In this document: positions 1 through 64,000 of the stretch, piece after piece
How positions within the stretch are numbered: the stretch's first letter is position 1
Layout of the letters: every line of letters starts with the position of its first letter
Source of the DNA: Oscillospiraceae bacterium
Lineage (GTDB): Bacteria; Bacillota; Clostridia; Oscillospirales; UBA929
Direction: 5' to 3'
DNA length: 64,000 nt
Assembly: GCA_031550325.1 (NCBI GenBank)
Contig: JAVBOR010000024.1
Span: 4,062-68,061 of the forward strand
Program-made: the position numbers and the translations under genes
Notes under the pieces: generated by a model
Seen by the model: the letters and a program-made list of their open reading frames with translations, nothing else
Database searches by the model: none
What the model was told of the DNA's origin: nothing

Positions 1-1009
1 AAGGTGCGATGGCCGCGGCGGGCGCCATGTCAGCCGGCACGGTGTTGTTGATGTCCAGCAGCGTCGCGGCCTCCTGCGTCACGCAGGTGACGATGTACTC
101 GCTCAAAGCGCCGTAGAGATCGGTCTCACAGGCCACGGGAACGCCTCTTCCGGTCAGCCTTGAATGGACATAGCACGGCACAAACCCAAACTGGGTCTGG
201 AACGCCGGCCAGCATTTGTTGGCGAACACGCCGTAGTCGCAGCAGCCGAGGTTGTCCTCCAAAAAGTCCAGCAGCGTCAGTTCGTACTGCGCGAGCTTGG
301 GCAGTAAGGCCGGATGCCTGTTGCCCGCGCCGAGCTCTCTGGCCATGTCCTGCGCGACGGCCTCTATGCGCCCGTCCCCACTATGGCCTTGGAACCGCTC
401 CAACAGGTCAAGCTCGGAGTTTTCCATCACCGTGACGCCCAGGTCGTACAGCGGCTTGATCGGCGCGTTGCAGGCCAAAAAGTCATACGGGCGCGGCCCG
501 AAGGAGAACAGCTTGAGCTTTCTCACGCCCAGCAGCGCCCGCGCAACCGCCTGAAACGTCATGATTTCCCCGGCAATCTCCCCGGGCGTGCCGACGGGAT
601 TTTCGGGGATATAGGCGCGCACGCCGCGCAACCCGAGATTGTATGAGCAGTTGAGCAGACCGCAATAGGCGTCGCCGCGCCCGCCGATCAGGGTGTCCGC
701 GCTCTCCTCGGCGGCTGCTGCAATCATCACAGGGCCGCGAAACTCCTGCGCCAGATATGTCTCCGGCCCCTCGGGCCCAAAGTTGCCAAGGTAGATTACC
801 AGCGCGTTGACGCCTCCGGCGCGCAGCTGCTCCAGCGCTGCCAGCGCGTCACGTTCGCTTTCAACCAGCACCTCGGATGTGAACACGTCGAGTCCGGCGG
901 TGGCGCAAGCCTTGACAACGCGGTTCAGGCGGGACCGGCTGAGTTCTTTGGGAAAGCAGTCCCGGCTGACGGCGACAATGCCCAGTCTCACTTTCGGCAG
1001 ATTAACCAT
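1..1009 (-). CDS. L-fucose/L-arabinose isomerase-family sugar isomerase, N-terminal part (3' end lies beyond the left window edge)
   Basis: Absent from the ORF track because it runs off the edge. The reverse-strand reading from ATG 1009 is stop-free to position 1. An alternative ATG lies at 1015, but the GGGAGA SD at 1017-1022 fits the 1009 start. Sequence: MVNLPKVRLGIVAVSRDCF..GDAYCGLLNCSYNLGLRG..FGPRPYDFLACN..KCWPAFQTQFGFVPCYVHSRLTGRGVPVACETDLYGALSEYI..LLDINN. I associate these blocks with FucI/AraA-like isomerases. Confidence 0.75.
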   Translation of the reverse strand, partial: MVNLPKVRLGIVAVSRDCFPKELSRSRLNRVVKACATAGLDVFTSEVLVESERDALAALEQLRAGGVNALVIYLGNFGPEGPETYLAQEFRGPVMIAAAAEESADTLIGGRGDAYCGLLNCSYNLGLRGVRAYIPENPVGTPGEIAGEIMTFQAVARALLGVRKLKLFSFGPRPYDFLACNAPIKPLYDLGVTVMENSELDLLERFQGHSGDGRIEAVAQDMARELGAGNRHPALLPKLAQYELTLLDFLEDNLGCCDYGVFANKCWPAFQTQFGFVPCYVHSRLTGRGVPVACETDLYGALSEYIVTCVTQEAATLLDINNTVPADMAPAAAIAP

Positions 1010-1116
1010 AACCATTTCTCCCTTAACAACGCCCTTGATGAATTGGCACCATTTTATCACAGGGCTATGACCGATACAAGAGCCGCACGCCTTTTTGCAA
1101 GAGCGCCGGCCCAGGC

Positions 1117-1332
1117 TGTCAAAGAACCTTAGGTTCTTTGACAAAGCGGGGGTTTGGCTCGCGTCTTTGCAAAGACGCGCAAAGAAACGCTTTCCCGAAG
1201 TGAACCCGTGAAAGCGTTGTGGTTCAATCTTTTTCGATTTTCAGTCCAGCAAGGACCTGCCGGCTGCGCCGTCAGGCTCGACATGAAAACCGAAAAAGGA
1301 CGAGGGCGCGAGGACCTTTTTTGACAAAGCGG
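1117..1332 (+). repeat. Composite intergenic element copy R1 (modules A-B-C-D)
   Basis: Module A: TGTCAAAGAACC-tta-GGTTCTTTGACA at 1117-1143. Module B: GCGTCTTTGCAAAGACGC at 1161-1178. Module C: hairpin AACGCTTTC..GAAAGCGTT at 1186-1218. Module D: arms CTTTTTCGATTTTCA (1229-1243) and TGAAAACCGAAAAAG (1284-1298) around the core CAAGGACCTGCCGGCTGCGCCGTCAGGCTCGAC. Nearly the same sequence recurs at 43275-43480. Confidence 0.9.
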
Positions 1333-1493
1333 CAAACAAACCCCCAGTCGCGATTCCAAGGCTTTTCCGACCGGCGAGCTCGGAACATTTCGCCGCATTA
1401 GGGCGTAGATGCGCCTCCAATTTTCCGAGCTCGACAACTCGCCGCTGCGCGGCTTAGGTCGGAAAAGACTTTGTCATCAGCCTCAAAAATAGC

Positions 1494-1522
1494 TTGAAAC
1501 AACGCGAAAAATCCGATATGCT
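1494..1522 (+). promoter_or_regulatory. Candidate sigma-A promoter for the 1609 gene
   Basis: TTGAAA (1494-1499), 17-nt spacer, TATGCT (1517-1522), about 85 nt upstream of the start codon. Confidence 0.35.
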
Positions 1523-1608
1523 TATGAACGAAACGGAGACTGCACGGGAGGGGAGGGTACAGAGCCGGCGCGGCCAGTTAATTTCCCTGCGGCGCGCTGG
1601 GCCTCCAT

Positions 1609-2379
1609 ATGGATAAACTGATTCATTTGGCCCTGTTTTTTTTCACATACGGGTTTGTCGGCTGGCTGTTGGAGTCGCTTTACGCGCTGTACGTCCACAA
1701 GCGCTTTGTCAACCGCGGCTTTCTGTCCGGCCCGATCTGTCCGATGTACGGCGTGGGCGTCTGCCTGATCATCTGGCTGCTCGCCCCGCTGAAGGATAGC
1801 TTTGTGCTGTTCTTCCTCGGCGCGGTCGTTATCACATCAGGCGTTGAGTTTGTCACCGGCTGGCTTCTGGAGACCATTTTTAACACGCGCTGGTGGGATT
1901 ACAGCGAGTATAAGCTCAACCTCATGGGCTACATCTGCCTGCCCTTTTCGCTGCTCTGGGGCGTGGCGGCGACGCTGGTGGTCTACTTTTTGCAGCCGCT
2001 CACCGCCAGATGGATTGACCTGATTCCTGGGTTTTTGCAGCCGTGGATAGCCGGCGCGTGCACGATTGTTTTACTGATTGATGTCGTCACCAGCGTCGTG
2101 TCGGCGCTCCACCTGAAGGAGCGCATGAAAGAGATGCAGACCCTTTTGCTGCAGTTTGCCGATGATCTGGCAAGCGACCTAAAGAGCGCAAGCTTCGTGC
2201 AGGAAAGGCGCGAGGATCTTCTGAACCTCAAGAGCGACCTTGTCGAGCGCTACGAAAGCCTGCGCGGGCGGCTTCCCAGGCGGCAGCGCCGGTTTCTCAC
2301 GGCGTTTCCCAAGGCCAAAACGACCAGATTCAGCGAGGCGCTGGCTGACCTGAGGGATCAGTTTCTGGGCCGTAAATAG
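1609..2379 (+). CDS. Polytopic membrane protein of the 'putative ABC-transporter type IV' (CmpB/DUF1113-like) family with a charged C-terminal tail
   Basis: Track ORF of 256 aa. The N-terminus FFFTYGFVGWLLESLY..NRGFLSGPICPMYGVG and the multiple hydrophobic helices match what I recall of that family. Confidence 0.65.
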   Translation: MDKLIHLALFFFTYGFVGWLLESLYALYVHKRFVNRGFLSGPICPMYGVGVCLIIWLLAPLKDSFVLFFLGAVVITSGVEFVTGWLLETIFNTRWWDYSEYKLNLMGYICLPFSLLWGVAATLVVYFLQPLTARWIDLIPGFLQPWIAGACTIVLLIDVVTSVVSALHLKERMKEMQTLLLQFADDLASDLKSASFVQERREDLLNLKSDLVERYESLRGRLPRRQRRFLTAFPKAKTTRFSEALADLRDQFLGRK

Positions 2380-2513
2380 AGGAAGTTTCCGACTAACTGC
2401 CGCGACGTTTTTGAAAAAGATCGTATGTTCTATGGTATTTTTTTATTATGAAGTGTTTTCCAATTATTTTATGATTTTTATGAAAATTAAACTATAGACA
2501 AGAATATATTTCA

Positions 2514-2542
2514 ATGACAATCACACATTTTTGTGCTAATGT
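2514..2542 (+). promoter_or_regulatory. Candidate promoter in the AT-rich spacer upstream of the GH26 gene
   Basis: ATGACA (2514-2519), 17-nt spacer, TAATGT (2537-2542). It lies at the end of a conspicuously AT-rich stretch (2400-2540). Confidence 0.3.
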
Positions 2543-2625
2543 TTTCGTATGAGACGTGTGCCCAAACGGCTGTTACCCTGCACAGGCGCTTGGGCTGTCA
2601 ATGAAACAACAAAGGAGTGTGTTTA

Positions 2626-5600
2626 ATGAAACAGAGAAGCAGAATGACAAAGGCGTTGTCGCTCAGTATGGCGATAATGCTGCTTGTCGGGGCGCTGTCG
2701 GCGCCTATCGGCGCCGTGGCGGCCACGCCGTCGGCCCAGGCGTTTGACCCTGAATATCACCCGGGCGTTCAGAATCTGGACGACAGCTTCAAAATCGTGA
2801 TGGACAACTGCGACGCGGCGGCGGCCAGCGAGTACAGCCGCAACCCCAGCAACGCTGGTTCGGTGGTGATGGTCGATTCCCCCTTCGGCGAGAAATACGG
2901 CAAGGCTGTCGAGTTCTCCTATAACCTCAGCCAAGGCTACAACGGCGTCATCCGCCGCAGAGACGTGGGCGGGCTTCCGATGAACGGCGCCTGGACGGGT
3001 CTGGCAGCCATCGCGCTCTGGGTTCAGATCCCCGCGCCGGCTCCCAATCCCATCCTCCAGCTCAACACAGGCTCCGCTTGGCCGGGAACCTCGTACGAGG
3101 TCGACCTGAAAAAACTGCCCGACTTTGATGAGAATAACGGCGGGCCGCAGCATCTTTTTATTCCGATAGAAAAGTTTCTCATCAAGGACGGCACCACTCC
3201 CATCCCCAGCACGGAGAGCGTCATCTCGTTTGCGATGTATCTGGGCGGCTCGGGTACGGGCGTGGCCTATCTGGACGAGATTACGATGGTCTTTGCCGAA
3301 AACGTCACCGTTGACAACTTTAATAAGTATTTAGACAGCAGCGCCGTAAGCGCCGCCTGGGTCGCCAACACGAGCGGCGGCACCAACACCCGCGCGCTGG
3401 CGGCCTCGGATCACGGCAACGCCATGAACTTTACATACGACATGGCCACCTTCAACAGCCGCGGCTACACCGGCGCGACCAAGGCGGTCACCGACGACTG
3501 GGCCTCCACAGGTGCCGTTTCCCTTTGGTTTACCGGCGACGGGCTGGGGCAGGACATTCTTCTGCAAATTGCCAGCGGCAGCTATTACCATGAGGGCTGG
3601 GGCGCTTATATCCCCAACAGCCTGGAGGTTCACCTGAACGATCTGAAGAACTTTGATCCGGCCTCCACCTCGCCGCAGTATCTGTTCATTCCCATCTCGG
3701 AGTTTAAGCCCAAAGAGGTCGGCATGGAGTTCAAACCGGCCGAAATGGTCAGCTTCGGGCTGTTTGTCAACAAGCTTAGCAACATCGAGGCGTCCTCCTC
3801 GCTGGTCATTGATGAGATCATCCGCTATGTGCCGCATGGCACGGCACCGGTGGAGCAGGACATTATTTTCCGCTCGACCACTCTTTCGGCCAGCGGAAAC
3901 GACAGCCTTCTAACCGTTCTCAACGCCAACGCTACGGTTGCCTCGGAGGGCCGCGTGGTCGGCATGAAATATGCAAGCGACAACGCGGACATCCTGGCCA
4001 ATTACAGCGGGTTTGTGTTCAATGGCCCGTTCAAGGCCCAGGGAACCGTCAACGTTCGTCTGACCGACCTCAAGCTGGAGATCAAAGGCGCCGTGAAGGA
4101 CATTGCCCTCGAGCAGGAGCTCGTCATTCAGGTGCAAAATCTGCGCTCTCCGGTCAGTGTACTCAGCTACCTGACCTCGCTGTCCGGCAAAGGCGTGCTG
4201 ACGGCGATGCACAACAAAGAGCCCAACACGAACCCCCGCGAATCGACCGACAGACTTCTTAACCTGACCGGCGAAACCCCGGCCATCTGGAGTGGCGACT
4301 TCCTGTATCAGCGCCGCGACGTCACCGCCCGTCAGACGATGATCAATGAAGCCATCCGCCAGTGGAACGACGGCGCGCTGATTAACATCATGCTGCACGT
4401 CACCACCCCAAACCGCACGGTGGAGCAGGAGAAAACCGGCGCCAGCTGGGATCACCGCACGGCGGTCGACCCCAACCAGAACGGCGTGCAGGCCTACCTG
4501 TCCGAGGCGCAGTGGACCAGTCTTTTGACCGACGGCGAGCCGCTCAACGTTAACTGGAAGCTCCGTCTGGACGAGTACGCCGTCTATCTGCTGCAGCTCA
4601 AGGACGCGGGCGTGGTGCCCATGTTCCGTCCCTTCCATGAGCAGAATCAGCACGTGTTCTGGTGGAACGGCGTGCCTGAATACACCAAAGCCCTGTACCG
4701 CCTGACCTATGATTACCTTGTCGGCGTCAAGGGACTTGACAACATGATCTGGGTGTGGGACGTGCAGGATCTGCCCGTTGGCTATGGCGACGCCTATGGC
4801 TACGACGCCACCGACTGGTCGATCTTCAACCCCGGCGAGGAATACTGGGATATCTTCGCGCTGGACGTCTATGACGCTGCCGGATACACCCAGGCAAACT
4901 ATGAGCAGGCCCTCAGCGTCGCGGGCGACAAGCCCATCGCCATCGGCGAGTGCTGGAAGCTCCCGTCCCAAGAGACGCTGGCTGCCCAGCCCCAGTGGAT
5001 CTTCGCAATGCCCTGGGCCGGAGACACCTTCAGCCAGAACACCAACGAGGTCATCAAGACCTTCTATCAAAAGAACCTCTCGATCGAAGACACCCCCCGG
5101 TTTACGCTCAAAGAGCCTGAAAAATTCAAGATCGCCATTGACAACTTCGATTCCTACGCCGATTCGGCCGCGCTCAGCGCCATGTACACGCGAAACTCCA
5201 ACGGCGGCCAGAACACGGCGACGCTCATCGCCTCTCCGTTCGGCGCCGGTTTGGGTAACGCCATGGACTTTACCTATTCGTTCTCCAGCGGCTATTCGGG
5301 CCGTTACCGCTCGATAAACGGCTACTGGCCGGGCATTGAGGCCATTGAGCTTTGGATTCAGAACGACGCCTCCCATCAGGACATTCTGCTCCAGTTGTCC
5401 GACGGCGCGTCCTATGAGTGCCACCTGATGAACTTTGCCGACTTTGACGCAGACAGCACCGAGCCCCAGCATCTGGTGATCCCCATTTCCGAGTTTAAGC
5501 GCAAAGAGGGCAGCGGCACGCTGAACACCAAGGGCGTCACGTCGTTTGCCGTGTATGTCAACCAGCTGGCCGGAGGCGCGGGCGGCAAGCTCATCCTCGA

Positions 5601-7518
5601 TGAGATCACCGCCGTGTTCCCTGAAGAGCCCTTTATCCCCTCCGTGAAGTTTGGCACATCCGAAGTCCAGTCGGACGGCGCGAGCAACATCATCCGCGTG
5701 CTCAACGCCAATGCGGTCATGCCGGCGGGCGCGAAGATCGTGCAGGCGACTTACGAGTCCAGCAATCCCGCTGTTCTGCCCAACTACACCCGCTTTGTGC
5801 CCAAGGGCGACTTCAAGGCCTTAGGGGAAACCGTTGTGACCGTCAAGCAGGCCAAGATCTACCTGGACGGCGCCACCTTCACGATCGACGTCAACGCGGC
5901 GCTGACGGTTACGGTGTCCAGCCTGAGCGCCCCTGTGGACGTAGTTGATTATATGGCCGATCTGACCGGAAACGGCATCCTTTCGGCCATGCACCACGAC
6001 CAGTCTTACTCCAGCGCCGCCAACTGCGACACGCTGCATCAGCGCGTGGCCAACGAGTTCGGCGTGTATCCCGCTCTGTACAGCGCCGACTTCCTGACCG
6101 GCTCTACGGTTCCCTACCGTCAGAATATGATCAATGAAATCGTTCGCCAGTGGGATAACGGCAACCTTGTGCAGATCATGTTCCACGTCTCCCCGCCGCA
6201 ATACACCGTGGCGCAGGAGCGTCAGGGAAACTGGGGCGGCGACCAGGCGCACGAGACGCTGCCGCAGCCCAACCGCATCTACAGCTTCCTCTATAACGAC
6301 AACTGGACCGAGCTTCTGACCGACGGCACCCCGATGAACACCAACTGGAAACTCCGCATGGACGAGTACGCTAGGTTCCTGCAGCAGCTGGAAGACGCCG
6401 GTGTGTCCGTCATGCTCAGACCGTTCCATGAAATGAACCAGCATGTGTTCTGGTGGGGCGGCAGACCCGGCCTTGACGGCAGCGCGGGCCTGTACCGCAT
6501 GTTCCATGACTACATGGAAATCGAAAAGGGCCTGTCCAACATTATCTGGGTGTGGAACATTCAGGATCTGCCCGACAACTACGGATGGGCAGACGGCGAC
6601 GCGAAGTTTGACCGCTACGAAGGCCTTGAGGGCGGTCTGGCCGAGTACGACGCCAACGACTGGAATTCCTTCAATCCCGGCAAGGACTATTACGACGTTC
6701 TCTCCGTGGACTTCTACGACGCCGAGGGCTACGCCTCCCGTCACTATGAGCAGGCCGTGAGGATTGCCCTTGCAGACGGCGGCAAGCCGATCCAAATCGG
6801 CGAAACCTTCACCTTCCCGTCGCAGGAAACGCTGGCAGCGCAGCCCGACTGGACGCTGGCCATGCCTTGGGGCGTTCGCACCTGGAACTACAATACGTCC
6901 GCCGAAATGGCCACCTACTACGCAAACAGCCTTGGCGCCGAAGCCATGCCGCGCTTCGCCACCCGCGTCAACGAGCTGCCCTCCCTGACCCTCAGCCTGG
7001 ACAGCGCCTGCAAGACTCTCGTGGCGGGCTATGACGCCAACATCAAGCTCACGGTTTCGGGCTATGATGGCAGTGGCGAACTGTATGCCGCGCTGTACAG
7101 CGGCGCTGAGCGCATTTCCGAACCTGCAAAGCTCGTGGACGGCGTGGGCAAGTTCAAGGTTTCCATCCCCGAGGAGGCTGGGGACGAGCTGAGCGTCGGC
7201 GTGTTCTTCAAGGGCACCACCGTACTCTTCGCGTCCGAGACCATTGCCATCCGCCACTGCACCGATCTGTGGACGCCGATCCTCACCGAGCAGGACGGCC
7301 AGACCCTGGTTGTCTTCTCCGAGCAGATCTCGCTGGCGGCTGGCAAGTTCAAGGCGACCGTCAACGGCCAGGCGCGCGAGATGACCGTGAACGCGGACAA
7401 AAAGAGCCTGACCATTTCGGGCGGGCTGCTGGAAAGCGCGGACGTCCTTGTCATCGCGGGCATCAAGTATCCCACGCTCTTCCCGAGCTATTCCTTCACG
7501 TTTACGCTCCGCAAATAA
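2626..7518 (+). CDS. Secreted multidomain glycoside hydrolase with two GH26-type catalytic domains, three CBM-like beta-sandwich modules and Ig-like modules
   Basis: The track ORF starts at GTG 2617. I prefer ATG 2626, which sits 8 nt after AAAGGAG (2611-2617). Signal peptide: MKQRSRMTKALSLSMAIMLLVGALSAPIGAVAATPSAQA. The GH26-like acid/base motif occurs twice (RPFHEQNQHVFWWNG and RPFHEMNQHVFWWGG), each followed by a candidate nucleophile block (KPIAIGECW, KPIQIGETF). Confidence 0.8.
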   Translation: MKQRSRMTKALSLSMAIMLLVGALSAPIGAVAATPSAQAFDPEYHPGVQNLDDSFKIVMDNCDAAAASEYSRNPSNAGSVVMVDSPFGEKYGKAVEFSYNLSQGYNGVIRRRDVGGLPMNGAWTGLAAIALWVQIPAPAPNPILQLNTGSAWPGTSYEVDLKKLPDFDENNGGPQHLFIPIEKFLIKDGTTPIPSTESVISFAMYLGGSGTGVAYLDEITMVFAENVTVDNFNKYLDSSAVSAAWVANTSGGTNTRALAASDHGNAMNFTYDMATFNSRGYTGATKAVTDDWASTGAVSLWFTGDGLGQDILLQIASGSYYHEGWGAYIPNSLEVHLNDLKNFDPASTSPQYLFIPISEFKPKEVGMEFKPAEMVSFGLFVNKLSNIEASSSLVIDEIIRYVPHGTAPVEQDIIFRSTTLSASGNDSLLTVLNANATVASEGRVVGMKYASDNADILANYSGFVFNGPFKAQGTVNVRLTDLKLEIKGAVKDIALEQELVIQVQNLRSPVSVLSYLTSLSGKGVLTAMHNKEPNTNPRESTDRLLNLTGETPAIWSGDFLYQRRDVTARQTMINEAIRQWNDGALINIMLHVTTPNRTVEQEKTGASWDHRTAVDPNQNGVQAYLSEAQWTSLLTDGEPLNVNWKLRLDEYAVYLLQLKDAGVVPMFRPFHEQNQHVFWWNGVPEYTKALYRLTYDYLVGVKGLDNMIWVWDVQDLPVGYGDAYGYDATDWSIFNPGEEYWDIFALDVYDAAGYTQANYEQALSVAGDKPIAIGECWKLPSQETLAAQPQWIFAMPWAGDTFSQNTNEVIKTFYQKNLSIEDTPRFTLKEPEKFKIAIDNFDSYADSAALSAMYTRNSNGGQNTATLIASPFGAGLGNAMDFTYSFSSGYSGRYRSINGYWPGIEAIELWIQNDASHQDILLQLSDGASYECHLMNFADFDADSTEPQHLVIPISEFKRKEGSGTLNTKGVTSFAVYVNQLAGGAGGKLILDEITAVFPEEPFIPSVKFGTSEVQSDGASNIIRVLNANAVMPAGAKIVQATYESSNPAVLPNYTRFVPKGDFKALGETVVTVKQAKIYLDGATFTIDVNAALTVTVSSLSAPVDVVDYMADLTGNGILSAMHHDQSYSSAANCDTLHQRVANEFGVYPALYSADFLTGSTVPYRQNMINEIVRQWDNGNLVQIMFHVSPPQYTVAQERQGNWGGDQAHETLPQPNRIYSFLYNDNWTELLTDGTPMNTNWKLRMDEYARFLQQLEDAGVSVMLRPFHEMNQHVFWWGGRPGLDGSAGLYRMFHDYMEIEKGLSNIIWVWNIQDLPDNYGWADGDAKFDRYEGLEGGLAEYDANDWNSFNPGKDYYDVLSVDFYDAEGYASRHYEQAVRIALADGGKPIQIGETFTFPSQETLAAQPDWTLAMPWGVRTWNYNTSAEMATYYANSLGAEAMPRFATRVNELPSLTLSLDSACKTLVAGYDANIKLTVSGYDGSGELYAALYSGAERISEPAKLVDGVGKFKVSIPEEAGDELSVGVFFKGTTVLFASETIAIRHCTDLWTPILTEQDGQTLVVFSEQISLAAGKFKATVNGQAREMTVNADKKSLTISGGLLESADVLVIAGIKYPTLFPSYSFTFTLRK

Positions 7519-7558
7519 AGCAAACCGCCGACAAACTGGGTTTATCAGTCAAGTGAAT

Positions 7559-7671
7559 ACTAGGATCGCGTCTTCGCAAAGACGCGATCCTAGTCCTGTT
7601 TTGTCAAAAAGCCAAATGTTTTTTGTCAAGCTGACTCCGGGAGGGACGGCTTACGCCGTCCCTCCCGGAGT
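7559..7671. repeat. Two perfect long hairpins (module-B-type plus a 17-bp hairpin) between convergent genes
   Basis: First hairpin: ACTAGGATCGCGTCTT-cgca-AAGACGCGATCCTAGT (7559-7594, 16 bp, contains the module-B core GCGTCTT/AAGACGC). Then TTTTGTCAA occurs twice (7598-7629). Second hairpin: ACTCCGGGAGGGACGGC-ttac-GCCGTCCCTCCCGGAGT (7634-7671, 17 bp), ending 4 nt from the stop of the minus-strand ATPase gene. Probably a bidirectional terminator. Confidence 0.8.
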
Positions 7672-7675
7672 GTCA

Positions 7676-8731
7676 TTATGAAGGGAATTGCGTCCTGATC
7701 ATATTGTCACACAGCGCGGTCACTTGCGTAAAATCGGTACAGGAGACGTAGTAGCTTTCCATATCGTCATGAATAGATTTGGCCTGCCCCAGCGCGGCTG
7801 AGGCTTCCTCCAAAAGCGCCGCTCTGGTTTTGCGCAGCACGCGAAGCTTTTGGCGCATCGCCCGAACGCGTTCAGGCGGCACGGTGGCGTCGAGACGCAC
7901 ATGGCGGTAGATCTCACCCGGGTACTCGCGCGCCTGGTTGACGGATACAAGACCCAGCTTAAGCTCGGGGAGCAGCAGATGCTCCAGGCGCCCGTCTAGC
8001 GGGCTGTAACAGGCGATAACGGGCTGACCCAGGTCAAGCGCGGCGGTCAGAATGGGCGTAAGGGCATACTCCGCCAGCCCATAGGAGTCGCGCAGTGTGT
8101 ACACGCGGTCGCACAGTGATTCCACCGTGTCCCAGAACACAACTTCGCCGCGCGGGGTTATGGCGTTGAGATACCGTTTGGACACGCTCGCGCCGGAGAT
8201 CCCTTTGGAAAGCTCGCGGCGGATAATGCCCCGGGCGCGCCGCGCGATTTTGGCTGCCACGTCTTCGGCCAGCACCTGCGCCCGCAAGTTCTCATGTATG
8301 GCGTGCGCGGCACTGAGACAGCGGTATACGCTGGCGTAGGCTGCTCTATGCGCGGCAAACAAAATACCGAGGGTCGGCGTGTGCTGGCGCAGCGGCTCGG
8401 CGTCGACAAACGCGCCAAGATTGAGGTATTGCTCTACGGCATAGGGAATTTTGGGTTCGACGACATGCGGCGCGGTGCCGTCGACGAAATATGTGTTTGT
8501 CGCGGTAAGACACACCCCGTCAAGCGAGGCTGCGTCTCCGGAACAATGGATGTATTCGACGGGAAGTTCCCGCCGCTCGGCGGCAAGTGCGATGCGCCGC
8601 ATAAAACCTGATTTGCCGCAGCCAGGCGAGCCCTTGATGATGTAAGCCCGGTCGGCTCCCTCCATCCACTCCCCGTATAGGGACTTGAACCCGTGTGGGG
8701 TGTTGGCGCCTAAAAAGAACCGTATAGACAT
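7676..8731 (-). CDS. Uncharacterised P-loop NTPase (conserved Firmicute hypothetical ATPase)
   Basis: Track ORF of 351 aa. Walker A motif KGSPGCGKSG near the N-terminus, followed by HCSGDAASLDGV..VDGTAPHVVEP. GGGAGG SD upstream of ATG 8731. Confidence 0.7.
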   Translation of the reverse strand: MSIRFFLGANTPHGFKSLYGEWMEGADRAYIIKGSPGCGKSGFMRRIALAAERRELPVEYIHCSGDAASLDGVCLTATNTYFVDGTAPHVVEPKIPYAVEQYLNLGAFVDAEPLRQHTPTLGILFAAHRAAYASVYRCLSAAHAIHENLRAQVLAEDVAAKIARRARGIIRRELSKGISGASVSKRYLNAITPRGEVVFWDTVESLCDRVYTLRDSYGLAEYALTPILTAALDLGQPVIACYSPLDGRLEHLLLPELKLGLVSVNQAREYPGEIYRHVRLDATVPPERVRAMRQKLRVLRKTRAALLEEASAALGQAKSIHDDMESYYVSCTDFTQVTALCDNMIRTQFPS

Positions 8732-8853
8732 CGGTTAAAAAACCTCCCTGCAGACTGTCATACAACATAGTATATGCAGTTTGCGGGGAGGACGTTTTTC
8801 ATATTGAGGGTCCTTGGCCGGCAAGTAAGCGCGGCTGCCCGCCGAACAAAGCG

Positions 8854-9426
8854 TCAATCGAGCTCGGTGTGCGGACACAGCTGCAAAATCTTGGCCTCAA
8901 GCGACTTCAAATCCTCAAAGGCCTCGGGCTTTCTGCGCGGGTCGCGCAGGAGGTAGGCCGGATGATACATGCCCATCATCCAGTATTTTCCCCGCTCGAA
9001 CCACTGCCCATGCTCTTTGGTGATTTTAAAGTCCTCCTTAATAATCCGGCAGGCGGCCACGCGTCCCAGGCAGACAATCAGTTTCGGCCGGATCAGCGCC
9101 ACCTGATTGCGCAGGTACTCAATGCAGGCGTCCTGCTCCAGATGGAGTGGATCGCGGTTGCCCGGCGGACGGCACTTGACGATGTTGGCGATGTAGATCT
9201 TGGTGCGGTCGAGCCCGATGACGGCCAGCATGTCGTCGAGCAGCTGTCCGCCGCGCCCGACAAAAGGCTCTCCCCTGAGATCCTCCTGTTCGCCCGGCCC
9301 TTCCCCGATGAACATGACCTCAGCGCTTCGGCTGCCAACACCAAAGACCACGTTGGCGCGCGTTTCCCACAGGACGCACCCTGTGCAGGCGAGACAGTCT
9401 TTTTCAAGTTCTTCCCAACTGCGCAT
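8854..9426 (-). CDS. udg: Uracil-DNA glycosylase, family 4
   Basis: Only the C-terminal 190 aa of the 431-aa track ORF are credible. ATG at 9426 follows AAGGAGG. Sequence: [72 protein letters not shown]. This is the classic family-4 UDG pattern. Confidence 0.9.
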
Positions 9427-9531
9427 GCAAAAGGCCTCCTTAGAAACAATTCTTTTTGTGTCGGCATAGGATGCTGAGGATGGACTTATGCGGCGTGCAA
9501 GCCGTTGCTGGGAAAGGCGAGGGGAAGAATA

Positions 9532-10065
9532 ATGTCTGTATGGGAGATTTGCCTGATTGGTGCGCTGTCCGCAGTCGACGGCTTGTTTGCGGGATTTGCC
9601 TTCGGTCTGCGCGAGGTCAAGGTGCGGGGGATAAAGCTGTTCCTCTCGACCTTCTGGACGGCGCCGATGGCCTGCCTTGCGGTAGTGGCGGCGCGCGTGA
9701 TGGGGCAGTTTATTCCGCCGCTTGCCGCGCGCTCTCTCGGCGGCGGGCTGCTGATGGCCGCGGGCGTGCTCAGTCTGCTGGAGAGCCTGCGCGGCAAGAA
9801 GCCCCAGGAGCCGCTGACAAAGGTCGGCGCGCTGATGCTCGGGCTCGGGCTGGCGCTGGACGGCTCGGTGGCCGCGTTTTCTCTTGGACTTCAGGGCGCG
9901 GCGGTGCTTGAAACCGCGCTCATCTTCGCGCTGCTGCAGTTTGGCTTTTTCATCACGGGCAATTTTCTGGGCTGCCTGCGCAAACAGACAGGGAAGGCCG
10001 TGGAGTACGCGCCCTCGGTCGTGCTCATGCTGCTGGGCCTGTGGAAGCTGCTGCCAATCGGCTAA
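9532..10065 (+). CDS. ytaF: YtaF/MntP-family (DUF204) membrane protein, probable sporulation membrane protein YtaF
   Basis: ATG 9532 follows GAGGGGAAG. Sequence: MSVWEICLIGALSAVDGLFAGFAFGLREVKV.., with two internally similar hydrophobic halves, as in YtaF/MntP. Confidence 0.65.
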   Translation: MSVWEICLIGALSAVDGLFAGFAFGLREVKVRGIKLFLSTFWTAPMACLAVVAARVMGQFIPPLAARSLGGGLLMAAGVLSLLESLRGKKPQEPLTKVGALMLGLGLALDGSVAAFSLGLQGAAVLETALIFALLQFGFFITGNFLGCLRKQTGKAVEYAPSVVLMLLGLWKLLPIG

Positions 10066-10069
10066 TGTG

Positions 10070-10443
10070 GCGCGAGCAGGCCTGTAAGCCGGATTCTGTC
10101 GTGGACAGCCATCTATCTGGGCCGTTTGTTGCCAAACGGCTCGTGCCACCTGGTCGGGAACGACGGCGCGCTGACGCGCGCCTTTGCCGGGCCGGGTGCG
10201 TTCCCTGTGCGGTGTTGCTCCGGATAGAGTTTGCAGGGTTTCCCGGTCTCCCGGGAAACCGGTGAGCTCTTACCTCGCCGTTCCACCCTTACCGGACATA
10301 AATCTCCGGCGGTATATTTCTGTTGCCCTTTTCCTGAAGTCGCCTTCGGCGGGCGTTACCCGCTATCCTTGCCCTGTGGAGCCCGGACTTTCCTCATACG
10401 CGGCCTTTCGGCACTGCGCACGCGGCTGCCTGGCCTGCTCGTG
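10070..10443 (-). ncRNA. rnpB: RNase P RNA, bacterial type A
   Basis: The reverse complement contains the universal GAGGAAAGTCCGGGCTCCACAGGGCA (plus-strand 10370-10396). It also has GGTAACGCCCG, GGTAAGGGTGGAACGGCGAGGTAAGAGCTCACC, and the 3' block CCACGACAGAATCCGGCTTACAGGCCTGCTCG. P1 pairs CGAGCAGGCC (5' end, 10432-10441) with GGCCTGCTCG (3' end, 10073-10082). Ends are good to about 5 nt. Confidence 0.93.
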
Positions 10444-10449
10444 AAAAGT

Positions 10450-10478
10450 ATTCTATCGGAGTTTTTTTAGATTGTCAA
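10450..10478 (-). promoter_or_regulatory. rnpB promoter
   Basis: On the minus strand: TTGACA (10478-10473), 17-nt spacer, TAGAAT (10455-10450), about 9 nt upstream of the predicted RNase P RNA 5' end. Confidence 0.6.
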
Positions 10479-10507
10479 TTGCATTGGCGGGGCAAACAGG
10501 TTATAAT
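10479..10507 (+). promoter_or_regulatory. Candidate murD promoter, back-to-back with the rnpB promoter
   Basis: TTGCAT (10479-10484), 17-nt spacer, TATAAT (10502-10507). Confidence 0.5.
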
Positions 10508-10549
10508 TTAGCTGGCGCTGAAAGTGAATTGTGCGAGAGGATGGTGCAA

Positions 10550-11863
10550 ATGCGCCAATTTGACGAGTTTTGCGCGTCAATAAATCAGAAAGAGATTACG
10601 GTGATCGGGGTGGGCGTCAGCAACGCGCCTCTCATCCGGATGCTTTGCGCGCACGGCGCGCGCGTGACGGCCTGCGACAGAAATGAGTCCCTCGATCAGG
10701 AGCCCTGGAAAGCCCTGGGCGTGACGCTGCGATTGGGCGAGGGATATTTGGACAACCTTGACGGAGAGCTGATCTTCCGAACGCCGGGTCTGCGCCCCGA
10801 TCACCCGGCGCTGGTCGGTGCGCGAAAAAAGGGAAGTGTCGTGACCAGCGAGATCGAGGTCTTTTTGCGCGTATGCCCGTGCCCCGTGATCGGGGTGACC
10901 GGAAGCGACGGCAAGACGACGACCACAACGCTGATCGGTCTGATGTTGCGCGAGCAGGGAATAGAGACGCATGTCGGCGGCAACATCGGCCAGCCGCTGC
11001 TCGACAGGGCTGGCGCGATCAAGGCGGGGGACCGCTGCGTTTTGGAGCTGAGCTCTTTTCAGCTCAGCGGGCTGACGGTATCGCCCCAAACGGCGGTGAT
11101 CACCAATGTTGCGCCTAACCATCTGGACTGGCATGTGGATATGGAGGAGTACATCGACGCCAAAAAGAACATATTCAGCTTTCAGTCCCCCGGTGGCGTC
11201 ACGGTGCTCAACGGCGGCTGCGCCGTCACCGCGGCCATGCGCGGGGCCTATGAGACGCGGTTTTTTGACGCGGGGCAGATTCAGGAAGGCGTGATTGACG
11301 GCGTTCTTCCGCTTCGCGACATTCGGATAAAGGGCGCGCACAATGTGGAAAACTATATGGCCGCGATGTGCGCTTTGCGCGGGCAGGTTTCGGGCGAGGC
11401 CATTTTGCGCGTGGCAAAGACGTTTGCCGGTGTGCCGCACCGCAACCAGCTGATCGGCGAGTGCGCGGGCGTGCGGTATTTCAACGATTCCATCGGCTCG
11501 AGCCCGTCGCGCACCGTGGCCACGCTCGGCGCGCACGAGGACAAGGTCATTTTAATCGCGGGGGGATACGACAAAAAGATTCCCTTCGACGCGCTGGCGC
11601 GCGCGCTGCCCGAACACGCAAGCGCCGCTTTGCTCATTGGGGAGACGGCGGGGAGCATTCGCGCCGCGGCCGAGGCCGTCGAGGGCTGCCCGCCTTTATA
11701 CGACGCGGGCAATTTGGAAAAGGCCGTGTCACTGGCGCGCTCACTGGCGCGCCCTGGGGACGTTGTGCTGCTCTCGCCCGCCTGCGCGTCCTTCGACCAA
11801 TATCGGAACTTTGAAGAAAGAGGCGAGCATTTTGCTGCGCTTGTGAAGGAGATGGAAGAATGA
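10550..11863 (+). CDS. murD: UDP-N-acetylmuramoyl-L-alanine--D-glutamate ligase
   Basis: Contains VIGVTGSDGKTTTTTLIG, NIGQP, NVAPNHLDWH and GGYDKK Mur-ligase blocks. The track start 10472 overlaps the rnpB promoter. ATG 10550 lies 8 nt after GAGAGGA (alternative ATG at 10541). Confidence 0.9.
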   Translation: MRQFDEFCASINQKEITVIGVGVSNAPLIRMLCAHGARVTACDRNESLDQEPWKALGVTLRLGEGYLDNLDGELIFRTPGLRPDHPALVGARKKGSVVTSEIEVFLRVCPCPVIGVTGSDGKTTTTTLIGLMLREQGIETHVGGNIGQPLLDRAGAIKAGDRCVLELSSFQLSGLTVSPQTAVITNVAPNHLDWHVDMEEYIDAKKNIFSFQSPGGVTVLNGGCAVTAAMRGAYETRFFDAGQIQEGVIDGVLPLRDIRIKGAHNVENYMAAMCALRGQVSGEAILRVAKTFAGVPHRNQLIGECAGVRYFNDSIGSSPSRTVATLGAHEDKVILIAGGYDKKIPFDALARALPEHASAALLIGETAGSIRAAAEAVEGCPPLYDAGNLEKAVSLARSLARPGDVVLLSPACASFDQYRNFEERGEHFAALVKEMEE

Positions 11864-12882
11864 TGGAGCAAAAGGACACGCTGCGCGAGCTGTGCGAGGC
11901 AAGCGCGCCCGCGGGCTTTGAACGGCCCGTGACCGCCATAGCTGCCCGGATGCTCAAGGAACTTGTCGATACCGTGGAGGTTGACCGCATGGGCAACCTC
12001 GTCGGGCTGCTTGCCTGCGGGGATTTGGACGCCCAAACGGTACTGATCGACGCGCACCTCGACGAAATCGGGTTTATCGTCACGGGATATGAGGAGGGGT
12101 TTGTCCGCTTTGCCACGCTGGGCGGCGTCGATCCCCGGCTTCTGCCGGCCGCCGAGGTGCTGCTTCTGGCGCCCGACGGGCCGGTATACGGTGTGGTGGC
12201 CTGTCTGCCGCCCCATGTGCTTTCGACCGAGGCGCGCGAGAAGGTCACCCCGATCACCGAGCTCTATATCGACACGGGCGGCGTCGAGGTCGCCGTCGGA
12301 ACGCCCGGCGTGTTCGACGCCTCATTTGTCGGCATGGGCGCGTCGATGGTGAGCGCAAAGGCTCTGGACAACCGCGCGAGCTTTGCCGTGCTGCTGCGCG
12401 CACTCTCTTTGCTGCCCGAGATCGAGCGCTTGCGGGACAAGCCCAGGCGCGTCCACTTGATGCTCTGCGGCAGCGTGCAGGAGGAACTGGGGCTGCGCGG
12501 GGCCAAAACGGCGGCGTTCGCGCGCCAGCCTGAGCGCGCCGTCGTGCTGGACGTCACCTTTGGCCGCTCGGAGGACACACCCCCGGAGAAGACCTTTGAG
12601 CTGGGCGGCGGCGTCTGCATCGGCTGGGGCGCGGAGTGCAACCGGAAACTGACTGAGAGCATCGTCAGCGTGGCCAAGGAGCGCGGCATTCCTTTCCAGA
12701 TGGAGATCATGCCGATGCGCACCGGAACAAACGCGTCGGCGCTTCAGATTACGGGCCGGGGCGTGGCCGTGGCCAACCTGTCCGTTCCCGTGAAGTATAT
12801 GCATTCCCCGGTCGAGCTCGTGGACACGCAGGACATGGAAAACGCTGCCAGGCTTTTGGCGGAATGGGTGGTGAGCTTATGA
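11860..12882 (+). CDS. M42-family metallopeptidase (TET/FrvX/CelM-like), paralog 1
   Basis: 340 aa. Sequence: LRELCEASAPAGFERPV..VDRMGNLVG..IDAHLDEIGFIV..KALDNRA..GSVQEELGLRGA. Its ATGA start/stop overlaps the murD stop. Confidence 0.85.
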   Translation: MMEQKDTLRELCEASAPAGFERPVTAIAARMLKELVDTVEVDRMGNLVGLLACGDLDAQTVLIDAHLDEIGFIVTGYEEGFVRFATLGGVDPRLLPAAEVLLLAPDGPVYGVVACLPPHVLSTEAREKVTPITELYIDTGGVEVAVGTPGVFDASFVGMGASMVSAKALDNRASFAVLLRALSLLPEIERLRDKPRRVHLMLCGSVQEELGLRGAKTAAFARQPERAVVLDVTFGRSEDTPPEKTFELGGGVCIGWGAECNRKLTESIVSVAKERGIPFQMEIMPMRTGTNASALQITGRGVAVANLSVPVKYMHSPVELVDTQDMENAARLLAEWVVSL

Positions 12883-13889
12883 TCGGGCTGACAAAGAGGC
12901 TGTGCGCGATGGACGGGGTGAGCGGCTTTGAGGACGAGGTGCGCGACGCGATCCGCGCCATGGCGCAGCCCTACGCGCAGGAGATCCTGGAGGACGCCAT
13001 CGGAAACCTCATGGTCTTTCGCAAGGGCGTCCGGCGGCCAGAGCGGAGCGTGATGCTTTGCGCGCACATGGACGAGGTCGGCCTGATGGTCACGCATATT
13101 GCCGATCGCGGCGCGTTGAAATTTGATCAGATGGGCGGAATTGATCCGAGGGTGCTGGTGGGCAAACGTGTCAAGGTGGGGAAGGACAGGCGTCCGGGGA
13201 TCATCGGATTTAAGCCGAAGCATTTGCTTGAGCCCAAGGAGGCGAAAACCGCGCTGAAGATGTCCGACCTGTATGTGGACGTCGGCGCCGCCGACAAGGC
13301 GTCGGCCGAACAGCTTGTCAGCCCCGGAGATATCTGTGTGTTTGACGAGAAAATCGTTGAGTTCGGCCACGGCTTTCTCAAAGCAAAGGCCATTGACGAC
13401 CGCTTCGGCTGCGCGCTTCTGCTGACGCTGATGGAAAAGACACCGCCCGTGGATACCTGGTTTGTCTTTACCGCGCAGGAAGAGACCGGGACGCGCGGGG
13501 CGTTCGGCGCCGCCTGGACGATCAGCCCCGACATCGCCTTGATTGTCGAGGGAACGACCGCCGCCGACCTGCCTGAGGCAGGGCACAAGGCCGTATGCGC
13601 CGCTGGCGGGGGCGTGGTGATTCCGTTTATGGACTGCGGCTCGGTGACCGACAAAGAGCTTTTTGACCGTATGCGCGGCCTGTGCCGGACCCATGATATT
13701 CCCTGGCAGACCAAGGAGTATATCTCCGGCGGAACGGACGCCGCGGCCATTCAGCGCAGTGCGGTCGGCGTCAGAACTGTGGGGATTGCCGCGCCGGTGC
13801 GGTATATCCACTCGCCGTCGAGCGTAGTCAAGCTGTCTGACTGCGAAAACATGCTCAGACTGGCCGAGGCCTTTTTGCAAAGCTGTTGA
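12879..13889 (+). CDS. M42-family metallopeptidase, paralog 2
   Basis: The ATG at 12879 overlaps the upstream stop (ATGA). Sequence: MIGLTKRLCAMDGVSGFEDEV..AHMDEVGLMVTHI..KAIDDRFGC..FTAQEETGTRGA. Confidence 0.85.
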   Translation: MIGLTKRLCAMDGVSGFEDEVRDAIRAMAQPYAQEILEDAIGNLMVFRKGVRRPERSVMLCAHMDEVGLMVTHIADRGALKFDQMGGIDPRVLVGKRVKVGKDRRPGIIGFKPKHLLEPKEAKTALKMSDLYVDVGAADKASAEQLVSPGDICVFDEKIVEFGHGFLKAKAIDDRFGCALLLTLMEKTPPVDTWFVFTAQEETGTRGAFGAAWTISPDIALIVEGTTAADLPEAGHKAVCAAGGGVVIPFMDCGSVTDKELFDRMRGLCRTHDIPWQTKEYISGGTDAAAIQRSAVGVRTVGIAAPVRYIHSPSSVVKLSDCENMLRLAEAFLQSC

Positions 13890-13904
13890 ATGGAGAGAGA
13901 TACG

Positions 13905-14903
13905 ATGAATATTGTTGAAATGCAGAAAACTCTGGCGGCGGCGTTTGGCCCGTCGGGACGGGAAACCGGCGTGGCAGCAGTGATCAGGACCATGGCAGAG
14001 CCGTTTGCCGACGAGATTTACATCGACGCGCTGGGCAACTTGATTGTGCACAAGCGCGGATACGGGAAAAAAGTGATGTTCAGCGCGCATATGGACTCCA
14101 TCGGGGTCATCGTCACCCATGTGGATGAGCAGGGCTTCCTGCGCTTCGGAAGGGTCGGAGGCCTGCCGCCGCTGAGCCTGTTCGGCGCGTGCCTGCGCTT
14201 TGAAAACGGCGTGAAGGGCATCGTCGGAGCGGTCGGCCCGGACGACAGACCGAACGGGAAGGACCTGAAGCTCGACGACCTGTACCTCGACATCGGCGCC
14301 GAGGACCGGGAGGACGCGCTGCGGCATGTGCAGGTCGGCGACATCGCCGTATATGACGGGCCTTGCTTTGCGCAGGGAAACCGGCTTGTGTCGCCGTACC
14401 TCGACGACCGCATCGCGTGCGTGATTCTTCTCCAGGCGCTGGAGCGCATCGAGTCGCCTCAGAACGACCTGTATTTTGTGTTCTCCGCGCAGGAGGAGCT
14501 CGGCTGCCGCGGGGCCAAAACTGCGGCCTACGCCATTGACCCCGAGATTGGGTTTGCCGTGGACATCACGCGCACGGGCGACACGCCGGAGTGCAAGCCC
14601 AAAATGGCGTGCAAGCTCGGCGGCGGCGCGGCCGTCAAGATCATGGACGCCATGGTGCTCTGCTCGCCCTGGGTGGTGGAGTATCTGCGCCGCGAGGCTG
14701 GGGCAGCGGGCATCCCGCATCAAAGCGAGGTGTTTATGATGGGCGGCACGGACGCCTCCTCCATTCAGATGGCGCGCGCGGGTGTGCATGTGGGCGCGAT
14801 TTCGATCCCCACGCGGTACGGCCACAATCTGCAGGCCATGTGCGATCTGCGCGACGTTCAGGCCTGCGTTGACCTGACGGTTGTGGCCGCCGCCATAGGC
14901 TAA
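13905..14903 (+). CDS. M42-family metallopeptidase, paralog 3
   Basis: ATG 13905 lies 5 nt after GGAGAGAG (track start 13890 is an alternative). Sequence: AFGPSGRETG..DALGNLIV..AHMDSIGVIVTHV..YLDDRIAC..FSAQEELGCRGA. Confidence 0.85.
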   Translation: MNIVEMQKTLAAAFGPSGRETGVAAVIRTMAEPFADEIYIDALGNLIVHKRGYGKKVMFSAHMDSIGVIVTHVDEQGFLRFGRVGGLPPLSLFGACLRFENGVKGIVGAVGPDDRPNGKDLKLDDLYLDIGAEDREDALRHVQVGDIAVYDGPCFAQGNRLVSPYLDDRIACVILLQALERIESPQNDLYFVFSAQEELGCRGAKTAAYAIDPEIGFAVDITRTGDTPECKPKMACKLGGGAAVKIMDAMVLCSPWVVEYLRREAGAAGIPHQSEVFMMGGTDASSIQMARAGVHVGAISIPTRYGHNLQAMCDLRDVQACVDLTVVAAAIG

Positions 14904-14946
14904 AACTGCCCGGATTAACAAAAAACGGACAAACAAACAGAAAAAC

Positions 14947-14975
14947 TTTACAAATGCGTTGCTACCCTGTATACT
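14947..14975 (+). promoter_or_regulatory. Candidate sigma-A promoter for the symporter-paaK operon
   Basis: TTTACA (14947-14952), 17-nt spacer, TATACT (14970-14975). This leaves a leader of about 110 nt before ATG 15089. Confidence 0.45.
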
Positions 14976-15088
14976 ACAAGGAAACCTGGCGCGAGCAAGG
15001 GCTTAACGCCTCTAGGCGCAGTCGTGCCGACAGTTGAAACAGCTCCGGAATACAGAGACAGACGGAGGCAAGGAAGGGGAAAAACCAT

Positions 15089-16663
15089 ATGACACAGGTA
15101 GTAGCGCTCATAGCACTTCTGGTTTTTGCGTTGTTTATGGTGATCATCGGCGTGCTCAACGCGCGGCATGCCAAGACAATGGATGGCTTCCTGCTCGGCG
15201 GCAGAAAAATCGGGCCGTGGATGTCGGCATTCGCCTACGGGACGACGTATTTTTCGGCGGTTATTTTCATTGGCTACGCCGGCAAATTCGGCTGGGACGT
15301 CGGCCTTGCCAGCGTGTGGATCGGCGTGGGAAACGCGCTGGTCGGCTGTTTTATCGCTTGGAAATTCCTGGCCGGCCGTGTGCGGAATATGACGCACACG
15401 CTCAACGCGCGCACCATGCCGGAGTTTTTTCAGCAGCGCTACAACAGCAAGAACATGAAGCTGTTTTCAGCCGTGATCATCTTCCTCTTCCTTGTCCCTT
15501 ACGCCGCGTCGGTGTATAAAGGTCTGGGCTCCTATTTCGGCAAGATGTTTCCTGACGCGGGCAACCTGATCCCAGGGCTTTCCTCCACCGTGCTGTGCAT
15601 GCTCATTGTGGCTGTGCTGACCGGCCTGTACCTTGTATTTGGCGGCTATATGGCCATAGCGATGAGTGATTTTGTCCAGGGCCTCATCATGATCGGCGGC
15701 GTCGCCGTGCTGGCCGTGGCCATTACGCTGAGCGCGCCGGTCGGCGGGCTGGGCTCGGCCATTTCTCAGCTCAAGGCCATTCAGCCGTCGCTGGTTAGCT
15801 TCACGGGCGGCGGGCTTTGGAACGTGCTGCTGATCAACATTCTGCTGACCAGCGTGGGTACCTTCGGCCTTCCGCAGATGGTGCACAAATTTTATGCGAT
15901 TAAGGACAAACACGCCGTGCGACGGGCGACCGTGGTGTCGACGCTCTTCGCCCTGGTGATCGGCGGCGGGGCCTACTATGTCGGCTCGATGGGCCGCATT
16001 GTGCTGAACAACACCCTGCCAGTCGGCGGGTATGACGAGGTCATGCCGGTCATGCTGCTGCAGACCTTCGGCTCGACGCTGCTGGGCAGCATTCTGCTGT
16101 CCGTGATTTTGCTGCTGCTGCTGTCGGCGTCCATGTCGACGCTGAGTTCGGTGGTGCTGACCTCGGCCACGGCGGTCTCCGTTGACCTTGTGCAGCAGGT
16201 GCGTCCGAAGCTCAAGGACAAAACCCAGCTTAAGCTGACGCGGGTACTCTGCCTCCTGTTTGTCGCGCTGAGCTTTGTGTTTGCCACGTTTAACTTTGCC
16301 ATCATCGTTTCGATCATGTCCTACTCCTGGGGCATTGTGGCCGGCAGCTTCATCGGGCCGTTTTTGTGGGGCATGTTTTCGAAGAAGACAACCCACGCGG
16401 GCGCGTGGTGCGGAATGCTGGCGGGCTTTGCGACCGTGCTGACCATGACGATAGTTTCGACGGCGACGCACATGCCCGAGGCGAGCGGGCTGTACGAGGC
16501 GTTTAAGATGGCCAGCACGAATTCTCCGCTTTACGGCGTCTGCGCGATGGGCGTGTCTCTGGCCGTGGTGCCGCTGGTGAGCCTGGTGACCAAGAAGTTC
16601 AGCAAGGACCATGTGGCGAAATGCTTTAAGGAGGCCGACGATTTTGTGGCAAAAAAAGCTTGA
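15089..16663 (+). CDS. Sodium:solute symporter (SSS) family transporter
   Basis: 524 aa with about 13 hydrophobic segments. The N-terminal pattern DGFLLGGRKIGPWMSAFAYGTTYFSAVIFIGYAG is typical of PutP/PanF-like SSS proteins. GGAAGGGG SD. Confidence 0.8.
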   Translation: MTQVVALIALLVFALFMVIIGVLNARHAKTMDGFLLGGRKIGPWMSAFAYGTTYFSAVIFIGYAGKFGWDVGLASVWIGVGNALVGCFIAWKFLAGRVRNMTHTLNARTMPEFFQQRYNSKNMKLFSAVIIFLFLVPYAASVYKGLGSYFGKMFPDAGNLIPGLSSTVLCMLIVAVLTGLYLVFGGYMAIAMSDFVQGLIMIGGVAVLAVAITLSAPVGGLGSAISQLKAIQPSLVSFTGGGLWNVLLINILLTSVGTFGLPQMVHKFYAIKDKHAVRRATVVSTLFALVIGGGAYYVGSMGRIVLNNTLPVGGYDEVMPVMLLQTFGSTLLGSILLSVILLLLLSASMSTLSSVVLTSATAVSVDLVQQVRPKLKDKTQLKLTRVLCLLFVALSFVFATFNFAIIVSIMSYSWGIVAGSFIGPFLWGMFSKKTTHAGAWCGMLAGFATVLTMTIVSTATHMPEASGLYEAFKMASTNSPLYGVCAMGVSLAVVPLVSLVTKKFSKDHVAKCFKEADDFVAKKA

Positions 16664-17942
16664 GACCATGGATCGCGCGGCCATCCGGGCGCTGCAGCGG
16701 GAGCGCTTCGCCTGGACCATGGACCATATTTTTCGCTCGGCGCCTGTTCAGCGGCAAAAGCTTGTGGACGCCGGGATCAAGTCAGCCGGGGCGGTGACGC
16801 TGGAGGACATCGCGTCTCTGCCGTTTACGATGAAAAAAGACTTTCACCAGAACTACCCGTTCGGGATGTTCGCCGTTGAGCAAAGTGAGGTGGTGCGCCT
16901 GCAGGGAACGTCGGGCACCACCGGCAAGCCGACCATCGGCGGCTACACGCGGGAAGACCTGGAGATGTGGAAGGACCTCATTGCGCGCCTGGCCGTCTCG
17001 GTGGGCGTGGGCAGGCAGGACCTGGCGCAGGTCAGCTTCGGCTACGGGCTGTTTACCGGCGGGTTTGGGCTGCATCAGGGACTGGAGCATATCGGCGCGA
17101 CCGTTCTGCCCATGAGCTCGGGCAACACCGAAAAGCAGCTGATGATGATGCAGGACATGGGCACGACGGTGCTGATCGCCACGCCGTCCTATGCGCTTTA
17201 TCTGTCCGAGGTCGTGCGGGAGAAGGGCATCCGCGACAGCCTTAAGCTGCGCATCGGCCTGTTTGGCGGCGAGGGCTGCACCAAAGAGATGCGCCAGACG
17301 ATTGAAAACAATATGGGTATTATCGCCACGAACAACTACGGCCTGTGCGAGCTTACAGGGCCGGGCGTGTCGGGCGAGTGCCTTGAGCGTGACGGACTGC
17401 ACATTGCCGAGGATCATTTCTATCCCGAGATTATTAACCCAGATACCGGGGAGGTTTTGGGCGAGGGCGAGCGCGGGGAGCTGGTTGTCACCACGCTGAC
17501 GCGCCAGTGCGTGCCGCTGATCCGCTACCGCACACGCGACATCACAAGCCTTTCTTACGAGCCCTGCCGCTGCGGAAGAACCCATGTGCGCATGGCGCCG
17601 ACCTATGGACGCAGCGACGACATGCTGCTGATCAAGGGCGTCAACGTGTTTCCCTCTCAAATTGAAAGCGTACTCATCGGCATGGAGCATATTGGCCCGC
17701 ATTATTTGCTTTTTGTGCGGCATGAGGGCTACATGGACACGCTTGAGGTGCAGGTGGAGCTGGTGGACGCGCAGCTCTTGGAGCATTTCTCCATGCTGGA
17801 AAGGGTGCAGCGCACCATCAGGGAGAGGCTTCAGGTTGTGCTTGGCCTGCAGACGAAGGTCACGCTGGTCGCCCCGCAGACCATCGAGCGGTTCCAGGGA
17901 AAGGCCAAGCGCGTCATTGATTTGAGAAACAGGGCGGAATGA
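16644..17942 (+). CDS. Phenylacetate-CoA ligase family protein (PaaK-like), paralog 1
   Basis: TTG 16644 lies 9 nt after AAGGAGG (16628-16634) and overlaps the symporter 3' end. The resulting N-terminus MWQKKLETMDRAAIRALQ aligns with paralog 2 ([19 protein letters not shown]). The adenylation motif GTSGTTGKPT is present. Confidence 0.85.
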   Translation: MWQKKLETMDRAAIRALQRERFAWTMDHIFRSAPVQRQKLVDAGIKSAGAVTLEDIASLPFTMKKDFHQNYPFGMFAVEQSEVVRLQGTSGTTGKPTIGGYTREDLEMWKDLIARLAVSVGVGRQDLAQVSFGYGLFTGGFGLHQGLEHIGATVLPMSSGNTEKQLMMMQDMGTTVLIATPSYALYLSEVVREKGIRDSLKLRIGLFGGEGCTKEMRQTIENNMGIIATNNYGLCELTGPGVSGECLERDGLHIAEDHFYPEIINPDTGEVLGEGERGELVVTTLTRQCVPLIRYRTRDITSLSYEPCRCGRTHVRMAPTYGRSDDMLLIKGVNVFPSQIESVLIGMEHIGPHYLLFVRHEGYMDTLEVQVELVDAQLLEHFSMLERVQRTIRERLQVVLGLQTKVTLVAPQTIERFQGKAKRVIDLRNRAE

Positions 17943-17951
17943 GGTAACTTG

Positions 17952-19241
17952 ATGTACTGGAACAAAGAGATAGAGACCCTGCCTCGCGAGGAAATGCGCA
18001 GGCTGCAAAGCGTGCGCCTGCGTCAGGCAGTGGAGCGCGCGTACAATAATGTGGAGCCCTACAGGGCAAAAATGGACGCTTGCGGCCTGCGGCCTGAGGA
18101 CATCGGCTCCATCGACGATCTGTGCAAGCTGCCCATGACGCTCAAGAGCGACCTGCGCGACAACTACCCGTACGGGATGTTCGGCGCGCCGATGAACGAG
18201 ATTGTGCGCATTCACGCGTCGTCGGGCACGACGGGAAAGCAGACGGTTGTCGGCTACACGAAAAAAGACATTGAGATATGGAATGAGTGCATGGCGCGCA
18301 GCCTGACCATGTGCGGCGCGACAAAAGAGGACATTATTCACGTGTCGTACGGGTACGGCCTGTTTACGGGCGGCCTCGGCGGCCACTACGGCGGGGAGAC
18401 GATCGGTGCGGCCACGATCCCCGCGTCGACCGGGAACACGAAGCGTCAGCTCCAGATGTTTGAGGACTTTGGCTCGACGGTGCTGATGTGCACGCCGTCC
18501 TACGCGATGTATCTCGGCGACGCCGTGCAGGCCGCCGGCATCAGGGACAAGATCAAGCTGCGCATCGGCGTTCACGGCGCCGAGCCGTGGACGGAGGAAA
18601 TGCGCGCCGAAATCGAGGCGCGGCTCGGCGTGAAGGCATACGATATTTATGGGCTGTCGGAGGTTTCGGGCCCCGGCGTGTCCAACGAATGCGAGCACAG
18701 GTGCGGGCTTCACGTGCAGGAGGATCACTTCTTTCCCGAGATTGTCGATCCCGAGAGCAAGCTGCCCCTGCCCGACGGGACGCCCGGAGAGCTGGTGTTC
18801 ACCTGCCTTACCAAGGAAGGGCTGCCGCTGATCCGCTACAACACGCGCGACATCTGTACACTGAATCACGAGCCCTGCGCCTGCGGGCGCACCACGGTGC
18901 GCATGGGCAAGATCACGGGCCGCAGCGACGACATGCTGATCATCCGCGGTGTCAACGTCTTCCCCTCGCAGATTGAGAGCGCGCTTTTGTCGGTGGGAGA
19001 GGTCTCGCCGTACTACATGATCATTGTCGACCGCGTGGATACCCTGGATACGCTTGAAATTCAGGTGGAAATGCCTGAGAACTTTCCCTTTGACGAGGTG
19101 CGCAGGGTGGAGGCGCTTGAGCGCAGAGTGCACCGCGAGGTGATGAGTGCCCTGGGGATATCAGCCGTCGTCAGGCTGGTCGCGCCGTACTCGCTCGAAC
19201 GCAGCGAGGGCAAGGCCAAACGGGTCATAGACAAGCGCTGA
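17952..19241 (+). CDS. Phenylacetate-CoA ligase family protein (PaaK-like), paralog 2
   Basis: ATG 17952 lies 7 nt after GAGG. Sequence: [49 protein letters not shown]. Confidence 0.88.
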
Positions 19242-19308
19242 GGCATGTGAGAATAACGGTTTGCCGTCGGCAAGGGGCGGAAGGCAACACCATGAATGGA
19301 GGCTGCAA

Positions 19309-19740
19309 ATGACTATCTATCAAATCTCTGTTTTCGTAGAGAATCGTCTGGGCCGCTTGGCGGAGATCACCGACGTGCTGGCCAGAGAGAATATCGATCT
19401 GCGCGCGCTCTCGATTGCCGATACGAGTGACTTTGGGATTCTCAGGCTGATTGTCGATCAGCCCGACAAGGCCGTCAAGGCGCTGCGGGACGCGGGCATT
19501 ACCGTCAGCAAAACAGAAGTGATCGCCGTCAAGCTCGGGGATCATCCGGGCGCGCTGAACCAGGTTTTGCAGGAGCTTGGCCAGGAGGGCGTCATTGTGG
19601 AATATGTCTACGCCTTTATCACGCGAAAGGATGAGGACGCCTACGTCATTCTGCGCGTGGAGGACAACCAAAAGGCCATAGAAATTCTGAAAAAGAACGG
19701 AAATCAGTTCTTGCAGGCGTCGGATGTGTATGGGATCTGA
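19309..19740 (+). CDS. ACT domain-containing protein (two ACT repeats)
   Basis: ATG 19309 lies 7 nt after GGAGG. MTIYQISVFVENRLGRLAEITDVLARENIDLRALSIAD.. is the usual small ACT protein found next to PaaK-like ligases. Confidence 0.8.
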   Translation: MTIYQISVFVENRLGRLAEITDVLARENIDLRALSIADTSDFGILRLIVDQPDKAVKALRDAGITVSKTEVIAVKLGDHPGALNQVLQELGQEGVIVEYVYAFITRKDEDAYVILRVEDNQKAIEILKKNGNQFLQASDVYGI

Positions 19741-20905
19741 CCTGGTTGCCGACGTTGAGTTTTCGCTTCTTGAGCAGTTTGCGCGCATAGAGGCAGTCAG
19801 CCTGCACCATACCGCCCGCGTGCTGGAGGCGTTCAGCCGCCATCGCGTGTCCGACGCGCATTTCGGCGGTTCCACGGGCTACGGGTACGGCGACGTCGGC
19901 CGCGACACGCTGGACTCGTGCTTTGCCGATGTTTTCGGCGCGGAGGACGCGCTGGTTCGCGTGCAGTTTGTCAACGGAACGCATGCCATCGCCTGCGCGC
20001 TGCGCGCGTGTGCGCCGGGCGGAAAGGTGCTTTCGCTGGTGGGCAAGCCATACGACACGCTGCTCGGCCTTGCCAACTTTGACGTGGTGCCGGTGACCAA
20101 GAAGGGCGAGCCCGATCTGCAGGCCGCCGCCGAGGCGCTGAAGCGCGGGCGCTGCGAGGCAGCGTTTATTCAGCGTTCGCGAGGCTATTCCAGCCGTAAG
20201 GCGCTCTCGGTGAAGGAGATCGGAAAGCTTACGGCAATGGCAAAGGAAACCGGACTTCCTGTCGTGGTGGACAACTGCTACGGCGAGTTTGTCGATGAGC
20301 TTGAGCCGCCCGCTGTGGGAGCAGACCTGACCGCGGGGTCGCTGATCAAGAATCCCGGCGGCGGGCTGGCGCTTACGGGCGGCTATGTCGCCGGAACTCC
20401 CGAATATGTGGACAAAGCGGCCGAGGCGCTGACCGTCAAGGGCATCGGCCGCGAGTGCGGCAGCTCGCTGGGGCAGAACCGCGCGCTGTTTCAAGGGCTT
20501 TTTCTCGCGCCGCACACGGTCGCGCAGGCGCTTAAAACGGCCTGCTTCTGCGCCGCGATGCTGGAGCGGCTGGGCTTTGAGACCTCGCCGCCGAGCCGGG
20601 AGGCGCGGCACGATATCATCCAGATGATCTGCTTCGGCGCGCCCGAGCCGCTGCTGCGCTTTGTGCGCGGCATCCAGAAGGGCAGTCCTGTGGACAGCTT
20701 TGCCACGCCTGAACCCTGGGATATGCCGGGCTACGACCACAAGGTCGTCATGGCGGCGGGGACGTTTGTGCAGGGGGCGTCGATTGAGCTCAGCTGTGAC
20801 GGGCCGATGCGCGCGCCGTATAACGCATACTTACAGGGCGGCCTGACGTATGAGGCCGGGAAGCTTGGCGTGCTTCGCGCGCTCTCGGAGATGGGCGCAC
20901 TGTGA
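19724..20905 (+). CDS. Methionine gamma-lyase-family PLP protein (YnbB / 'aluminium resistance' type)
   Basis: FGGSTGYGYGDVGRDTLDSCFADVFGAEDALVRVQFVNGTHAI is the signature N-terminal block of this family. The start is ATG 19724 or 19730 and overlaps the end of the ACT gene. Confidence 0.8.
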   Translation: MCMGSDLVADVEFSLLEQFARIEAVSLHHTARVLEAFSRHRVSDAHFGGSTGYGYGDVGRDTLDSCFADVFGAEDALVRVQFVNGTHAIACALRACAPGGKVLSLVGKPYDTLLGLANFDVVPVTKKGEPDLQAAAEALKRGRCEAAFIQRSRGYSSRKALSVKEIGKLTAMAKETGLPVVVDNCYGEFVDELEPPAVGADLTAGSLIKNPGGGLALTGGYVAGTPEYVDKAAEALTVKGIGRECGSSLGQNRALFQGLFLAPHTVAQALKTACFCAAMLERLGFETSPPSREARHDIIQMICFGAPEPLLRFVRGIQKGSPVDSFATPEPWDMPGYDHKVVMAAGTFVQGASIELSCDGPMRAPYNAYLQGGLTYEAGKLGVLRALSEMGAL

Positions 20906-21390
20906 CGGTTTTGGGCATTGACCCCGGGATTGCCACCGTGGGGTTTGGCCTTGTCCGGTCGGAGGGCGGCAAGCCCGTGCACATTCGGCACGGCGTGATT
21001 CGTACGCCGGCCGGGCAGCCGCTTTATGAGCGCCTTGGCACGATATATGAGGATCTTCACGAGCTCATGCGGCTGTTTTCGCCCGAGGCGCTGGCAGTTG
21101 AGGAACTTTTTTTTGGAAATAACGTCACCACCGGCATCAACGTCGCGCATGGGCGCGGCGTTGTTCTGCTGGCGGCGGCGCAGCACGGACTTGCCGTTGC
21201 GGAGTATAAGCCCTCCCAGGTCAAGATGGCCGTTGTCGGCTATGGGAAGGCTGATAAACTACAGGTTATGGAGATGACCAAGAGCCTTCTCGGGCTCAAA
21301 GCGGCGCCCCGGCCGGATGACGCTGCCGACGCGCTTGCTGTGGCGATCTGCCATGTGCACAGCGCCGCTTCCCTGATGAACTTACGCTGA
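20902..21390 (+). CDS. ruvC: Crossover junction endodeoxyribonuclease RuvC
   Basis: The GTG start overlaps the upstream stop (GTGA). Sequence: MTVLGIDPGIATVGFG..AVEELFF..GYGKADKLQV..PDDAADALAVAICH. Confidence 0.92.
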   Translation: MTVLGIDPGIATVGFGLVRSEGGKPVHIRHGVIRTPAGQPLYERLGTIYEDLHELMRLFSPEALAVEELFFGNNVTTGINVAHGRGVVLLAAAQHGLAVAEYKPSQVKMAVVGYGKADKLQVMEMTKSLLGLKAAPRPDDAADALAVAICHVHSAASLMNLR

Positions 21391-21416
21391 AAAATGCCTG
21401 ACATAAGGAGCGTATC

Positions 21417-22019
21417 ATGATCTATCATCTTTCCGGCGTGCTTGCGCACAAAGAGCCGAACCTTGCCGTCGTGGACGTTCAGGGGGTTGGCTGGGCCTGC
21501 CACACGTCGCTGTCCACGCTGGGCTCGCTGAAAAGTGGGGATAAAGTCAAGCTGTATACGCATATGATCGTACGTGAGGACGCCTGCGAGCTGTACGGCT
21601 TTTTAACAGCCGAGGAGCTGACGACGTTCAGAATGCTCATCACCATCTCGGGCGTCGGGCCGAAGGCGGCGATTTCGGTGCTTTCCTCCATGAGCCCAGA
21701 GCGGCTGGCGCTCACGATCATCACGGGAGATGAAAAGGCGCTGACGACGGCGCCCGGCGTGGGAAAGAAGCTAGCCCAGCGCATCATCCTGGAGCTCAAA
21801 GACAAGCTGGGCAAACAGCAGAGCGCGTTTTCGGGCGTCGCCGAGGCGGTCGGAGCGCCGCCCATCCTCACGGGAAAGCTGTCCGAGGCGCAGGCCGCAC
21901 TGGGCGTGCTTGGGTACTCCCCGTCCGACGCCGCGCTGGCGCTCAAGGATCTCGACCTTGAGGCGCTGGAGGTTGAGGAAATCCTGCGGCAGGCGCTGCG
22001 CAAGCTGGCCAGACTGTAA
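21417..22019 (+). CDS. ruvA: Holliday junction branch migration complex subunit RuvA
   Basis: AAGGAG SD. Sequence: [48 protein letters not shown]. Confidence 0.92.
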
Positions 22020-22068
22020 GGCACCGGCGCATACGCGAGAATCCCTTTTGGGACGGGAGGTGATCCCC

Positions 22069-23127
22069 ATGGGCATTGATTTTGACACACAGGACGAATA
22101 CGAGGAGCGGGTGGTCTCCAGCACGCTGCTGAAGGGCGAGGAGGGCGAGGCCACGCTGCGCCCGCGCACGCTCAGCGAGTACACCGGTCAGGAAAAGGCC
22201 AAGGGAAATCTTTCGGTTTTCATTGAGGCAGCGCGCAAACGCGCCGAGGCGCTTGACCATGTGCTGCTGTACGGCCCGCCGGGTTTGGGCAAAACAACGC
22301 TGGCCGGCGTCATCGCCAACGAGATGGGCGTCAACATCCGCATCACGTCCGGCCCCGCCATTGAGAAGGCCGGGGATCTGGCCGCGCTGCTGACGTCACT
22401 GGAAGACTATGATATTTTATTTGTCGACGAGATCCACCGGCTCAACCGCGCTGTGGAGGAGATTCTCTACCCGGCGATGGAGGACTACGCGGTGGATATC
22501 ATTCTGGGCAAGGGGCCGTCGGCGCGCTCCATTCGGCTTGACCTGCGCAAGTTTACCCTGATCGGAGCCACGACGCGCGCGGGACAGCTCACGGCGCCGC
22601 TGCGCGACCGCTTTGGCGTGGTGCTTCGGCTGGAACTGTACACGCCTGAAGAGCTGGCGCGGATTGTCAGACGGAGCGCGAGTATTTTGGAGATCCCGAT
22701 CGAGGAGAGCGGCGCGCTGGAAATTGCGTCGCGTTCGCGCGGAACGCCGCGCATCGCCAACCGTATATTAAAAAGAGTGCGGGATTTTGCGCAGGTGCGC
22801 GCCGACGGCGTGATTACGCGCGAGGTGGCCGACATGGCGCTGGGGCGGCTTGAAATCGACGGCCTTGGGCTCGACTCCACCGACCGGCGTATGCTCGAAT
22901 CCATTATTCGCAATTTTGGCGGCGGCCCGGTCGGGCTGGAGACGCTGTCGGCGACGATCGGCGAGGAGTCGGTCACGCTGGAGGACGTCTATGAGCCGTT
23001 TTTAATGCAGCAGGGCTTTTTGGCGCGCACGCCGCGCGGACGCTGCGTCACCGAGCGCGCTTATGAGCATCTGGGCATCTGCATGGGCAAGAATAGCCAG
23101 TTATCCCTGGAGGGAGAGCTATACTAA
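22069..23127 (+). CDS. ruvB: Holliday junction ATP-dependent DNA helicase RuvB
   Basis: ATG 22069 follows GGGAGGTGA; the track start 21910 lies inside ruvA. Sequence: [55 protein letters not shown]. Confidence 0.93.
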
Positions 23128-23140
23128 AGGAGGGAAAGCA

Positions 23141-24475
23141 ATGGGGAAACTCTTTGGCACGGATGGGATACGCGGCATCGCCAACGAAAGCCTGGACTGC
23201 CGGACGGCGTTTAAGGTCGGCCAGGCCGCGGCGGTTGCGCTGACGGAAGGCACACAGAATAAACCGGTGCTGTATATCGGAAAGGATACGCGCATTTCTT
23301 CGGATATGCTCGAGGCCGCTCTGGTGGCGGGCGTGACAAGCGCCGGCGCGGACGCCGTGCTGCTGGGCGTTGCGCCGACACCGGCGGTGGCCTACCTGAC
23401 CAAGAACCACGCCGACGCGGGCGTGATGATTTCGGCGTCGCACAACCCGTTCGAGTATAACGGCATCAAGATGTTCAGCGGACAGGGCTACAAACTGTCC
23501 GACGAGCTTGAGGAACATATTGAAATGCTTATGCAGTCGGATCTCCCGGTGAAAAAGGGCGCAGATATCGGCCGCGTCGTCCACAGAGAGGATCTGATTG
23601 AGCAGTATATTGACCATCTGGCGTCTGTCGCCAACGTAAGCCTGGACTGCCTGCGCATTGCCGTAGACTGCGCCAATGGCGCGGCTTCGCGCACGGCGCG
23701 CAAGCTGTTTGGCCTTTTGGGCGCCGACGAACTGGACGTGGCGTTCGATGAGCCCAACGGCGTGAACATCAACGTGGAATGCGGCTCTACGGCGCTCCAA
23801 AACCTCCAGAAACGGGTGGTCGGCGGTGGCTTTGACATCGGCATCGCGTTTGACGGCGACGCCGACCGCTGCCTGATCGTCGGAGAAAACGGCGCAGTGC
23901 TTGACGGTGACCGCATCATGGCGGTTTGTGGTCTCGCCGAGCGTGATTGTGGCCAGCTCGACGGACAGACCATCGTCGCGACCGTGATGAGCAACCTGGG
24001 CTTTCACGTCTGGGCGCGCCAAAACGGGCTCAAGCTGCTCACCGCGTCTGTGGGTGACCGCTATGTGCTGGAGGAAATGCTTAAGGGCTCGTATCAGGTC
24101 GGCGGCGAACAGAGCGGCCATGTCATCTTTTTGCGCCACGCCACCACCGGCGACGGGCAGCTCACGGCCATCAAGTTTTTGTCGGCGCTGAAAAAGCGCG
24201 GCTGTATGGTCTCCCAGCTTGTGGCCGATATTCCGCAGTTTCCGCAGATTCTGATTAATGTGGAGGTTCGCCCGGAACTGAAAGACACGCTCAGTGAACA
24301 CCCCGACGTCAGCAGAGAGGTCGAGCGTGCCCGGGAGACTCTGGGCGAAAACGGCAGGGTGCTTGTTCGCGCGTCGGGGACAGAGGCGCTCGTACGTGTC
24401 ATGATTGAGGGTCAAAATCAACAAGTCATTGGCGATTTAGCAGAAAAAATAGCGAATGTCATCAAAAATCTCTAA
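23141..24475 (+). CDS. glmM: Phosphoglucosamine mutase
   Basis: ATG 23141 follows AAGGAGGG. Sequence: MGKLFGTDGIRG.., with the active-site block GVMISASHNPFEYNGIK and the FDGDADR and GGEQSGH motifs. Confidence 0.93.
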   Translation: MGKLFGTDGIRGIANESLDCRTAFKVGQAAAVALTEGTQNKPVLYIGKDTRISSDMLEAALVAGVTSAGADAVLLGVAPTPAVAYLTKNHADAGVMISASHNPFEYNGIKMFSGQGYKLSDELEEHIEMLMQSDLPVKKGADIGRVVHREDLIEQYIDHLASVANVSLDCLRIAVDCANGAASRTARKLFGLLGADELDVAFDEPNGVNINVECGSTALQNLQKRVVGGGFDIGIAFDGDADRCLIVGENGAVLDGDRIMAVCGLAERDCGQLDGQTIVATVMSNLGFHVWARQNGLKLLTASVGDRYVLEEMLKGSYQVGGEQSGHVIFLRHATTGDGQLTAIKFLSALKKRGCMVSQLVADIPQFPQILINVEVRPELKDTLSEHPDVSREVERARETLGENGRVLVRASGTEALVRVMIEGQNQQVIGDLAEKIANVIKNL

Positions 24476-24492
24476 ATATTTTTCTCCAGGCC

Positions 24493-24522
24493 TTGACAAT
24501 ACAAGCGTTTTGAGCATATAAT
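24493..24522 (+). promoter_or_regulatory. Near-consensus sigma-A promoter upstream of sigH
   Basis: TTGACA (24493-24498), 18-nt spacer, TATAAT (24517-24522). Confidence 0.6.
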
Positions 24523-24541
24523 AGGCAAGGAGTCGTAGATT

Positions 24542-25126
24542 TTGAGGCGGCCTATGGTTGAAATGATTTCCGATGAGCAGCTTTGCTCAGCAGCACAGCA
24601 AGGATCGCGTGACGCCGAACAGGCGCTTGCACTGCGCTATTTGCGATTCGTCCGCGCCTGTGTCCGTCCGTTTTTTTTGACGGGCGGAGATTACGAGGAT
24701 GTGCTTCAAGAGGGAATGATCGGGCTTCTGATGGCGATTCGCGAATTTGACCCTTCCCGCGAGAGCGGATTTAGGTCCTTTGCCGGACTCTGTATTCGCA
24801 ACCGTGTTCTTTCGGCCATTCGTTCAGCCGAGCGCTCCAAGCACCTGCCACTGAAAAACTATAGCTCGTTTGAGTCGCTGTCCCTTTCTCCTGACGCTCT
24901 CGACGCGCCCGTTAGTCCCGAGGATTTTGTTGTAGGACAAGAGTCGTTTGCCGAGTTCTTGATCATGCTGCAAGGGTTGTTGTCTTCACTGGAACGGCAG
25001 GTATTGGAACACTATTTGGAGGGTTTGTCCTATCAGGAAATGTCTCATGCGTTGCATAAGCCTCCAAAAGCCATTGACAACGCCATCCAGCGAATTCGCC
25101 GCAAACTGGCGGCGATAACACCTTAG
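24542..25126 (+). CDS. sigH: RNA polymerase sporulation-initiation sigma factor SigH
   Basis: TTG 24542 lies 9 nt after AAGGAG (alternative ATG at 24554). YEDVLQEGMIGLLMAIREFDP..FRSFAGLCIRNRVLSAIRSAERSKHLPLKNY..LSSLERQVLEHYLEGLSYQEMS..KAIDNAIQRIRRKL parallels B. subtilis SigH block for block. Confidence 0.85.
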   Translation: MRRPMVEMISDEQLCSAAQQGSRDAEQALALRYLRFVRACVRPFFLTGGDYEDVLQEGMIGLLMAIREFDPSRESGFRSFAGLCIRNRVLSAIRSAERSKHLPLKNYSSFESLSLSPDALDAPVSPEDFVVGQESFAEFLIMLQGLLSSLERQVLEHYLEGLSYQEMSHALHKPPKAIDNAIQRIRRKLAAITP

Positions 25127-25241
25127 CGATAACAGGAATCCCCTGTTACGTAATATGCTGCCCTAGTAGCGAGCCCCAGAGCGCGTCAAGTGTTCGGTGA
25201 ATGATCGTCCGAGGGCAAGAAAGTCAAAGAGAGGGAAAAAA

Positions 25242-25520
25242 ATGTACGAGGACAGAACACTCAATTGCAAGGAATGTGGCCAGGAGTTCGTGTTTACCGC
25301 TGGTGAGCAGGAATTCTACGCGGAGCGCGGCTTTATGAATGAGCCCCAGCGCTGCAAAACTTGCCGCGATGCCCGCAAAAACGCATCCCGTGCGCCGAGA
25401 GAGTTTTTCACCGCCGTCTGCGCGTCCTGTGGCGGGGAGGCCAAAGTGCCTTTCGAGCCTAAGACCGATCGTCCTGTTTACTGCAGCGATTGCTTTGCGC
25501 GCATGCGTGAAAACGGCTAA
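25242..25520 (+). CDS. Small zinc-ribbon protein (CxxC x4; 'probable zinc-binding domain' family)
   Basis: ATG 25242 follows GAGAGGGA. Sequence: MYEDRTLNCKECGQEFVFTAGEQEFYAERGFMNEPQRCKTCR..CASCGGEAKVPFEP..PVYCSDCF. Confidence 0.75.
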   Translation: MYEDRTLNCKECGQEFVFTAGEQEFYAERGFMNEPQRCKTCRDARKNASRAPREFFTAVCASCGGEAKVPFEPKTDRPVYCSDCFARMRENG

Positions 25521-25537
25521 TTGAAAAACACAGTTAA

Positions 25538-25568
25538 GGTGCCCGCTCCAAAGCGGGTACCTTTCTCT
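25538..25568 (+). terminator. Rho-independent terminator
   Basis: GGTGCCCGCT-ccaa-AGCGGGTACC (10 bp including one G-U) followed by TTTCTCT. Confidence 0.6.
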
Positions 25569-25598
25569 GCTTAAGTAGCCAAAGAAAGGATGTTTTTC

Positions 25599-25817
25599 AT
25601 GGGTCCCGTGACAAAAGATATGATTATTTCGGACATTTTAAAGTTGGATGGCGAGAGTGCGCAATTTTTTCTTGAGATTGGCATGCACTGCCTGGGCTGT
25701 CCCGCCTCGCGCGGGGAGACGCTTGAGGAGGCTTGTGTTGTGCACGGCGTCAACGCAGACGAACTGATGGATCGCATCAACAGCCACATTGAGGCCAAGC
25801 AGGCCTCTGGCAACTGA
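25599..25817 (+). CDS. DUF1858 / hybrid-cluster-protein-associated redox disulfide domain protein
   Basis: ATG 25599 lies 8 nt after AAAGGA. Sequence: MGPVTKDMIISDIL..FFLEIGMHCLGCPASRGETLEEACVVHGVNADELMDRIN. Confidence 0.7.
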   Translation: MGPVTKDMIISDILKLDGESAQFFLEIGMHCLGCPASRGETLEEACVVHGVNADELMDRINSHIEAKQASGN

Positions 25818-25841
25818 TTTCGGCGTACGATGATGGATGGG

Positions 25842-25880
25842 GGTGCTCTGGAGTGTTCGCACTCCAGAGCACCTTTTTAT
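25842..25880 (+). terminator. Strong rho-independent terminator
   Basis: GGTGCTCTGGAGTG-ttcg-CACTCCAGAGCACC (14 bp, perfect) followed by TTTTTATT. Confidence 0.85.
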
Positions 25881-25942
25881 TGGGAGTAATTGGCTTGCGT
25901 TTTGGCGCGGTCGAACGATATAACAAAGAAGGGAGCTTGCGC

Positions 25943-26431
25943 ATGGGCAGACCGATTAGCCTCAGACCCCGACTGCTGGCTATCGCCGAGCGCATAGTCC
26001 CGCACGCCCGCGTGGTGGATGTCGGCGTGGATCACGCAAGGCTCCCCGTGTATTTGGCGCAGCAAAACATTACGCGCCGTGTGGTGGCTACGGACATTTC
26101 CGGTGGCCCGCTGGCACGCGCCGCAAAGATGCTGGAGCTTCACCGCCTGTTGCAGGAGATCGCGCTGGTGCAGTGTGACGGGCTGAGCGCGATCATCCCG
26201 GAAGAGGTCGACACGGTGGTTGTAGCCGGGATGGGCGGCGAGAGCATTGCCGAAATTTTGCGTAAGGCGCCGTGGACCAAAGACAAACATCTTCTGCTTC
26301 AGCCGATGACGCGTGTCGACCGGCTGCTGGCTTTTCTGGGAGAGAATGCGTACGCCCTACCCGTGAGGACCGAGATTTCTGAGGGCAGGCGCGTGTATCA
26401 AATGATTGAGGTTGGGAGAGAGAATTTATGA
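25943..26431 (+). CDS. trmK: tRNA (adenine22-N1)-methyltransferase TrmK-like
   Basis: ATG 25943 follows GAAGGGAG. Sequence: L.PRLLAIAERI..VVDVGVDHARLPVYL..VVATDI..GPL..A..VVAGMGGE.I..IL. The gene precedes a Nif3-family gene, as in the Bacillus yqfN-yqfO pair. Confidence 0.75.
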   Translation: MGRPISLRPRLLAIAERIVPHARVVDVGVDHARLPVYLAQQNITRRVVATDISGGPLARAAKMLELHRLLQEIALVQCDGLSAIIPEEVDTVVVAGMGGESIAEILRKAPWTKDKHLLLQPMTRVDRLLAFLGENAYALPVRTEISEGRRVYQMIEVGRENL

Positions 26432-27222
26432 GTACCGTGCGGGACGTTGTCACAGCGCTGGAGGCTTACGCGCCGCTGCGCGCAAAGATGAGCGGCGACA
26501 ACTGCGGACTTTTGCTTGGCCGCGCGGGTCAAACGGTGGAGAAAGCTTTGATTGCCCTTGACGTCACTCGCGCCGTGGTGGATGAGGCCAAGGCCTATGG
26601 CGCGCAAATGGTGATCACGCACCACCCTCTGTTTTTTCAGGTCAGCGCCCTGACGGACGAGACGCTCGAGGGACGCAACGCGCTTTTGCTGGCCGAGGCC
26701 GGGCTGGCGGTTTGCTGCATGCACACCAACCTGGACTTTGCCGCCAAGGGCGTCAATTACGCGCTGGCGCGCGCTGTCGGACTGTCCGGGCCGTACGAGG
26801 CGCTCAAGCCATTTGACTGGGCCAAAGAGGGCGACCCGCCGGGCGAGGGCCTGATGGGGCGCCTGGATGCGCCGCAGGACACCGAGAGCTTTGCGGCAAG
26901 CGTGCAGAAGGCACTTGCCAGCGCCGGAATACGCCTGCACGACGCCGGCAGGCCCGTGCGCCATGTCGGCCTGTGCAGCGGCTCGGGGGGAAGCCTCCTT
27001 GACGCCGCTCTTGAGCAGGGCGTGGACACCTTTTTAACCGGAGAGGTCAAGTATAACCACTACCTCGCGGCGGACGCCTTTGGCCTGAACCTGATCGAGG
27101 CCGGCCACTTTGAGACCGAGAACGTTATCTGCGAGCCACTGCGCGCCTATCTGCAGGCGAGTCTTCCCGGGATTAATTTTGGGCTTTCAGGCCTTCACAA
27201 GGAGCCGTATCGATGCCTTTAG
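26428..27222 (+). CDS. Nif3-like dinuclear metal centre protein (GTP cyclohydrolase 1 type 2 homolog)
   Basis: ATGA overlap with trmK. Sequence: ITHHPLFF..MHTNLD..GLCSGSGGSL..FLTGEVKYNH..AGHFETE. Confidence 0.88.
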   Translation: MSTVRDVVTALEAYAPLRAKMSGDNCGLLLGRAGQTVEKALIALDVTRAVVDEAKAYGAQMVITHHPLFFQVSALTDETLEGRNALLLAEAGLAVCCMHTNLDFAAKGVNYALARAVGLSGPYEALKPFDWAKEGDPPGEGLMGRLDAPQDTESFAASVQKALASAGIRLHDAGRPVRHVGLCSGSGGSLLDAALEQGVDTFLTGEVKYNHYLAADAFGLNLIEAGHFETENVICEPLRAYLQASLPGINFGLSGLHKEPYRCL

Positions 27223-28913
27223 ACGCTTTGGTGGTCACCGCGCTGGCCGGAGAGCTGCGCCGTGAGCTGACGGGTGCGCGCGTGGATAGGATTGTTCAGC
27301 CCGCCCGCGATGAGATTCAGCTTGCGCTGCATACGGCCTCCGGCAATGTGAAACTGCTGATTTCGGCCGGAATGCGGTATCCGCGGGTTCATCTGACCAC
27401 GGTTGCGCGCGAAAATCCCGCGCTGCCGCCGATGTTTTGTATGCTTCTGCGCAAGCACCTGCAGGGAGCGCGCCTGTGCGGGCTGACGCAGCCGCCGCTG
27501 GAGCGTGTGCTGGATCTGGAGTGGGAGTGCGTGGACGAGCTTGGCGAGCCGGTTCGCAGGCATCTTATATGCGAGCTGATGGGGCGTCACTCCAATGTGA
27601 TTTTGGTCGGGTCGGACGGGCGCATTATGGACTGTATGCGCCGCGTGGACAGTGAAATGTCAGAGCGGCGGCAGGTGCTGCCCGGGCTTTTCTACGCGCT
27701 GCCGCCCGGACAGGGAAAGCTCAGCCCGATGGCGGTCTCTGAAGACGAGCTCGCCGCGCTTTGGACGCAAAAGCCACCCGAAACGCCTCCGGAGGACTGG
27801 CTTCTCCATACCTTTGGCGGCCTGTCCCCGCTGATTTGCCGGGAGCTGGCCTTTCAAGGGATGCCCGAGGCGCTGCTCAGGCTGCGCAGGACGGTTTGGG
27901 AGGGGATGTTTACCCCCTTTATGCTGTGCGAAAAAGACGAGATCAAGGATTTTTCCTGTGTCCCGATCGGCCAGTATGGTGCGCTGTATTCGTGCCGGCA
28001 GGCGCAGAGCTTTTCAGCGCTGCTGGATGAGTTTTACACAAAGGGCGATCAGCGCGAACATATGCGCCAGCGCGGGCAGTCGCTGCAAAAGACAGCCGCG
28101 GCAAACCGTGACCGCGCGCTGCGCAGAGTGGCGCTGCAGGAGCAGGAGCTTGCGCAGGCCATGAACCGCGAACGCCTGCGGGAATACGGCGACCTGCTCA
28201 TGGCCAATCTGCACATCGTGGGGCGCGGCGCGGCGCAGGTGGAGGTGGAGGATTTCTATCACCCCGAGTGCGCCCGGGCGGTCATTGCGCTCGACGCACA
28301 CAAGTCCCCGCAGCAAAACGCCGCAAAATACTACAAGGACTACGCCAAGGCCAAGAACGCCGAACAGCTGCTGGCCATCCAGATGGAGCGCGGTCGGCAG
28401 GAAGCGCAATACTGGGAGAGCGTGCTGGAAGAACTCGGCCGCGTTTCCAGTGAAAAAGAGCTGACCGAGATTCACGAGGAGCTGTCTCCGCCGCCGCGCA
28501 GCCGAAAGCAAAAGGAAAAGGTTCCGCAGCCGCACGCGTTTGTGTCGACGGAAGGCATTCGGTTTTACGCGGGGCACAACAACAGGCAAAACGACTATCT
28601 AACCTTTCGTCTGGCGGCACGTGGCGACCTGTGGATGCACGCCCAAAAGTTCCCCGGCTGCCATGTTGTCATCGACTGCTCTGAGCGCCGTCCCGGAGAC
28701 GATACTCTGCTGGAGGCTGCCGTGGTGGCCGCCACGCTGTCTCAGGGCCGCAACAGCCCGAAGGTTCCCGTGGACTACACGCTTGTCCGCCATGTCAAAA
28801 AACCGCCGGCCGCCGCCGCCGGCATGGTGATTTACGATCAGTTCAAGACGATTCTGGTGGAGCCGGATGAGGCGCTGCTGACGAGACTGCGCCGCGAAGA
28901 CCGCCGCCGCTGA
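27213..28913 (+). CDS. rqcH: NFACT-family ribosome quality-control protein RqcH (FbpA-like)
   Basis: 566 aa. Sequence: MPLDALVVTALAGELRRELTGARVDRIVQPARDEIQL..LMGRHSNVILV..AKYYKDYAKAKNA..GHNNRQNDYLTF..DLWMHAQKFPGCHVVI. Confidence 0.88.
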   Translation: MPLDALVVTALAGELRRELTGARVDRIVQPARDEIQLALHTASGNVKLLISAGMRYPRVHLTTVARENPALPPMFCMLLRKHLQGARLCGLTQPPLERVLDLEWECVDELGEPVRRHLICELMGRHSNVILVGSDGRIMDCMRRVDSEMSERRQVLPGLFYALPPGQGKLSPMAVSEDELAALWTQKPPETPPEDWLLHTFGGLSPLICRELAFQGMPEALLRLRRTVWEGMFTPFMLCEKDEIKDFSCVPIGQYGALYSCRQAQSFSALLDEFYTKGDQREHMRQRGQSLQKTAAANRDRALRRVALQEQELAQAMNRERLREYGDLLMANLHIVGRGAAQVEVEDFYHPECARAVIALDAHKSPQQNAAKYYKDYAKAKNAEQLLAIQMERGRQEAQYWESVLEELGRVSSEKELTEIHEELSPPPRSRKQKEKVPQPHAFVSTEGIRFYAGHNNRQNDYLTFRLAARGDLWMHAQKFPGCHVVIDCSERRPGDDTLLEAAVVAATLSQGRNSPKVPVDYTLVRHVKKPPAAAAGMVIYDQFKTILVEPDEALLTRLRREDRRR

Positions 28914-28981
28914 CGCATTTTTATTTTACTCCCGAGGCATGATTGGCCGGCATTGGAGGATACTACGCCTATTGTGTGCCG

Positions 28982-29190
28982 TTTTGTCAAAGAACCCTCG
29001 GTACTCTGACAAAACGAGAGAAGGATTGCGTCTTTGCGAAGACTGTAAAAAAGCGTTTTCCCGGAGTGGATCCATGAAGGCATTATGTTTTCAATCTTTA
29101 TTGGTTTTGGTCAGGCAAGGACCTGCCGGCAGCGCCATTTGGCTCGACGCGACAACTGACAAAGGGCGCGCAAAGGTCTTTTTTGACACG
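28982..29190 (+). repeat. Composite intergenic element copy R2 (A-B-C-D, partly degenerate)
   Basis: A: TGTCAAAGAACC..GGTACTCTGACA (28985-29011), followed by AAACGAG. B remnant: tgcgtctttgcgaagact. C remnant: ttttcccggagtggatcc. D core: CAAGGACCTGCCGGCAGCGCCATTTGGCTCGAC (29116-29148). Tail: GGTCTTTTTTGACA. Confidence 0.8.
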
Positions 29191-29265
29191 CTATACCCTA
29201 TCACGTGGATTCCGCTTTGCGTGGTACACAAGCTGCGAATCGTATGAAACGGAGCCTATTGACCT

Positions 29266-31407
29266 ATGCTGAAAAAACAGAAGAACTCTGAGCAGTTTAT
29301 GAACCCTATGCGCGATGTGCCGGTTTTTCTGGCCATACGGCAAGCGCTGACCCTCATGATCCCTTTGTTTATGGCGGGGTCTTTTGCTGTTCTGATCAAC
29401 AATCTCCCCATCGCGGCTTTCCAAAACGCCATGGAGAATTTGTTCGGGGACAACTGGAAGAATTTTGGCGCCTATTTGTACCAGGGTACATTTGCGATTA
29501 TGTCGGTTGGCGTCCTCATTGCGGTGAGCTACAATTTTGCAGCAAACGACAAGATGTCCCGTCTGCAGAACATCAATCCCTTTTTATGCTCACTCATTTC
29601 GCTGACATGTTTCTTCACGCTGCTTTACGCGCCCGACCAAACGCTGAGCCTGCGCTGGTTCGGCCCGTTGGGGCTGTTTGTGGCAATTGTAACGGCGCTG
29701 GTTTCCGTGAAGGTTTTCCAGCTTCTTTACCGTGTAAATGCGCTACATTTTAATGTCTACAGTGACGCTGCGGACTCGACCGTCAACCAGGCGATGAGCT
29801 CACTGTTTCCAGCGCTGATCACCATTGTCCTGTTTGTGGCGATCCGCATGCTGCTTGACCTGCTGGGCATTCAGGATATCCACGCGACGCTGGAGGAAGG
29901 ACTGCGGCAGCTGTTTATCAGGATGCCGGTGACCATTTGGACTGCCCTGCTGTTTGTAATGAGTACCCACTTTTTTTGGTTTATGGGCATGCATGGAAAC
30001 AACATCCTGGAACCTGTGGTGCAGAACTCGTTCGGGCCGGCGCTTTTGGTCAATCAAAACCTTGTTGCGCAGGGGCTGCCGCCCTCCGAGGTGTTCACCA
30101 AGCAGTTTTTTGACGTATTCGTGTATTTGGGCGGCTCCGGCGCGACCTTGTGCCTGCTGGTTGCGCTGTTTATCGGCGCGCGCCGCAGCAACGCGCGGCA
30201 GATCGCTGCAATTTCGGCGCTGCCCAGCGTCATCAATGTCAACGAGATGCTGATGTATGGGTTGCCGCTGATTTTCAACATGTATTTTATCATTCCGTTT
30301 ATCGGTGTGCCGCTGCTGCTGACGCTGACATCTTACGCTGCCATGTCGCTTGGCCTTGTCCCGCTGACCGTGGAGTCCGTCGAATGGACCACGCCCATAT
30401 TTCTGGGCGGCTACATGGCCACGAACTCTGTGGCGGGCATTGCCCTGCAGGCGTTTAACCTGACGCTTGGCGTCATGGCCTATCTGCCGTTTGTACGTAT
30501 GCATGAACGCCGTTTGGCGCGCGACAACGAACGCACGCTCAAGTCGCTCCAGCAGGAAACGCTGACCTTCAATCTGCGCCATTCCAAAGAGTTTCTCAAC
30601 AGGCGGGACGCCGAGGGAAACCTGGCGCGCATCCTCGCCAGAGACATGGAGCAGGATTTAAGCGAGAAGAAGATGCGGCTGGAGTACCAGCCGCTGGTGA
30701 ACAATGAGGGCCGCGTCGAGGCCGTCGAGGCGCTGCTTCGCTGGACACACGAGACCTACGGCGATATCGCTTCGCCCATGGTCATTCAGCTTGCGGAAGA
30801 GAGCGGACTGATTCATGAGTTCGGACTGTGGATTTTCCAGGAGTCGATTGACGCGCTGAAGGTGATGCGCGCTGCCGGCCTGGATATTGTGATCTCGGTC
30901 AACATCACGCCAGTACAGCTTGACTGGCCTGAGTTTGCGCCCCGCCTCGAGAAAATGCTGAACCAGTCCGGGCTGCCGCCCGACAAGGTGGAGATTGAAA
31001 TCACCGAACAGGTGGCGCTGGGGGGCCTCGACAGGCTCAAGCAGATCCACCGCCTGCGCTCCATCGGCGTTCGGATGGCCATGGACGACTTTGGCATGGG
31101 ACACAGCTCGCTGATGTACCTGAAGGAGTTTGACCTGAACACGATCAAGCTTGACGGCGGGCTGGTGCGCGAAGTGCTCACCAATCAAAACTGCCGAGAG
31201 ATCATAAACTCCATTGTCCACCTGAGCCGCTCGATGAATCTTCAGACCGTCGCCGAGTTCGTCGAAACCGAGCAGCAGCGGGACGCGCTGCAGGAGCTGG
31301 GCTGCAACTTGTACCAGGGCTATTACTACAGCCGTTCTCTTCCGCTGGATCGGCTTGTGGAGTACGCGCTGGCGCAGAACGCGTCCCATCCCGCGCACCA
31401 CGCGTAA
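29266..31407 (+). CDS. PTS EIIC-like (lactose/cellobiose family) membrane domain fused to an EAL cyclic-di-GMP phosphodiesterase domain
   Basis: 713 aa. The N-terminal ~410 aa are polytopic, with FLAIRQALTLMIPLFMAGSFAVLINNLP, which resembles CelB/ChbC EIIC. The C-terminal ~240 aa carry YQPLV..VEALLRW, N..VN, EITE, DDFGMGHSSL, KLDG, EFVETEQQ and QGYYYSR. All EAL catalytic blocks look intact. Confidence 0.8.
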   Translation: MLKKQKNSEQFMNPMRDVPVFLAIRQALTLMIPLFMAGSFAVLINNLPIAAFQNAMENLFGDNWKNFGAYLYQGTFAIMSVGVLIAVSYNFAANDKMSRLQNINPFLCSLISLTCFFTLLYAPDQTLSLRWFGPLGLFVAIVTALVSVKVFQLLYRVNALHFNVYSDAADSTVNQAMSSLFPALITIVLFVAIRMLLDLLGIQDIHATLEEGLRQLFIRMPVTIWTALLFVMSTHFFWFMGMHGNNILEPVVQNSFGPALLVNQNLVAQGLPPSEVFTKQFFDVFVYLGGSGATLCLLVALFIGARRSNARQIAAISALPSVINVNEMLMYGLPLIFNMYFIIPFIGVPLLLTLTSYAAMSLGLVPLTVESVEWTTPIFLGGYMATNSVAGIALQAFNLTLGVMAYLPFVRMHERRLARDNERTLKSLQQETLTFNLRHSKEFLNRRDAEGNLARILARDMEQDLSEKKMRLEYQPLVNNEGRVEAVEALLRWTHETYGDIASPMVIQLAEESGLIHEFGLWIFQESIDALKVMRAAGLDIVISVNITPVQLDWPEFAPRLEKMLNQSGLPPDKVEIEITEQVALGGLDRLKQIHRLRSIGVRMAMDDFGMGHSSLMYLKEFDLNTIKLDGGLVREVLTNQNCREIINSIVHLSRSMNLQTVAEFVETEQQRDALQELGCNLYQGYYYSRSLPLDRLVEYALAQNASHPAHHA

Positions 31408-31411
31408 GGCT

Positions 31412-31620
31412 GCCAAAGAACCTTTGGTCTAAGCGGTGCTTAAAGAAGAGACGAGCTGTGTTCGCCCGCGGGCGGTCAATGACCGCCCCTATATTGGCTC
31501 CCCGTCTCAACGCGGCTTTTGGCGAGGTTTTTGACAGTCTGAGGGCGTTCTCGGATTCACTCCGGGAACGCCCTGTTCTGGGCCTTTTTGACGGCTTTCC
31601 GCCGCCCGGTGCAGGCGGGC
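31412..31620. repeat. Mosaic of repeat modules (degenerate A, reversed C) and short GC hairpins
   Basis: CCAAAGAACCtttGGTC (31414-31430). GGGCGGTCA-a-TGACCGCCC (31469-31487). Reversed module C: AGGGCGTTC-tcggattcactccgg-GAACGCCCT (31542-31574). CCGCC-cggtgca-GGCGG (31601-31617). Confidence 0.7.
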
Positions 31621-31699
31621 GATCCCTGGAAGAGGCCGGCCGCTTTGAGGGCGTGCGGCATAGCCGGACTTTGATTGGCCAATACTATGCGCGGAGGGG

Positions 31700-33352
31700 A
31701 TGGCCTTGAAAAAGTCACTGCTTGCCGCCGTATTGGCTGTGAGTGTTTTGGCCGGGTCGGCCGGAGACGCGATGGCGGCGAAAAGCATAGAGAGCATCAG
31801 CTACCTGTTTGCGGGCAACACATCCATTTACACGCACAACGTGGGCAGAACAAAAGAGAATCTCACCTCGGTCTGTCCGGACTACTTTGAGGTAAGTTCA
31901 AGAGGGACTCTGATCAAAACGCGTGAGCCCGATCCGCTTTTTATTGAAACCATGCATGCGAGCGGGGTGCGCGTGGTCCCGTTTGTCAGCAACCATTGGG
32001 TTGCCGAGGCAGGAAGGGCGGCAACACAAAACGCAGAGCTCATCGGCGCGCAGCTCTCGCTGTGGATGGCCCAGTATGGATTTGACGGCGTAGATATTGA
32101 CATTGAAAACCTGAACCATAATGACCGCGAGGCGTTTACTGCGTTTATGCGAACATTGCGCCGGTGTCTGCCGAAGGGCGCCTATTTATCGGTTTGCGTC
32201 GCGCCCAACCCCTGGGGCATCAGCAAGGGCTGGCAGGGTCAGTATGATATGGCCGCGCTGGCGGACATATGCGATACGGTTTTTTTGATGGCATATGACG
32301 ACCATTATGATGGCGACGCGAATCCCGGCGCCGTGGCCGGTTTACCGTTTGTGGAAAAATCGGTTGTACAGGCGCTGAAGACTGTTCCGGCCTCCAAACT
32401 TGTTCTCGGTGTGCCCTTTTACGGGCGGTATTGGATAAAGGGAAACGCCACAGGGGGAAAGGCGCTGACAGTGTCGGACATTGGCAACTTGACGGCCCGG
32501 TACGAGTCCACGGTGTGGTATGACGGCGTGCAGCACTGCGCGCGCGCGAGTATGGTCATCAAGCCCAGCGACGTCTCCCAGGGGCTGTGGGGCGGCAAAA
32601 AGCTTGCGGCAGGGACGTATGACATCTGGTATGAAAATGACGCTTCGATCGAAAAAAAGCTTTCATTGATTAAAAAATATAACCTGAAGGGCGCAGGAAG
32701 CTGGGCGCTTGGACAGGAACCTGAAACCCTTTGGAAGGGCTACCGAAAATGGCTGTATGGGTTGCCGTTTAACGACATTGAGAGCCACTGGGCAGAGCCC
32801 GCCATTGCAAGAGTACACAACCTGGGCATTGTCTCCGGTACGGGCGGCGATACGTTTTCTCCCAACGAGAACCTCACGCGCGCCCAAGCCTGCGTACTTC
32901 TGTGCAAGATGCTGGACATTAAGCCCATGGAATCAGCCCCCTATGTCCCGGCGGACATTCAGGGGCACTGGGCCGAGGGCTATATGCTGTCGGCGATTTA
33001 CCGGCGGCTTTTTGAGGGCTATCCCGACGGCACCTATCGGCCCTCTGAGCCTGTGACACGGCAGGAAATGGCTGCTCTGATCGAAAAAACGCTGCACCTT
33101 CCTGAAACCATCGATTTTAACCAGAAGCTGTTTACTGACGTAAATCCCCAGAGCTGGTCCAATCGGGCGATCATCACGCTGGCGGTGTACAATGTCGTCA
33201 GCGGCTATACCGACGGTTCGTTCAGACCGCTGGACACTGTGCTGCGCGCTGAGGCGGTCAGCATGATTGATAAAATTGCCGAGCTTCCCAAAAAAGACTT
33301 TCCGATGGCATCGCTCTTCGAGGATCCGCCACAGATTGTTGAGCCGCGGTGA
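31700..33352 (+). CDS. GH18 glycoside hydrolase (YaaH/YdhD-like peptidoglycan or chitin hydrolase) with three C-terminal SLH domains
   Basis: Signal peptide MALKKSLLAAVLAVSVLAGSAGDAMA (alternative TTG start at 31706). GH18 catalytic motif FDGVDIDIE. The C-terminal repeats FNDIESHWAEPAI..TFSPNENLTRAQA, PADIQGHWAEGYM..YRPSEPVTRQEMA and FTDVNPQSWSNRAI..SFRPLDTVLRAEA are SLH modules. Confidence 0.85.
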   Translation: MALKKSLLAAVLAVSVLAGSAGDAMAAKSIESISYLFAGNTSIYTHNVGRTKENLTSVCPDYFEVSSRGTLIKTREPDPLFIETMHASGVRVVPFVSNHWVAEAGRAATQNAELIGAQLSLWMAQYGFDGVDIDIENLNHNDREAFTAFMRTLRRCLPKGAYLSVCVAPNPWGISKGWQGQYDMAALADICDTVFLMAYDDHYDGDANPGAVAGLPFVEKSVVQALKTVPASKLVLGVPFYGRYWIKGNATGGKALTVSDIGNLTARYESTVWYDGVQHCARASMVIKPSDVSQGLWGGKKLAAGTYDIWYENDASIEKKLSLIKKYNLKGAGSWALGQEPETLWKGYRKWLYGLPFNDIESHWAEPAIARVHNLGIVSGTGGDTFSPNENLTRAQACVLLCKMLDIKPMESAPYVPADIQGHWAEGYMLSAIYRRLFEGYPDGTYRPSEPVTRQEMAALIEKTLHLPETIDFNQKLFTDVNPQSWSNRAIITLAVYNVVSGYTDGSFRPLDTVLRAEAVSMIDKIAELPKKDFPMASLFEDPPQIVEPR

Positions 33353-33361
33353 GTCAGCCCG

Positions 33362-33664
33362 CTGTCAAAGAACCTTTTACGGTCAGAGAACCTTTGGTTC
33401 GCTGACAAAACGAGGGATGGATTAAACCGCTGTGGCGGCATGAAGGGAAACGGTTTCGAGAAATGAATTCCCGAAACCGTTGTGGTTCCTATTTTTCCTG
33501 GATTCGGTCCAGCAAGAACCTGCCGCCTGCGGCGTCAGGCTCGACGCGAATCCAGGAAAAGGACGAAGGCGCAAAGCGCTTTTTTGAAAGCCTGAGGCGT
33601 TCCCGGATTCATTCCAGGAACGCCTCAGGCTCAGGCTGTCAGAGAACCTTTGGTTCTCTGACAA
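33362..33664 (+). repeat. Composite intergenic element copy R3 plus an extra reversed C module and an extra A palindrome
   Basis: A: GTCAGAGAACC-ttt-GGTTCGCTGAC (33382-33406), followed by AAAACGAG. C: AACGGTTTCG..CGAAACCGTT (33449-33481). D arms: TTTTCCTGGATTCG (33493-33506) and CGAATCCAGGAAAA (33547-33560) around the conserved core. Reversed C: CTGAGGCGTTCC-cggattcattcca-GGAACGCCTCAG (33592-33628). A: TGTCAGAGAACC-ttt-GGTTCTCTGACA (33637-33663), followed by AAACGAA. Confidence 0.9.
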
Positions 33665-33786
33665 AACGAAAGGAGCGCGCGTGGGCATTTTTGCCAGGGT
33701 TATGTAACCAAAATGTTTGTTGAGTTCTCTGTCGAGCTATGATAGACTGTAGGGGAAATTGGGATAAAACGGAGTGTATAAAGGGT

Positions 33787-34947
33787 ATGAAGAAATGGTT
33801 TCTGGTCTTTTTATCAATGATGCTGCTGCTCAGCGCGTGTTCTGTCCTTTCCCCGGATCAGCAGGCGTCCGGTAAGGATAATCCTTCCTCGCAGCTTTCC
33901 CCGTCCCCATCTCCAACACCGACGCCAACGCCGACACCCAGCCCGACGCCTTCCCCCAGTCCCACGCCGACGCCCCGGCCCTCCATTGCCCCCGAAGATC
34001 TGGAGGTCTACACGGGCCCCCTCCATCATGTGTTTTACCACTTCTTGATCGCGTATCCCGAGGTCGCGCGCACAACGGGATACTGGAAAAACCTCGCGAC
34101 CGACTGCGTCACGCCGACCGAGTATTGGCGCTCTCTGGAGGAGCTTTACAAAAACGGCTATGTTCTGATGAATATCAACGATTACATCACCATCAACGAG
34201 GACGGGACGATCACCCAAAACCCCATCCTGGTGCCCAAGGGCAAAAAGCCGCTCGTCATGTCGTTTGACGACATGAGCTACTATTCAAAGAACCACGGAA
34301 AGGGCATATGTGACAAGGTCATTTTAGACGAAAACGGGGAGTTCGCCATGCTGACCCGGCTCGATGATGGGTCGGATAAGATCACATACGACAACGGGTG
34401 CATTCCGCTTTTGGAAAAGTTCTGTAAAGAGAACCCCGACTTTTCGCCGTTTGGCGACAAGGGTCTGCTGGCGATGACAGGATACGACGGCATTCTGGGC
34501 TACCGCGTCCAGCGCGACAGCCCAAACCGAGAGAGCGAAGTTAAGGACGCCAAGGTGGTTGTCGAAGCGCTCAAGGACGCAGGATGGACGTTTGGGTCGC
34601 ACAGCTACGGGCACATCCACATGCAGAAGGTTGGCGCCGAGCGCGTTCGCGAGGACACGCAGCATTGGGCAGACGAGATCATGCCGGTGGTCGGCGAAAC
34701 CTCTGTCTATGTTTTCCCGTTTGGCGAGTATACCAAGCACGATCAGCAGGAGTTCCAGATCCTGCTGCAAAACGGCTTTAAGATCCTGTGCGGCGTGGGC
34801 ATGCCGCCGTACGCCAAGGCGTACGAAACATACTATTTTATGGACAGACAGAACATTGACGGGTATTCGCTGAGCAACAGCGCCAAGTGGCTCAAGCCCT
34901 TGATGGACGCCCAGGTGGTATACAGTGTTGAAGAACGCGACAAGTAG
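33787..34947 (+). CDS. Lipoprotein with a polysaccharide deacetylase (NodB-like) domain
   Basis: ATG 33787. MKKWFLVFLSMMLLLSAC lipobox, then a (S/T)P-rich linker. Also PLVMSFDDMSYY and GSHSYGHIHM (DD and HxxxH metal motifs). Confidence 0.65.
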   Translation: MKKWFLVFLSMMLLLSACSVLSPDQQASGKDNPSSQLSPSPSPTPTPTPTPSPTPSPSPTPTPRPSIAPEDLEVYTGPLHHVFYHFLIAYPEVARTTGYWKNLATDCVTPTEYWRSLEELYKNGYVLMNINDYITINEDGTITQNPILVPKGKKPLVMSFDDMSYYSKNHGKGICDKVILDENGEFAMLTRLDDGSDKITYDNGCIPLLEKFCKENPDFSPFGDKGLLAMTGYDGILGYRVQRDSPNRESEVKDAKVVVEALKDAGWTFGSHSYGHIHMQKVGAERVREDTQHWADEIMPVVGETSVYVFPFGEYTKHDQQEFQILLQNGFKILCGVGMPPYAKAYETYYFMDRQNIDGYSLSNSAKWLKPLMDAQVVYSVEERDK

Positions 34948-36094
34948 AGTTTACCTTGCCGCCGGCCCGCTCGGCGTCTGGCTTCTCGCTTTTTGCCTTT
35001 CTTCCTGCGTGGCGGCGGGGTCATCCCCTCTGCAGTCCAGGCCGTCTTCCGGCCGGTTTGAGACCGTGAGGGAAGTGCCGTCCGAGCGCCCGTCCGAGCA
35101 ACCGTCCGAGCGCCCGTCCGCGCCGCCCATCCCGGCGATTGACGTACTATTGCCGGAGGAGGTGACGGTGGTGGTCGGGGGGGACGTGCTGCTCTGGGGC
35201 CGCGTGGCCAGAGAGCTGGAGAATAGCGGGAGTGAGGCGCTGGCCGATGATCAGCTGGCGTCCCTGTTTCGCGGCGCAGATCTGGCGATGGTCAATCTGG
35301 AGATGGCGGTCACCACGAGGGGCTCGCCCGTCCCGGACAAACAGTTTAACTTTCGCGGCGACCCAGAAACTCTGAACTGGCTGACGGACTATATGGGCGT
35401 TGACCTTGTGGGCCTGGCCAACAACCATGTGATCGACTATGGCGCTGAGGGTCTGCTGGACACATTTGACGCGCTTGATGAAAAGGAAATTGCCTATATC
35501 GGCGCGGGAAAGACGCTGAGCCGCGCGAAAGAGCCGTTTGTCGCCGAGATCGGCGGCAAGCGCATCGCGTTCCTCGCGGCATCGCGCATTATCCCGTTTA
35601 TGTACTGGTACGCGCAGGAGACCTCGCCCGGCGTGTTCTCAACCTATGATCCGGCGATGCTGCATGAGCAGATTGAGCTGGCCAAAGAGAGCAGCGACTA
35701 TGTGGTGGTCTACGTTCACTGGGGCGTGGAGAGGGCGAGTACGCCCGAGAAGTACCAGGTGGCGCTGGCCCACGGATACATCGACCATGGCGCGGATATG
35801 GTCATCGGAGCCCATCCGCATGTGCTGCAGGGGGTGGAGATGTACAAAGGAAAACCCATCGCCTATAGCCTGGGAAATTTTATATTCACAACGTCTGCGC
35901 CCGATACCTGCGCGCTCGTACTGCATTTCGGAGAAGAGACGTATATGCAGGTCAGGCCCTGCAAGATTTCCAGCCCCAAGACGACGCTGATCACCGACGA
36001 AGAGACCGTCAAGCAAAAGCTGAACATGATCGAAAAGCTGTCCTTTTGCGCGCGGCTGGACGAATCCGGGCGCGTCTGGCCTTCAGAGGAGTAA
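34925..36094 (+). CDS. CapA-family (PGA_cap metallophosphatase-like) lipoprotein
   Basis: GTG 34925 or TTG 34928 start, overlapping the upstream gene. Lipobox-like AFCLSSC. Sequence: VVVGGDVLL..NLE.A..GLANNHVIDYG..VYVHWGVE..GAHPHVLQG..AYSLGNFIF. Confidence 0.8.
   Translation: MLKNATSRVYLAAGPLGVWLLAFCLSSCVAAGSSPLQSRPSSGRFETVREVPSERPSEQPSERPSAPPIPAIDVLLPEEVTVVVGGDVLLWGRVARELENSGSEALADDQLASLFRGADLAMVNLEMAVTTRGSPVPDKQFNFRGDPETLNWLTDYMGVDLVGLANNHVIDYGAEGLLDTFDALDEKEIAYIGAGKTLSRAKEPFVAEIGGKRIAFLAASRIIPFMYWYAQETSPGVFSTYDPAMLHEQIELAKESSDYVVVYVHWGVERASTPEKYQVALAHGYIDHGADMVIGAHPHVLQGVEMYKGKPIAYSLGNFIFTTSAPDTCALVLHFGEETYMQVRPCKISSPKTTLITDEETVKQKLNMIEKLSFCARLDESGRVWPSEE
35081..35128 (+). repeat. In-frame 12-nt tandem repeat (4 units) in the capA-like linker
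   Basis: TCCGAGCGCCCG / TCCGAGCAACCG / TCCGAGCGCCCG / TCCGCGCCGCCC, encoding SERP-SEQP-SERP-SAPP. Confidence 0.8.
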
Positions 36095-36212
36095 CGCTGT
36101 GAGGCGCCGCAAGGAGGTACGGCTTGGCTCTTCGGGGGATGCGGCGCGTCTCTGTCGCCCGCCCAAGAGGGCGGACCTGGAAAAAACACAGACTTTTGAT
36201 GGCTTGTACGCC

Positions 36213-36241
36213 TTGATTTTCATGTCGTCATCTGATATAAT
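36213..36241 (+). promoter_or_regulatory. Candidate sigma-A promoter for fba
   Basis: TTGATT (36213-36218), 17-nt spacer, TATAAT (36236-36241). Confidence 0.55.
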
Positions 36242-36284
36242 CCACCAGTACTGTACTAAATGAGATATGAAGGAGTTTGATTGC

Positions 36285-37220
36285 ATGGCTCTGGTCACCA
36301 CCACTCAGATGTTTAAGGATGCCTATGCCGGCGGGTATGCCATCGGCGCGTTCAACGTCAACAATATGGAGATCATTCAGGGCATCACCGAGGCAGCCGC
36401 CGAGGAAAAGGCCCCGCTGATTTTGCAGGTCTCTTCGGGCGCGCGCAAGTACGCCAAGCACGTCTATCTGATGAAGCTCATTGAGGCTGCCATTGCCGAC
36501 ACCGGACTGCCGATCGCGGTGCACCTCGACCACGGTGACGATTTTGAAATTTGCAAGAGCTGTATTGACGGCGGCTTCACCTCCGTGATGATTGACGGCT
36601 CCAAGCACAGCTTTTCGGACAACATTGCGCTGACAAAGCAGGTTGTCGACTATGCGCACGCCAGAGGCGTTGTTGTCGAAGGCGAGCTGGGCAAGCTTGC
36701 CGGCGTTGAGGACGACGTCAACGTGTCCGACGCCGACGCGCAGTTTACCAACCCCGCGGAGGTCGAAGAGTTTGTGTCCAAGACCGGCGTTGACTCGCTG
36801 GCCATTGCCATCGGTACCAGTCACGGCGCGTATAAGTTCAAACCCGGACAGAACCCCCAACTTCGCTTTGACATTCTGGAGAAGATTCAGCAGCGCCTGT
36901 CGGGCTTCCCGATTGTGCTTCACGGCGCGTCTTCGGTCATCCCGGAATTTGTCGCCAAGGTCAACCAGTACGGCGGAAAAATGCCCGACGCCATCGGCAT
37001 TCCCGAGGACATGCTGCGCCAGGCCGCCAAGATGTCGGTCTGCAAGATCAACATCGACTCCGACCTGCGTCTGGCGATGACCGCGTCGATCCGCGAGCAT
37101 TTTGCGCTGCATCCCGATCACTTCGATCCGCGTCAGTATTTGACGCCGGCGCGCACGGCCATCAAAGACATGGTCAAGCGCAAGCTGGTCAACGTGCTGG
37201 GCTGCAACGGCAAAGCCTAG
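36285..37220 (+). CDS. fba: Class II fructose-1,6-bisphosphate aldolase
   Basis: ATG 36285 lies 9 nt after AAGGAG. Sequence: MALVTTTQMFKDAYAGGYAIGAFNVNNME..LQVS.GA..HLDHG..IDGS..E.ELG..GTSHGAYKF..LVLHGASS. Confidence 0.92.
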   Translation: MALVTTTQMFKDAYAGGYAIGAFNVNNMEIIQGITEAAAEEKAPLILQVSSGARKYAKHVYLMKLIEAAIADTGLPIAVHLDHGDDFEICKSCIDGGFTSVMIDGSKHSFSDNIALTKQVVDYAHARGVVVEGELGKLAGVEDDVNVSDADAQFTNPAEVEEFVSKTGVDSLAIAIGTSHGAYKFKPGQNPQLRFDILEKIQQRLSGFPIVLHGASSVIPEFVAKVNQYGGKMPDAIGIPEDMLRQAAKMSVCKINIDSDLRLAMTASIREHFALHPDHFDPRQYLTPARTAIKDMVKRKLVNVLGCNGKA

Positions 37221-37243
37221 ACGCCCATACGGTTTACAACTCA

Positions 37244-37276
37244 GGGCGGCGGACAGTCAAGGCTTGTCCGCCGCCC
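37244..37276 (+). terminator. GC-rich hairpin downstream of fba (probable terminator), followed by repeat-module fragments
   Basis: GGGCGGCGGACA-gtcaaggct-TGTCCGCCGCCC (12 bp, perfect). Only a weak T-run follows. The next 70 nt contain TTTGTCAAAG fused to AGTGAATCCGTGAAA (A half-site plus C loop) and GGACTTTGACAG. Confidence 0.5.
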
Positions 37277-37383
37277 CTGCTTTGTCAAAGTGAATCCGTG
37301 AAACCCGAAAAGCGCGGGAGCACAAAGGACTTTGACAGCCTGCCTGCCCACGCGGCGGGGCGTTCTTTCCGGCGCGCCTTTCC

Positions 37384-37391
37384 CATACAAT
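37384..37391 (+). promoter_or_regulatory. Possible mother-cell sigma (sigE-type) -10 element upstream of yunB
   Basis: CATACAAT lies 32 nt upstream of the yunB ATG. I did not see a convincing -35 element. B. subtilis yunB is sigE-dependent. Confidence 0.25.
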
Positions 37392-37422
37392 GGGAATAGG
37401 CAGTGCGCCGGGAGGAATAATC

Positions 37423-40424
<3,002 letters not shown>

Positions 40425-40428
<4 letters not shown>

Positions 40429-41873
40429 GACTGTACGAGCTGACGGCGGCGGAACTCGCCGGACTGATGGTCTCGCGCCAGGTGAGCGCCGTCGAAATTT
40501 GCGAGGACTTTTTGGCGCGTTCGGAGGCGGTGGAGCCGCTTGTCGGCGCGTTTATCACGCGTTGCCCGAACAGGGCGATGCGGGCGGCGCAGGCAGTGGA
40601 CGACAAACGCGCCGAGTCGGAGCGTCTGGCGCCGCTGGCCGGGGTGCCGATTGCCGTGAAGGACAATATCTGCATAAGCGGACTCGGGACCACCTGCTCG
40701 TCCGCCATGCTTAAAGACTTTGTGCCGTTTTACACCGCTTTTGCTGCTGAGCGCGCCGAACGGGCGGGGATGGTGGTGCTGGGCAAGACCAACTTGGACG
40801 AGTTCGGCATGGGCTCGACCTGTGAAACGGCGCGCCTGCAGTCCACCAAGAACCCACACGACCTCGGCTGTGTTCCGGGCGGGTCGTCGGGCGGAAGCGC
40901 CGCCTGCGTCGCGTCGGGACAGGCTCCGCTGGCACTCGGCTCGGACACCGGCGGCTCGATTCGCTGTCCCGCCTCTTACTGCGGCGTTGTCGGGCTGCGG
41001 CCCACCTATGGCTCCGTGTCGCGGTACGGGCTTGTGGCCATGGCCTCGTCGCTGGATCAGATCGGCCCGATGGGCAGGAGCGTGCTGGACGTCGCGCTTT
41101 TGTTTGACACGATCAGAGGGATTGATGAGAGAGACGCCACGAGCTTGGCTTCGCCCTACGGCTGTGTCGCCGACGCGCTTGAAGGCGGCATAAAAGGGTT
41201 GAGAATCGGTTTGCCCAGGGAGTTTTTTGACGTTGTTTCGCCGCAGGAGCGCGACAGGGTCAGAGAGGCCGCCGTCGCGTTTGAGCGCATGGGCGCGCAC
41301 CTTGTCGAGCTTTCACTGCCGACAACCAGACACGCGCTGGCGATCTATCTGGCGCTGTCAACCGCCGAGGCTTCCTCCGACCTGGCGCGCTTTGACGGGG
41401 TGAGGTACGGCCATCGCACCGAACACTTTGAGACCCTCTCCCAGCTCTATGAGCGTTCGCGCGCCGAGGGATTCGGGCCGGAGGTCAAGCGCCGTGTGAT
41501 GCTGGGCGCCTACGTGCTGTCGTCCGGTGAGAATTATTACGAGCGGGCGGTCAGTGCCCGAAGGACGCTCCGCGCGGAGTTCAGCGGGGCGTTTGAGGTC
41601 TGCGATCTTATCCTGACGCCGTCCACGCCCACCGTGGCGCCGCGCAGGGAAGAGATGGGGGATCCTGTGAAGGTGTACGGGGGAGACAGCTGTCTGGTGT
41701 CAGTCAACCTGGCCGGGCTGTGCGCCGTTTCGGTGATGTGCGGGACGGTAGGAACACTTCCGGTGGGAATGCAGCTGATCGGGGACGCCTGGCAGGAGCC
41801 GGCTTTGCTGCGCGCCGCCTATGCGTACGAGCAGTTTGCCGGCGGCCCGCGGCCCGTGGCGAGGCGCGTATGA
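40425..41873 (+). CDS. gatA: Asp/Glu-tRNA amidotransferase subunit A
   Basis: ATGA overlap with gatC. Amidase signature: GVPIAVKDNI..TTCSS..L..F.P.Y.A....R....G.V.LGKTNLDEFGMGS..GGSSGGSAA..LGSDTGGSIR.PA..CG. Confidence 0.93.
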
Positions 41874-43360
41874 CGTACGAACTGACGGTAGGGCTGGAGA
41901 TCCACGTGGAACTCGACACCGAGAGCAAGGCGTTTTGCGCATGCCCCAACCGCTTCGGAGCCGCGCCGAACACGCTGATTTGCCCTGTCTGCGCCGGTTT
42001 TCCCGGCGCACTGCCCGTACTTAACGAGTCTGTCGTTGAGCGCGCGGTGCGCGTGGGCAAGGCTTTTGGCTGCACCATCAACATGGTCAGCCGACATGAC
42101 CGGAAAAACTACTATTATCCTGATTTGCCAAACGCCTATCAAATCACCCAGCAGCGCGTTCCGATCCTGTCCGGCGGCGCGTTTTTTCTGTATGAGGAGG
42201 GCGGGCTTTCCTCCGTTGCGCTTGACCACATCCACATGGAGGAGGACGCCGGAAAGCTGCTGCACGGCGCCGGGGACGACTATACGCGCATTGACTTCAA
42301 CCGCGCGGGCGTTCCGCTTTTGGAGATCGTCACACAGCCCTGTCTGCACACGCCCGAGCGGGCGCAGGCGTTTTTGGAGGCGCTGCGTCAGACACTGGTG
42401 GAGCTGGAGGTTACGGACGGCAAGATGCATGAGGGCTCCATCCGCTGTGACGTCAATGTCTCGGTCGGCAGCGGCGCTCAGATGGGCGTCAAGGTTGAGC
42501 TCAAAAACATCGGCACCTTTTCGGGCGTGCGGCGCGCCATCGCCTTTGAGTTCAAGCGACAGACGCGGCTTTTGGAAAAAGGCGATCCGGTTGTGTCGGA
42601 GACGCGCCGGTGGGACGATATGGCCGGGATGACCCTTGCCATGCGCGAAAAGGAGAGCCTGCAGGATTACCGGTTTTTCTTTGAGCCGAATTTGCAGCCC
42701 ACGGTTGTTTTGCAGGAGCTGTGTGACCGGGTTATCGTTGCCGAGCTTCCGCAGGCACGTCTGCTGCGGTATGTCCGCGAGTTTTCTCTGCCTCCCGCGG
42801 AGGCCGCCCTTTTGTGCGTGCGGCCCCGATGGGCCTACTTCGAGGCCTGTCTTGTTTGCGGGGCGCCGCCGCGCGCCGCCGCCAACTGGATTTGCGGAGA
42901 GCTTGCGCGGCTTTCAGGCGGCAATGTGGACGCGCTGCCGCCCGAAAGACTCTGTCAGCTGATACGCTGCGTCGAGCAGGGCGCTGTGAGCAGCTCGGCC
43001 GGGAAAGCCGCGCTGGCGGCCATGCTGGAGTTTGGCTGGACGGCAAACCGGGCGATCGGAGAGCTAGGGCTGGACCAGATGCGCGACAACGACGCGCTCA
43101 GCGCACTTGCCGCGCAGATTGTCGCCGACCATCCCCAGCCGGCGGCGGCATATCGGGCGGGAAAAACCAACGCGCTGGACTTTCTGGTGGGGCGCGGGAT
43201 GAAGGCGTCCGGCGGGCGGGCCGATCCCGCGGCGTTGCGGGCGCTGCTGAAAAGCGCTCTGGAGTGCTGCAGTCTGTCAAAGAACCACGAGTTCTTTGAC
43301 AAAGCGGGGGCAGGATCGCGTCTTTGTGAAGACGCGCAAAGAAACGCTTCCCCGGAGTGA
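41870..43360 (+). CDS. gatB: Asp/Glu-tRNA amidotransferase subunit B, with a repeat-derived C-terminal extension
   Basis: ATGA overlap with gatA. Sequence: MTYELTVGLEIHVELDTESKAFC..R.DRKNYYYPDLP..YQITQ. The conserved C-terminus ends near ..RADPAALRALLKSAL. The last ~30 codons (ECCSLSKNHEFFDKAGAGSRLCEDAQRNASPE) and the TGA stop lie inside repeat copy R4. Confidence 0.9.
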   Translation: MTYELTVGLEIHVELDTESKAFCACPNRFGAAPNTLICPVCAGFPGALPVLNESVVERAVRVGKAFGCTINMVSRHDRKNYYYPDLPNAYQITQQRVPILSGGAFFLYEEGGLSSVALDHIHMEEDAGKLLHGAGDDYTRIDFNRAGVPLLEIVTQPCLHTPERAQAFLEALRQTLVELEVTDGKMHEGSIRCDVNVSVGSGAQMGVKVELKNIGTFSGVRRAIAFEFKRQTRLLEKGDPVVSETRRWDDMAGMTLAMREKESLQDYRFFFEPNLQPTVVLQELCDRVIVAELPQARLLRYVREFSLPPAEAALLCVRPRWAYFEACLVCGAPPRAAANWICGELARLSGGNVDALPPERLCQLIRCVEQGAVSSSAGKAALAAMLEFGWTANRAIGELGLDQMRDNDALSALAAQIVADHPQPAAAYRAGKTNALDFLVGRGMKASGGRADPAALRALLKSALECCSLSKNHEFFDKAGAGSRLCEDAQRNASPE

Positions 43361-43480
43361 ATCCGGGAAAGCGTTGTGGTTCTGTCTTTATCGGTTTTCA
43401 GAGAGGCGAGGACCTGCCGGCTTTGCCGTCAGGCTCGACGTGAAAACCGATAAAGGACGAGGATGCGAGGGGCTTTTTGG
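43275..43480 (+). repeat. Composite intergenic element copy R4 (A-B-C-D, best preserved)
   Basis: A: TGTCAAAGAAC-cacga-GTTCTTTGACA (43275-43301). B: GCGTCTT-tgtg-AAGACGC (43318-43335). C: AAACGCTT-CCCCGGAgtgaaTCCGGG-AAGCGTT (43342-43375). D arms: CTTTATCGGTTTTCA (43386-43400) and TGAAAACCGATAAAG (43441-43455), a perfect 15 bp. Confidence 0.9.
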
Positions 43481-43499
43481 GAACGGTATAGTTTAATGA

Positions 43500-45251
43500 C
43501 TATGCCTCGACGCGGGACGGACTGAGCGCTTGCGCGGATTCGGAGCCGTCGGGCTCGCTTTGCGGACGATGGGAGATGTTCTGAATGGTGTCGTACGTCT
43601 TGGAAACGGCCTGGCTGATCTCCTGAATCATTTGATTGATGGCGCCTGTGGATGAAACCGCCTGTTTGGATACCTCGGCGGTCTCCGAAACGGTCTTTTT
43701 GGAGCTTTTCGCCAGGCTGCGGATCTCCTCGGCCACCACGGCAAACGCCTTGCCGTGAACGCCCGCGCGGGCAGCCTCGACAGAGGCGTTGAGCGAGATG
43801 ATGTTGATGTGCATGGCGATCAGGTCAATTTCATTGGCCATGGTGCCGTATTGCTTGAACGCCCGGTTGACGTCCTGGATGTTGGACAGGATGTCGTCGG
43901 AGAGCGTTTTGACATTGGAGATATCGGACAGAATGATCTCAAGGTTGTTAATATTCTTCTCCTGGATGGACAAAACCGCGGCGTGCTCGGACTGAATGTC
44001 GTTTCGGGTTTTTTCAATGCAGTTCATCGGCGTATTAACGCCGATAGCCACCTTGCCAGCCATGTTCCGGCAGCTGTCCGAGCCGCACGCGCCGCAGTCA
44101 AACTGGCGCTGGACGGACGTTTGCTTGCCCAAAAGCTCAAAGCCCTTCTCGATATCCTCGCCCGTAATCGTCTGGGTGTAAACGCGCTTGGAGGTGTAAT
44201 GCCTGACAAAGTCGTTGAGATTAAAAATATGGTCAAAGGTCTCATACAGCTTGTCAAAATAAGCCTTTTCGCGGTTTTGTGTGACCTGCTTGCGCTCCCT
44301 GTCCATGATGGAGTTGATTTCAAACATATCCTTGTGATGATTGCAGCCTGTGCCCAGATTGCAGCCCTCGGGACAGTTGAGTACGTCAAAGATAGCTGGA
44401 AGATGGTCTTTCTTTTGGACGGAAAACTGATCCAGCGCCCGGTAGACCACCGCCTGCCCCTCGCATTTGTCTATGCGCAGCGCCTTGCCCAGATAAAACT
44501 CTACGTTTTCTTTCAGCCCGCCGGGCATGGAGTAGAGCCTTCCGAGCACGGAGTCCGGACTGTCAAAGGAGCCCGGCTGCTGGGGAAGCGTGATGTGGTG
44601 CCTGTGAATATAGTCGCGCAGCTTCTTGAAGGTCACGTTATATTTGGCAAGGCCCGTGGCGTCAAACTCATCAGCCTTGGCGATACAGGGCGAGAGCACG
44701 GCGAGAGAATCCGTAATGTTTTTGTTTTTTTTCATATAAATGGCCGTACACAGCATAGGGCTGTGGATGGGGGAGAGGTTGGGGATAAGCTCGGGGCGGT
44801 ACATCTGGATGTACTTGACAATGGCCGGGCACGGCTGGGTGATCACCGACGCCGGCTGATTTTTTTGGATAAACCGTATGTGCGCCCAGGTGCAGATGTC
44901 CGCACCCAGAGAAACGTCGAAGATGTTGCGCACGCCCAGCTGACGAAGCCAGGCCAGGATGCGCCCGAACTCCTCCAGATTGGCGCGCCCCGCCGGGGCG
45001 GCAAACATGGAAATGCGCGCGCCGTTGCTGAGATCGGACAGAAACCGTTCGGTATCGTCCTCGTAATCGCGAGACTCGTGCCGACAGGCCTGGATACACG
45101 CGCCGCAGGCGATGCACCTGTCGTTGTTGATGCGCACCTTGATGGCGCCGTTCTCCATGAACGCGACGTTGGCCTCTTCCACGGGGCAGACCCGGATACA
45201 GCGGTTGCAGCCGACACATGTTGACAGATCATTGATGATGAGCTTTCTCAT
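43500..45251 (-). CDS. [FeFe]-hydrogenase-like (H-cluster domain) protein fused to a methyl-accepting chemotaxis signalling domain; putative sensory hydrogenase
   Basis: 583 aa, AGAGGGG SD. Two ferredoxin-type motifs (CVGCNRCIRVCP, CIACGACIQAC). H-cluster-like motifs are TQPCP (canonical TSCCP), SPCIAK (canonical MPCxxK) and NCPEGCNLGTG (canonical MACxxGCxxGGG). An extra Cys motif reads CGACGSDSC-x16-C. The C-terminal MCP core is IDLIAMHINIISLNASVEAARAGVHGKAFAVVAEEIRSLAKSS. Confidence 0.8.
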   Translation of the reverse strand: MRKLIINDLSTCVGCNRCIRVCPVEEANVAFMENGAIKVRINNDRCIACGACIQACRHESRDYEDDTERFLSDLSNGARISMFAAPAGRANLEEFGRILAWLRQLGVRNIFDVSLGADICTWAHIRFIQKNQPASVITQPCPAIVKYIQMYRPELIPNLSPIHSPMLCTAIYMKKNKNITDSLAVLSPCIAKADEFDATGLAKYNVTFKKLRDYIHRHHITLPQQPGSFDSPDSVLGRLYSMPGGLKENVEFYLGKALRIDKCEGQAVVYRALDQFSVQKKDHLPAIFDVLNCPEGCNLGTGCNHHKDMFEINSIMDRERKQVTQNREKAYFDKLYETFDHIFNLNDFVRHYTSKRVYTQTITGEDIEKGFELLGKQTSVQRQFDCGACGSDSCRNMAGKVAIGVNTPMNCIEKTRNDIQSEHAAVLSIQEKNINNLEIILSDISNVKTLSDDILSNIQDVNRAFKQYGTMANEIDLIAMHINIISLNASVEAARAGVHGKAFAVVAEEIRSLAKSSKKTVSETAEVSKQAVSSTGAINQMIQEISQAVSKTYDTIQNISHRPQSEPDGSESAQALSPSRVEA

Positions 45252-45423
45252 TTGACCCCTCTTTTTGTTCGGCGGAATGAAGCGCTCAACGTCCCAGCCC
45301 GCCTCTTGATCAAATTCCTATGAATGTAAAAAAAAGGATACCACAAGGATTATCGATATATGCCGGATGAACTTTATCTCAGGGCGCAAAAAGCGCCGCG
45401 GGCCGTCAAATAAGCCTCAAAAT

Positions 45424-45492
45424 ACAAGCTGGGCTCTCCCGGATTCACTCCGTGAGAGCCCAGCTTGTAGACAAACCGAAGATTTGTCTACA
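45424..45492 (-). repeat. Reversed module C hairpin (15-bp stem) plus an A-like palindrome
   Basis: ACAAGCTGGGCTCTC-ccggattcactccgt-GAGAGCCCAGCTTGT (45424-45468). GTAGACAAA-ccgaaga-TTTGTCTAC (45468-45492), followed by AAAACGA. Confidence 0.85.
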
Positions 45493-45555
45493 AAACGATG
45501 ATAAAGTGATCGGCTCTGTGGAGCTTCACAAAAAAACGTTTCTCTGTAAACCGCC

Positions 45556-46641
45556 TCAGCTGTTCATCAGCTCGGTCCAGAGGCTGTCATAGAGAGCGGC
45601 CGTCTGCGCCGAAAGTGTGGTGTACGCCTCACAGCGCGCCAGCTCCTGCTCGGAGGGATAAGCGGACTTTGCGCTTTCGTCGAGCTCGTCGTACACGGTT
45701 TGAATCGGCGTATTGTAGCGCGTATATGCGCAGTTGGCGATCCCCGCCGTCACGGAGCACAGGTAATTTACGTAGACCTCGGCCGCTTTTACGTTCTGGC
45801 AGGACGCGGGGATGCACAGCGCCTGCACAAACAGAGGCGCGCCCTCGCGCGGCAGCACATAGGAAAGGGTCTCGTCCTCGGAGGCAAGGCGCAGGGCGGT
45901 CGCTGAGCGGACAAGCGCCGCGACGGCCTCGCCGGAGAGCATTTTTTCGGAGACAAGCGCGTCATCATAAGCCTGCACAAGCGGCTTTTGCTGTCCCAGG
46001 AGCGTAAAGGCGGCGCGAAGCTCGGCCTCACTGGCGGTGTTGACGCTGTAGCCTAAGTACTTCAGCGCGGCGGAAACATTGTCGCGCCTGTCGCCGGACA
46101 TCAGGATGCCGCCGGCCGACCCGTCGTCAAACAGAGCGCTCCAGCTGTCCACGGCCCACTCCACGGCCAGGCTGCTGTAGACGAGGCCGAGGGTGTCCCA
46201 GAGATAGGCGATGGAATACGCGCCGTCGGGATCATAGTACGGGGAGGTAAAGCGCGCCATCTGCGCGGCGGACAGGGGAAGGCCCGCATAGTTCAGCGCG
46301 CTCAGCAGGTTTTCTGTCCGCAGACGGTCGACGATATAGTCGGGCGCGATCACAACGTCATAGGCGTTCGGGCCGGAAACCTCGGCATAAAGCTCCTCGG
46401 CGGAAGAGACAACGTGATGAACGATTTCATGTCCGGACTCCAGCTCAAAGGTGCTAATGAGCGAGGGCTCGATGAGGTTTTCCAGGCTGATGACCGAAAC
46501 AGAGCCCGTATCAACGTCGTCCGGCGACGGGCTGGGGGACGCCGGAACCTCGCTGCTTGAAGGGGAGCTCGACGGCAAAGGGCTGGCTGTGCAGGCAACC
46601 AGCAGAAAAAGCGCCAGAAAACAGAGCAGCATTCTTTTCAC
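45556..46641 (-). CDS. Extracellular solute-binding lipoprotein, PotD/PotF (polyamine) family
   Basis: I prefer the GTG 46641 start (VKRMLLCFLALFLLVAC lipobox) over the track start 46707. An S/P-rich linker follows. Sequence: YDVVIAPDYIVDRL..PYYDPDGAYSIAYLWDTLGLVY. I see no ABC permease or ATPase genes nearby. Confidence 0.65.
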   Translation of the reverse strand: MKRMLLCFLALFLLVACTASPLPSSSPSSSEVPASPSPSPDDVDTGSVSVISLENLIEPSLISTFELESGHEIVHHVVSSAEELYAEVSGPNAYDVVIAPDYIVDRLRTENLLSALNYAGLPLSAAQMARFTSPYYDPDGAYSIAYLWDTLGLVYSSLAVEWAVDSWSALFDDGSAGGILMSGDRRDNVSAALKYLGYSVNTASEAELRAAFTLLGQQKPLVQAYDDALVSEKMLSGEAVAALVRSATALRLASEDETLSYVLPREGAPLFVQALCIPASCQNVKAAEVYVNYLCSVTAGIANCAYTRYNTPIQTVYDELDESAKSAYPSEQELARCEAYTTLSAQTAALYDSLWTELMNS

Positions 46642-46675
46642 AGTCGGTCTGTCCTTTCCAAGTGGGGTGGCGGCT

Positions 46676-47635
46676 TTAGGAGAGTCCGTGCGGGCAAAGA
46701 TCCTCAAAACTGCGGCGCAGAGCGAAACTCCGGCCGTTGAGATACTGAAGCTGGCCGGCAGAAGAGGTAAAGCGGAACGTCAGACGACAGGCGCAAAGCG
46801 CTTGCCCGCGCCGCTTATAAGGCTTGTCCATCGCCAGAGAGCCGTATTTTCCGTCGCCGAGCAGAGGGGTGCCCCGCGAGGCGAGCTGCACGCGAATTTG
46901 ATGCGTCCGTCCTGTGAGCAGCGTGCACTCAAGCAGCGTGAGGCCGCTGCGGTTCTCCAGCGTCTTGTATGTCATGCGCGCGAGCTTCGCGCCCGGCTCA
47001 GGCGTATTGCGCGTGTAGACCATATTTTTTTTGGAGTCCTTAAACAGATAGTCTTCCAGGGTTCCCTCGGACGGCCTTGGCCTGCCGTGCACCACGCAAA
47101 GATACTTTTTCTCGATTTCACGGTCGCGGATCTTTTCAGAGAGAATCCGGAGCGCTTCGGCGGTCTTGGCCGCGAGCACGAGACCTTCGGTGTTGCGGTC
47201 AAGCCTGTGGCAAAGTGACGGCGTGAAGCTGCTTTCCCGCTTGGGATCCCACTGCCCGGTGCTGAGCATATGGCGGCGGAAGCGATTTTCAAGCGTGTCC
47301 GTTTCACGCCGGTCCGAGCCGGACTGGCAGGGAAGCCCTGCCGGCTTGAGCAGTACGCAGATGTGCTGGTCCTCAAACAAAATGTCGGGTCTGGCGTCGG
47401 GAAGAACCTGCGGGGCGGGGGTCTGCTGTTCGACAACGTACACGCGCAGGATGTCCCCAAGCGCAAGGTGCGTGTCCGGCGCGCAGCGCTTGCCGCCAAG
47501 CTTAATGTTGCGCGTGCGGATGCCCTGTTGAATCTGGGAGGACTTAAGACCGGGCATGGCCTTGGACAGAAAGCGGTCCACACGCTGGCCGGCGTCATTG
47601 GGGCCGATGATAAACTCTTTCACAAAAAACCTCAC
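46676..47635 (-). CDS. RluA-family pseudouridine synthase with an N-terminal S4 domain
   Basis: GQRVDRFLSK..(S4), HRLDRNTEGLVLAAK catalytic motif, KKYLCVVHG, GRTHQIRVQLA. The start is GTG 47635, or GTG 47623, which lies 6 nt after GAGG. Confidence 0.85.
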   Translation of the reverse strand: MRFFVKEFIIGPNDAGQRVDRFLSKAMPGLKSSQIQQGIRTRNIKLGGKRCAPDTHLALGDILRVYVVEQQTPAPQVLPDARPDILFEDQHICVLLKPAGLPCQSGSDRRETDTLENRFRRHMLSTGQWDPKRESSFTPSLCHRLDRNTEGLVLAAKTAEALRILSEKIRDREIEKKYLCVVHGRPRPSEGTLEDYLFKDSKKNMVYTRNTPEPGAKLARMTYKTLENRSGLTLLECTLLTGRTHQIRVQLASRGTPLLGDGKYGSLAMDKPYKRRGQALCACRLTFRFTSSAGQLQYLNGRSFALRRSFEDLCPHGLS

Positions 47636-47718
47636 AACCTGTCAAATCCCCGGGAACCTCCTTAGCATACCAGATTTCAATACATTTGGGAAGCCGCACT
47701 GCCCTGAAAAAGATAAAC

Positions 47719-47744
47719 AAAAAAAACTCGCCCAAACAGGCGAG
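47719..47744 (-). terminator. Orphan rho-independent terminator on the minus strand, upstream of the rluA-family gene
   Basis: Minus strand: CTCGCC-tgtttg-GGCGAG followed by TTTTTTTT (plus-strand A-run at 47719-47726). No annotated minus-strand gene lies upstream of it. Confidence 0.45.
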
Positions 47745-47895
47745 CTGGAGAGAAGGGGGTAATGATGCACGCATAGTATGGGCAAAATAGAAATAATTAT
47801 GCATAAAATCAGATGTTTTCCTGGCGCGGCAAAACAGCACGAAGGGGAGAAAACCGTTTTCAAAGAAAGAATGAGGACGAAACCTTGGTTTTTCC

Positions 47896-47924
47896 TTGAC
47901 AATACAGGCGGGGGGAAGTATAAT
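47896..47924 (+). promoter_or_regulatory. Consensus sigma-A promoter for yceD-rpmF
   Basis: TTGACA (47896-47901), 17-nt spacer, TATAAT (47919-47924). The leader is about 100 nt. Confidence 0.65.
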
Positions 47925-48022
47925 ATCGTCCGTACCGCTTTGCGCGGCCGAGCCCTAATTTTCGCCGTGAAGACGCCGGTTTTGAAGAGAAAAGCCACGG
48001 CGGCGACAGGATGGACTAAGAC

Positions 48023-48523
48023 ATGAAGCTCGATATTCGCCCGGCGATGGAGGGCGGGAGAGTCGATTTCTCCCATTCGATTTCACTGCGGGATCTGGAT
48101 TTCGGCGGAATGTGCCCGTTTCAAGAGCCTTGTCTCATTGTGGGCGCTGTGGCCAACAGGGCGCAAATGCTTGAGTTTTCCGCAAAAGTCACGACCGACA
48201 TGCATCTGATCTGCGACCGTTGCGCCGAGCCGTTTATCAGGCCGATGGAACTCCTTGTGGAGCGCGTGCTCGTTGAACACATGGAAAGCGAGAGCAGCGA
48301 GGACATTGTGGTGCTGGATGGCAGCGGAATTGACCTGGACGAACTCATCACGCCGGAGATTATTTTGGCAGTTGAACCCAAGAATCTCTGTTCCCCGCAT
48401 TGTATGGGCCTTTGCCCGCAATGCGGGAAAAACCTCAACGACGGCCCCTGCGGCTGTGTTGAGAACGCAATTGATCCCCGTCTGGCCAAGCTGGGAGACT
48501 ATTTTAAGAAATCGCGTCCATGA
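48023..48523 (+). CDS. yceD: YceD-family (DUF177) protein
   Basis: 166 aa, located immediately upstream of rpmF. Acidic, with the C-terminal CxxxCxGLCPxCGxNLN motif (CSPHCMGLCPQCGKNLNDGPCGC). Confidence 0.85.
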   Translation: MKLDIRPAMEGGRVDFSHSISLRDLDFGGMCPFQEPCLIVGAVANRAQMLEFSAKVTTDMHLICDRCAEPFIRPMELLVERVLVEHMESESSEDIVVLDGSGIDLDELITPEIILAVEPKNLCSPHCMGLCPQCGKNLNDGPCGCVENAIDPRLAKLGDYFKKSRP

Positions 48524-48538
48524 AAGGTGGTGTACGGC

Positions 48539-48727
48539 ATGGCAGTCCCAAAGAAAAAGACATCAAAGCAGAGGCGAAATCTGCGCCGCAGTTCGGTGTG
48601 GAAACTGGACACCCCCAATCTGGTCGCCTGCAGCAAGTGCGGTGAGCTCAAGCTCCAGCACCGAGTATGCAAAGCCTGCGGAACTTATAACGGCCGTGAA
48701 GTTCTGAAGATCAAAGAAGCCAAATAA
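48539..48727 (+). CDS. rpmF: 50S ribosomal protein L32
   Basis: ATG 48539 lies 8 nt after AAAGGTGG. Sequence: [38 protein letters not shown]. Confidence 0.93.
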
Positions 48728-48744
48728 TTTGCTGTCCATGCTGA

Positions 48745-48770
48745 CAAGGGGGGGATTCCTCCCTTGTTTT
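48745..48770 (+). terminator. Rho-independent terminator after rpmF
   Basis: CAAGGGGG-ggattc-CTCCCTTG (8 bp including one G-U) followed by TTTT. It lies inside the 5' part of track ORF 48729, which argues for a later start for that gene. Confidence 0.55.
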
Positions 48771-48836
48771 GGTGTGGAGAGCCATATCTTGAGCATGTTC
48801 AGCGACAAAACGGTATGGAAGCGAGGGGGAGTTGGG

Positions 48837-49868
48837 GTGGATACAAAAGATCGCGTGCTGTACGCCGACGTTTTGCGGCTGATGGCGACGTTTGCCGTGA
48901 TTATGCTGCATGTCGCCGCCGTGAACTTTTCGGGCTCGGACGTTCATTCCTCAGGATGGATCGCGCTGAACCTCTACGACAGCCTCGTGCGGTGGTGCGT
49001 GCCGGTGTTTTTTATGCTCAGCGGCATGTTTTTTCTCGATCCCGCCCGGAAACTCTCCTATTCAAAGCTCTACGGCAAGAACTTGCTTCGGCTCGCGACA
49101 GCCTATTTGTTCTGGTCGGCTGCCACCGCTTTTGTGGCGTACAAAACGGTTTCCTGGGACATGGTGAAGACAACCTGGAAAGGCCCGCTGCACTTCTGGT
49201 TTTTGTTTGCGCTCGCGGGGCTGTACATCGTCACGCCGGTTTTGCGCCTGTTTATCGCGGGCGCCAAGCAGCGGGATCTTCAATACTTTTTGCTGCTTTG
49301 CGCGATTTTCGCCGTCTTCATCCCCGCGCTTCCCAACGTCCCCGTGATCACCGTGCTGAAGGAGCGCGTGGCCGAGCTCAACATCCATCTGGTCATGGGA
49401 TACGTCGGCTTTTTTGTCGGCGGATACTACCTGAAAACGTACAGCCTGTCCAAAAGGGCCAGAGTGGTTCTGTATGCTCTCGGGCTGCTCGGCCTGGCAG
49501 CGACGTTCGGGCTGACGCTGATGGCCTCATGGCAAAAGGGAGCGGGCGTGCAGACCTACTATGGTTACTTTATGCCCAACGTGGTGCTGACCGCCTGCGC
49601 GCTGTTTGTGTTTGTGCGGGAGCGTTTGAGGGCCCGCCCGCCCGGGGCGCGGACCGTGAGGTTTGTTCTGCTGGGCTCGCGGCTGAGCTTTGGGATTTAT
49701 CTCATGCACCTGCTCAGCCTGGATCTGCTGCGCAGACTTGGGCTGACCAACGCGAGCTTTTCGCCGTTTCTGTCGGTGCCGGTCATTGCCATACTGGCGT
49801 TTTCGATTTGCTTTCTGATCAGCTGGGGCCTGTCCAAGCTCCCGGTTTTCAACAAATACGGCATGTGA
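48837..49868 (+). CDS. Acyltransferase family 3 integral membrane protein
   Basis: GTG 48837 lies 5 nt after GAGGGGGAG (alternative ATG at 48795). VDTKDRVLYADVLRLMATFAVIMLHVAA.. and about 10 hydrophobic segments are typical of the Acyl_transf_3 family. Confidence 0.65.
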   Translation: MDTKDRVLYADVLRLMATFAVIMLHVAAVNFSGSDVHSSGWIALNLYDSLVRWCVPVFFMLSGMFFLDPARKLSYSKLYGKNLLRLATAYLFWSAATAFVAYKTVSWDMVKTTWKGPLHFWFLFALAGLYIVTPVLRLFIAGAKQRDLQYFLLLCAIFAVFIPALPNVPVITVLKERVAELNIHLVMGYVGFFVGGYYLKTYSLSKRARVVLYALGLLGLAATFGLTLMASWQKGAGVQTYYGYFMPNVVLTACALFVFVRERLRARPPGARTVRFVLLGSRLSFGIYLMHLLSLDLLRRLGLTNASFSPFLSVPVIAILAFSICFLISWGLSKLPVFNKYGM

Positions 49869-49898
49869 GGCGGGCTGAATGAAACCTGAAAGAGCATC

Positions 49899-51137
49899 AT
49901 GGTAATCACGGCTGTCGACAAGGGCTCGCCGGCCGCGCGGGCGGGCGTGCGCGCGGGGGATACGCTGCTTGCTGTGGACGGCAAAGAGGTCCGCGACGTG
50001 CTGGACTACCGCTTTATGACCTATGAGGCCTCCCTGACGCTCACGCTCAGAGACAATGCCGGGCGCGAGCGTTTTGCAGCGCTGAGGCACCCCGTGGGCG
50101 GCGACCTTGGACTGACCTTTGAAACGTATTTGATGGATGAGGAGCGCACCTGCCAAAACAACTGCGTGTTCTGTTTCATCGACCAGATGCCCAAGGGCTG
50201 CCGGTCAAGCCTGTACGTCAAGGATGACGACGCGCGGCTGAGCTTTCTGCTGGGCAACTATATCACGCTGACCAATCTCACCGGAGAGGAGATTGACCGC
50301 ATTTGCAGAATGCGCATCAGCCCGCTGGGCATTTCGATTCATACGACCGACCCCGCGCTGCGTGTGCGCATGCTGCGCAACAAGCGCGCAGGCGCGCTGA
50401 TGGATATTCTGCGGCGATTTGACTCAGCGGGGGTCACGGTAAACGGTCAGATTGTACTCTGCCCAGGGTACAACGATGGGCAGGCGCTGGTCCGTACACT
50501 TGAGGACTTGCGCACGCTCTCCTGCGTGGACAGCGTGTCGGTGGTGCCGGTCGGCCTGACCGGGCATCGGGAGGGCCTGCCGCCGCTGGAGCCGGTCACC
50601 CCGGAGATGGCGCGCGCCGCCATTGACCTGTGCGTGGGGTATACGCGTGTGTTTTGCGCCGATGAGCTCTATTTGCTGGCAGGGCTTCCCCTTCCGACCG
50701 CGCCGTTTTACGAGGAGTTTCCTCAGCTGGAAAACGGCGTTGGTATGTTGGCGCTGTTTGCGCAGGAGTTTTTTGAGGCGAGGGACGACCGGCCTGTTGT
50801 TTGGCAGACGCTGGCCACGGGCAGAGCAGCCGCGGGCTTTATGGAAACGTTGCTGGCGGGAACTCGCGTGCAGGTGCTGGCCGTGGACAATGTGTTTTTT
50901 GGCGGCGGTGTGACGGTGGCCGGTCTGCTCACGGGCAGGGATCTGGCCGCGGGGCTCAAAGGATGCGCGCTCGGCGCGCGCGTGCTGATCCCGAAGAGCT
51001 GCCTGCGCCACGGGACGGATGTGTTCCTGGACGGCGTGACGGTTGCAGAACTGGAAGAGATGCTCGGCGTGCCCGTGACTCCGGTGGACCCCGACGGAGC
51101 GGCGCTTTGGCGCGCGCTGGGAGAGAACACAGAATAG
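49899..51137 (+). CDS. DUF512 protein (PDZ plus radical-SAM-like region)
   Basis: MVITAVDKGSPAARAGVRAGDTLLAVDG (PDZ), then C.NNCVFCFIDQMP..LYVKDDD.RLSFL.GNYITLTNL. It has the usual position directly upstream of der. Confidence 0.8.
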   Translation: MVITAVDKGSPAARAGVRAGDTLLAVDGKEVRDVLDYRFMTYEASLTLTLRDNAGRERFAALRHPVGGDLGLTFETYLMDEERTCQNNCVFCFIDQMPKGCRSSLYVKDDDARLSFLLGNYITLTNLTGEEIDRICRMRISPLGISIHTTDPALRVRMLRNKRAGALMDILRRFDSAGVTVNGQIVLCPGYNDGQALVRTLEDLRTLSCVDSVSVVPVGLTGHREGLPPLEPVTPEMARAAIDLCVGYTRVFCADELYLLAGLPLPTAPFYEEFPQLENGVGMLALFAQEFFEARDDRPVVWQTLATGRAAAGFMETLLAGTRVQVLAVDNVFFGGGVTVAGLLTGRDLAAGLKGCALGARVLIPKSCLRHGTDVFLDGVTVAELEEMLGVPVTPVDPDGAALWRALGENTE

Positions 51138-51146
51138 GAGAAAGAG

Positions 51147-52466
51147 ATGCCGATCATTGCCATTGTTGGGCGGCCCAATGTGGGCAAGTCCATGCTGTTT
51201 AACAAGCTGGCCGGACGCAGGCTTTCGATTGTCGAGGATACGCCGGGCGTCACGAGGGATCGCCTGTACGCCCCCTGCGAGTGGTGCGGGCGGCCGTTCA
51301 CGCTGATTGACACGGGCGGCCTGGAGCCGACTGCCAACGACGACATGCTGCGCTTTATGCGCGCGCAGACCACCATTGCCATCGAAAACGCCGACGTGAT
51401 CTTGATGATCTGCGATGTCCGCACGGGTGTCACCGCGGCCGACCGGGACATCGCCAACCTGCTCAAGCGCTCGCGCAAAGAGGTGGTGCTGTGCGTCAAC
51501 AAGTGCGATTCGGTAGGCTCACTGCCCGCCGAGCTGTACGAGTTTTATGAGCTCGGACTGGGAGACCCCTATCCGGTGTCCTCACTGCACGGACATGGCA
51601 CGGGAGACCTGCTTGACGCGTGCTTCGAGCGCTTTCCGCCAGAAGAGGCTGCGCAGGAGCAGAGCGAGCCTGTCCGCGTGACCATCCTGGGTAAGCCCAA
51701 TGTGGGGAAATCCTCTTTGCTCAACAAGCTGCTCGGTCAGGAGCGTGTGATTGTCAGCGACGTGGCCGGAACCACGCGCGACGCCGTGGACGAGCGACTG
51801 GACAATGAGCACGGCTCGTTTATTTTCACCGATACGGCCGGGATACGGCGCAAGTCGAAGGTGGAGGAGTCCATCGAGCATTACAGCGTCCTTCGCGCCG
51901 TGATGTCTATCGAGCGCAGCGACGTGTGCTTGCTGATGCTCGACGCGCGCGAGGGCGTCACCGAGCAGGACACCAAAATTGCCGGGCTGGCCAATGAGGC
52001 GGGAAAGCCGTCGGTGATTGTGGTCAACAAGTGGGACGCCGTGGAGAAGGACGACAAGACGATGGGCGCGCTCACCAGGGACATCAGGCAGGACCTGTTG
52101 TTTATGTCTTACGCGCCGGTTGAGTTTGTCTCGGCGCTGACCGGCTCGCGCGTAACGCGGCTGTTTGAACATATAGGGCATGTTTACACGCAAAACCGCA
52201 TACGCATCTCTACGGGGCAGCTCAACGACGTCCTGGCCGACGCCGTGACCAAAACGCAGCCCCCCACCGACAAGGGCCGCCGTCTGAAAATATACTATAT
52301 GACGCAGGCGTCGACCCAGCCGCCGCATTTTGTGGCGTTTTGCAACGACAAGAGGCTGTTTCATTTTTCCTATAAAAACTACATTGTAAACCAGATCAAG
52401 CAAACCTTCGGGCTTGATGGAACGCCGATACGGTTCACCATTCGGGAAAGAGGAGAGAAGGACTGA
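51147..52466 (+). CDS. der: Ribosome-associated GTPase Der (EngA)
   Basis: Two GTPase domains (GRPNVGKSMLFN, DTGG; GKPNVGKSSLLN, DTAG, NKWD) plus a KH-like C-terminus. Confidence 0.95.
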   Translation: MPIIAIVGRPNVGKSMLFNKLAGRRLSIVEDTPGVTRDRLYAPCEWCGRPFTLIDTGGLEPTANDDMLRFMRAQTTIAIENADVILMICDVRTGVTAADRDIANLLKRSRKEVVLCVNKCDSVGSLPAELYEFYELGLGDPYPVSSLHGHGTGDLLDACFERFPPEEAAQEQSEPVRVTILGKPNVGKSSLLNKLLGQERVIVSDVAGTTRDAVDERLDNEHGSFIFTDTAGIRRKSKVEESIEHYSVLRAVMSIERSDVCLLMLDAREGVTEQDTKIAGLANEAGKPSVIVVNKWDAVEKDDKTMGALTRDIRQDLLFMSYAPVEFVSALTGSRVTRLFEHIGHVYTQNRIRISTGQLNDVLADAVTKTQPPTDKGRRLKIYYMTQASTQPPHFVAFCNDKRLFHFSYKNYIVNQIKQTFGLDGTPIRFTIRERGEKD

Positions 52467-53072
52467 ATGCAGATCCTGAAGTATGTGCTTGCGGGCATAT
52501 TGACCTACGCGCTGGGAAGCCTCAACTTTGCGATTATCATTTCCCGCCTGACCGACAAGAGCGATATCCGGGGCAAGGGAAGCGGCAACGCCGGGCTGAC
52601 AAACGCGCTTCGCGTCATGGGCTCAAAACGCGCCGCGCTGGTCATGCTGGGAGACACGGCCAAGGGCGTGCTGGCGGTCCTGCTTGGACGGGCGCTTGTT
52701 GGGGAAAGCGGCGCGCTTTTGGCAGGGGTATGCGTCATCCTGGGACATATGTTCCCTGTGTACTTCGGACTGAAGGGCGGCAAGGGTGTGATGACGACCT
52801 GCGCTGTTATGCTGGCGCTGGACTGGCGGCAGGCGCTGATTGCGCTGGCGCTATTCGCGCTGATGGTTCTGCTGACGCGCTACGTGTCGCTGGGCTCCAT
52901 TCTCGCGGCGCTCACTCTGCCGTTTACGGCCTGGATGTTTGATAAAACTGATTTTTTGTACATGATCGCGATGATTCTCTTTGCCGCCGGGATTGTCATC
53001 CTTCATCGGGCGAACATCAAGAGGCTGCTTCAGGGAACCGAAAACAAGATCTCCTTCGGCAAAAAGGCATGA
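52467..53072 (+). CDS. plsY: Glycerol-3-phosphate acyltransferase PlsY
   Basis: Sequence: GSLNFAIIISRL....DIRG.GSGNAGLTNALRV.G..GHMFPVYFGLKGGKGV. Confidence 0.93.
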   Translation: MQILKYVLAGILTYALGSLNFAIIISRLTDKSDIRGKGSGNAGLTNALRVMGSKRAALVMLGDTAKGVLAVLLGRALVGESGALLAGVCVILGHMFPVYFGLKGGKGVMTTCAVMLALDWRQALIALALFALMVLLTRYVSLGSILAALTLPFTAWMFDKTDFLYMIAMILFAAGIVILHRANIKRLLQGTENKISFGKKA

Positions 53073-53530
53073 TGCATATTGTGCTGCATCAGCCCGAAAT
53101 ACCGCAAAACACCGGAAACATTGTGCGAACCTGCGCGGCGACGGGCAGCGTTCTTCACCTGATTGAGCCGCTGGGGTTTGCCATAGACGACCGCAAACTC
53201 AAGCGAGCCGGGCTGGATTACTGGCATGACATGGACATCCGGCTGCACCCGAGCTGGGACGCGTTTTTGAGCGCCGAGGCACCTGAGAGGCTATGGCTCT
53301 TCACCACAAAGGCCGGCGCGCTGTACACGCAGGCAAGCTACGCCGAAGGCGATTATTTGGTGTACGGCCGCGAGACGGCGGGACTGCCCGGGGAGATCAG
53401 GGACGCCTTCTCACTGCGCCTTCTGCGTGTGCCGATGCTGGGCGACACGCGCAGCCTGAATCTTTCCAACACGGTGGCGCTCACGGTCTATGAAGCTCTC
53501 AGGCAGAAGGGTTTTGCCGGGCTCAGGTAG
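53069..53530 (+). CDS. trmL: tRNA (cytidine/uridine-2'-O)-methyltransferase TrmL (SpoU family)
   Basis: Sequence: MMHIVLHQPEIPQNTGNIVRTCAATG..LHLIEPLGF...D..LKRAGLDYW..YGRETAGLP..R.P......RSLNLSN.VA...YEALRQ. Confidence 0.9.
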   Translation: MMHIVLHQPEIPQNTGNIVRTCAATGSVLHLIEPLGFAIDDRKLKRAGLDYWHDMDIRLHPSWDAFLSAEAPERLWLFTTKAGALYTQASYAEGDYLVYGRETAGLPGEIRDAFSLRLLRVPMLGDTRSLNLSNTVALTVYEALRQKGFAGLR

Positions 53531-53636
53531 ACATAGAGTTTCGGCGCCTTTCGGCGCGCGGGAATCGGACGCGCCGGCGCAGTTGAGGGTTCTAACAAAC
53601 TCGGTCGAGCCATACTTTGTATCGAGGTGATGCAGA

Positions 53637-54446
53637 GTGAAGATCGTTTTTCTGAGGGCCAGGGTCGTTCTCCCCATTTTAGCCGTTGGGCTGGCGTTAT
53701 GCGCCTGGATTTTGGTGGCCAAACCGGGCTTTATCACGGCCATGGCCGGGCAGCGCCAACTGCCGATCTACTGTGTGCAGCGGGAGTACAAGGTGGTTTC
53801 GCTGACTTTCGACGCCGCGTGGGGCAACGAGGACACGTTGCAGCTGATTGACATTCTGGGAAAGCACAATGTCTCGGCCACGTTTTTTGTGGTGGGAGAC
53901 TGGGCGCGCAAGTATCCCGAGTCGGTCAGGCAGCTCTTTGACGCCGGGCATGAGGTGATGAGCCACAGCAATCATCACGACCATATGACCAAGCTCACGA
54001 AGGAGCAGATTGTCGCTGATCTCATGGCCTGCAATCAGGACATTGAGGCCATCACGGGCGTGAGCCCGACGCTGTTCCGCTGTCCCTACGGGGAGTACGA
54101 CGACAAGGTCGTTCTGGCGGTGCGCGGCATGGGCATGGAGGTCGTGCAATGGGACGTTGACAGCTTGGACTGGATGGATAAAACCGCCGGGGAGATTACG
54201 TCCCGTGTGACCAAAAAAACGCAGCCCGGCTCGATTGTCCTGTTCCACAATGCCGCGAAGTACACGCCGGACGCGCTGGACGGGCTGATCACGACGCTGA
54301 CGCAGCAGGGTTACAGTTTTGCCAAAGTCAGCGATCTTATTTTGGACGGGGAGACCGCCATCGACCACACCGGCAGGCAGATGCCGGCAAAACCCTCGCC
54401 GTCCGGCCCGACGTCGACAATGGGTGCGCGCGCAGACAGGACATAG
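53637..54446 (+). CDS. Polysaccharide deacetylase family protein (PdaB-like sporulation deacetylase)
   Basis: GTG 53637 lies 6 nt after GAGGTGA. One N-terminal TM segment. NodB motifs: LTFDAAWGNED, SHSNHHDHM, RCPYGEYD, LFH. Confidence 0.8.
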   Translation: MKIVFLRARVVLPILAVGLALCAWILVAKPGFITAMAGQRQLPIYCVQREYKVVSLTFDAAWGNEDTLQLIDILGKHNVSATFFVVGDWARKYPESVRQLFDAGHEVMSHSNHHDHMTKLTKEQIVADLMACNQDIEAITGVSPTLFRCPYGEYDDKVVLAVRGMGMEVVQWDVDSLDWMDKTAGEITSRVTKKTQPGSIVLFHNAAKYTPDALDGLITTLTQQGYSFAKVSDLILDGETAIDHTGRQMPAKPSPSGPTSTMGARADRT

Positions 54447-54454
54447 AAAAGTTG

Positions 54455-54502
54455 AAAAGCCATAGCCATTTTTTTACATAATGGCTATGGCTTTTTATTT
54501 TA
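54455..54502. terminator. Strong bidirectional rho-independent terminator
   Basis: AAAAGCCATAGCCATT-tttttacat-AATGGCTATGGCTTTT (16 bp, perfect), flanked by A-runs and T-runs on both sides. Confidence 0.85.
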
Positions 54503-54663
54503 TGAGAAAATTTTTGAAAAAATGTATAATAATTCTTGTGCAACAGACTTTGCTGTGGTATGATAAATGACAATTACAAAAGATATGCAACTATGTTGCG
54601 GATGTTGTGGATGCGGACAGAGGAAATCGTACAACAAAATCTAAAACCATAGGGGGAATCCAC

Positions 54664-56136
54664 ATGCTGCTGGTTGAAGCCAAATGCACGCATTGTGGCA
54701 ATCTGATCCATCTCGACCCGAACGCAAAAACCAATTACTGTCTGTATTGCGGCTGCAGGATTGAGGTCGAGGAATCAGTGCAACACTACAAGCTGGAGCG
54801 CGAGAAGGTCTTTGGACTGAGCGAGAATGACGAAGCGTCTATTGCCGAGTTGATGTTATCGCAGGACAAAAAACCGTCGGACGCGCTTAAGGAAGCCGAG
54901 GCGTACTTAACCAACAACAGCTACACACGTGCGGAGTCGATTTTTACAGCGCTCGTGCAAACCGACCCCAGCAACTTCGAGGCCAGATGGGGGATCTTGC
55001 GCGCTAGGACGAAGAAGTTGACGCCGATTGCGCTGGATACCGCCGAGGACTTTTTCTTTACAGAGGCCGGCATGCTGTTTGAGGAAGCGGCTGACGTTCA
55101 GTGCGCGCCATGGCGTGAGCAGTATTATGAGGCGTTTTATGCCTGCTGCGTGTTAAGCCTGAAGAGTTATGACCCAAAGGTTTTTATAGAGGCCAGCGTC
55201 TACCGGTGGAATACCAAGGAAAATCGGTTTGAATATCCGATCAGCTCGCAATACGATCTGAATGACCTGCTGAACAAGACGGTCAGAAAACGTTTGGTCC
55301 CGCTGGCGGAGGTCCTGCGGACTGAACAGCGCGAGCGGTACATAGCCGACATAGAGACGCTGTGCGAGAATATCAAGGCCTATTTCCGAAAGGGCTTTGA
55401 GAATGTTGAGGCGATGCAGCGCGGGGACATGAAGGATATCGAAGGGTTCTGGGAACTCAAACGCACAAACGGTGAGACCAAAAACAATATTTTGAGGTTT
55501 TCGCAAAATCCTGTGGGCGTTCATTATTGCGAGGCCATGCGCACGACGTTTAGCCGGTATGAATACTACCGGTTTGTCCAGGTTGGCGCGCAAGGCGCGG
55601 TGTTCTGCCGGGAAATGCGCACCTTTCCCTCTTCTTCGGGCGCGGGAGGCGATTACAGAGGTTTTGAGCAGCCCAAGATGTTTATGCGAATTTTCGCGCT
55701 GTATGACTTCTTGCTGGTCATGCCGTCAGCCCTGTATACGCGCGCTCAGATCAGCGAGACTGATAACGGAGAACAAGCGATGGCCTTTCGCAAGAAATGT
55801 ATTTCCTCGCCCGTGTTCGCGCGCGGGGAAAACGGCCGGGGCGGGGAGCAGATGCGTCCAATCACCGACAACCACAATACGGCCGAGCCAACCAGAACGG
55901 TCAGCGCGTGCTTTATCGCCACCGCCGTGTACGGAGACGAGAACGCCGAGCAGGTTCTGCGGCTGAGAAAGTTTAGGGATGAAACCCTTCATCAAAGCGC
56001 GTACGGGCGCAGGTTTTCCGACTGGTATTACCGAACAAGCCCGCCGATTGCCGAAAGGCTTAGGAAGGCACCAAGGCTGAACAGACTGATTCGCACAGCG
56101 CTTGACGCGTTTGTGGCGGTTCTGGGCAAGACATAG
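54664..56136 (+). CDS. Hypothetical protein: N-terminal zinc ribbon, TPR-like helix pair, large unknown middle region, C-terminal CFIATAVYG...LRKFRD module
   Basis: ATG 54664 lies 6 nt after AGGGGGA. Sequence: MLLVEAKCTHCGNLIHLDPNAKTNYCLYCGC..; AEAYLTNNSYTRAESIFTALVQTDPSNFEARWG; C-terminal CFIATAVYGDENAEQVLRLRKFRDETL..YYRTSPPIAERL. Confidence 0.6.
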   Translation: MLLVEAKCTHCGNLIHLDPNAKTNYCLYCGCRIEVEESVQHYKLEREKVFGLSENDEASIAELMLSQDKKPSDALKEAEAYLTNNSYTRAESIFTALVQTDPSNFEARWGILRARTKKLTPIALDTAEDFFFTEAGMLFEEAADVQCAPWREQYYEAFYACCVLSLKSYDPKVFIEASVYRWNTKENRFEYPISSQYDLNDLLNKTVRKRLVPLAEVLRTEQRERYIADIETLCENIKAYFRKGFENVEAMQRGDMKDIEGFWELKRTNGETKNNILRFSQNPVGVHYCEAMRTTFSRYEYYRFVQVGAQGAVFCREMRTFPSSSGAGGDYRGFEQPKMFMRIFALYDFLLVMPSALYTRAQISETDNGEQAMAFRKKCISSPVFARGENGRGGEQMRPITDNHNTAEPTRTVSACFIATAVYGDENAEQVLRLRKFRDETLHQSAYGRRFSDWYYRTSPPIAERLRKAPRLNRLIRTALDAFVAVLGKT

Positions 56137-56197
56137 GCGCGGCTGAAAGCTTTCAGGCGAAGTCCGGGCAACGGTTTGCAGAGAAAGGCGTTTTTGA

Positions 56198-56611
56198 AGT
56201 GACTCCCGCGTGGGGGAGTTTGGCAAGGCCGGAGCAATTTCAGGCGGCAGGGCCGGAGTCAAGTGGGCTGCCAAGAGGCAGAAGACGACACAGTACGAGC
56301 GTGACGGGACCTATTCGGGGTCCTTGCAGGAAGTAGTGCACTACGCAAATGCCGTGTTGTAACGCCACCGCCATCTGATCGAATGGATAGACCTTGAAAA
56401 TGAGCCGGCCTCGCTGGCGGTGTTATGCGGCAGAGGGTATGCGAACAGGAACCCGACCGTTTTGTGTCTTTCGCGTACCCCGCTGGACGATCGGAGTACG
56501 CGGCTGAGCCTGTTGGCATTTGCCAAAGAAGGGCCATTCAAGCAGCAGTCGGCGGAAAAGACCATTTTGCTCATGATTGAGCTGCTGAAAAATGGCGTAC
56601 GAGATACATAA
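56198..56611 (+). pseudogene. Possible pseudogene: one reading frame interrupted by a single in-frame TAA (56360-56362)
   Basis: My frame reading gives ..VGEFGKAGAISGGRAGVKWAAKRQKTTQYERDGTYSGSLQEVVHYANAVL-TAA-RHRHLIEWIDLENEPASLAVLCGRGYAN..LLAFAKEGPFKQQSAEKTILLMIELLKNGVRDT-TAA. The second half equals track ORF 56420-56611. I recognise no family. Confidence 0.3.
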
Positions 56612-56802
56612 AGGGTTTAGTCCAGAGGGGCTGTATTGTCGAAAGGGGTGTTCATGGAAGTTTCAAAAAAGCATTCAAAGTCGGGGCAATCTTCAGTGGA
56701 GCCCTGCTGGTCAGCAGACTCCTGAATCTGGCCATTAAGGCTTTGAGAAGTATAAATCAGGATGCGAATAAAGAGCAGGCGTCGTCTTGACGGCCTCAGC
56801 CA

Positions 56803-56925
56803 GGAAGGACTTTCCCGGAGTGAATCCAGGAAAGTCCTTCCATCGTTTTGTCCAAACTTCGCAAACAGCCTTGGCGGTTAAACCTGAACTCTAGTTTTGT
56901 CAAAGAATCTCAGGTTCGTTGACAG
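56803..56925 (+). repeat. Module C hairpin (13-bp stem) plus an imperfect A palindrome
   Basis: GGAAGGACTTTCC-cggagtgaatcca-GGAAAGTCCTTCC (56803-56841). TCGTTTTGTC is the reverse of the GACAAAACGA flank. TTTTGTCAAAGAATC-tca-GGTTCGTTGACA (56895-56924). Confidence 0.85.
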
Positions 56926-56940
56926 CCTGACGCGGCATGG

Positions 56941-58155
56941 CTAAGAACCTGCGAACTTTTGCGTGAGGATGCGCAGGACTGCCTCGTCCAGGCGGGAGGG
57001 CGAGATCTCGCCGCTTTCCGCAGCCGCGAGCACGGCGTTATACGCCACATCGAAATTATCGGGCATCAGCAGCATGTCGATGCCCGCGTTGAGCGCCTTG
57101 ACTGCCGCCTCGCCGGGCGTATAGTACTGCGTCACAGCGCCCATGTCCAGCGCGTCGGTGATGGCGATGCCCGTAAACCCAAGCTCGCCGCGCAGGATGT
57201 CCTGGAGCAGAAATGAGGAAAAAATGGCGGGATCGTCACTGTTGGTGACGTTCGGTACGGAGATATGCCCCACCATGGTAAACTCGACGGCGGCCTGCGC
57301 GGCTGCTTTGAAGGGGACGAGCTCGACCTCGAGAAGTCGCTGGAGCGTATGGTCAACCGACGCAAAGCCGTTATGTGAGTCCTGTGCGGTGTCGCCGTGG
57401 CCAGGATAGTGCTTGGTGGACGCGAGGATGCCCTCCGCGTGCAGGCCCTCGATAAAGGCGAGCACCATGGGAGTGACGGCTTCTGCGTCAGAGCCGAACG
57501 CGCGGTCGCCAATCACCGTGTTTTGGGCGTTTGTATTGATGTCGGCCACCGGGGCAAAGTCCACGGTGAACCCTAACGCAGTGAGATAGGCCCCGATCTC
57601 TCTGGCGTAACGCGTGGCTTCGGAAGGATCTCCCGCCGCGCCGATCGCGGCGGCGTCGGGAATGGGCGGATATCCCAGAGCGCCGGTGCGCGCCACGGAG
57701 CCGCCCTCCTCATCCACGCCCACAAACAGAGGGATGGCCGCGGCGCTCTTCAGGTCGGCAATATACTGCTTTGTCTGCTCCTTGGTGCTTATGTTCTCCG
57801 CAAACAAAACAACGCCTCCGATGCCTTTGTCGGCAATGGCTTCGCGCTGGACATCTCCCATCTCGGTGACGGCGCCGCCCCAGAAATCGCGGCGAAAGGC
57901 GAGGAAGAACACCTGCCCAACCTTTTGCCGGAGAGTCATCGAACGCAGTGTTTGCTGCGCCAAGTCCTCCGGGGAGGGAGACGGTGACTCCGCCGGCGCA
58001 GGGCTGGGCGACGGTGACGGCGACGGCGAAGGAGACGGAACCGCCGGGGAGGAGCTGTCCGGTGACAGGACAAAAGAGGGCCTGGGCGCGCAGGAGACCA
58101 GTGCAATCATGGCGGCGGCGGCGACCAGGCCAAGCATATTACGATAAGCAGTCAA
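56941..58155 (-). CDS. GH3 beta-N-acetylhexosaminidase (NagZ-like) lipoprotein
   Basis: I prefer TTG 58155 (MTAYRNMLGLVAAAAMIALVSC lipobox; alternative ATG at 58137) over track start 58317. An SP-repeat linker follows. Sequence: KVGQ.F..GVVLF..N..GVDEEGG.V.R..KHYPGHGDT..D.H. Confidence 0.85.
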   Translation of the reverse strand: MTAYRNMLGLVAAAAMIALVSCAPRPSFVLSPDSSSPAVPSPSPSPSPSPSPAPAESPSPSPEDLAQQTLRSMTLRQKVGQVFFLAFRRDFWGGAVTEMGDVQREAIADKGIGGVVLFAENISTKEQTKQYIADLKSAAAIPLFVGVDEEGGSVARTGALGYPPIPDAAAIGAAGDPSEATRYAREIGAYLTALGFTVDFAPVADINTNAQNTVIGDRAFGSDAEAVTPMVLAFIEGLHAEGILASTKHYPGHGDTAQDSHNGFASVDHTLQRLLEVELVPFKAAAQAAVEFTMVGHISVPNVTNSDDPAIFSSFLLQDILRGELGFTGIAITDALDMGAVTQYYTPGEAAVKALNAGIDMLLMPDNFDVAYNAVLAAAESGEISPSRLDEAVLRILTQKFAGS

Positions 58156-58186
58156 CGTAATTCTTCTTTCTCCAATCTTTTTCGGC

Positions 58187-58345
58187 TTTGTACAAGAACC
58201 GCGGTTTTTGTACAAAGCCGGAGGTTGCAGAGAGAGCTTTCCCGGATTGAATCCGTGAAAGCTCTGCGATTTAATCTTTTTTGGCATCGGCCGGCAAGGA
58301 TCTGCCAGCTGCGCCATCAGACTCGACGTGAATCCGCGAAAAAGG
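58187..58345 (+). repeat. Composite intergenic element copy R5 (variant A, C, degenerate D)
   Basis: A variant: TTTGTACAAGAACC-gc-GGTTTTTGTACAAA (58187-58216). C: AGAGCTTTC-ccggattgaatccgt-GAAAGCTCT (58232-58265). D core: CAAGGATCTGCCAGCTGCGCCATCAGACTCGAC (58295-58327). Confidence 0.8.
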
Positions 58346-58405
58346 ATGGGAGCATAAAAGGGGCTTGCTACAGGCTGTTCAAAGAAGCGGAGGCCCCTTG
58401 ACGGC

Positions 58406-58879
58406 CTAAGGCGCTGCTGTGTTTGCTTTGCAGCCGAAAGGGGCGGTCAGATCTTTTATCATTAAAAAGTGCGGCCCTACCCCAGGCACGTCGAACACGT
58501 CGCCGAGCGACACCCAGCCATTCTTTTGATAAAAGGGAACAGCCGCAACGCGGGCCTGACACCAAATCGCGGCGTAACCCCGGCCACGCAGGCGGTCTTC
58601 GCCGGCAAGCAGCATGAGCGACCCGACACCCTGGCCGCGCAGCTCAGACAAAACGGCCATGCCGCGCAGCCGATAGTCTGCATCCCCGTCACCAGGGAAA
58701 GGCTCCTTCTGAAATGTGCTGACGCCGACAAGCCTGTCGTTCAGAAACCCTCCGAGGTGAAATGTCGTGAGGGCGTCATCCTCGCTCCAGCGGCAAGTGT
58801 CGGGGGAAAGCCCGGCCCGCAGAACTTTTTGGCGGATGTCGACGGTATCCTCGCTGAGAATGGGTTTGACGGCAATCAT
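58406..58879 (-). CDS. GNAT-family N-acetyltransferase
   Basis: 157 aa. The acetyl-CoA loop RGQGVGSLML and YQKNGW are typical of GNAT. Confidence 0.8.
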   Translation of the reverse strand: MIAVKPILSEDTVDIRQKVLRAGLSPDTCRWSEDDALTTFHLGGFLNDRLVGVSTFQKEPFPGDGDADYRLRGMAVLSELRGQGVGSLMLLAGEDRLRGRGYAAIWCQARVAAVPFYQKNGWVSLGDVFDVPGVGPHFLMIKDLTAPFGCKANTAAP

Positions 58880-58900
58880 ACAAGCTTTACTCCTCTCAGG

Positions 58901-59458
58901 CTATGGCTCGGCGCGTTCGAGTGTCCACAGCCACAGCTTTCCCTGAATGCTGGCACGGGAAAAGGCGTTTTTTTGCAGAACACGGTGCGAGGCCGTATTG
59001 TCGGCGCTGGTTGTGGCGTGAATACGCCACACGGGAAATTCTTTTTGGGTCCAGGCCATCGTGCACAGGCTGTCCACCGCCTCGGTCATATACCCCTGGT
59101 TGCGGGCAAACTGGCGCATGCCGTAGCCTATTTCGACGGCGCCCATGTGCGGAGGGCCCTTAAAGCCCGCCTCTCCGACGACCGTTCTGGTGTTCCTGTC
59201 CACCAAAAGCCATGTGGTTGACAGCAGAAGCGTGCGCGGCCAGCGCCGCAGGATATCTGACTTGGCGGCGTAAATGCGGCGCTTGGAGAGCATTTCGCGA
59301 AACCCAAACGGCTGCGCTGCCGCGCCAAACTCCATGGCAACGCCGTTGGGGTCGGCAGCCGCCCGGCGCAGCTGACCGAGGGAGAGCGGATAGAGGCAAA
59401 GGCGCTCCGTTTGGAGCGAAACGGCGCAGAGATCCTCTGCATATGGATCCGCAGCCAT
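58901..59458 (-). CDS. GNAT-family N-acetyltransferase (RimJ/RimL-like)
   Basis: 185 aa. Sequence: LQTERLCLYPLS.., VGEAGFKGPP..GAVEIGYGM....NQGYMTEAV..L, ..N.AS.RVLQKNAF. Confidence 0.75.
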   Translation of the reverse strand: MAADPYAEDLCAVSLQTERLCLYPLSLGQLRRAAADPNGVAMEFGAAAQPFGFREMLSKRRIYAAKSDILRRWPRTLLLSTTWLLVDRNTRTVVGEAGFKGPPHMGAVEIGYGMRQFARNQGYMTEAVDSLCTMAWTQKEFPVWRIHATTSADNTASHRVLQKNAFSRASIQGKLWLWTLERAEP

Positions 59459-59467
59459 ACGCGAAAA

Positions 59468-62400
59468 TCACTCCTTTGCCAGCTTTTTGAAATGGGTTGT
59501 CCCGCGGCGGCGTTTCGAGGGGTTGGACTGCTGATGGAAAAAGTCGGCAATCTCGTTTTTCTCCAGAGCACCGGAAAAGTAGTAGCCCTGCGCGTAGTCG
59601 CAGCCATACTCCACGAGGTCTATATACTGCTCCTGCGCCTCAACGCCGGTACAAAACACGCTGCAGCCCGCTGCTTTGGCCATTTCGATGGAGGTTTGCA
59701 CAACCGTGTCGCAGAACGGGTCGTGCTGCATATGGCCGATGAGGCTGATGTCGATGTTGACAAAGTCAATGCCCTCGCGCCAGACGCGCGAAAGCGCGTT
59801 ATAAGAGGTGCCGTTGTTATCCAGAGAGACCTTCGCGCCGAGGTCGCGCAGGCGCTGCAGGTTGTTCTCCCCGGTTTGAATGTCGAGAACGGCAGCGCTC
59901 TCGCTGATGCTCAGCACCAACGAGGCGGGAGGAAACGCTGTTTCGCTGAGCTGCGCACGGAGCGTATCGACCGCGGAGCGGTCCTGCAGTTGGGCAGCTG
60001 AGAGGTTGACCACGAGCAGGAAGCCGTCGGTAACAAAGTCTTTAAAGTCCTTTAGGGCTGTTTTTAGGACAAAATCACCCAAAATCCCCATCAGACCAAG
60101 CGATTCGGCGGCGGCCAAAAATGTTTCGGGCCGCTGAAGCACGCCGTTGAAGTCACGCCAGCGCACCAGGGCTTCCACGCCGGTGGGCAGTCCGGTATCC
60201 AGGCGGACAACCGGCTGGTACAAAACGCTGAAATCCTTGCAGCCCTCGCGAACCGACCGGCTCAGCGCGCGCTCGACATCCATGCGCTGGCTCAGTCCGC
60301 CCTCGAGGCCGCGGCGGAAAAAGACAGCTGAGTTCTTTCCTTCATACTTGGCCTTGTACATGGCCATGTCGGCATGGCGCAAGAGCTCCTTGGCGTCCCG
60401 GCCGTCCTTGGGAAAGCGGGACACCCCAATGCTGATGGTGGAGTAGACCGAAACCCCGCTGAGCTCCCATGGCCGCTGAAACCGGCCCCAAATGTTCTCA
60501 ACCGTGCTGGCCAGAGTGTCGGACGCGACGTTTTCAAGCAGAATCATAAACTCGTCGCCGCCGAGTCGGTACAAGTGCTCGCCGATGGGGTCTATGGCGC
60601 GCAGGGCATCGGCAATGGCGCGCAGAAGCTGATCGCCCCGCTGGTGGCCAAAGGAGTCGTTGATCATCTTGAAGTCGTCCAAATCCATAAACAGCAGCGC
60701 GCAGGTCACATTTTCCCCGTTGGCGGCGCGCTTGAGAATCAGCTGCAAGTCGTGCTCAAATTTGCGTCGGTTGGGGATGTTCATCAAAGCGTCATAGTAG
60801 GCAAGCCGCTGGATCATCGTCTCTGTCTTGCGCAGCTCGGTGATATCGGTTGCCGAGACAATCAGAACCATGCGTCCGTCCAGCCAGGGAATGGTGTTGT
60901 GCGAAGTGAAATAGACGCGGTCACCATGAATGAGCTCACAGGTGTACGGGCCTTTGCGCAGGCCAAATCCGTTTTCTCGGGTCAGGCCGGGAAAGACCTG
61001 CCAGGCGTATTTCAGCTCGTGCTGGGGAAGCCCGATCAGCTTTTGGCACTGCGCGTTGACATAGGTGATGCGCAGGGTGTCCGGGTCACAGGTCAGCACA
61101 GAGAGATCCAGATTGTACATCACGGCGTCAAAAACGGAGCCTGAGCGCATGATGACCTGTTCGACGCGCTGGTAAATCACCACGTTTGAGATCAGCCGAA
61201 GCAGAATTTCGTAATACTCCCGGTCCTGCTGAAAATACAGCCTTGCCTGCTGGCAGGCTTCAAACACAATAATGCTGACGGGCTCCCCGTCCTGGAAGAC
61301 GGGAAAGTACACCGCAGAAAGTACACCAGTGGCGTCAAAGCTCGCCTGAATGGATGGCGGCGGCGGGTTGGACTGGTCATAGATGAACAGTCCCTCCGAG
61401 GTGTAGGGAACCCCGTCGTTTGTCTCATGAAAGCGGGCCCTGTGTTCCCAGGGGATGGCCTCAACGCCGTCGGCGCACCACTCATAGGTGATCGTAAACA
61501 GCCCGGAAAGCTTTTTTTCCAAAACGTACGCGCGGGAAAAACGCTGATCCTCTCCCACGCAGGCGAGAATGCCGTTCATCGTCTCGGACAGGCTGCCGGC
61601 GTTTTGCGTCAAATCGAAAATGCGGTTGAGCAGCCGCTGACGCGAGACGCTGCGGCTGATTTTGGAGCTGACCTGCCGTGCGAGCTCGGTCTGCGCGACC
61701 AAATGGCTCGAGTGCGCATAATTCAGGGCGATGATGCTGGCCATGCGGTTAAACTCCAGCACGGCGTCGGTAAAGCGCTTTGGATCGTAAAGCGGCATCG
61801 CTTCCACAAGCGCGCGCATGCCGTCGGGGTCAAGGCCGAGCGCGCGGCAGCTGCGCCGGAACGTGGGGGGCAGCTGGGCGTCCAGGCGGACGTGGCCAAA
61901 AATCCATACGGCCAAAACGCGGTCGCCGCGCAGCGTGGGGATGGCGACAATCTCCAGTGAGGTGCATCGGCTGCGCGTTTGGATGATGCGTTTTTCCGCG
62001 CCGGCAGCGCCGGCTAACGTGCGGAGCTCCTGCAAAAACGCGCCTTCGGAGGTGTCGCAGGACAAAACCAGGTCGACCACGGCGCAATGACCGGAGGGGG
62101 CGTTGAGCGGGCCGCCGTACTCGTCAAACGCCAGGACATATAAGTCAAAAATGTGCGCCAGCGTGTCCTGATGGTGTTGAATACGGTCGGCGCCAACCAG
62201 CTCGAACAGCGGCATATCCAGGTCGGGAGAGGTCGGCGAACGCTCTAAAAAACGCTCCAGCCGGTCGCGGATGGAGTAGGATTCCTCCTGCAGGCTGAGC
62301 AAAAGCTCGGCCTGCAGGCCCACGTCAACCAAAAGCCCTTCCATGACCCAAACGCCGGCCTGTTCGACGCACTGCATATACACCTGGATCGGATGCAGAC

Positions 62401-63406
62401 GATCGTTGTTATCCCGGAGCGACAGGGTGCCGGTGTAGCGTATTCCGGGCTGCGCCGATCCCGAGAGCCAGGCGCGCAGTTCCCCACGCTCCCGGATGTC
62501 AAAAAAGTCGGGAAACGAAAAGGACGAGGAGAGCAGGGAGGCGCTTTCATATCCAAAGACGCGCACGCTTTTGGAGATGTAGGTCAGACGATAGGGCGCG
62601 CCGCGCTCAAAGAAAAACGCGACGGTCTGGGATCTGTCCAGAATGTCCTTGTGAACACGGGAGGTTTGAAGCGCGCGGTGCAGCGGCGTCTCCACCTGCT
62701 CAACCTGTCTGGTGTAGTTTTCAAACACGACAAGAGTCGCCAGCGGTCTGCCGTCCAACGCGCAGACCGACAGGGTGTTGCTGCGAATCCAGAACAGCCT
62801 CCCGAGCGGGTCGTAGCGGCTGATATATTGGACAAATGTCGGCGTCTGACGGGGATTGAGCAGGTCAATCGGCAGACAGTCGTCGGCTTTATACAAAAAC
62901 GGATAGATGGTTTCCCCCAGCTCAAACGCCCGGTTCACATGCGTCTGTCCGTCGCTGTAAATCACCGAAAGCGGCATGGAGTCCAGCAGATTCTGCGCCC
63001 AGGCGCCTGCGCGCTTATTGGTGGTGATCAGCGTGACGCACATGGCGGCGACCAGGGTCTGAACGACAGGATAGGCGTCGGGATCAATGGCGGCCAGGCC
63101 GACTTGAGTTCCGTCACGGTCGGTAAACTGCGCGCAGCAGCCTTCCGCCCTCAAAAGGCAATCCCGTCCGCCGCTGTCTTTCCAGCGCAGGGACAGCAAC
63201 CCGTCCATACACCCGATTGAGGCGTTCAGCGAGCCCTCCCAGAATACGGAAAGTGATGCCGGCGCATGGCCCGCAAGCCGCTTCGCCATGAGCGCGTTGG
63301 CGCTGGGCGGGCGTTCGGACGCAAAAACGATCAGCGGAACCGGCGCGGCATCCATATGCGACACGAGCAGGCTGTATGGATCAAAGCGCTTTTGTCTCAT
63401 AGTCAA
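59468..63406 (-). CDS. Multi-sensor (PAS/GAF-like) diguanylate cyclase/phosphodiesterase: GGDEF plus EAL with an altered metal-binding motif
   Basis: 1312 aa, GAGGG SD. About 850 aa of cytoplasmic sensor region. GGDEF domain: YYDALMNIPNRR..DLDDFKMINDSFGHQRGDQLL..YRLGGDEFMILL. EAL domain: YQPVV..GVEALVRW..EISE..QGYYFS. The usual DDFGTGYSSL block reads LDNNGTSYNAL (59804-59821). Confidence 0.85.
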   Translation of the reverse strand: MTMRQKRFDPYSLLVSHMDAAPVPLIVFASERPPSANALMAKRLAGHAPASLSVFWEGSLNASIGCMDGLLSLRWKDSGGRDCLLRAEGCCAQFTDRDGTQVGLAAIDPDAYPVVQTLVAAMCVTLITTNKRAGAWAQNLLDSMPLSVIYSDGQTHVNRAFELGETIYPFLYKADDCLPIDLLNPRQTPTFVQYISRYDPLGRLFWIRSNTLSVCALDGRPLATLVVFENYTRQVEQVETPLHRALQTSRVHKDILDRSQTVAFFFERGAPYRLTYISKSVRVFGYESASLLSSSFSFPDFFDIRERGELRAWLSGSAQPGIRYTGTLSLRDNNDRLHPIQVYMQCVEQAGVWVMEGLLVDVGLQAELLLSLQEESYSIRDRLERFLERSPTSPDLDMPLFELVGADRIQHHQDTLAHIFDLYVLAFDEYGGPLNAPSGHCAVVDLVLSCDTSEGAFLQELRTLAGAAGAEKRIIQTRSRCTSLEIVAIPTLRGDRVLAVWIFGHVRLDAQLPPTFRRSCRALGLDPDGMRALVEAMPLYDPKRFTDAVLEFNRMASIIALNYAHSSHLVAQTELARQVSSKISRSVSRQRLLNRIFDLTQNAGSLSETMNGILACVGEDQRFSRAYVLEKKLSGLFTITYEWCADGVEAIPWEHRARFHETNDGVPYTSEGLFIYDQSNPPPPSIQASFDATGVLSAVYFPVFQDGEPVSIIVFEACQQARLYFQQDREYYEILLRLISNVVIYQRVEQVIMRSGSVFDAVMYNLDLSVLTCDPDTLRITYVNAQCQKLIGLPQHELKYAWQVFPGLTRENGFGLRKGPYTCELIHGDRVYFTSHNTIPWLDGRMVLIVSATDITELRKTETMIQRLAYYDALMNIPNRRKFEHDLQLILKRAANGENVTCALLFMDLDDFKMINDSFGHQRGDQLLRAIADALRAIDPIGEHLYRLGGDEFMILLENVASDTLASTVENIWGRFQRPWELSGVSVYSTISIGVSRFPKDGRDAKELLRHADMAMYKAKYEGKNSAVFFRRGLEGGLSQRMDVERALSRSVREGCKDFSVLYQPVVRLDTGLPTGVEALVRWRDFNGVLQRPETFLAAAESLGLMGILGDFVLKTALKDFKDFVTDGFLLVVNLSAAQLQDRSAVDTLRAQLSETAFPPASLVLSISESAAVLDIQTGENNLQRLRDLGAKVSLDNNGTSYNALSRVWREGIDFVNIDISLIGHMQHDPFCDTVVQTSIEMAKAAGCSVFCTGVEAQEQYIDLVEYGCDYAQGYYFSGALEKNEIADFFHQQSNPSKRRRGTTHFKKLAKE

Positions 63407-63774
63407 CCCTCATTTTGACATGGCCTGGCGGGGCGGCCATAAAATGGTTCCAGGCAAAGCGTGTTGAAGAGCGGCTTTTGCCGGCTGCACAGAGTCAATC
63501 AGCAAAACATCTCGACATGTTTAGGCATCAAAGAACCCTTTTGGTGTTTTTTCAATAGGGGAGTGAGCAAAAAACACAAATAAACGTATTTTGATGGGGG
63601 ATTGGACGAGCCCTTTACATAACAATGCTATTCTACATCATTTATGTTCGTATGACAAGGCTAACTTTTAAAAAGAATAAACGACTTTTTAATGATCATT
63701 GCGTCTAAAAACAGCAGTTGTCCTCCTTTGGTTACATAATGCAGACGCGCTCTGCAAAATTCGGGCAAAAACGC

Positions 63775-63804
63775 TTGTGTATGAGCGGCATCTTAGTGTA
63801 TAAT
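63775..63804 (+). promoter_or_regulatory. Candidate extended -10 promoter for the downstream hydrolase gene
   Basis: TTGTGT (63775-63780), 18-nt spacer, TG-n-TATAAT (TG at 63797-63798, TATAAT at 63799-63804). Confidence 0.5.
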
Positions 63805-63858
63805 CATCGTGAGCTTTTTGGCGTCGGCATGGCCGCGCCGAAGGAGAGGATTACTGCT

Positions 63859-64000
63859 TTGGAAATATGCGGAATTCCCGTCAGCTGCGCCATTGCGGGA
63901 CAGGGGCCACCGCTGCTGTTCCTGCACGGCTGGGGCGTGGGCCATGACTCGTATGGGCCGCTGCTCAGGCAGCTGGAGGGGTCGCACACCGTTTACGCCC
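63859..64000 (+). CDS. Alpha/beta-fold hydrolase, N-terminal fragment (continues beyond the window)
   Basis: TTG 63859 lies 9 nt after AAGGAGAGG. The reading LEICGIPVSCAIAGQGPPLLFLHGWGVGHDSYGPLLRQLEGSHTVYA is stop-free to the window end. Not in the ORF track. Confidence 0.6.
   Translation, partial: MEICGIPVSCAIAGQGPPLLFLHGWGVGHDSYGPLLRQLEGSHTVYA

Follow-up and report, generated by a model that had tools for sequence, protein, structure and literature searches.

IS1630-type elements insert into variable inverted repeats, often at the 3' ends of genes, and duplicate these targets as direct repeats (PMC2853133, PMC3317919, PMC7648426) with a length of 16-26 bp (PMC3317919). IS1630 of Mycoplasma fermentans is an IS30-family element, which according to the title of its description targets and duplicates inverted repeats (Calcutt 1999, PMID 10601219), and ISMhom-1 behaves like it (PMC7648426). 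Both are autonomous elements of low-GC Mollicutes, 1.2-1.4 kb in length, with 27-bp inverted repeats and an IS30-type transposase. E. coli IS30 has two kinds of favoured target, near-palindromic hot spots and the inverted repeats of IS30 itself (PMC9333248). Bacterial MITEs (Correia, RUP, ERIC, Chunjie, MITEAba12 and others) are small, non-coding, multi-copy elements with terminal inverted repeats and target duplications, but the duplications described for them are short and fixed, at 2-9 bp. A 2024 review of MITEs in prokaryotes refers neither to MITEs derived from IS30 nor to duplications that span a hairpin (PMC10969869). Modular hairpin-forming intergenic repeats are also represented by pneumococcal BOX and enterobacterial BIME/REP elements.

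The window analysed here, a stretch of 64,000 nt from an Oscillospiraceae bacterium, contains one modular intergenic element in five full copies (R1 to R5, 197-221 nt) and at least six fragment sites. As a whole, the data are probably best explained by a non-autonomous DNA transposon (MITE) of ~200-220 bp, which targets hairpins and duplicates the target hairpin, and of which the window copies are old relics. The MITE kind and the IS1630-like insertion behaviour are already known, and the family is apparently unnamed. The review (PMC10969869) makes no mention of a miniature, ORF-less element of high-GC Clostridia whose duplications have the size of a hairpin and reach 34 bp.

The window is ordinary chromosome with a GC content of 59%, and carries gatB, an NFACT-family gene, glycoside hydrolases and the RNase P RNA. 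The latter (bacterial class A, 10069-10441, minus strand) matches its model over the full length with 268.9 bits; no other Rfam family reaches the gathering threshold in the window. Two pairs of diverged direct repeats (4329-4671 and 6117-6462; 16818-17670 and 18129-18981), with 72-75% identity, are unrelated to the element. One pair is an internal domain duplication in the gene for a 1633-aa CBM/GH26 protein, and the other lies between adjacent paralogous genes.

A nhmmer search found all five full copies on the plus strand (1107-1339, 28970-29202, 33367-33599, 43260-43498 and 58172-58388), with E-values from 6e-73 to 6e-51. Since the profile was built from those same five copies, these values reflect mutual similarity and not independent detection. 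A degenerate pattern for the core of hairpin D has five matches in the window, which are exactly the five copies, against 0.07 expected from shuffles. The repeat family is thus genuine and far beyond chance, and the five full, co-oriented copies reported in the initial annotation are confirmed. In the MAFFT alignment of ~240 columns the mean column identity is 73%, and the copies are mutually 70-88% identical. The module order described earlier (A-B-C-D, followed by a tail) is found in the copies, except that R5 lacks module B. No ORF is conserved in strand or frame across the copies, in agreement with the earlier view that the element has no credible coding potential.

R1, of 221 nt, spans 1112-1332 on the plus strand. 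Its left end, CAGGC followed by TGTCAAAGAACC, occupies 1112-1128, and its right end, GGACCTTTTTTGACAAAGCGG, occupies 1312-1332; between them are hairpins A (1117-1143), B (1161-1178), C (1186-1218) and the long hairpin D (~1228-1299). R2 (28981-29196, plus strand), which is also found in the Logan contig L025, begins 68 nt past the stop codon of the NFACT-family gene (27213-28913). R3 (33376-33592, plus strand) ends in ...TTTTTTGAAAGCCTGA, and an additional solo left-end sequence, TCAGCCCGCTGTCAAAGAACC, lies immediately upstream of it at 33354-33374. R4 (43270-43484, plus strand) is inserted at the 3' end of gatB. R5 (58181-58377, plus strand), between two minus-strand genes, has a variant hairpin A (TGTACAAGAACC...GGTTTTTGTACA) besides missing hairpin B.

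All of the isolated modules listed in the initial annotation (at 7559-7671, 31412-31620, 37277-37345, 45424-45492 and 56803-56925) are real, with some changes in detail. Weaker partial nhmmer matches were obtained at 7567-7635 (minus strand), 33627-33674, 56779-56938 and 31542-31577. The first site is an A-B fragment on the minus strand (7567-7636), which adjoins a GC-rich hairpin (7637-7673) that is itself located between convergent genes. Immediately past the stop codon of a PTS-EIIC/EAL gene, three pieces occupy 31406-31573 on the plus strand: a left-end fragment (31406-31437), a right-end fragment (GGTTTTTGACAGTCTGA, 31526-31542) and an adjoining C-type hairpin in reverse orientation (31543-31573). 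On the plus strand at 33595-33674, a further reversed C-type hairpin (33595-33625) adjoins the right end of R3, and is followed by an additional solo left end, TCAGGC with hairpin A (33626-33674). The plus-strand site at 37277-37345 is an internally deleted mini copy that has kept both ends (CTTTGTCAAAG ... CTTTGACAGCCTG), and it immediately follows a GC-rich hairpin (37232-37270). At 45431-45497, on the plus strand, a reversed C-type hairpin (45431-45461) precedes a variant hairpin A (TGTAGACAAACC-GAAG-ATTTGTCTACA). Finally, near 56.8 kb on the plus strand, a forward C-type hairpin (56799-56837) is accompanied by a solo hairpin A (56893-56931), with the right terminus ...GTTGACAGCCTGA in its right arm. 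The isolated modules are therefore truncated, internally deleted or end-only derivatives (the latter at 33.6, 45.5 and 56.9 kb), together with separate C-type hairpins that adjoin element ends (at 31.5, 33.6 and 45.4 kb). Solo-end hairpins and 5'-truncated copies both occur among the derivatives of the element.

In a scan of one genome per GTDB species with the D-core pattern, the element was found in a single other genome, that of the uncultured Oscillospiraceae MAG EPI_MAG_00258 (GCA_031556035.1), where it occupies 12 loci. Two further matches, in Acidimicrobiales, are due to chance. Between the MAG copies and the window, similarity extends along the entire element but is absent from the flanks, at the DNA as well as the protein level. 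The D-core pattern had no match in IMG/VR or the JGI metagenomes, and blastn against plasmid and phage collections gave no match. Rfam gave no match to the element at the gathering threshold; in E-value mode, no score exceeded 25 bits, compared with thresholds of 35-74. The C-loop pattern found three isolated hairpins in metagenomes, on unrelated contigs, which are probably convergent. On one JGI contig, unrelated and of higher GC content (Ga0196972_1008164, L023, 921-1003), a hairpin TGTGAAAACACC-TGC-GGTGTTTTCACA is followed by a C-type hairpin GCGCTTTCCCGGAGTGAATCCGGGAAAGCGC; the two resemble modules A and C (nhmmer E = 5e-8), which could reflect convergence or a distant relationship.

The MAG copies are 221-222 bp each, start with TCAGACCGATGACAAAC and end with GTTTGTCTTCACTCTGA. 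Terminal inverted repeats and sharp boundaries are seen in at least nine near-identical copies, the boundaries being sharp because the copies are nearly identical to one another. The inverted repeat is imperfect: of 17 positions, 13 agree between TCAGACCGATGACAAAC and the reverse-complemented right end, TCAGAGTGAAGACAAAG. The window ends also form imperfect terminal inverted repeats. The left one reads (T)CAGGC-TGTCAAAGAACC and the right one GGnnCTTTTTTGACA(GCCTGA), also written GG..CTTTTTTGACA(GCCTGA). The complete right terminus is kept at R3 and at 31526-31542, 37326-37342 and 56913-56929, and the window sequence CAGGCTGTCAAAGAACC matches the right ends at 33578-33594, 37326-37342 and 56913-56929. 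The two ends of the element show covariation from one host to the other (helix 1: GC:7, AU:4-5). Hairpin A is formed where the left end pairs with an inverted copy of the end sequence inside the element, and the palindromic modules B, C and D follow. This arrangement bears on the sequence TTTGACAAAGCGG, which was reported to bracket R1 as a possible target duplication. It is indeed present at 1137-1149 and 1320-1332, but as end-sequence reuse and not as a target duplication, because the former site is this inverted copy inside the element, and the latter is the right end itself. Both window-type ends also carry a perfect TTGACA hexamer that reads outwards, at the left end on the minus and at the right end on the plus strand (1112-1128, 1320-1326 and other ends). 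Together with flanking -10 boxes, these hexamers could in principle form hybrid promoters; promoter prediction returned no complete one. In A-B, a sigma-54 promoter was rejected, because by eye the GG-to-GC spacing is off by one.

The MAG copies are flanked by abutting direct repeats of ~18-34 bp, which are locus-specific and in each case represent a different GC-rich hairpin. The repeats match at 31/31 positions for L006/L016, 28/28 for L013, 34/34 for L004, 26/27 for L001 and L003 (one copy split over two contig ends) and 17/22 for L002. L012 and L008 have degraded copies of the hairpin, with 14/18 and 15/19 matches by manual count in the flank sequences, and L011 has no such repeat. In L012, an inverted solo end, TTCAGTCTGTAGACAAAGTC (5217-5255), is located downstream of the MAG copy and its hairpin, and suggests a second, mostly deleted insertion beside the first. 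The insertion sites are intergenic GC-rich inverted repeats just 3' of genes, that is, putative terminators. They were rejected as integron attC sites, because core sites are not conserved between the target hairpins.

The comparison with an empty site in related DNA, which the initial annotation had called for, could be made at the pfkA locus. In the filled MAG allele (L016), the pfkA-hisE spacer has 298 nt and consists of a hairpin, the 221-bp element and the hairpin again. In the empty allele (L017, a Logan contig from run SRR23967709), PfkA is identical to the L006 neighbour, and the spacer has 46 nt, with one copy of the 31-bp hairpin GTTATCCCCCCGCTTTCAGCGGGGGGATAAC and without the element; the flanks of the two alleles are otherwise identical. 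The allele pair demonstrates that the element is mobile and that the whole target hairpin is duplicated on insertion, and it is evidence of recent activity. For a second MAG locus, at a GH1 gene, no alternative contig is on record.

The window copies lack recognisable flank repeats and flanking hairpin repeats. All full copies but one, and most fragments, are located ~70 nt or less from the 3' end of a gene or adjoin a hairpin. Searches for empty sites with window proteins recovered only filled or broken sites in Logan contigs, in which the window copies are present and not polymorphic. An orthologous comparison of the window spacers is impossible, since the closest GatB relative is only 52% identical. 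We read the window copies as older, diverged and fixed relics of insertions.

With its terminal inverted repeats, its target-site duplications and the empty site on record, the element is identified as a MITE-type transposon, and its membership of the MITE class is very probable; its copies, at 197-222 bp, have a fitting size. Like other bacterial MITEs it is mostly intergenic, has truncated and nested derivatives, and can be folded into a long hairpin, but its duplications of ~18-34 bp set it apart. The initial annotation had taken a match to an IS or MITE with inverted repeats and target duplications, or to a named Rfam family, as a refutation of its view. The MITE features are present, but the match to a named family is absent, in line with its statement that no named family was recognised. 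The analogy to BOX or BIME that it had drawn is not supported. The element resembles these repeats in that modules can be absent (B in R5) or stand alone, but for BOX and BIME no terminal inverted repeats accompanied by target duplications have been demonstrated, and they have no sequence similarity to it. Moreover, REPs alternate in orientation in BIMEs and are RAYT-associated, and neither feature is seen here.

IS1630 and ISMhom-1 share with the element the duplication of variable inverted repeats (16-26 bp for the former, ~18-34 bp here), but the resemblance is behavioural only. The window and MAG element has 221 bp, no ORF and inverted repeats of ~17 bp, and occurs in Clostridia with 59% GC; the untranslated ends of ISMhom-1 (108 and 140 bp) sum to a similar size. 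The dual target preference of E. coli IS30 could explain the clusters of ends and hairpins at ~31.4-31.6, 33.6 and 56.8 kb. A sequence within the right repeat of IS30, CTGTCAATGCAAC, matches CTGTCAAAGAACC in the element at 10 of 13 positions, which may be chance. IS30 makes 2-bp duplications, and its terminal TGTAGATTCAAT tip is not common to the element. An IS30-family partner is conceivable, though less likely than not. Long or variable duplications are also generated by the IS1182, IS1634 and IS1549 families.

In the proposed mechanism, a transposase supplied in trans would bind the element ends and attack both strands of the target at positions that flank the palindrome. The palindrome would plausibly be extruded as a cruciform, which could bring the two attack points close in space, and gap repair would then copy the whole hairpin. 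Such an insertion leaves a hairpin beside each of the flanking genes and should therefore be close to neutral. The data do not prove a simple cut at the cruciform base, because in some copies the duplicated segment is off-centre relative to the palindrome, and the longest palindromes exceed it in length.

A tblastn search with E. coli InsI for an IS30-type transposase gave nothing below E = 1 in 212 kb (the window plus loci), which upholds the earlier statement of no transposase in the window as far as the IS30 type is concerned. The same 212 kb contain no second pair of matching ends around an ORF. In view of the missing autonomous partner in this sequence, the transposase family can only be inferred. 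A PHROG scan of 63 MAG ORFs for a transposase was uninformative. The sole transposase remnant is an IS66 fragment (DDE_Tnp_IS66, profile positions 112-192), to which a 5'-truncated MAG copy comprising only C, D and the right end is fused in frame (L014, contig JAVBTT010000002.1, 493-1003). A second truncated copy in L014 (5740-5890) begins at almost the same internal point.

The internal hairpins raise the question whether selection acts on RNA. A set of 12 distinct copies from both hosts is 94.7% paired over hairpins B, C and D and the helix between the ends, and two MAG subfamilies differ in C by compensatory changes. Compensatory changes have conserved B, C and D in two distant hosts and between the MAG subfamilies, which is more than a purely selfish MITE would need. 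The element could accordingly be seen as a multi-copy structured ncRNA gene or as a cis-acting RNA module of 3' UTRs or terminators, selected at the RNA level and only secondarily mobile. Such a module would account for the degree of pairing in B, C and D (92-97%), for 17 pairs changed on both sides (compared with 10.2 ± 1.7 in shuffles and 2-4 in slid controls), for the nearly invariant loop of C and apex of D in the two hosts, and for folding z-scores of -3.8 (plus strand) and -4.8 (minus strand). However, neither strand is favoured, given the even balance of 13 G-U pairs and 14 A-C mismatches, and the recently active MAG copies are almost wholly Watson-Crick paired. The element contains no promoter or terminator consensus, has no Rfam match and occurs in every orientation to the neighbouring genes, and its transposition is demonstrated by the empty site and the target duplications. 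The observations favour palindromes B, C and D that are kept at the DNA level over a strand-specific RNA, and we consider the RNA explanation improbable. For the transposon that we prefer, one possibility is that the modular string of hairpins was built by absorbing duplicated host hairpins when a new end was recruited; the palindromes may instead serve the transposase, as binding or structural sites. In a more far-reaching version, C, D and the left-end hairpin A would be cis-acting structural signals for a structure-specific transposition machinery, perhaps not of the classical IS30-type DDE kind, which recognises extruded hairpins at its own ends and targets. It could be a ruler-like integrase that attacks both palindrome borders (compare Cas1-Cas2 at CRISPR repeats), or C-D could encode an RNA targeting cofactor. 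We regard this version as unlikely.

Orientation bears on a further alternative. The GC skew is positive from 8 to 64 kb, so that the plus strand, which carries all five full copies, is the G-rich, leading-type strand. Agreement of five out of five copies has a two-sided chance of 1/16, and the 13 MAG copies split 7:6 with respect to the local GC skew. The significance that had been attached to the co-orientation in the window is not borne out by these numbers, and the co-orientation is probably chance; a replication-linked orientation bias was rejected because of the MAG ratio. The same ratio argues against single-strand (HUH) transposition, in which a REP/BIME-like or IS200/IS605-derived palindrome-associated element would be moved as ssDNA by a Y1 transposase. 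Movement of this kind would explain the many imperfect hairpins and the plus-strand co-orientation on the G-rich strand, and the solo C-type hairpins, with conserved loops and variable stems, are REP-like. Yet the element has both terminal inverted repeats and a target duplication, there is no conserved tetranucleotide beside the insertion points, and full copies keep the fixed A-B-C-D order within these boundaries. HUH-mobilised elements are not known to make target duplications or to have terminal inverted repeats, and this origin is very unlikely. We give even less credence to a SINE-like retroelement that inserts by target-primed reverse transcription, although it would account for duplications that vary from ~18 to 34 bp, for the start of 2 of the 13 MAG copies just upstream of module C as 5' truncation, and for a T-rich 3' tail, as the window copies end in CTTTTTTGA. 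The MAG copies lack a T-run at the 3' end, one of the truncated copies is fused to the IS66 transposase fragment, which suggests rearrangement, and no reverse transcriptase was seen. In addition, the ends are inverted repeats that co-vary between hosts, and the duplications always span a hairpin and not a random site. A class C group II intron was rejected, in view of the target duplication and the lack of a ribozyme match.

The two hosts of the transposon are distant. Beyond its own database entry, the closest relative of the window GatB is 52% identical, which places the host in a deep-branching clostridial lineage without sequenced close relatives. A nearest GatB relative with 51% identity comes from GCA_031546715.1. 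The PfkA proteins of GCA_031546715.1 and the MAG are 83% identical, and by this indirect route the GatB proteins of the two element-bearing hosts are estimated to be probably ~50-51% identical. R1 and the MAG copies share 79-82% nucleotide identity over ~130 nt, and are thus as close as R1 is to its own genomic siblings. The organisms of the window (L015, L024, L025) and of the MAG (L017) are both present in the Logan run SRR23967709, and hence co-occur. Given this co-occurrence and the identity between R1 and the MAG copies, horizontal spread of the family would be the simplest reading.

The element also has consequences for assembly and annotation. Contigs L015 (in R1), L024 (in R5), L001 and L003 end inside copies, so that the element fragments short-read assemblies. 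The gatB frame has no stop codon before R4, and runs 29 codons into the element up to a stop at 43358-43360. The GatB_Yqey domain ends at ~43262, and the public protein P0001, with 496 aa compared with 473-480 aa in relatives, includes the element-encoded tail. The element can thus rewrite gene ends, in this case by 29 element-encoded codons that were accepted by public annotation.

The findings extend the 'target and duplicate inverted repeat' mode of transposition from a few IS30-type elements of Mollicutes to a miniature, ORF-less element in high-GC, uncultured Clostridia. Landing on a terminator-like hairpin, and regenerating one on each side, amounts to a safe-harbour strategy.

Follow-up and report, generated by a model that had tools for sequence, protein, structure and literature searches.

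The hairpin at positions 45424-45468 raises the question of what keeps the apex of a hairpin constant while the stem below it changes, and of why such a hairpin turns up in both orientations. We study it within a window of 64,000 nucleotides, the whole stretch of DNA analysed here (G000:C47:4062-68061; genomes carry G numbers and contigs C numbers), which belongs to a draft genome of an Oscillospiraceae bacterium with 2.04 Mb and 58.6% G+C in 69 contigs. The answer that we favour, with a probability of about 0.78, is that the hairpin, named module C, is the central hairpin of a MITE that targets hairpins, and that the copies found alone or flipped arose secondarily, as whole hairpins were duplicated and elements nested and decayed.

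Occurrence and fold of the hairpin

The initial annotation listed seven such hairpins, four forward and three reversed. All seven are present, and each folds into one strong hairpin (DNA-fold z-scores between -5.0 and -9.4). Their 15-mer loop, with up to two mismatches, occurs six times in the window where 0.13 occurrences are expected, and for the 11-nt core GGAGTGAATCC, when up to one mismatch is allowed, the count is seven against 0.9 expected. Two copies in the window were absent from that list, namely 43343-43375, which is the best one and has a perfect loop, and the degenerate 29050-29085. Across the genome, the core is found 284 times with up to one mismatch. Requiring at least eight paired flanking positions outside the core leaves a set of 192 hairpins with the core, compared to 0-5 for five shuffled cores.

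What had been described as a 15-nt loop is conserved as an apex but is not a loop: folding and counting resolve it into a 1x1 mismatch, a mini-stem of 3-4 bp and a pentaloop. The mismatch, at the second position from the core, is C.T in 79 of 173 distinct internal copies, and 37 have C-G there. The mini-stem GGA/TCC covaries to GAA/TTC (with G-C as the middle pair in 129 copies and A-T in 21), and GAA/TTC is the predominant form in another genus. The pentaloop (RTRAA) is most often GTGAA (80), followed by ATGAA (52) and GTAAA (11). The stems closing this apex had been called completely different from each other. This overstates the case, as the inner ~8 bp are conserved, with positions 1, 3, 4, 5 and 7 constant at ~75-92% (CCCTT.C / G.AAGGG); the stem positions that covary with pairing kept are 6 and 8-11.

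The hairpins had also been said to lack a clear U-run. By the rule of our terminator scan this is correct, and the scan of 45200-45620 reports no intrinsic terminator, but the 45424 hairpin is followed by AUUUUG on the minus strand. A search of the whole window with Rfam 15 at the gathering threshold has no match other than RNase P, and the region 28800-34000 searched with Rfam at E up to 10 gives only chance-level matches. No tRNA or tmRNA is found alongside the Rfam scan of the window.

A 215-bp repeat with covarying stems

When the repeat copies in the window are aligned, module C appears as the central hairpin of a ~215-bp repeat bounded by terminal inverted repeats (TIRs). From head to tail, the layout includes a head TIR forming the A hairpin, a linker, the B hairpin, another linker, the C hairpin, a long D hairpin with a conserved core, and a tail TIR. 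The head TIR is CAGnCTGTCAAAGAACC and the tail TIR is CTTTTTTGACAGGCTGA(G), and no conserved ORF is seen between them. Using an nhmmer profile built from six copies, we find 472 matches in the genome, of which 117 are full-length; together the matches make up 2.9% of the genome, and many contig ends fall within the repeat. About 147 of the 192 C hairpins are inside these matches, at a fixed place and in one orientation. The element thus has the TIRs, the target duplication (described below), the short non-coding multi-copy character and the insertion sequence with matching ends in the same genome by which we tested for a MITE. Table 1 collects the MITE copies and the hairpins of the window.

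Table 1. MITE copies, fragments and C-type hairpins located in the window (window coordinates).
Feature	Position	Strand	Remarks
Full MITE copy R1	1115-1329	+	Module C at 1186-1218 (+)
Full MITE copy R2	28982-29195	+	Degenerate module C at 29050-29085 (+)
Full MITE copy R3	33379-33594	+	Module C at 33449-33481 (+), apex variant GAAATGAATTC, mini-stem GAA/TTC
Full MITE copy R4	43273-43489	+	Module C at 43343-43375 (+), perfect apex
Full MITE copy R5	58187-58379	+	Module C at 58232-58265 (+), apex GGATTGAATCC
Junction hairpin	31542-31574	-	Directly after decayed MITE tail TIR (..GAGGTTTTTGACAGTCTG, ~31524-31541)
Junction hairpin	33592-33628	-	Between R3 tail TIR (..CTTTTTTGAAAGCCTGAG) and solo module A (33635-33663)
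Junction ("solo") C-type hairpin	45424-45468	-	Core GGCTCTC-ACGGAGTGAATCCGG-GAGAGCC at 45432-45460
Truncated MITE fragment	45461-45545	+	Head TIR abutting the 45424 hairpin, degenerate remainder; read by eye
Module A hairpin TAGACAAACCGAAGATTTGTCTA	45468-45492	+	In the 45461-45545 fragment; followed by linker CAAAACGATGATAAAG and B-type hairpin GGCTCTGTGGAGCTTC
Rearranged-junction C-type hairpin	56803-56841	+	Common to a plus-strand B-C remnant (56779-56849) and an inverted A-B fragment (56806-56926, minus)

Two further observations concern the copies themselves. An ORF (41720-43360) crosses modules A and B of R4 and stops at a TGA (43358-43360) in the pentaloop region of its module C. A MITE variant of ~400 nt, with ~190 nt extra within module D, is found at C66:83150-83650.

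With the rough gene calls made for this analysis, 36% of the full copies lie in convergent spacers (14% for all spacers) and 7% in divergent ones (21% for all spacers). By the same gene calls, the orientation of full copies to the upstream gene is weakly biased, with 34 co-directional and 23 antisense, and the solo C hairpins show no co-orientation at all (9 co-directional against 16).

The proposal that structure constrains the hairpin, with the apex conserved and changes in the stem compensated, is borne out. A 65-row alignment has changes on both sides in 12 of 14 pairs, and its score is reached by none of 500 shuffles; because the rows were picked for pairing, the covariation counts from this alignment are informative and the percentage paired is not. 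The hairpins include 41 fully Watson-Crick 9-bp stem types, joined in a minimum spanning tree by at least 54 pair switches. Amongst unselected internal copies, 69-92% of the cells at positions 3-11 are Watson-Crick. For 83 MITE lineages below 90% identity to each other, the C apex and the linkers retain ~1.4 bits per position while the outer stems are near-random. Conservation of the C apex in these lineages is roughly on a par with that of the D core and the A arms, and the only hypervariable parts of the MITE are the outer stems of the B, C and D hairpins.

The conservation is not confined to this genome. The apex with its inner stem is found 289 times in the host genome, 35 times in the same-genus genome G001, and 8, 4, 2, 1 and 1 times in other genomes of the family, with a reversed-pattern control that gives zero everywhere; in all, the apex is kept in five genera of the family. 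A covariance model of the hairpin searched against 150 other genomes of the order has, outside the family, only weak matches (22-35 bits), which are mostly ordinary terminators. The initial annotation had named two outcomes that would count against its proposal, a lack of independent compensatory pairs and a loop confined to the window. We find neither, because the stem changes are compensated by pair switches and the apex is conserved beyond the window, the genome and the genus.

Paired changes of this kind could in principle arise without selection. Template-switch correction of quasi-palindromes is an established mutational mechanism, and intrastrand template switching could have kept the stems paired while recent descent made the apex seem conserved. 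The mismatch types show no strand bias and individual young copies look neutral, as such a process would have it. It is nevertheless at odds with the 83 diverged lineages, which keep the apex and linkers next to near-random outer stems, and with genomes of other genera, which keep the apex although they lack B and D and have wholly different A stems. Correction would moreover erase the conserved 1x1 mismatch, which persists in the form C.T in the 79 distinct copies counted above. We consider correction without selection quite unlikely as the source of the pattern.

At what level selection acts is suggested by the youngest copies. In a young subfamily of 55 copies, module C changes at 0.9% per site compared to ~1.0-1.5% overall, a comparison of low power. 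As the C hairpins of young copies change at the background rate, they give no sign of selection at each locus. Our best guess is that selection acts between the (master) lineages that proliferate and favours a hairpin or cruciform with a defined geometry, so that the apex is kept while the outer stems drift in pairs; a host function at each locus would not be what is selected.

One subfamily of the MITE is a chimera. It has ~30 near-identical copies (for example C3:22931, C5:13038 and C9:97136), and its module C combines the left arm GGGTGACTTTCCC of the dominant subfamily with the right arm GTGAAAGAGTTGTGG of another, so that only the inner ~7 bp pair. These arms imply recombination at the conserved apex followed by amplification.

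Short relatives of the element occur in other genera. In G009, G004 and G012 (L011, L017, L066-L078) we find units of ~100 nt in which an A-type hairpin is joined by the linker AACAGGGATA to a C hairpin that keeps the apex, with AAAGAATTTACGGGGG as the tail. These A-C units have no B and D, and their A stems are quite different; there are 13 pattern matches, none of them in G000 or G001. In most cases the unit follows directly on an upstream gene of the same orientation. Between several units and the next start codon there are 7-21 nt, as for rplI, glmM, mnmE and an ATPase subunit gene, with a similar unit before dnaB, so the tail may supply a ribosome-binding site. A ATTTACGGGGG cassette is not found in the host genome. 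Because the A-C units keep the apex and the first linker without B and D, these two are the most persistent interior parts of the element group.

The same observations bear on the suggestion that the hairpin is a site for an RNA-binding protein, or more generally a functional RNA hairpin, such as a processing or stability element or part of a terminator, that the host keeps. A conserved apex on covarying stems is what such a hairpin would look like, the elements lie just after stop codons in 3' regions, and transcription would run from the 45424 hairpin into AUUUUG. The A-C units face the downstream gene in the first nine cases out of nine, and they continue into AAAGAATTTACGGGGG and often a start codon (rplI, dnaB, glmM, mnmE). 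Other features count against it. Stems read on the forward strand have no excess of G.U over A.C (69 against 118 in the unselected set, and 25 against 32); the gene orientation is weak for full copies and absent for solo hairpins; module C of the young copies changes at the background rate; there is no Rfam family and no terminator call; and the chimeric subfamily was amplified although its outer C stem is unpaired. We therefore do not favour an RNA-binding-protein site, and a host-kept RNA function in general is unlikely.

A matching insertion sequence and duplicated hairpins

The genome has one IS1182-family transposase gene, at the start of contig C15. It scores 378.9 bits with NF033551 (IS1182), above the cut-off of 270, and also matches PF05598, PF01609 and PF13751. 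The complete insertion sequence has 1511 bp, 47% G+C (58.6% for the genome) and an open frame of 478 aa, as reconstructed from two contig ends, the reverse complement of C11:36-~165 joined to C15:1-1413, by an overlap of only 35 nt. Its terminal inverted repeats are CTCAGCCTGTCAAAAAAG and CTTTCTTTGACAGGCTGAG, and each end adjoins a perfect copy of the 17-nt hairpin AGGACACAATGTGTCCT, a bidirectional terminator in its original state (AAAAAG-hairpin-CTTTTT). At 17 of 17 positions, the MITE tail consensus CTTTTTTGACAGGCTGA agrees with the reverse complement of the left end of this element, and the MITE head CAGGCTGTCAAAGAA matches its right end. Genome G009, which is of a different genus and also has the MITE, carries several copies of an IS with 76-81% identity, and a hairpin abuts all three of its assembled right ends. 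In the same-genus genome G001, which has 35 C hairpins and is 80% complete, an IS1182 homologue is not found.

Some findings count against this pairing of MITE and insertion sequence. Apart from its ends, the MITE shows no similarity to the IS, which also lacks a hairpin like C. It follows that the MITE did not arise from the IS by simple deletion, and the lack of the hairpin argues against module C as an essential site for the transposase. The youngest and most abundant MITE subfamily (~55 copies) has the variant TIR CTGTAGACAAA instead of CTGTCAAAGAA. As no IS with an exact CTGTAGACAAA end is found in the genome, a different or unassembled transposase may move this subfamily. A search for an autonomous element bounded by MITE modules (head-ORF-tail) finds only one lipoprotein-like gene and one LRR protein gene between partial matches, and the genome searches find no TnpB (PF07282) or IS110 (PF02371). 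The genome also has one rve-family gene, on contig C44, and C28:133-402 and C36:26-178 are ~90%-alike C-terminal fragments of another IS5/IS1182-like transposase, both at contig starts; one of these two fragments has three in-frame TGA codons, and neither is followed by a MITE-like end.

Like the IS1182-family element, the MITE is found between copies of whole hairpins. About 13 full copies are flanked by direct repeats of 25-47 nt, each of which is a whole hairpin. C-type hairpins account for three of these, of which two have the orientation of the inserted copy and one the opposite orientation; four are A, B or D modules, and the rest are host terminators. We present the case at C64:13750/14000 as a clean example of nesting, in which an older B and C are followed by a complete new MITE, then by an identical C, and then by the older D. 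Similar nested cases are C32:13760/14012 and C24:36343/36599. A second recurrent hairpin, GGGGCGGTCA(N)TGACCGCCCC, which is found in the window at 31465-31490 and at several MITE flanks, also serves as a MITE target.

The targets are not chosen for the C apex. Target loops are diverse, and C-type targets occur in both loop orientations. The C-type share of the targets is ~22-23% (10 of ~45 left flanks of the young subfamily, read by eye, and 3 of the 13 duplications), and C hairpins are 12-28% of the intergenic hairpins, so target use matches abundance and no preferential targeting of C hairpins is seen. Amongst intergenic hairpins with a perfect stem of at least 9 bp, 51% are inside MITE matches. 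With about half of these hairpins supplied by MITEs, new copies often land on modules of older copies.

The solo C hairpins nearly always touch a MITE head or tail. The exceptions include C3:17251, C14:24809, C19:6164 and C40:8884, which are C-type hairpins with unique flanks and no MITE trace. At 45424-45468, downstream of the minus-strand gene 45556-46707, the hairpin has an outer stem ACAAGCTG/CAGCTTGT of 8 bp (45424-45431 and 45461-45468). The left side is a 9-nt remnant of a MITE tail TIR (..TACAAGCTG), and the right side is the start of a head TIR (CAGCTTGTAGACAAA). The MITE fragment that begins with this head TIR was recognised by comparison with copies on contigs C21 and C64; nhmmer has no match there. 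For the hairpin at 33592-33628, the outer CTGAG/CTCAG pairs are also TIR tips. Tail and head TIRs have tips that can pair with one another, and a hairpin enclosed by the two is thereby lengthened by additional outer pairs. The occurrence of the hairpin in both orientations is real, with three reversed copies present, but two of these three (45424 and 33592) have complementary outer pairs because those pairs come from the MITE terminal inverted repeats.

The solo and reversed copies in the window, including 45424-45468, fit an origin as duplicated target hairpins at MITE junctions. The direct evidence of duplication comes from three loci elsewhere in the genome. The four solos of the window have no twin copy, and for them we infer the origin from the genome-wide pattern and from their junction positions. 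An empty orthologous site for 45424 was looked for in the same-genus genome G001, which has no DNA match. In about five copies, A-B is joined to a flipped loop, a form that would need an extra step of inversion or recombination.

The initial annotation had suggested, as one example, a different agent, a RAYT-type transposase that binds REP sequences. In this reading, a domesticated tyrosine transposase of the IS200-like kind (RAYT) spreads module C, as a REP-like palindrome, and recognises it in single-stranded DNA. C hairpins are indeed abundant, extragenic, found in both orientations and arranged in mosaic clusters, like BIMEs, and the genome does encode a Y1 (HUH) transposase. This enzyme, the only one of its kind in the genome, however scores 124.4 bits with the IS200 model NF033573 and 29.6 bits with the RAYT model NF047646 (REP_Tyr_transpos), whose cut-off is 80, so the search for a RAYT gene is negative. 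A C-type hairpin does precede six of the nine assembled IS200 left-end junctions by 4-8 nt, but the other three have plain terminators, and what the nine have in common is a hairpin with a T-run and not the C apex. The IS200 has an unrelated end hairpin of its own, CCACCGGCTATGCCGGTGG, and is multi-copy: we find at least nine identical left ends (the right ends are unassembled), which is not the arrangement of a single-copy transposase flanked by inverted REPs. Finally, module C has no GTAG-type head and is not free-standing, with ~75% of its copies (the ~147 of 192) at a fixed place in a TIR-bounded MITE that has hairpin target duplications. A REP palindrome moved by a RAYT is highly improbable.

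As for the IS200 itself, a hairpin with a T-rich run is always found 4-8 nt ahead of its left end GGAGACAACCACCGG, and two of the nine hairpins follow tRNA genes. The element is found at contig ends (C52:9663-10118, and on C58, C67, C22, C21, C20, C8, C48 and C44), and the last third of its tnpA is unassembled.

The mechanism that we propose for the hairpin-targeting MITE is as follows. The MITE is most likely mobilised in trans by the 1511-bp IS1182-family element. The transposase would insert at the base of a DNA hairpin and leave a copy of the whole hairpin on either side, presumably through staggered strand transfer where an extruded cruciform leaves the duplex. New copies would hit, either way round, the C (or A, B or D) hairpins of copies already present. 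Through nesting, duplication of whole hairpins and later decay, solo C hairpins would then be left at junctions, some of them flipped relative to their neighbours, with stems probably lengthened by the complementary TIR tips on either side.

Why the MITE should carry such hairpins is a matter for speculation. It is possible, though doubtful, that C (and B and D) are self-made landing pads, extrudable cruciforms by which the element multiplies its own safe insertion sites. If true, this would explain both the nested arrays and the lineage selection for the apex, with the mini-stem and the RTRAA pentaloop nucleating extrusion. Less likely is a second reading, in which the apex is an RNA signal for a host protein, as hinted by the A-C units of sister genera in front of the ribosome-binding sites of rplI, dnaB, glmM and mnmE.

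Relation to known systems

A MITE and a matching IS1182-family element in one genome, with identical end sequence and the same duplication of whole hairpins, make a pairing that can be tested. Elements of this kind can also mimic a protein-recognised motif with free stems, where outer pairs come from TIRs and nesting scatters the hairpin in both directions. This calls for caution in motif hunting, and in the annotation of terminators and REP-like repeats in gut Clostridia.

Amongst short repeats, Correia/NEMIS in Neisseria and RUP and BOX in Streptococcus pneumoniae are non-coding, TIR-bounded or modular intergenic repeats with stable hairpins that depend on a resident IS in trans. They duplicate short fixed targets (such as TA, or 2-9 bp). 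The MITE described here instead duplicates entire hairpins, whose length varies, and about half of its landing sites are provided by the element itself. Duplication of long variable targets, in the form of terminator stem-loops, is reported for IS1630 and ISMhom-1 of the IS30 family in Mollicutes. Those elements use an IS30-family transposase, whereas the partner here belongs to the IS1182 family.

REP/BIME sequences with RAYTs, in enterobacteria and Pseudomonas, are likewise very abundant extragenic palindromes that occur either way round, form mosaic clusters behind gene ends and maintain their stems through compensatory changes (PMC2817692). They differ in that here there is no RAYT and no GTAG head, the hairpin is a module of a TIR-bounded element with target duplications, and the spread is explained by a DDE transposase and not by a Y1 enzyme.

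The closest comparison is with IS1272 and TnSha1, IS1182-family elements of Staphylococcus. These target inverted-repeat or stem-loop structures of varying sequence, 22-30 bp in length, just downstream of genes, and IS1272 replaces (deletes) the target inverted repeat, with no target duplication (PMC5678879, PMC4923244). More generally, IS1182 elements are reported to be over-represented in convergent spacers (PMC9208149). The two systems have in common a DDE transposase of the IS1182 family and hairpin targets, and the extra inverted-repeat copies at the left end of IS1272 resemble module A. Here, unlike in IS1272, the whole hairpin (17-47 nt) is duplicated on both sides, and there is a non-autonomous derivative of ~215 bp with a conserved three-hairpin interior in ~470 copies or fragments. 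The genome would thus hold a natural record of a DDE transposase for which DNA shape decides the target and which duplicates that target, in contrast to the deletion caused by its relative IS1272.
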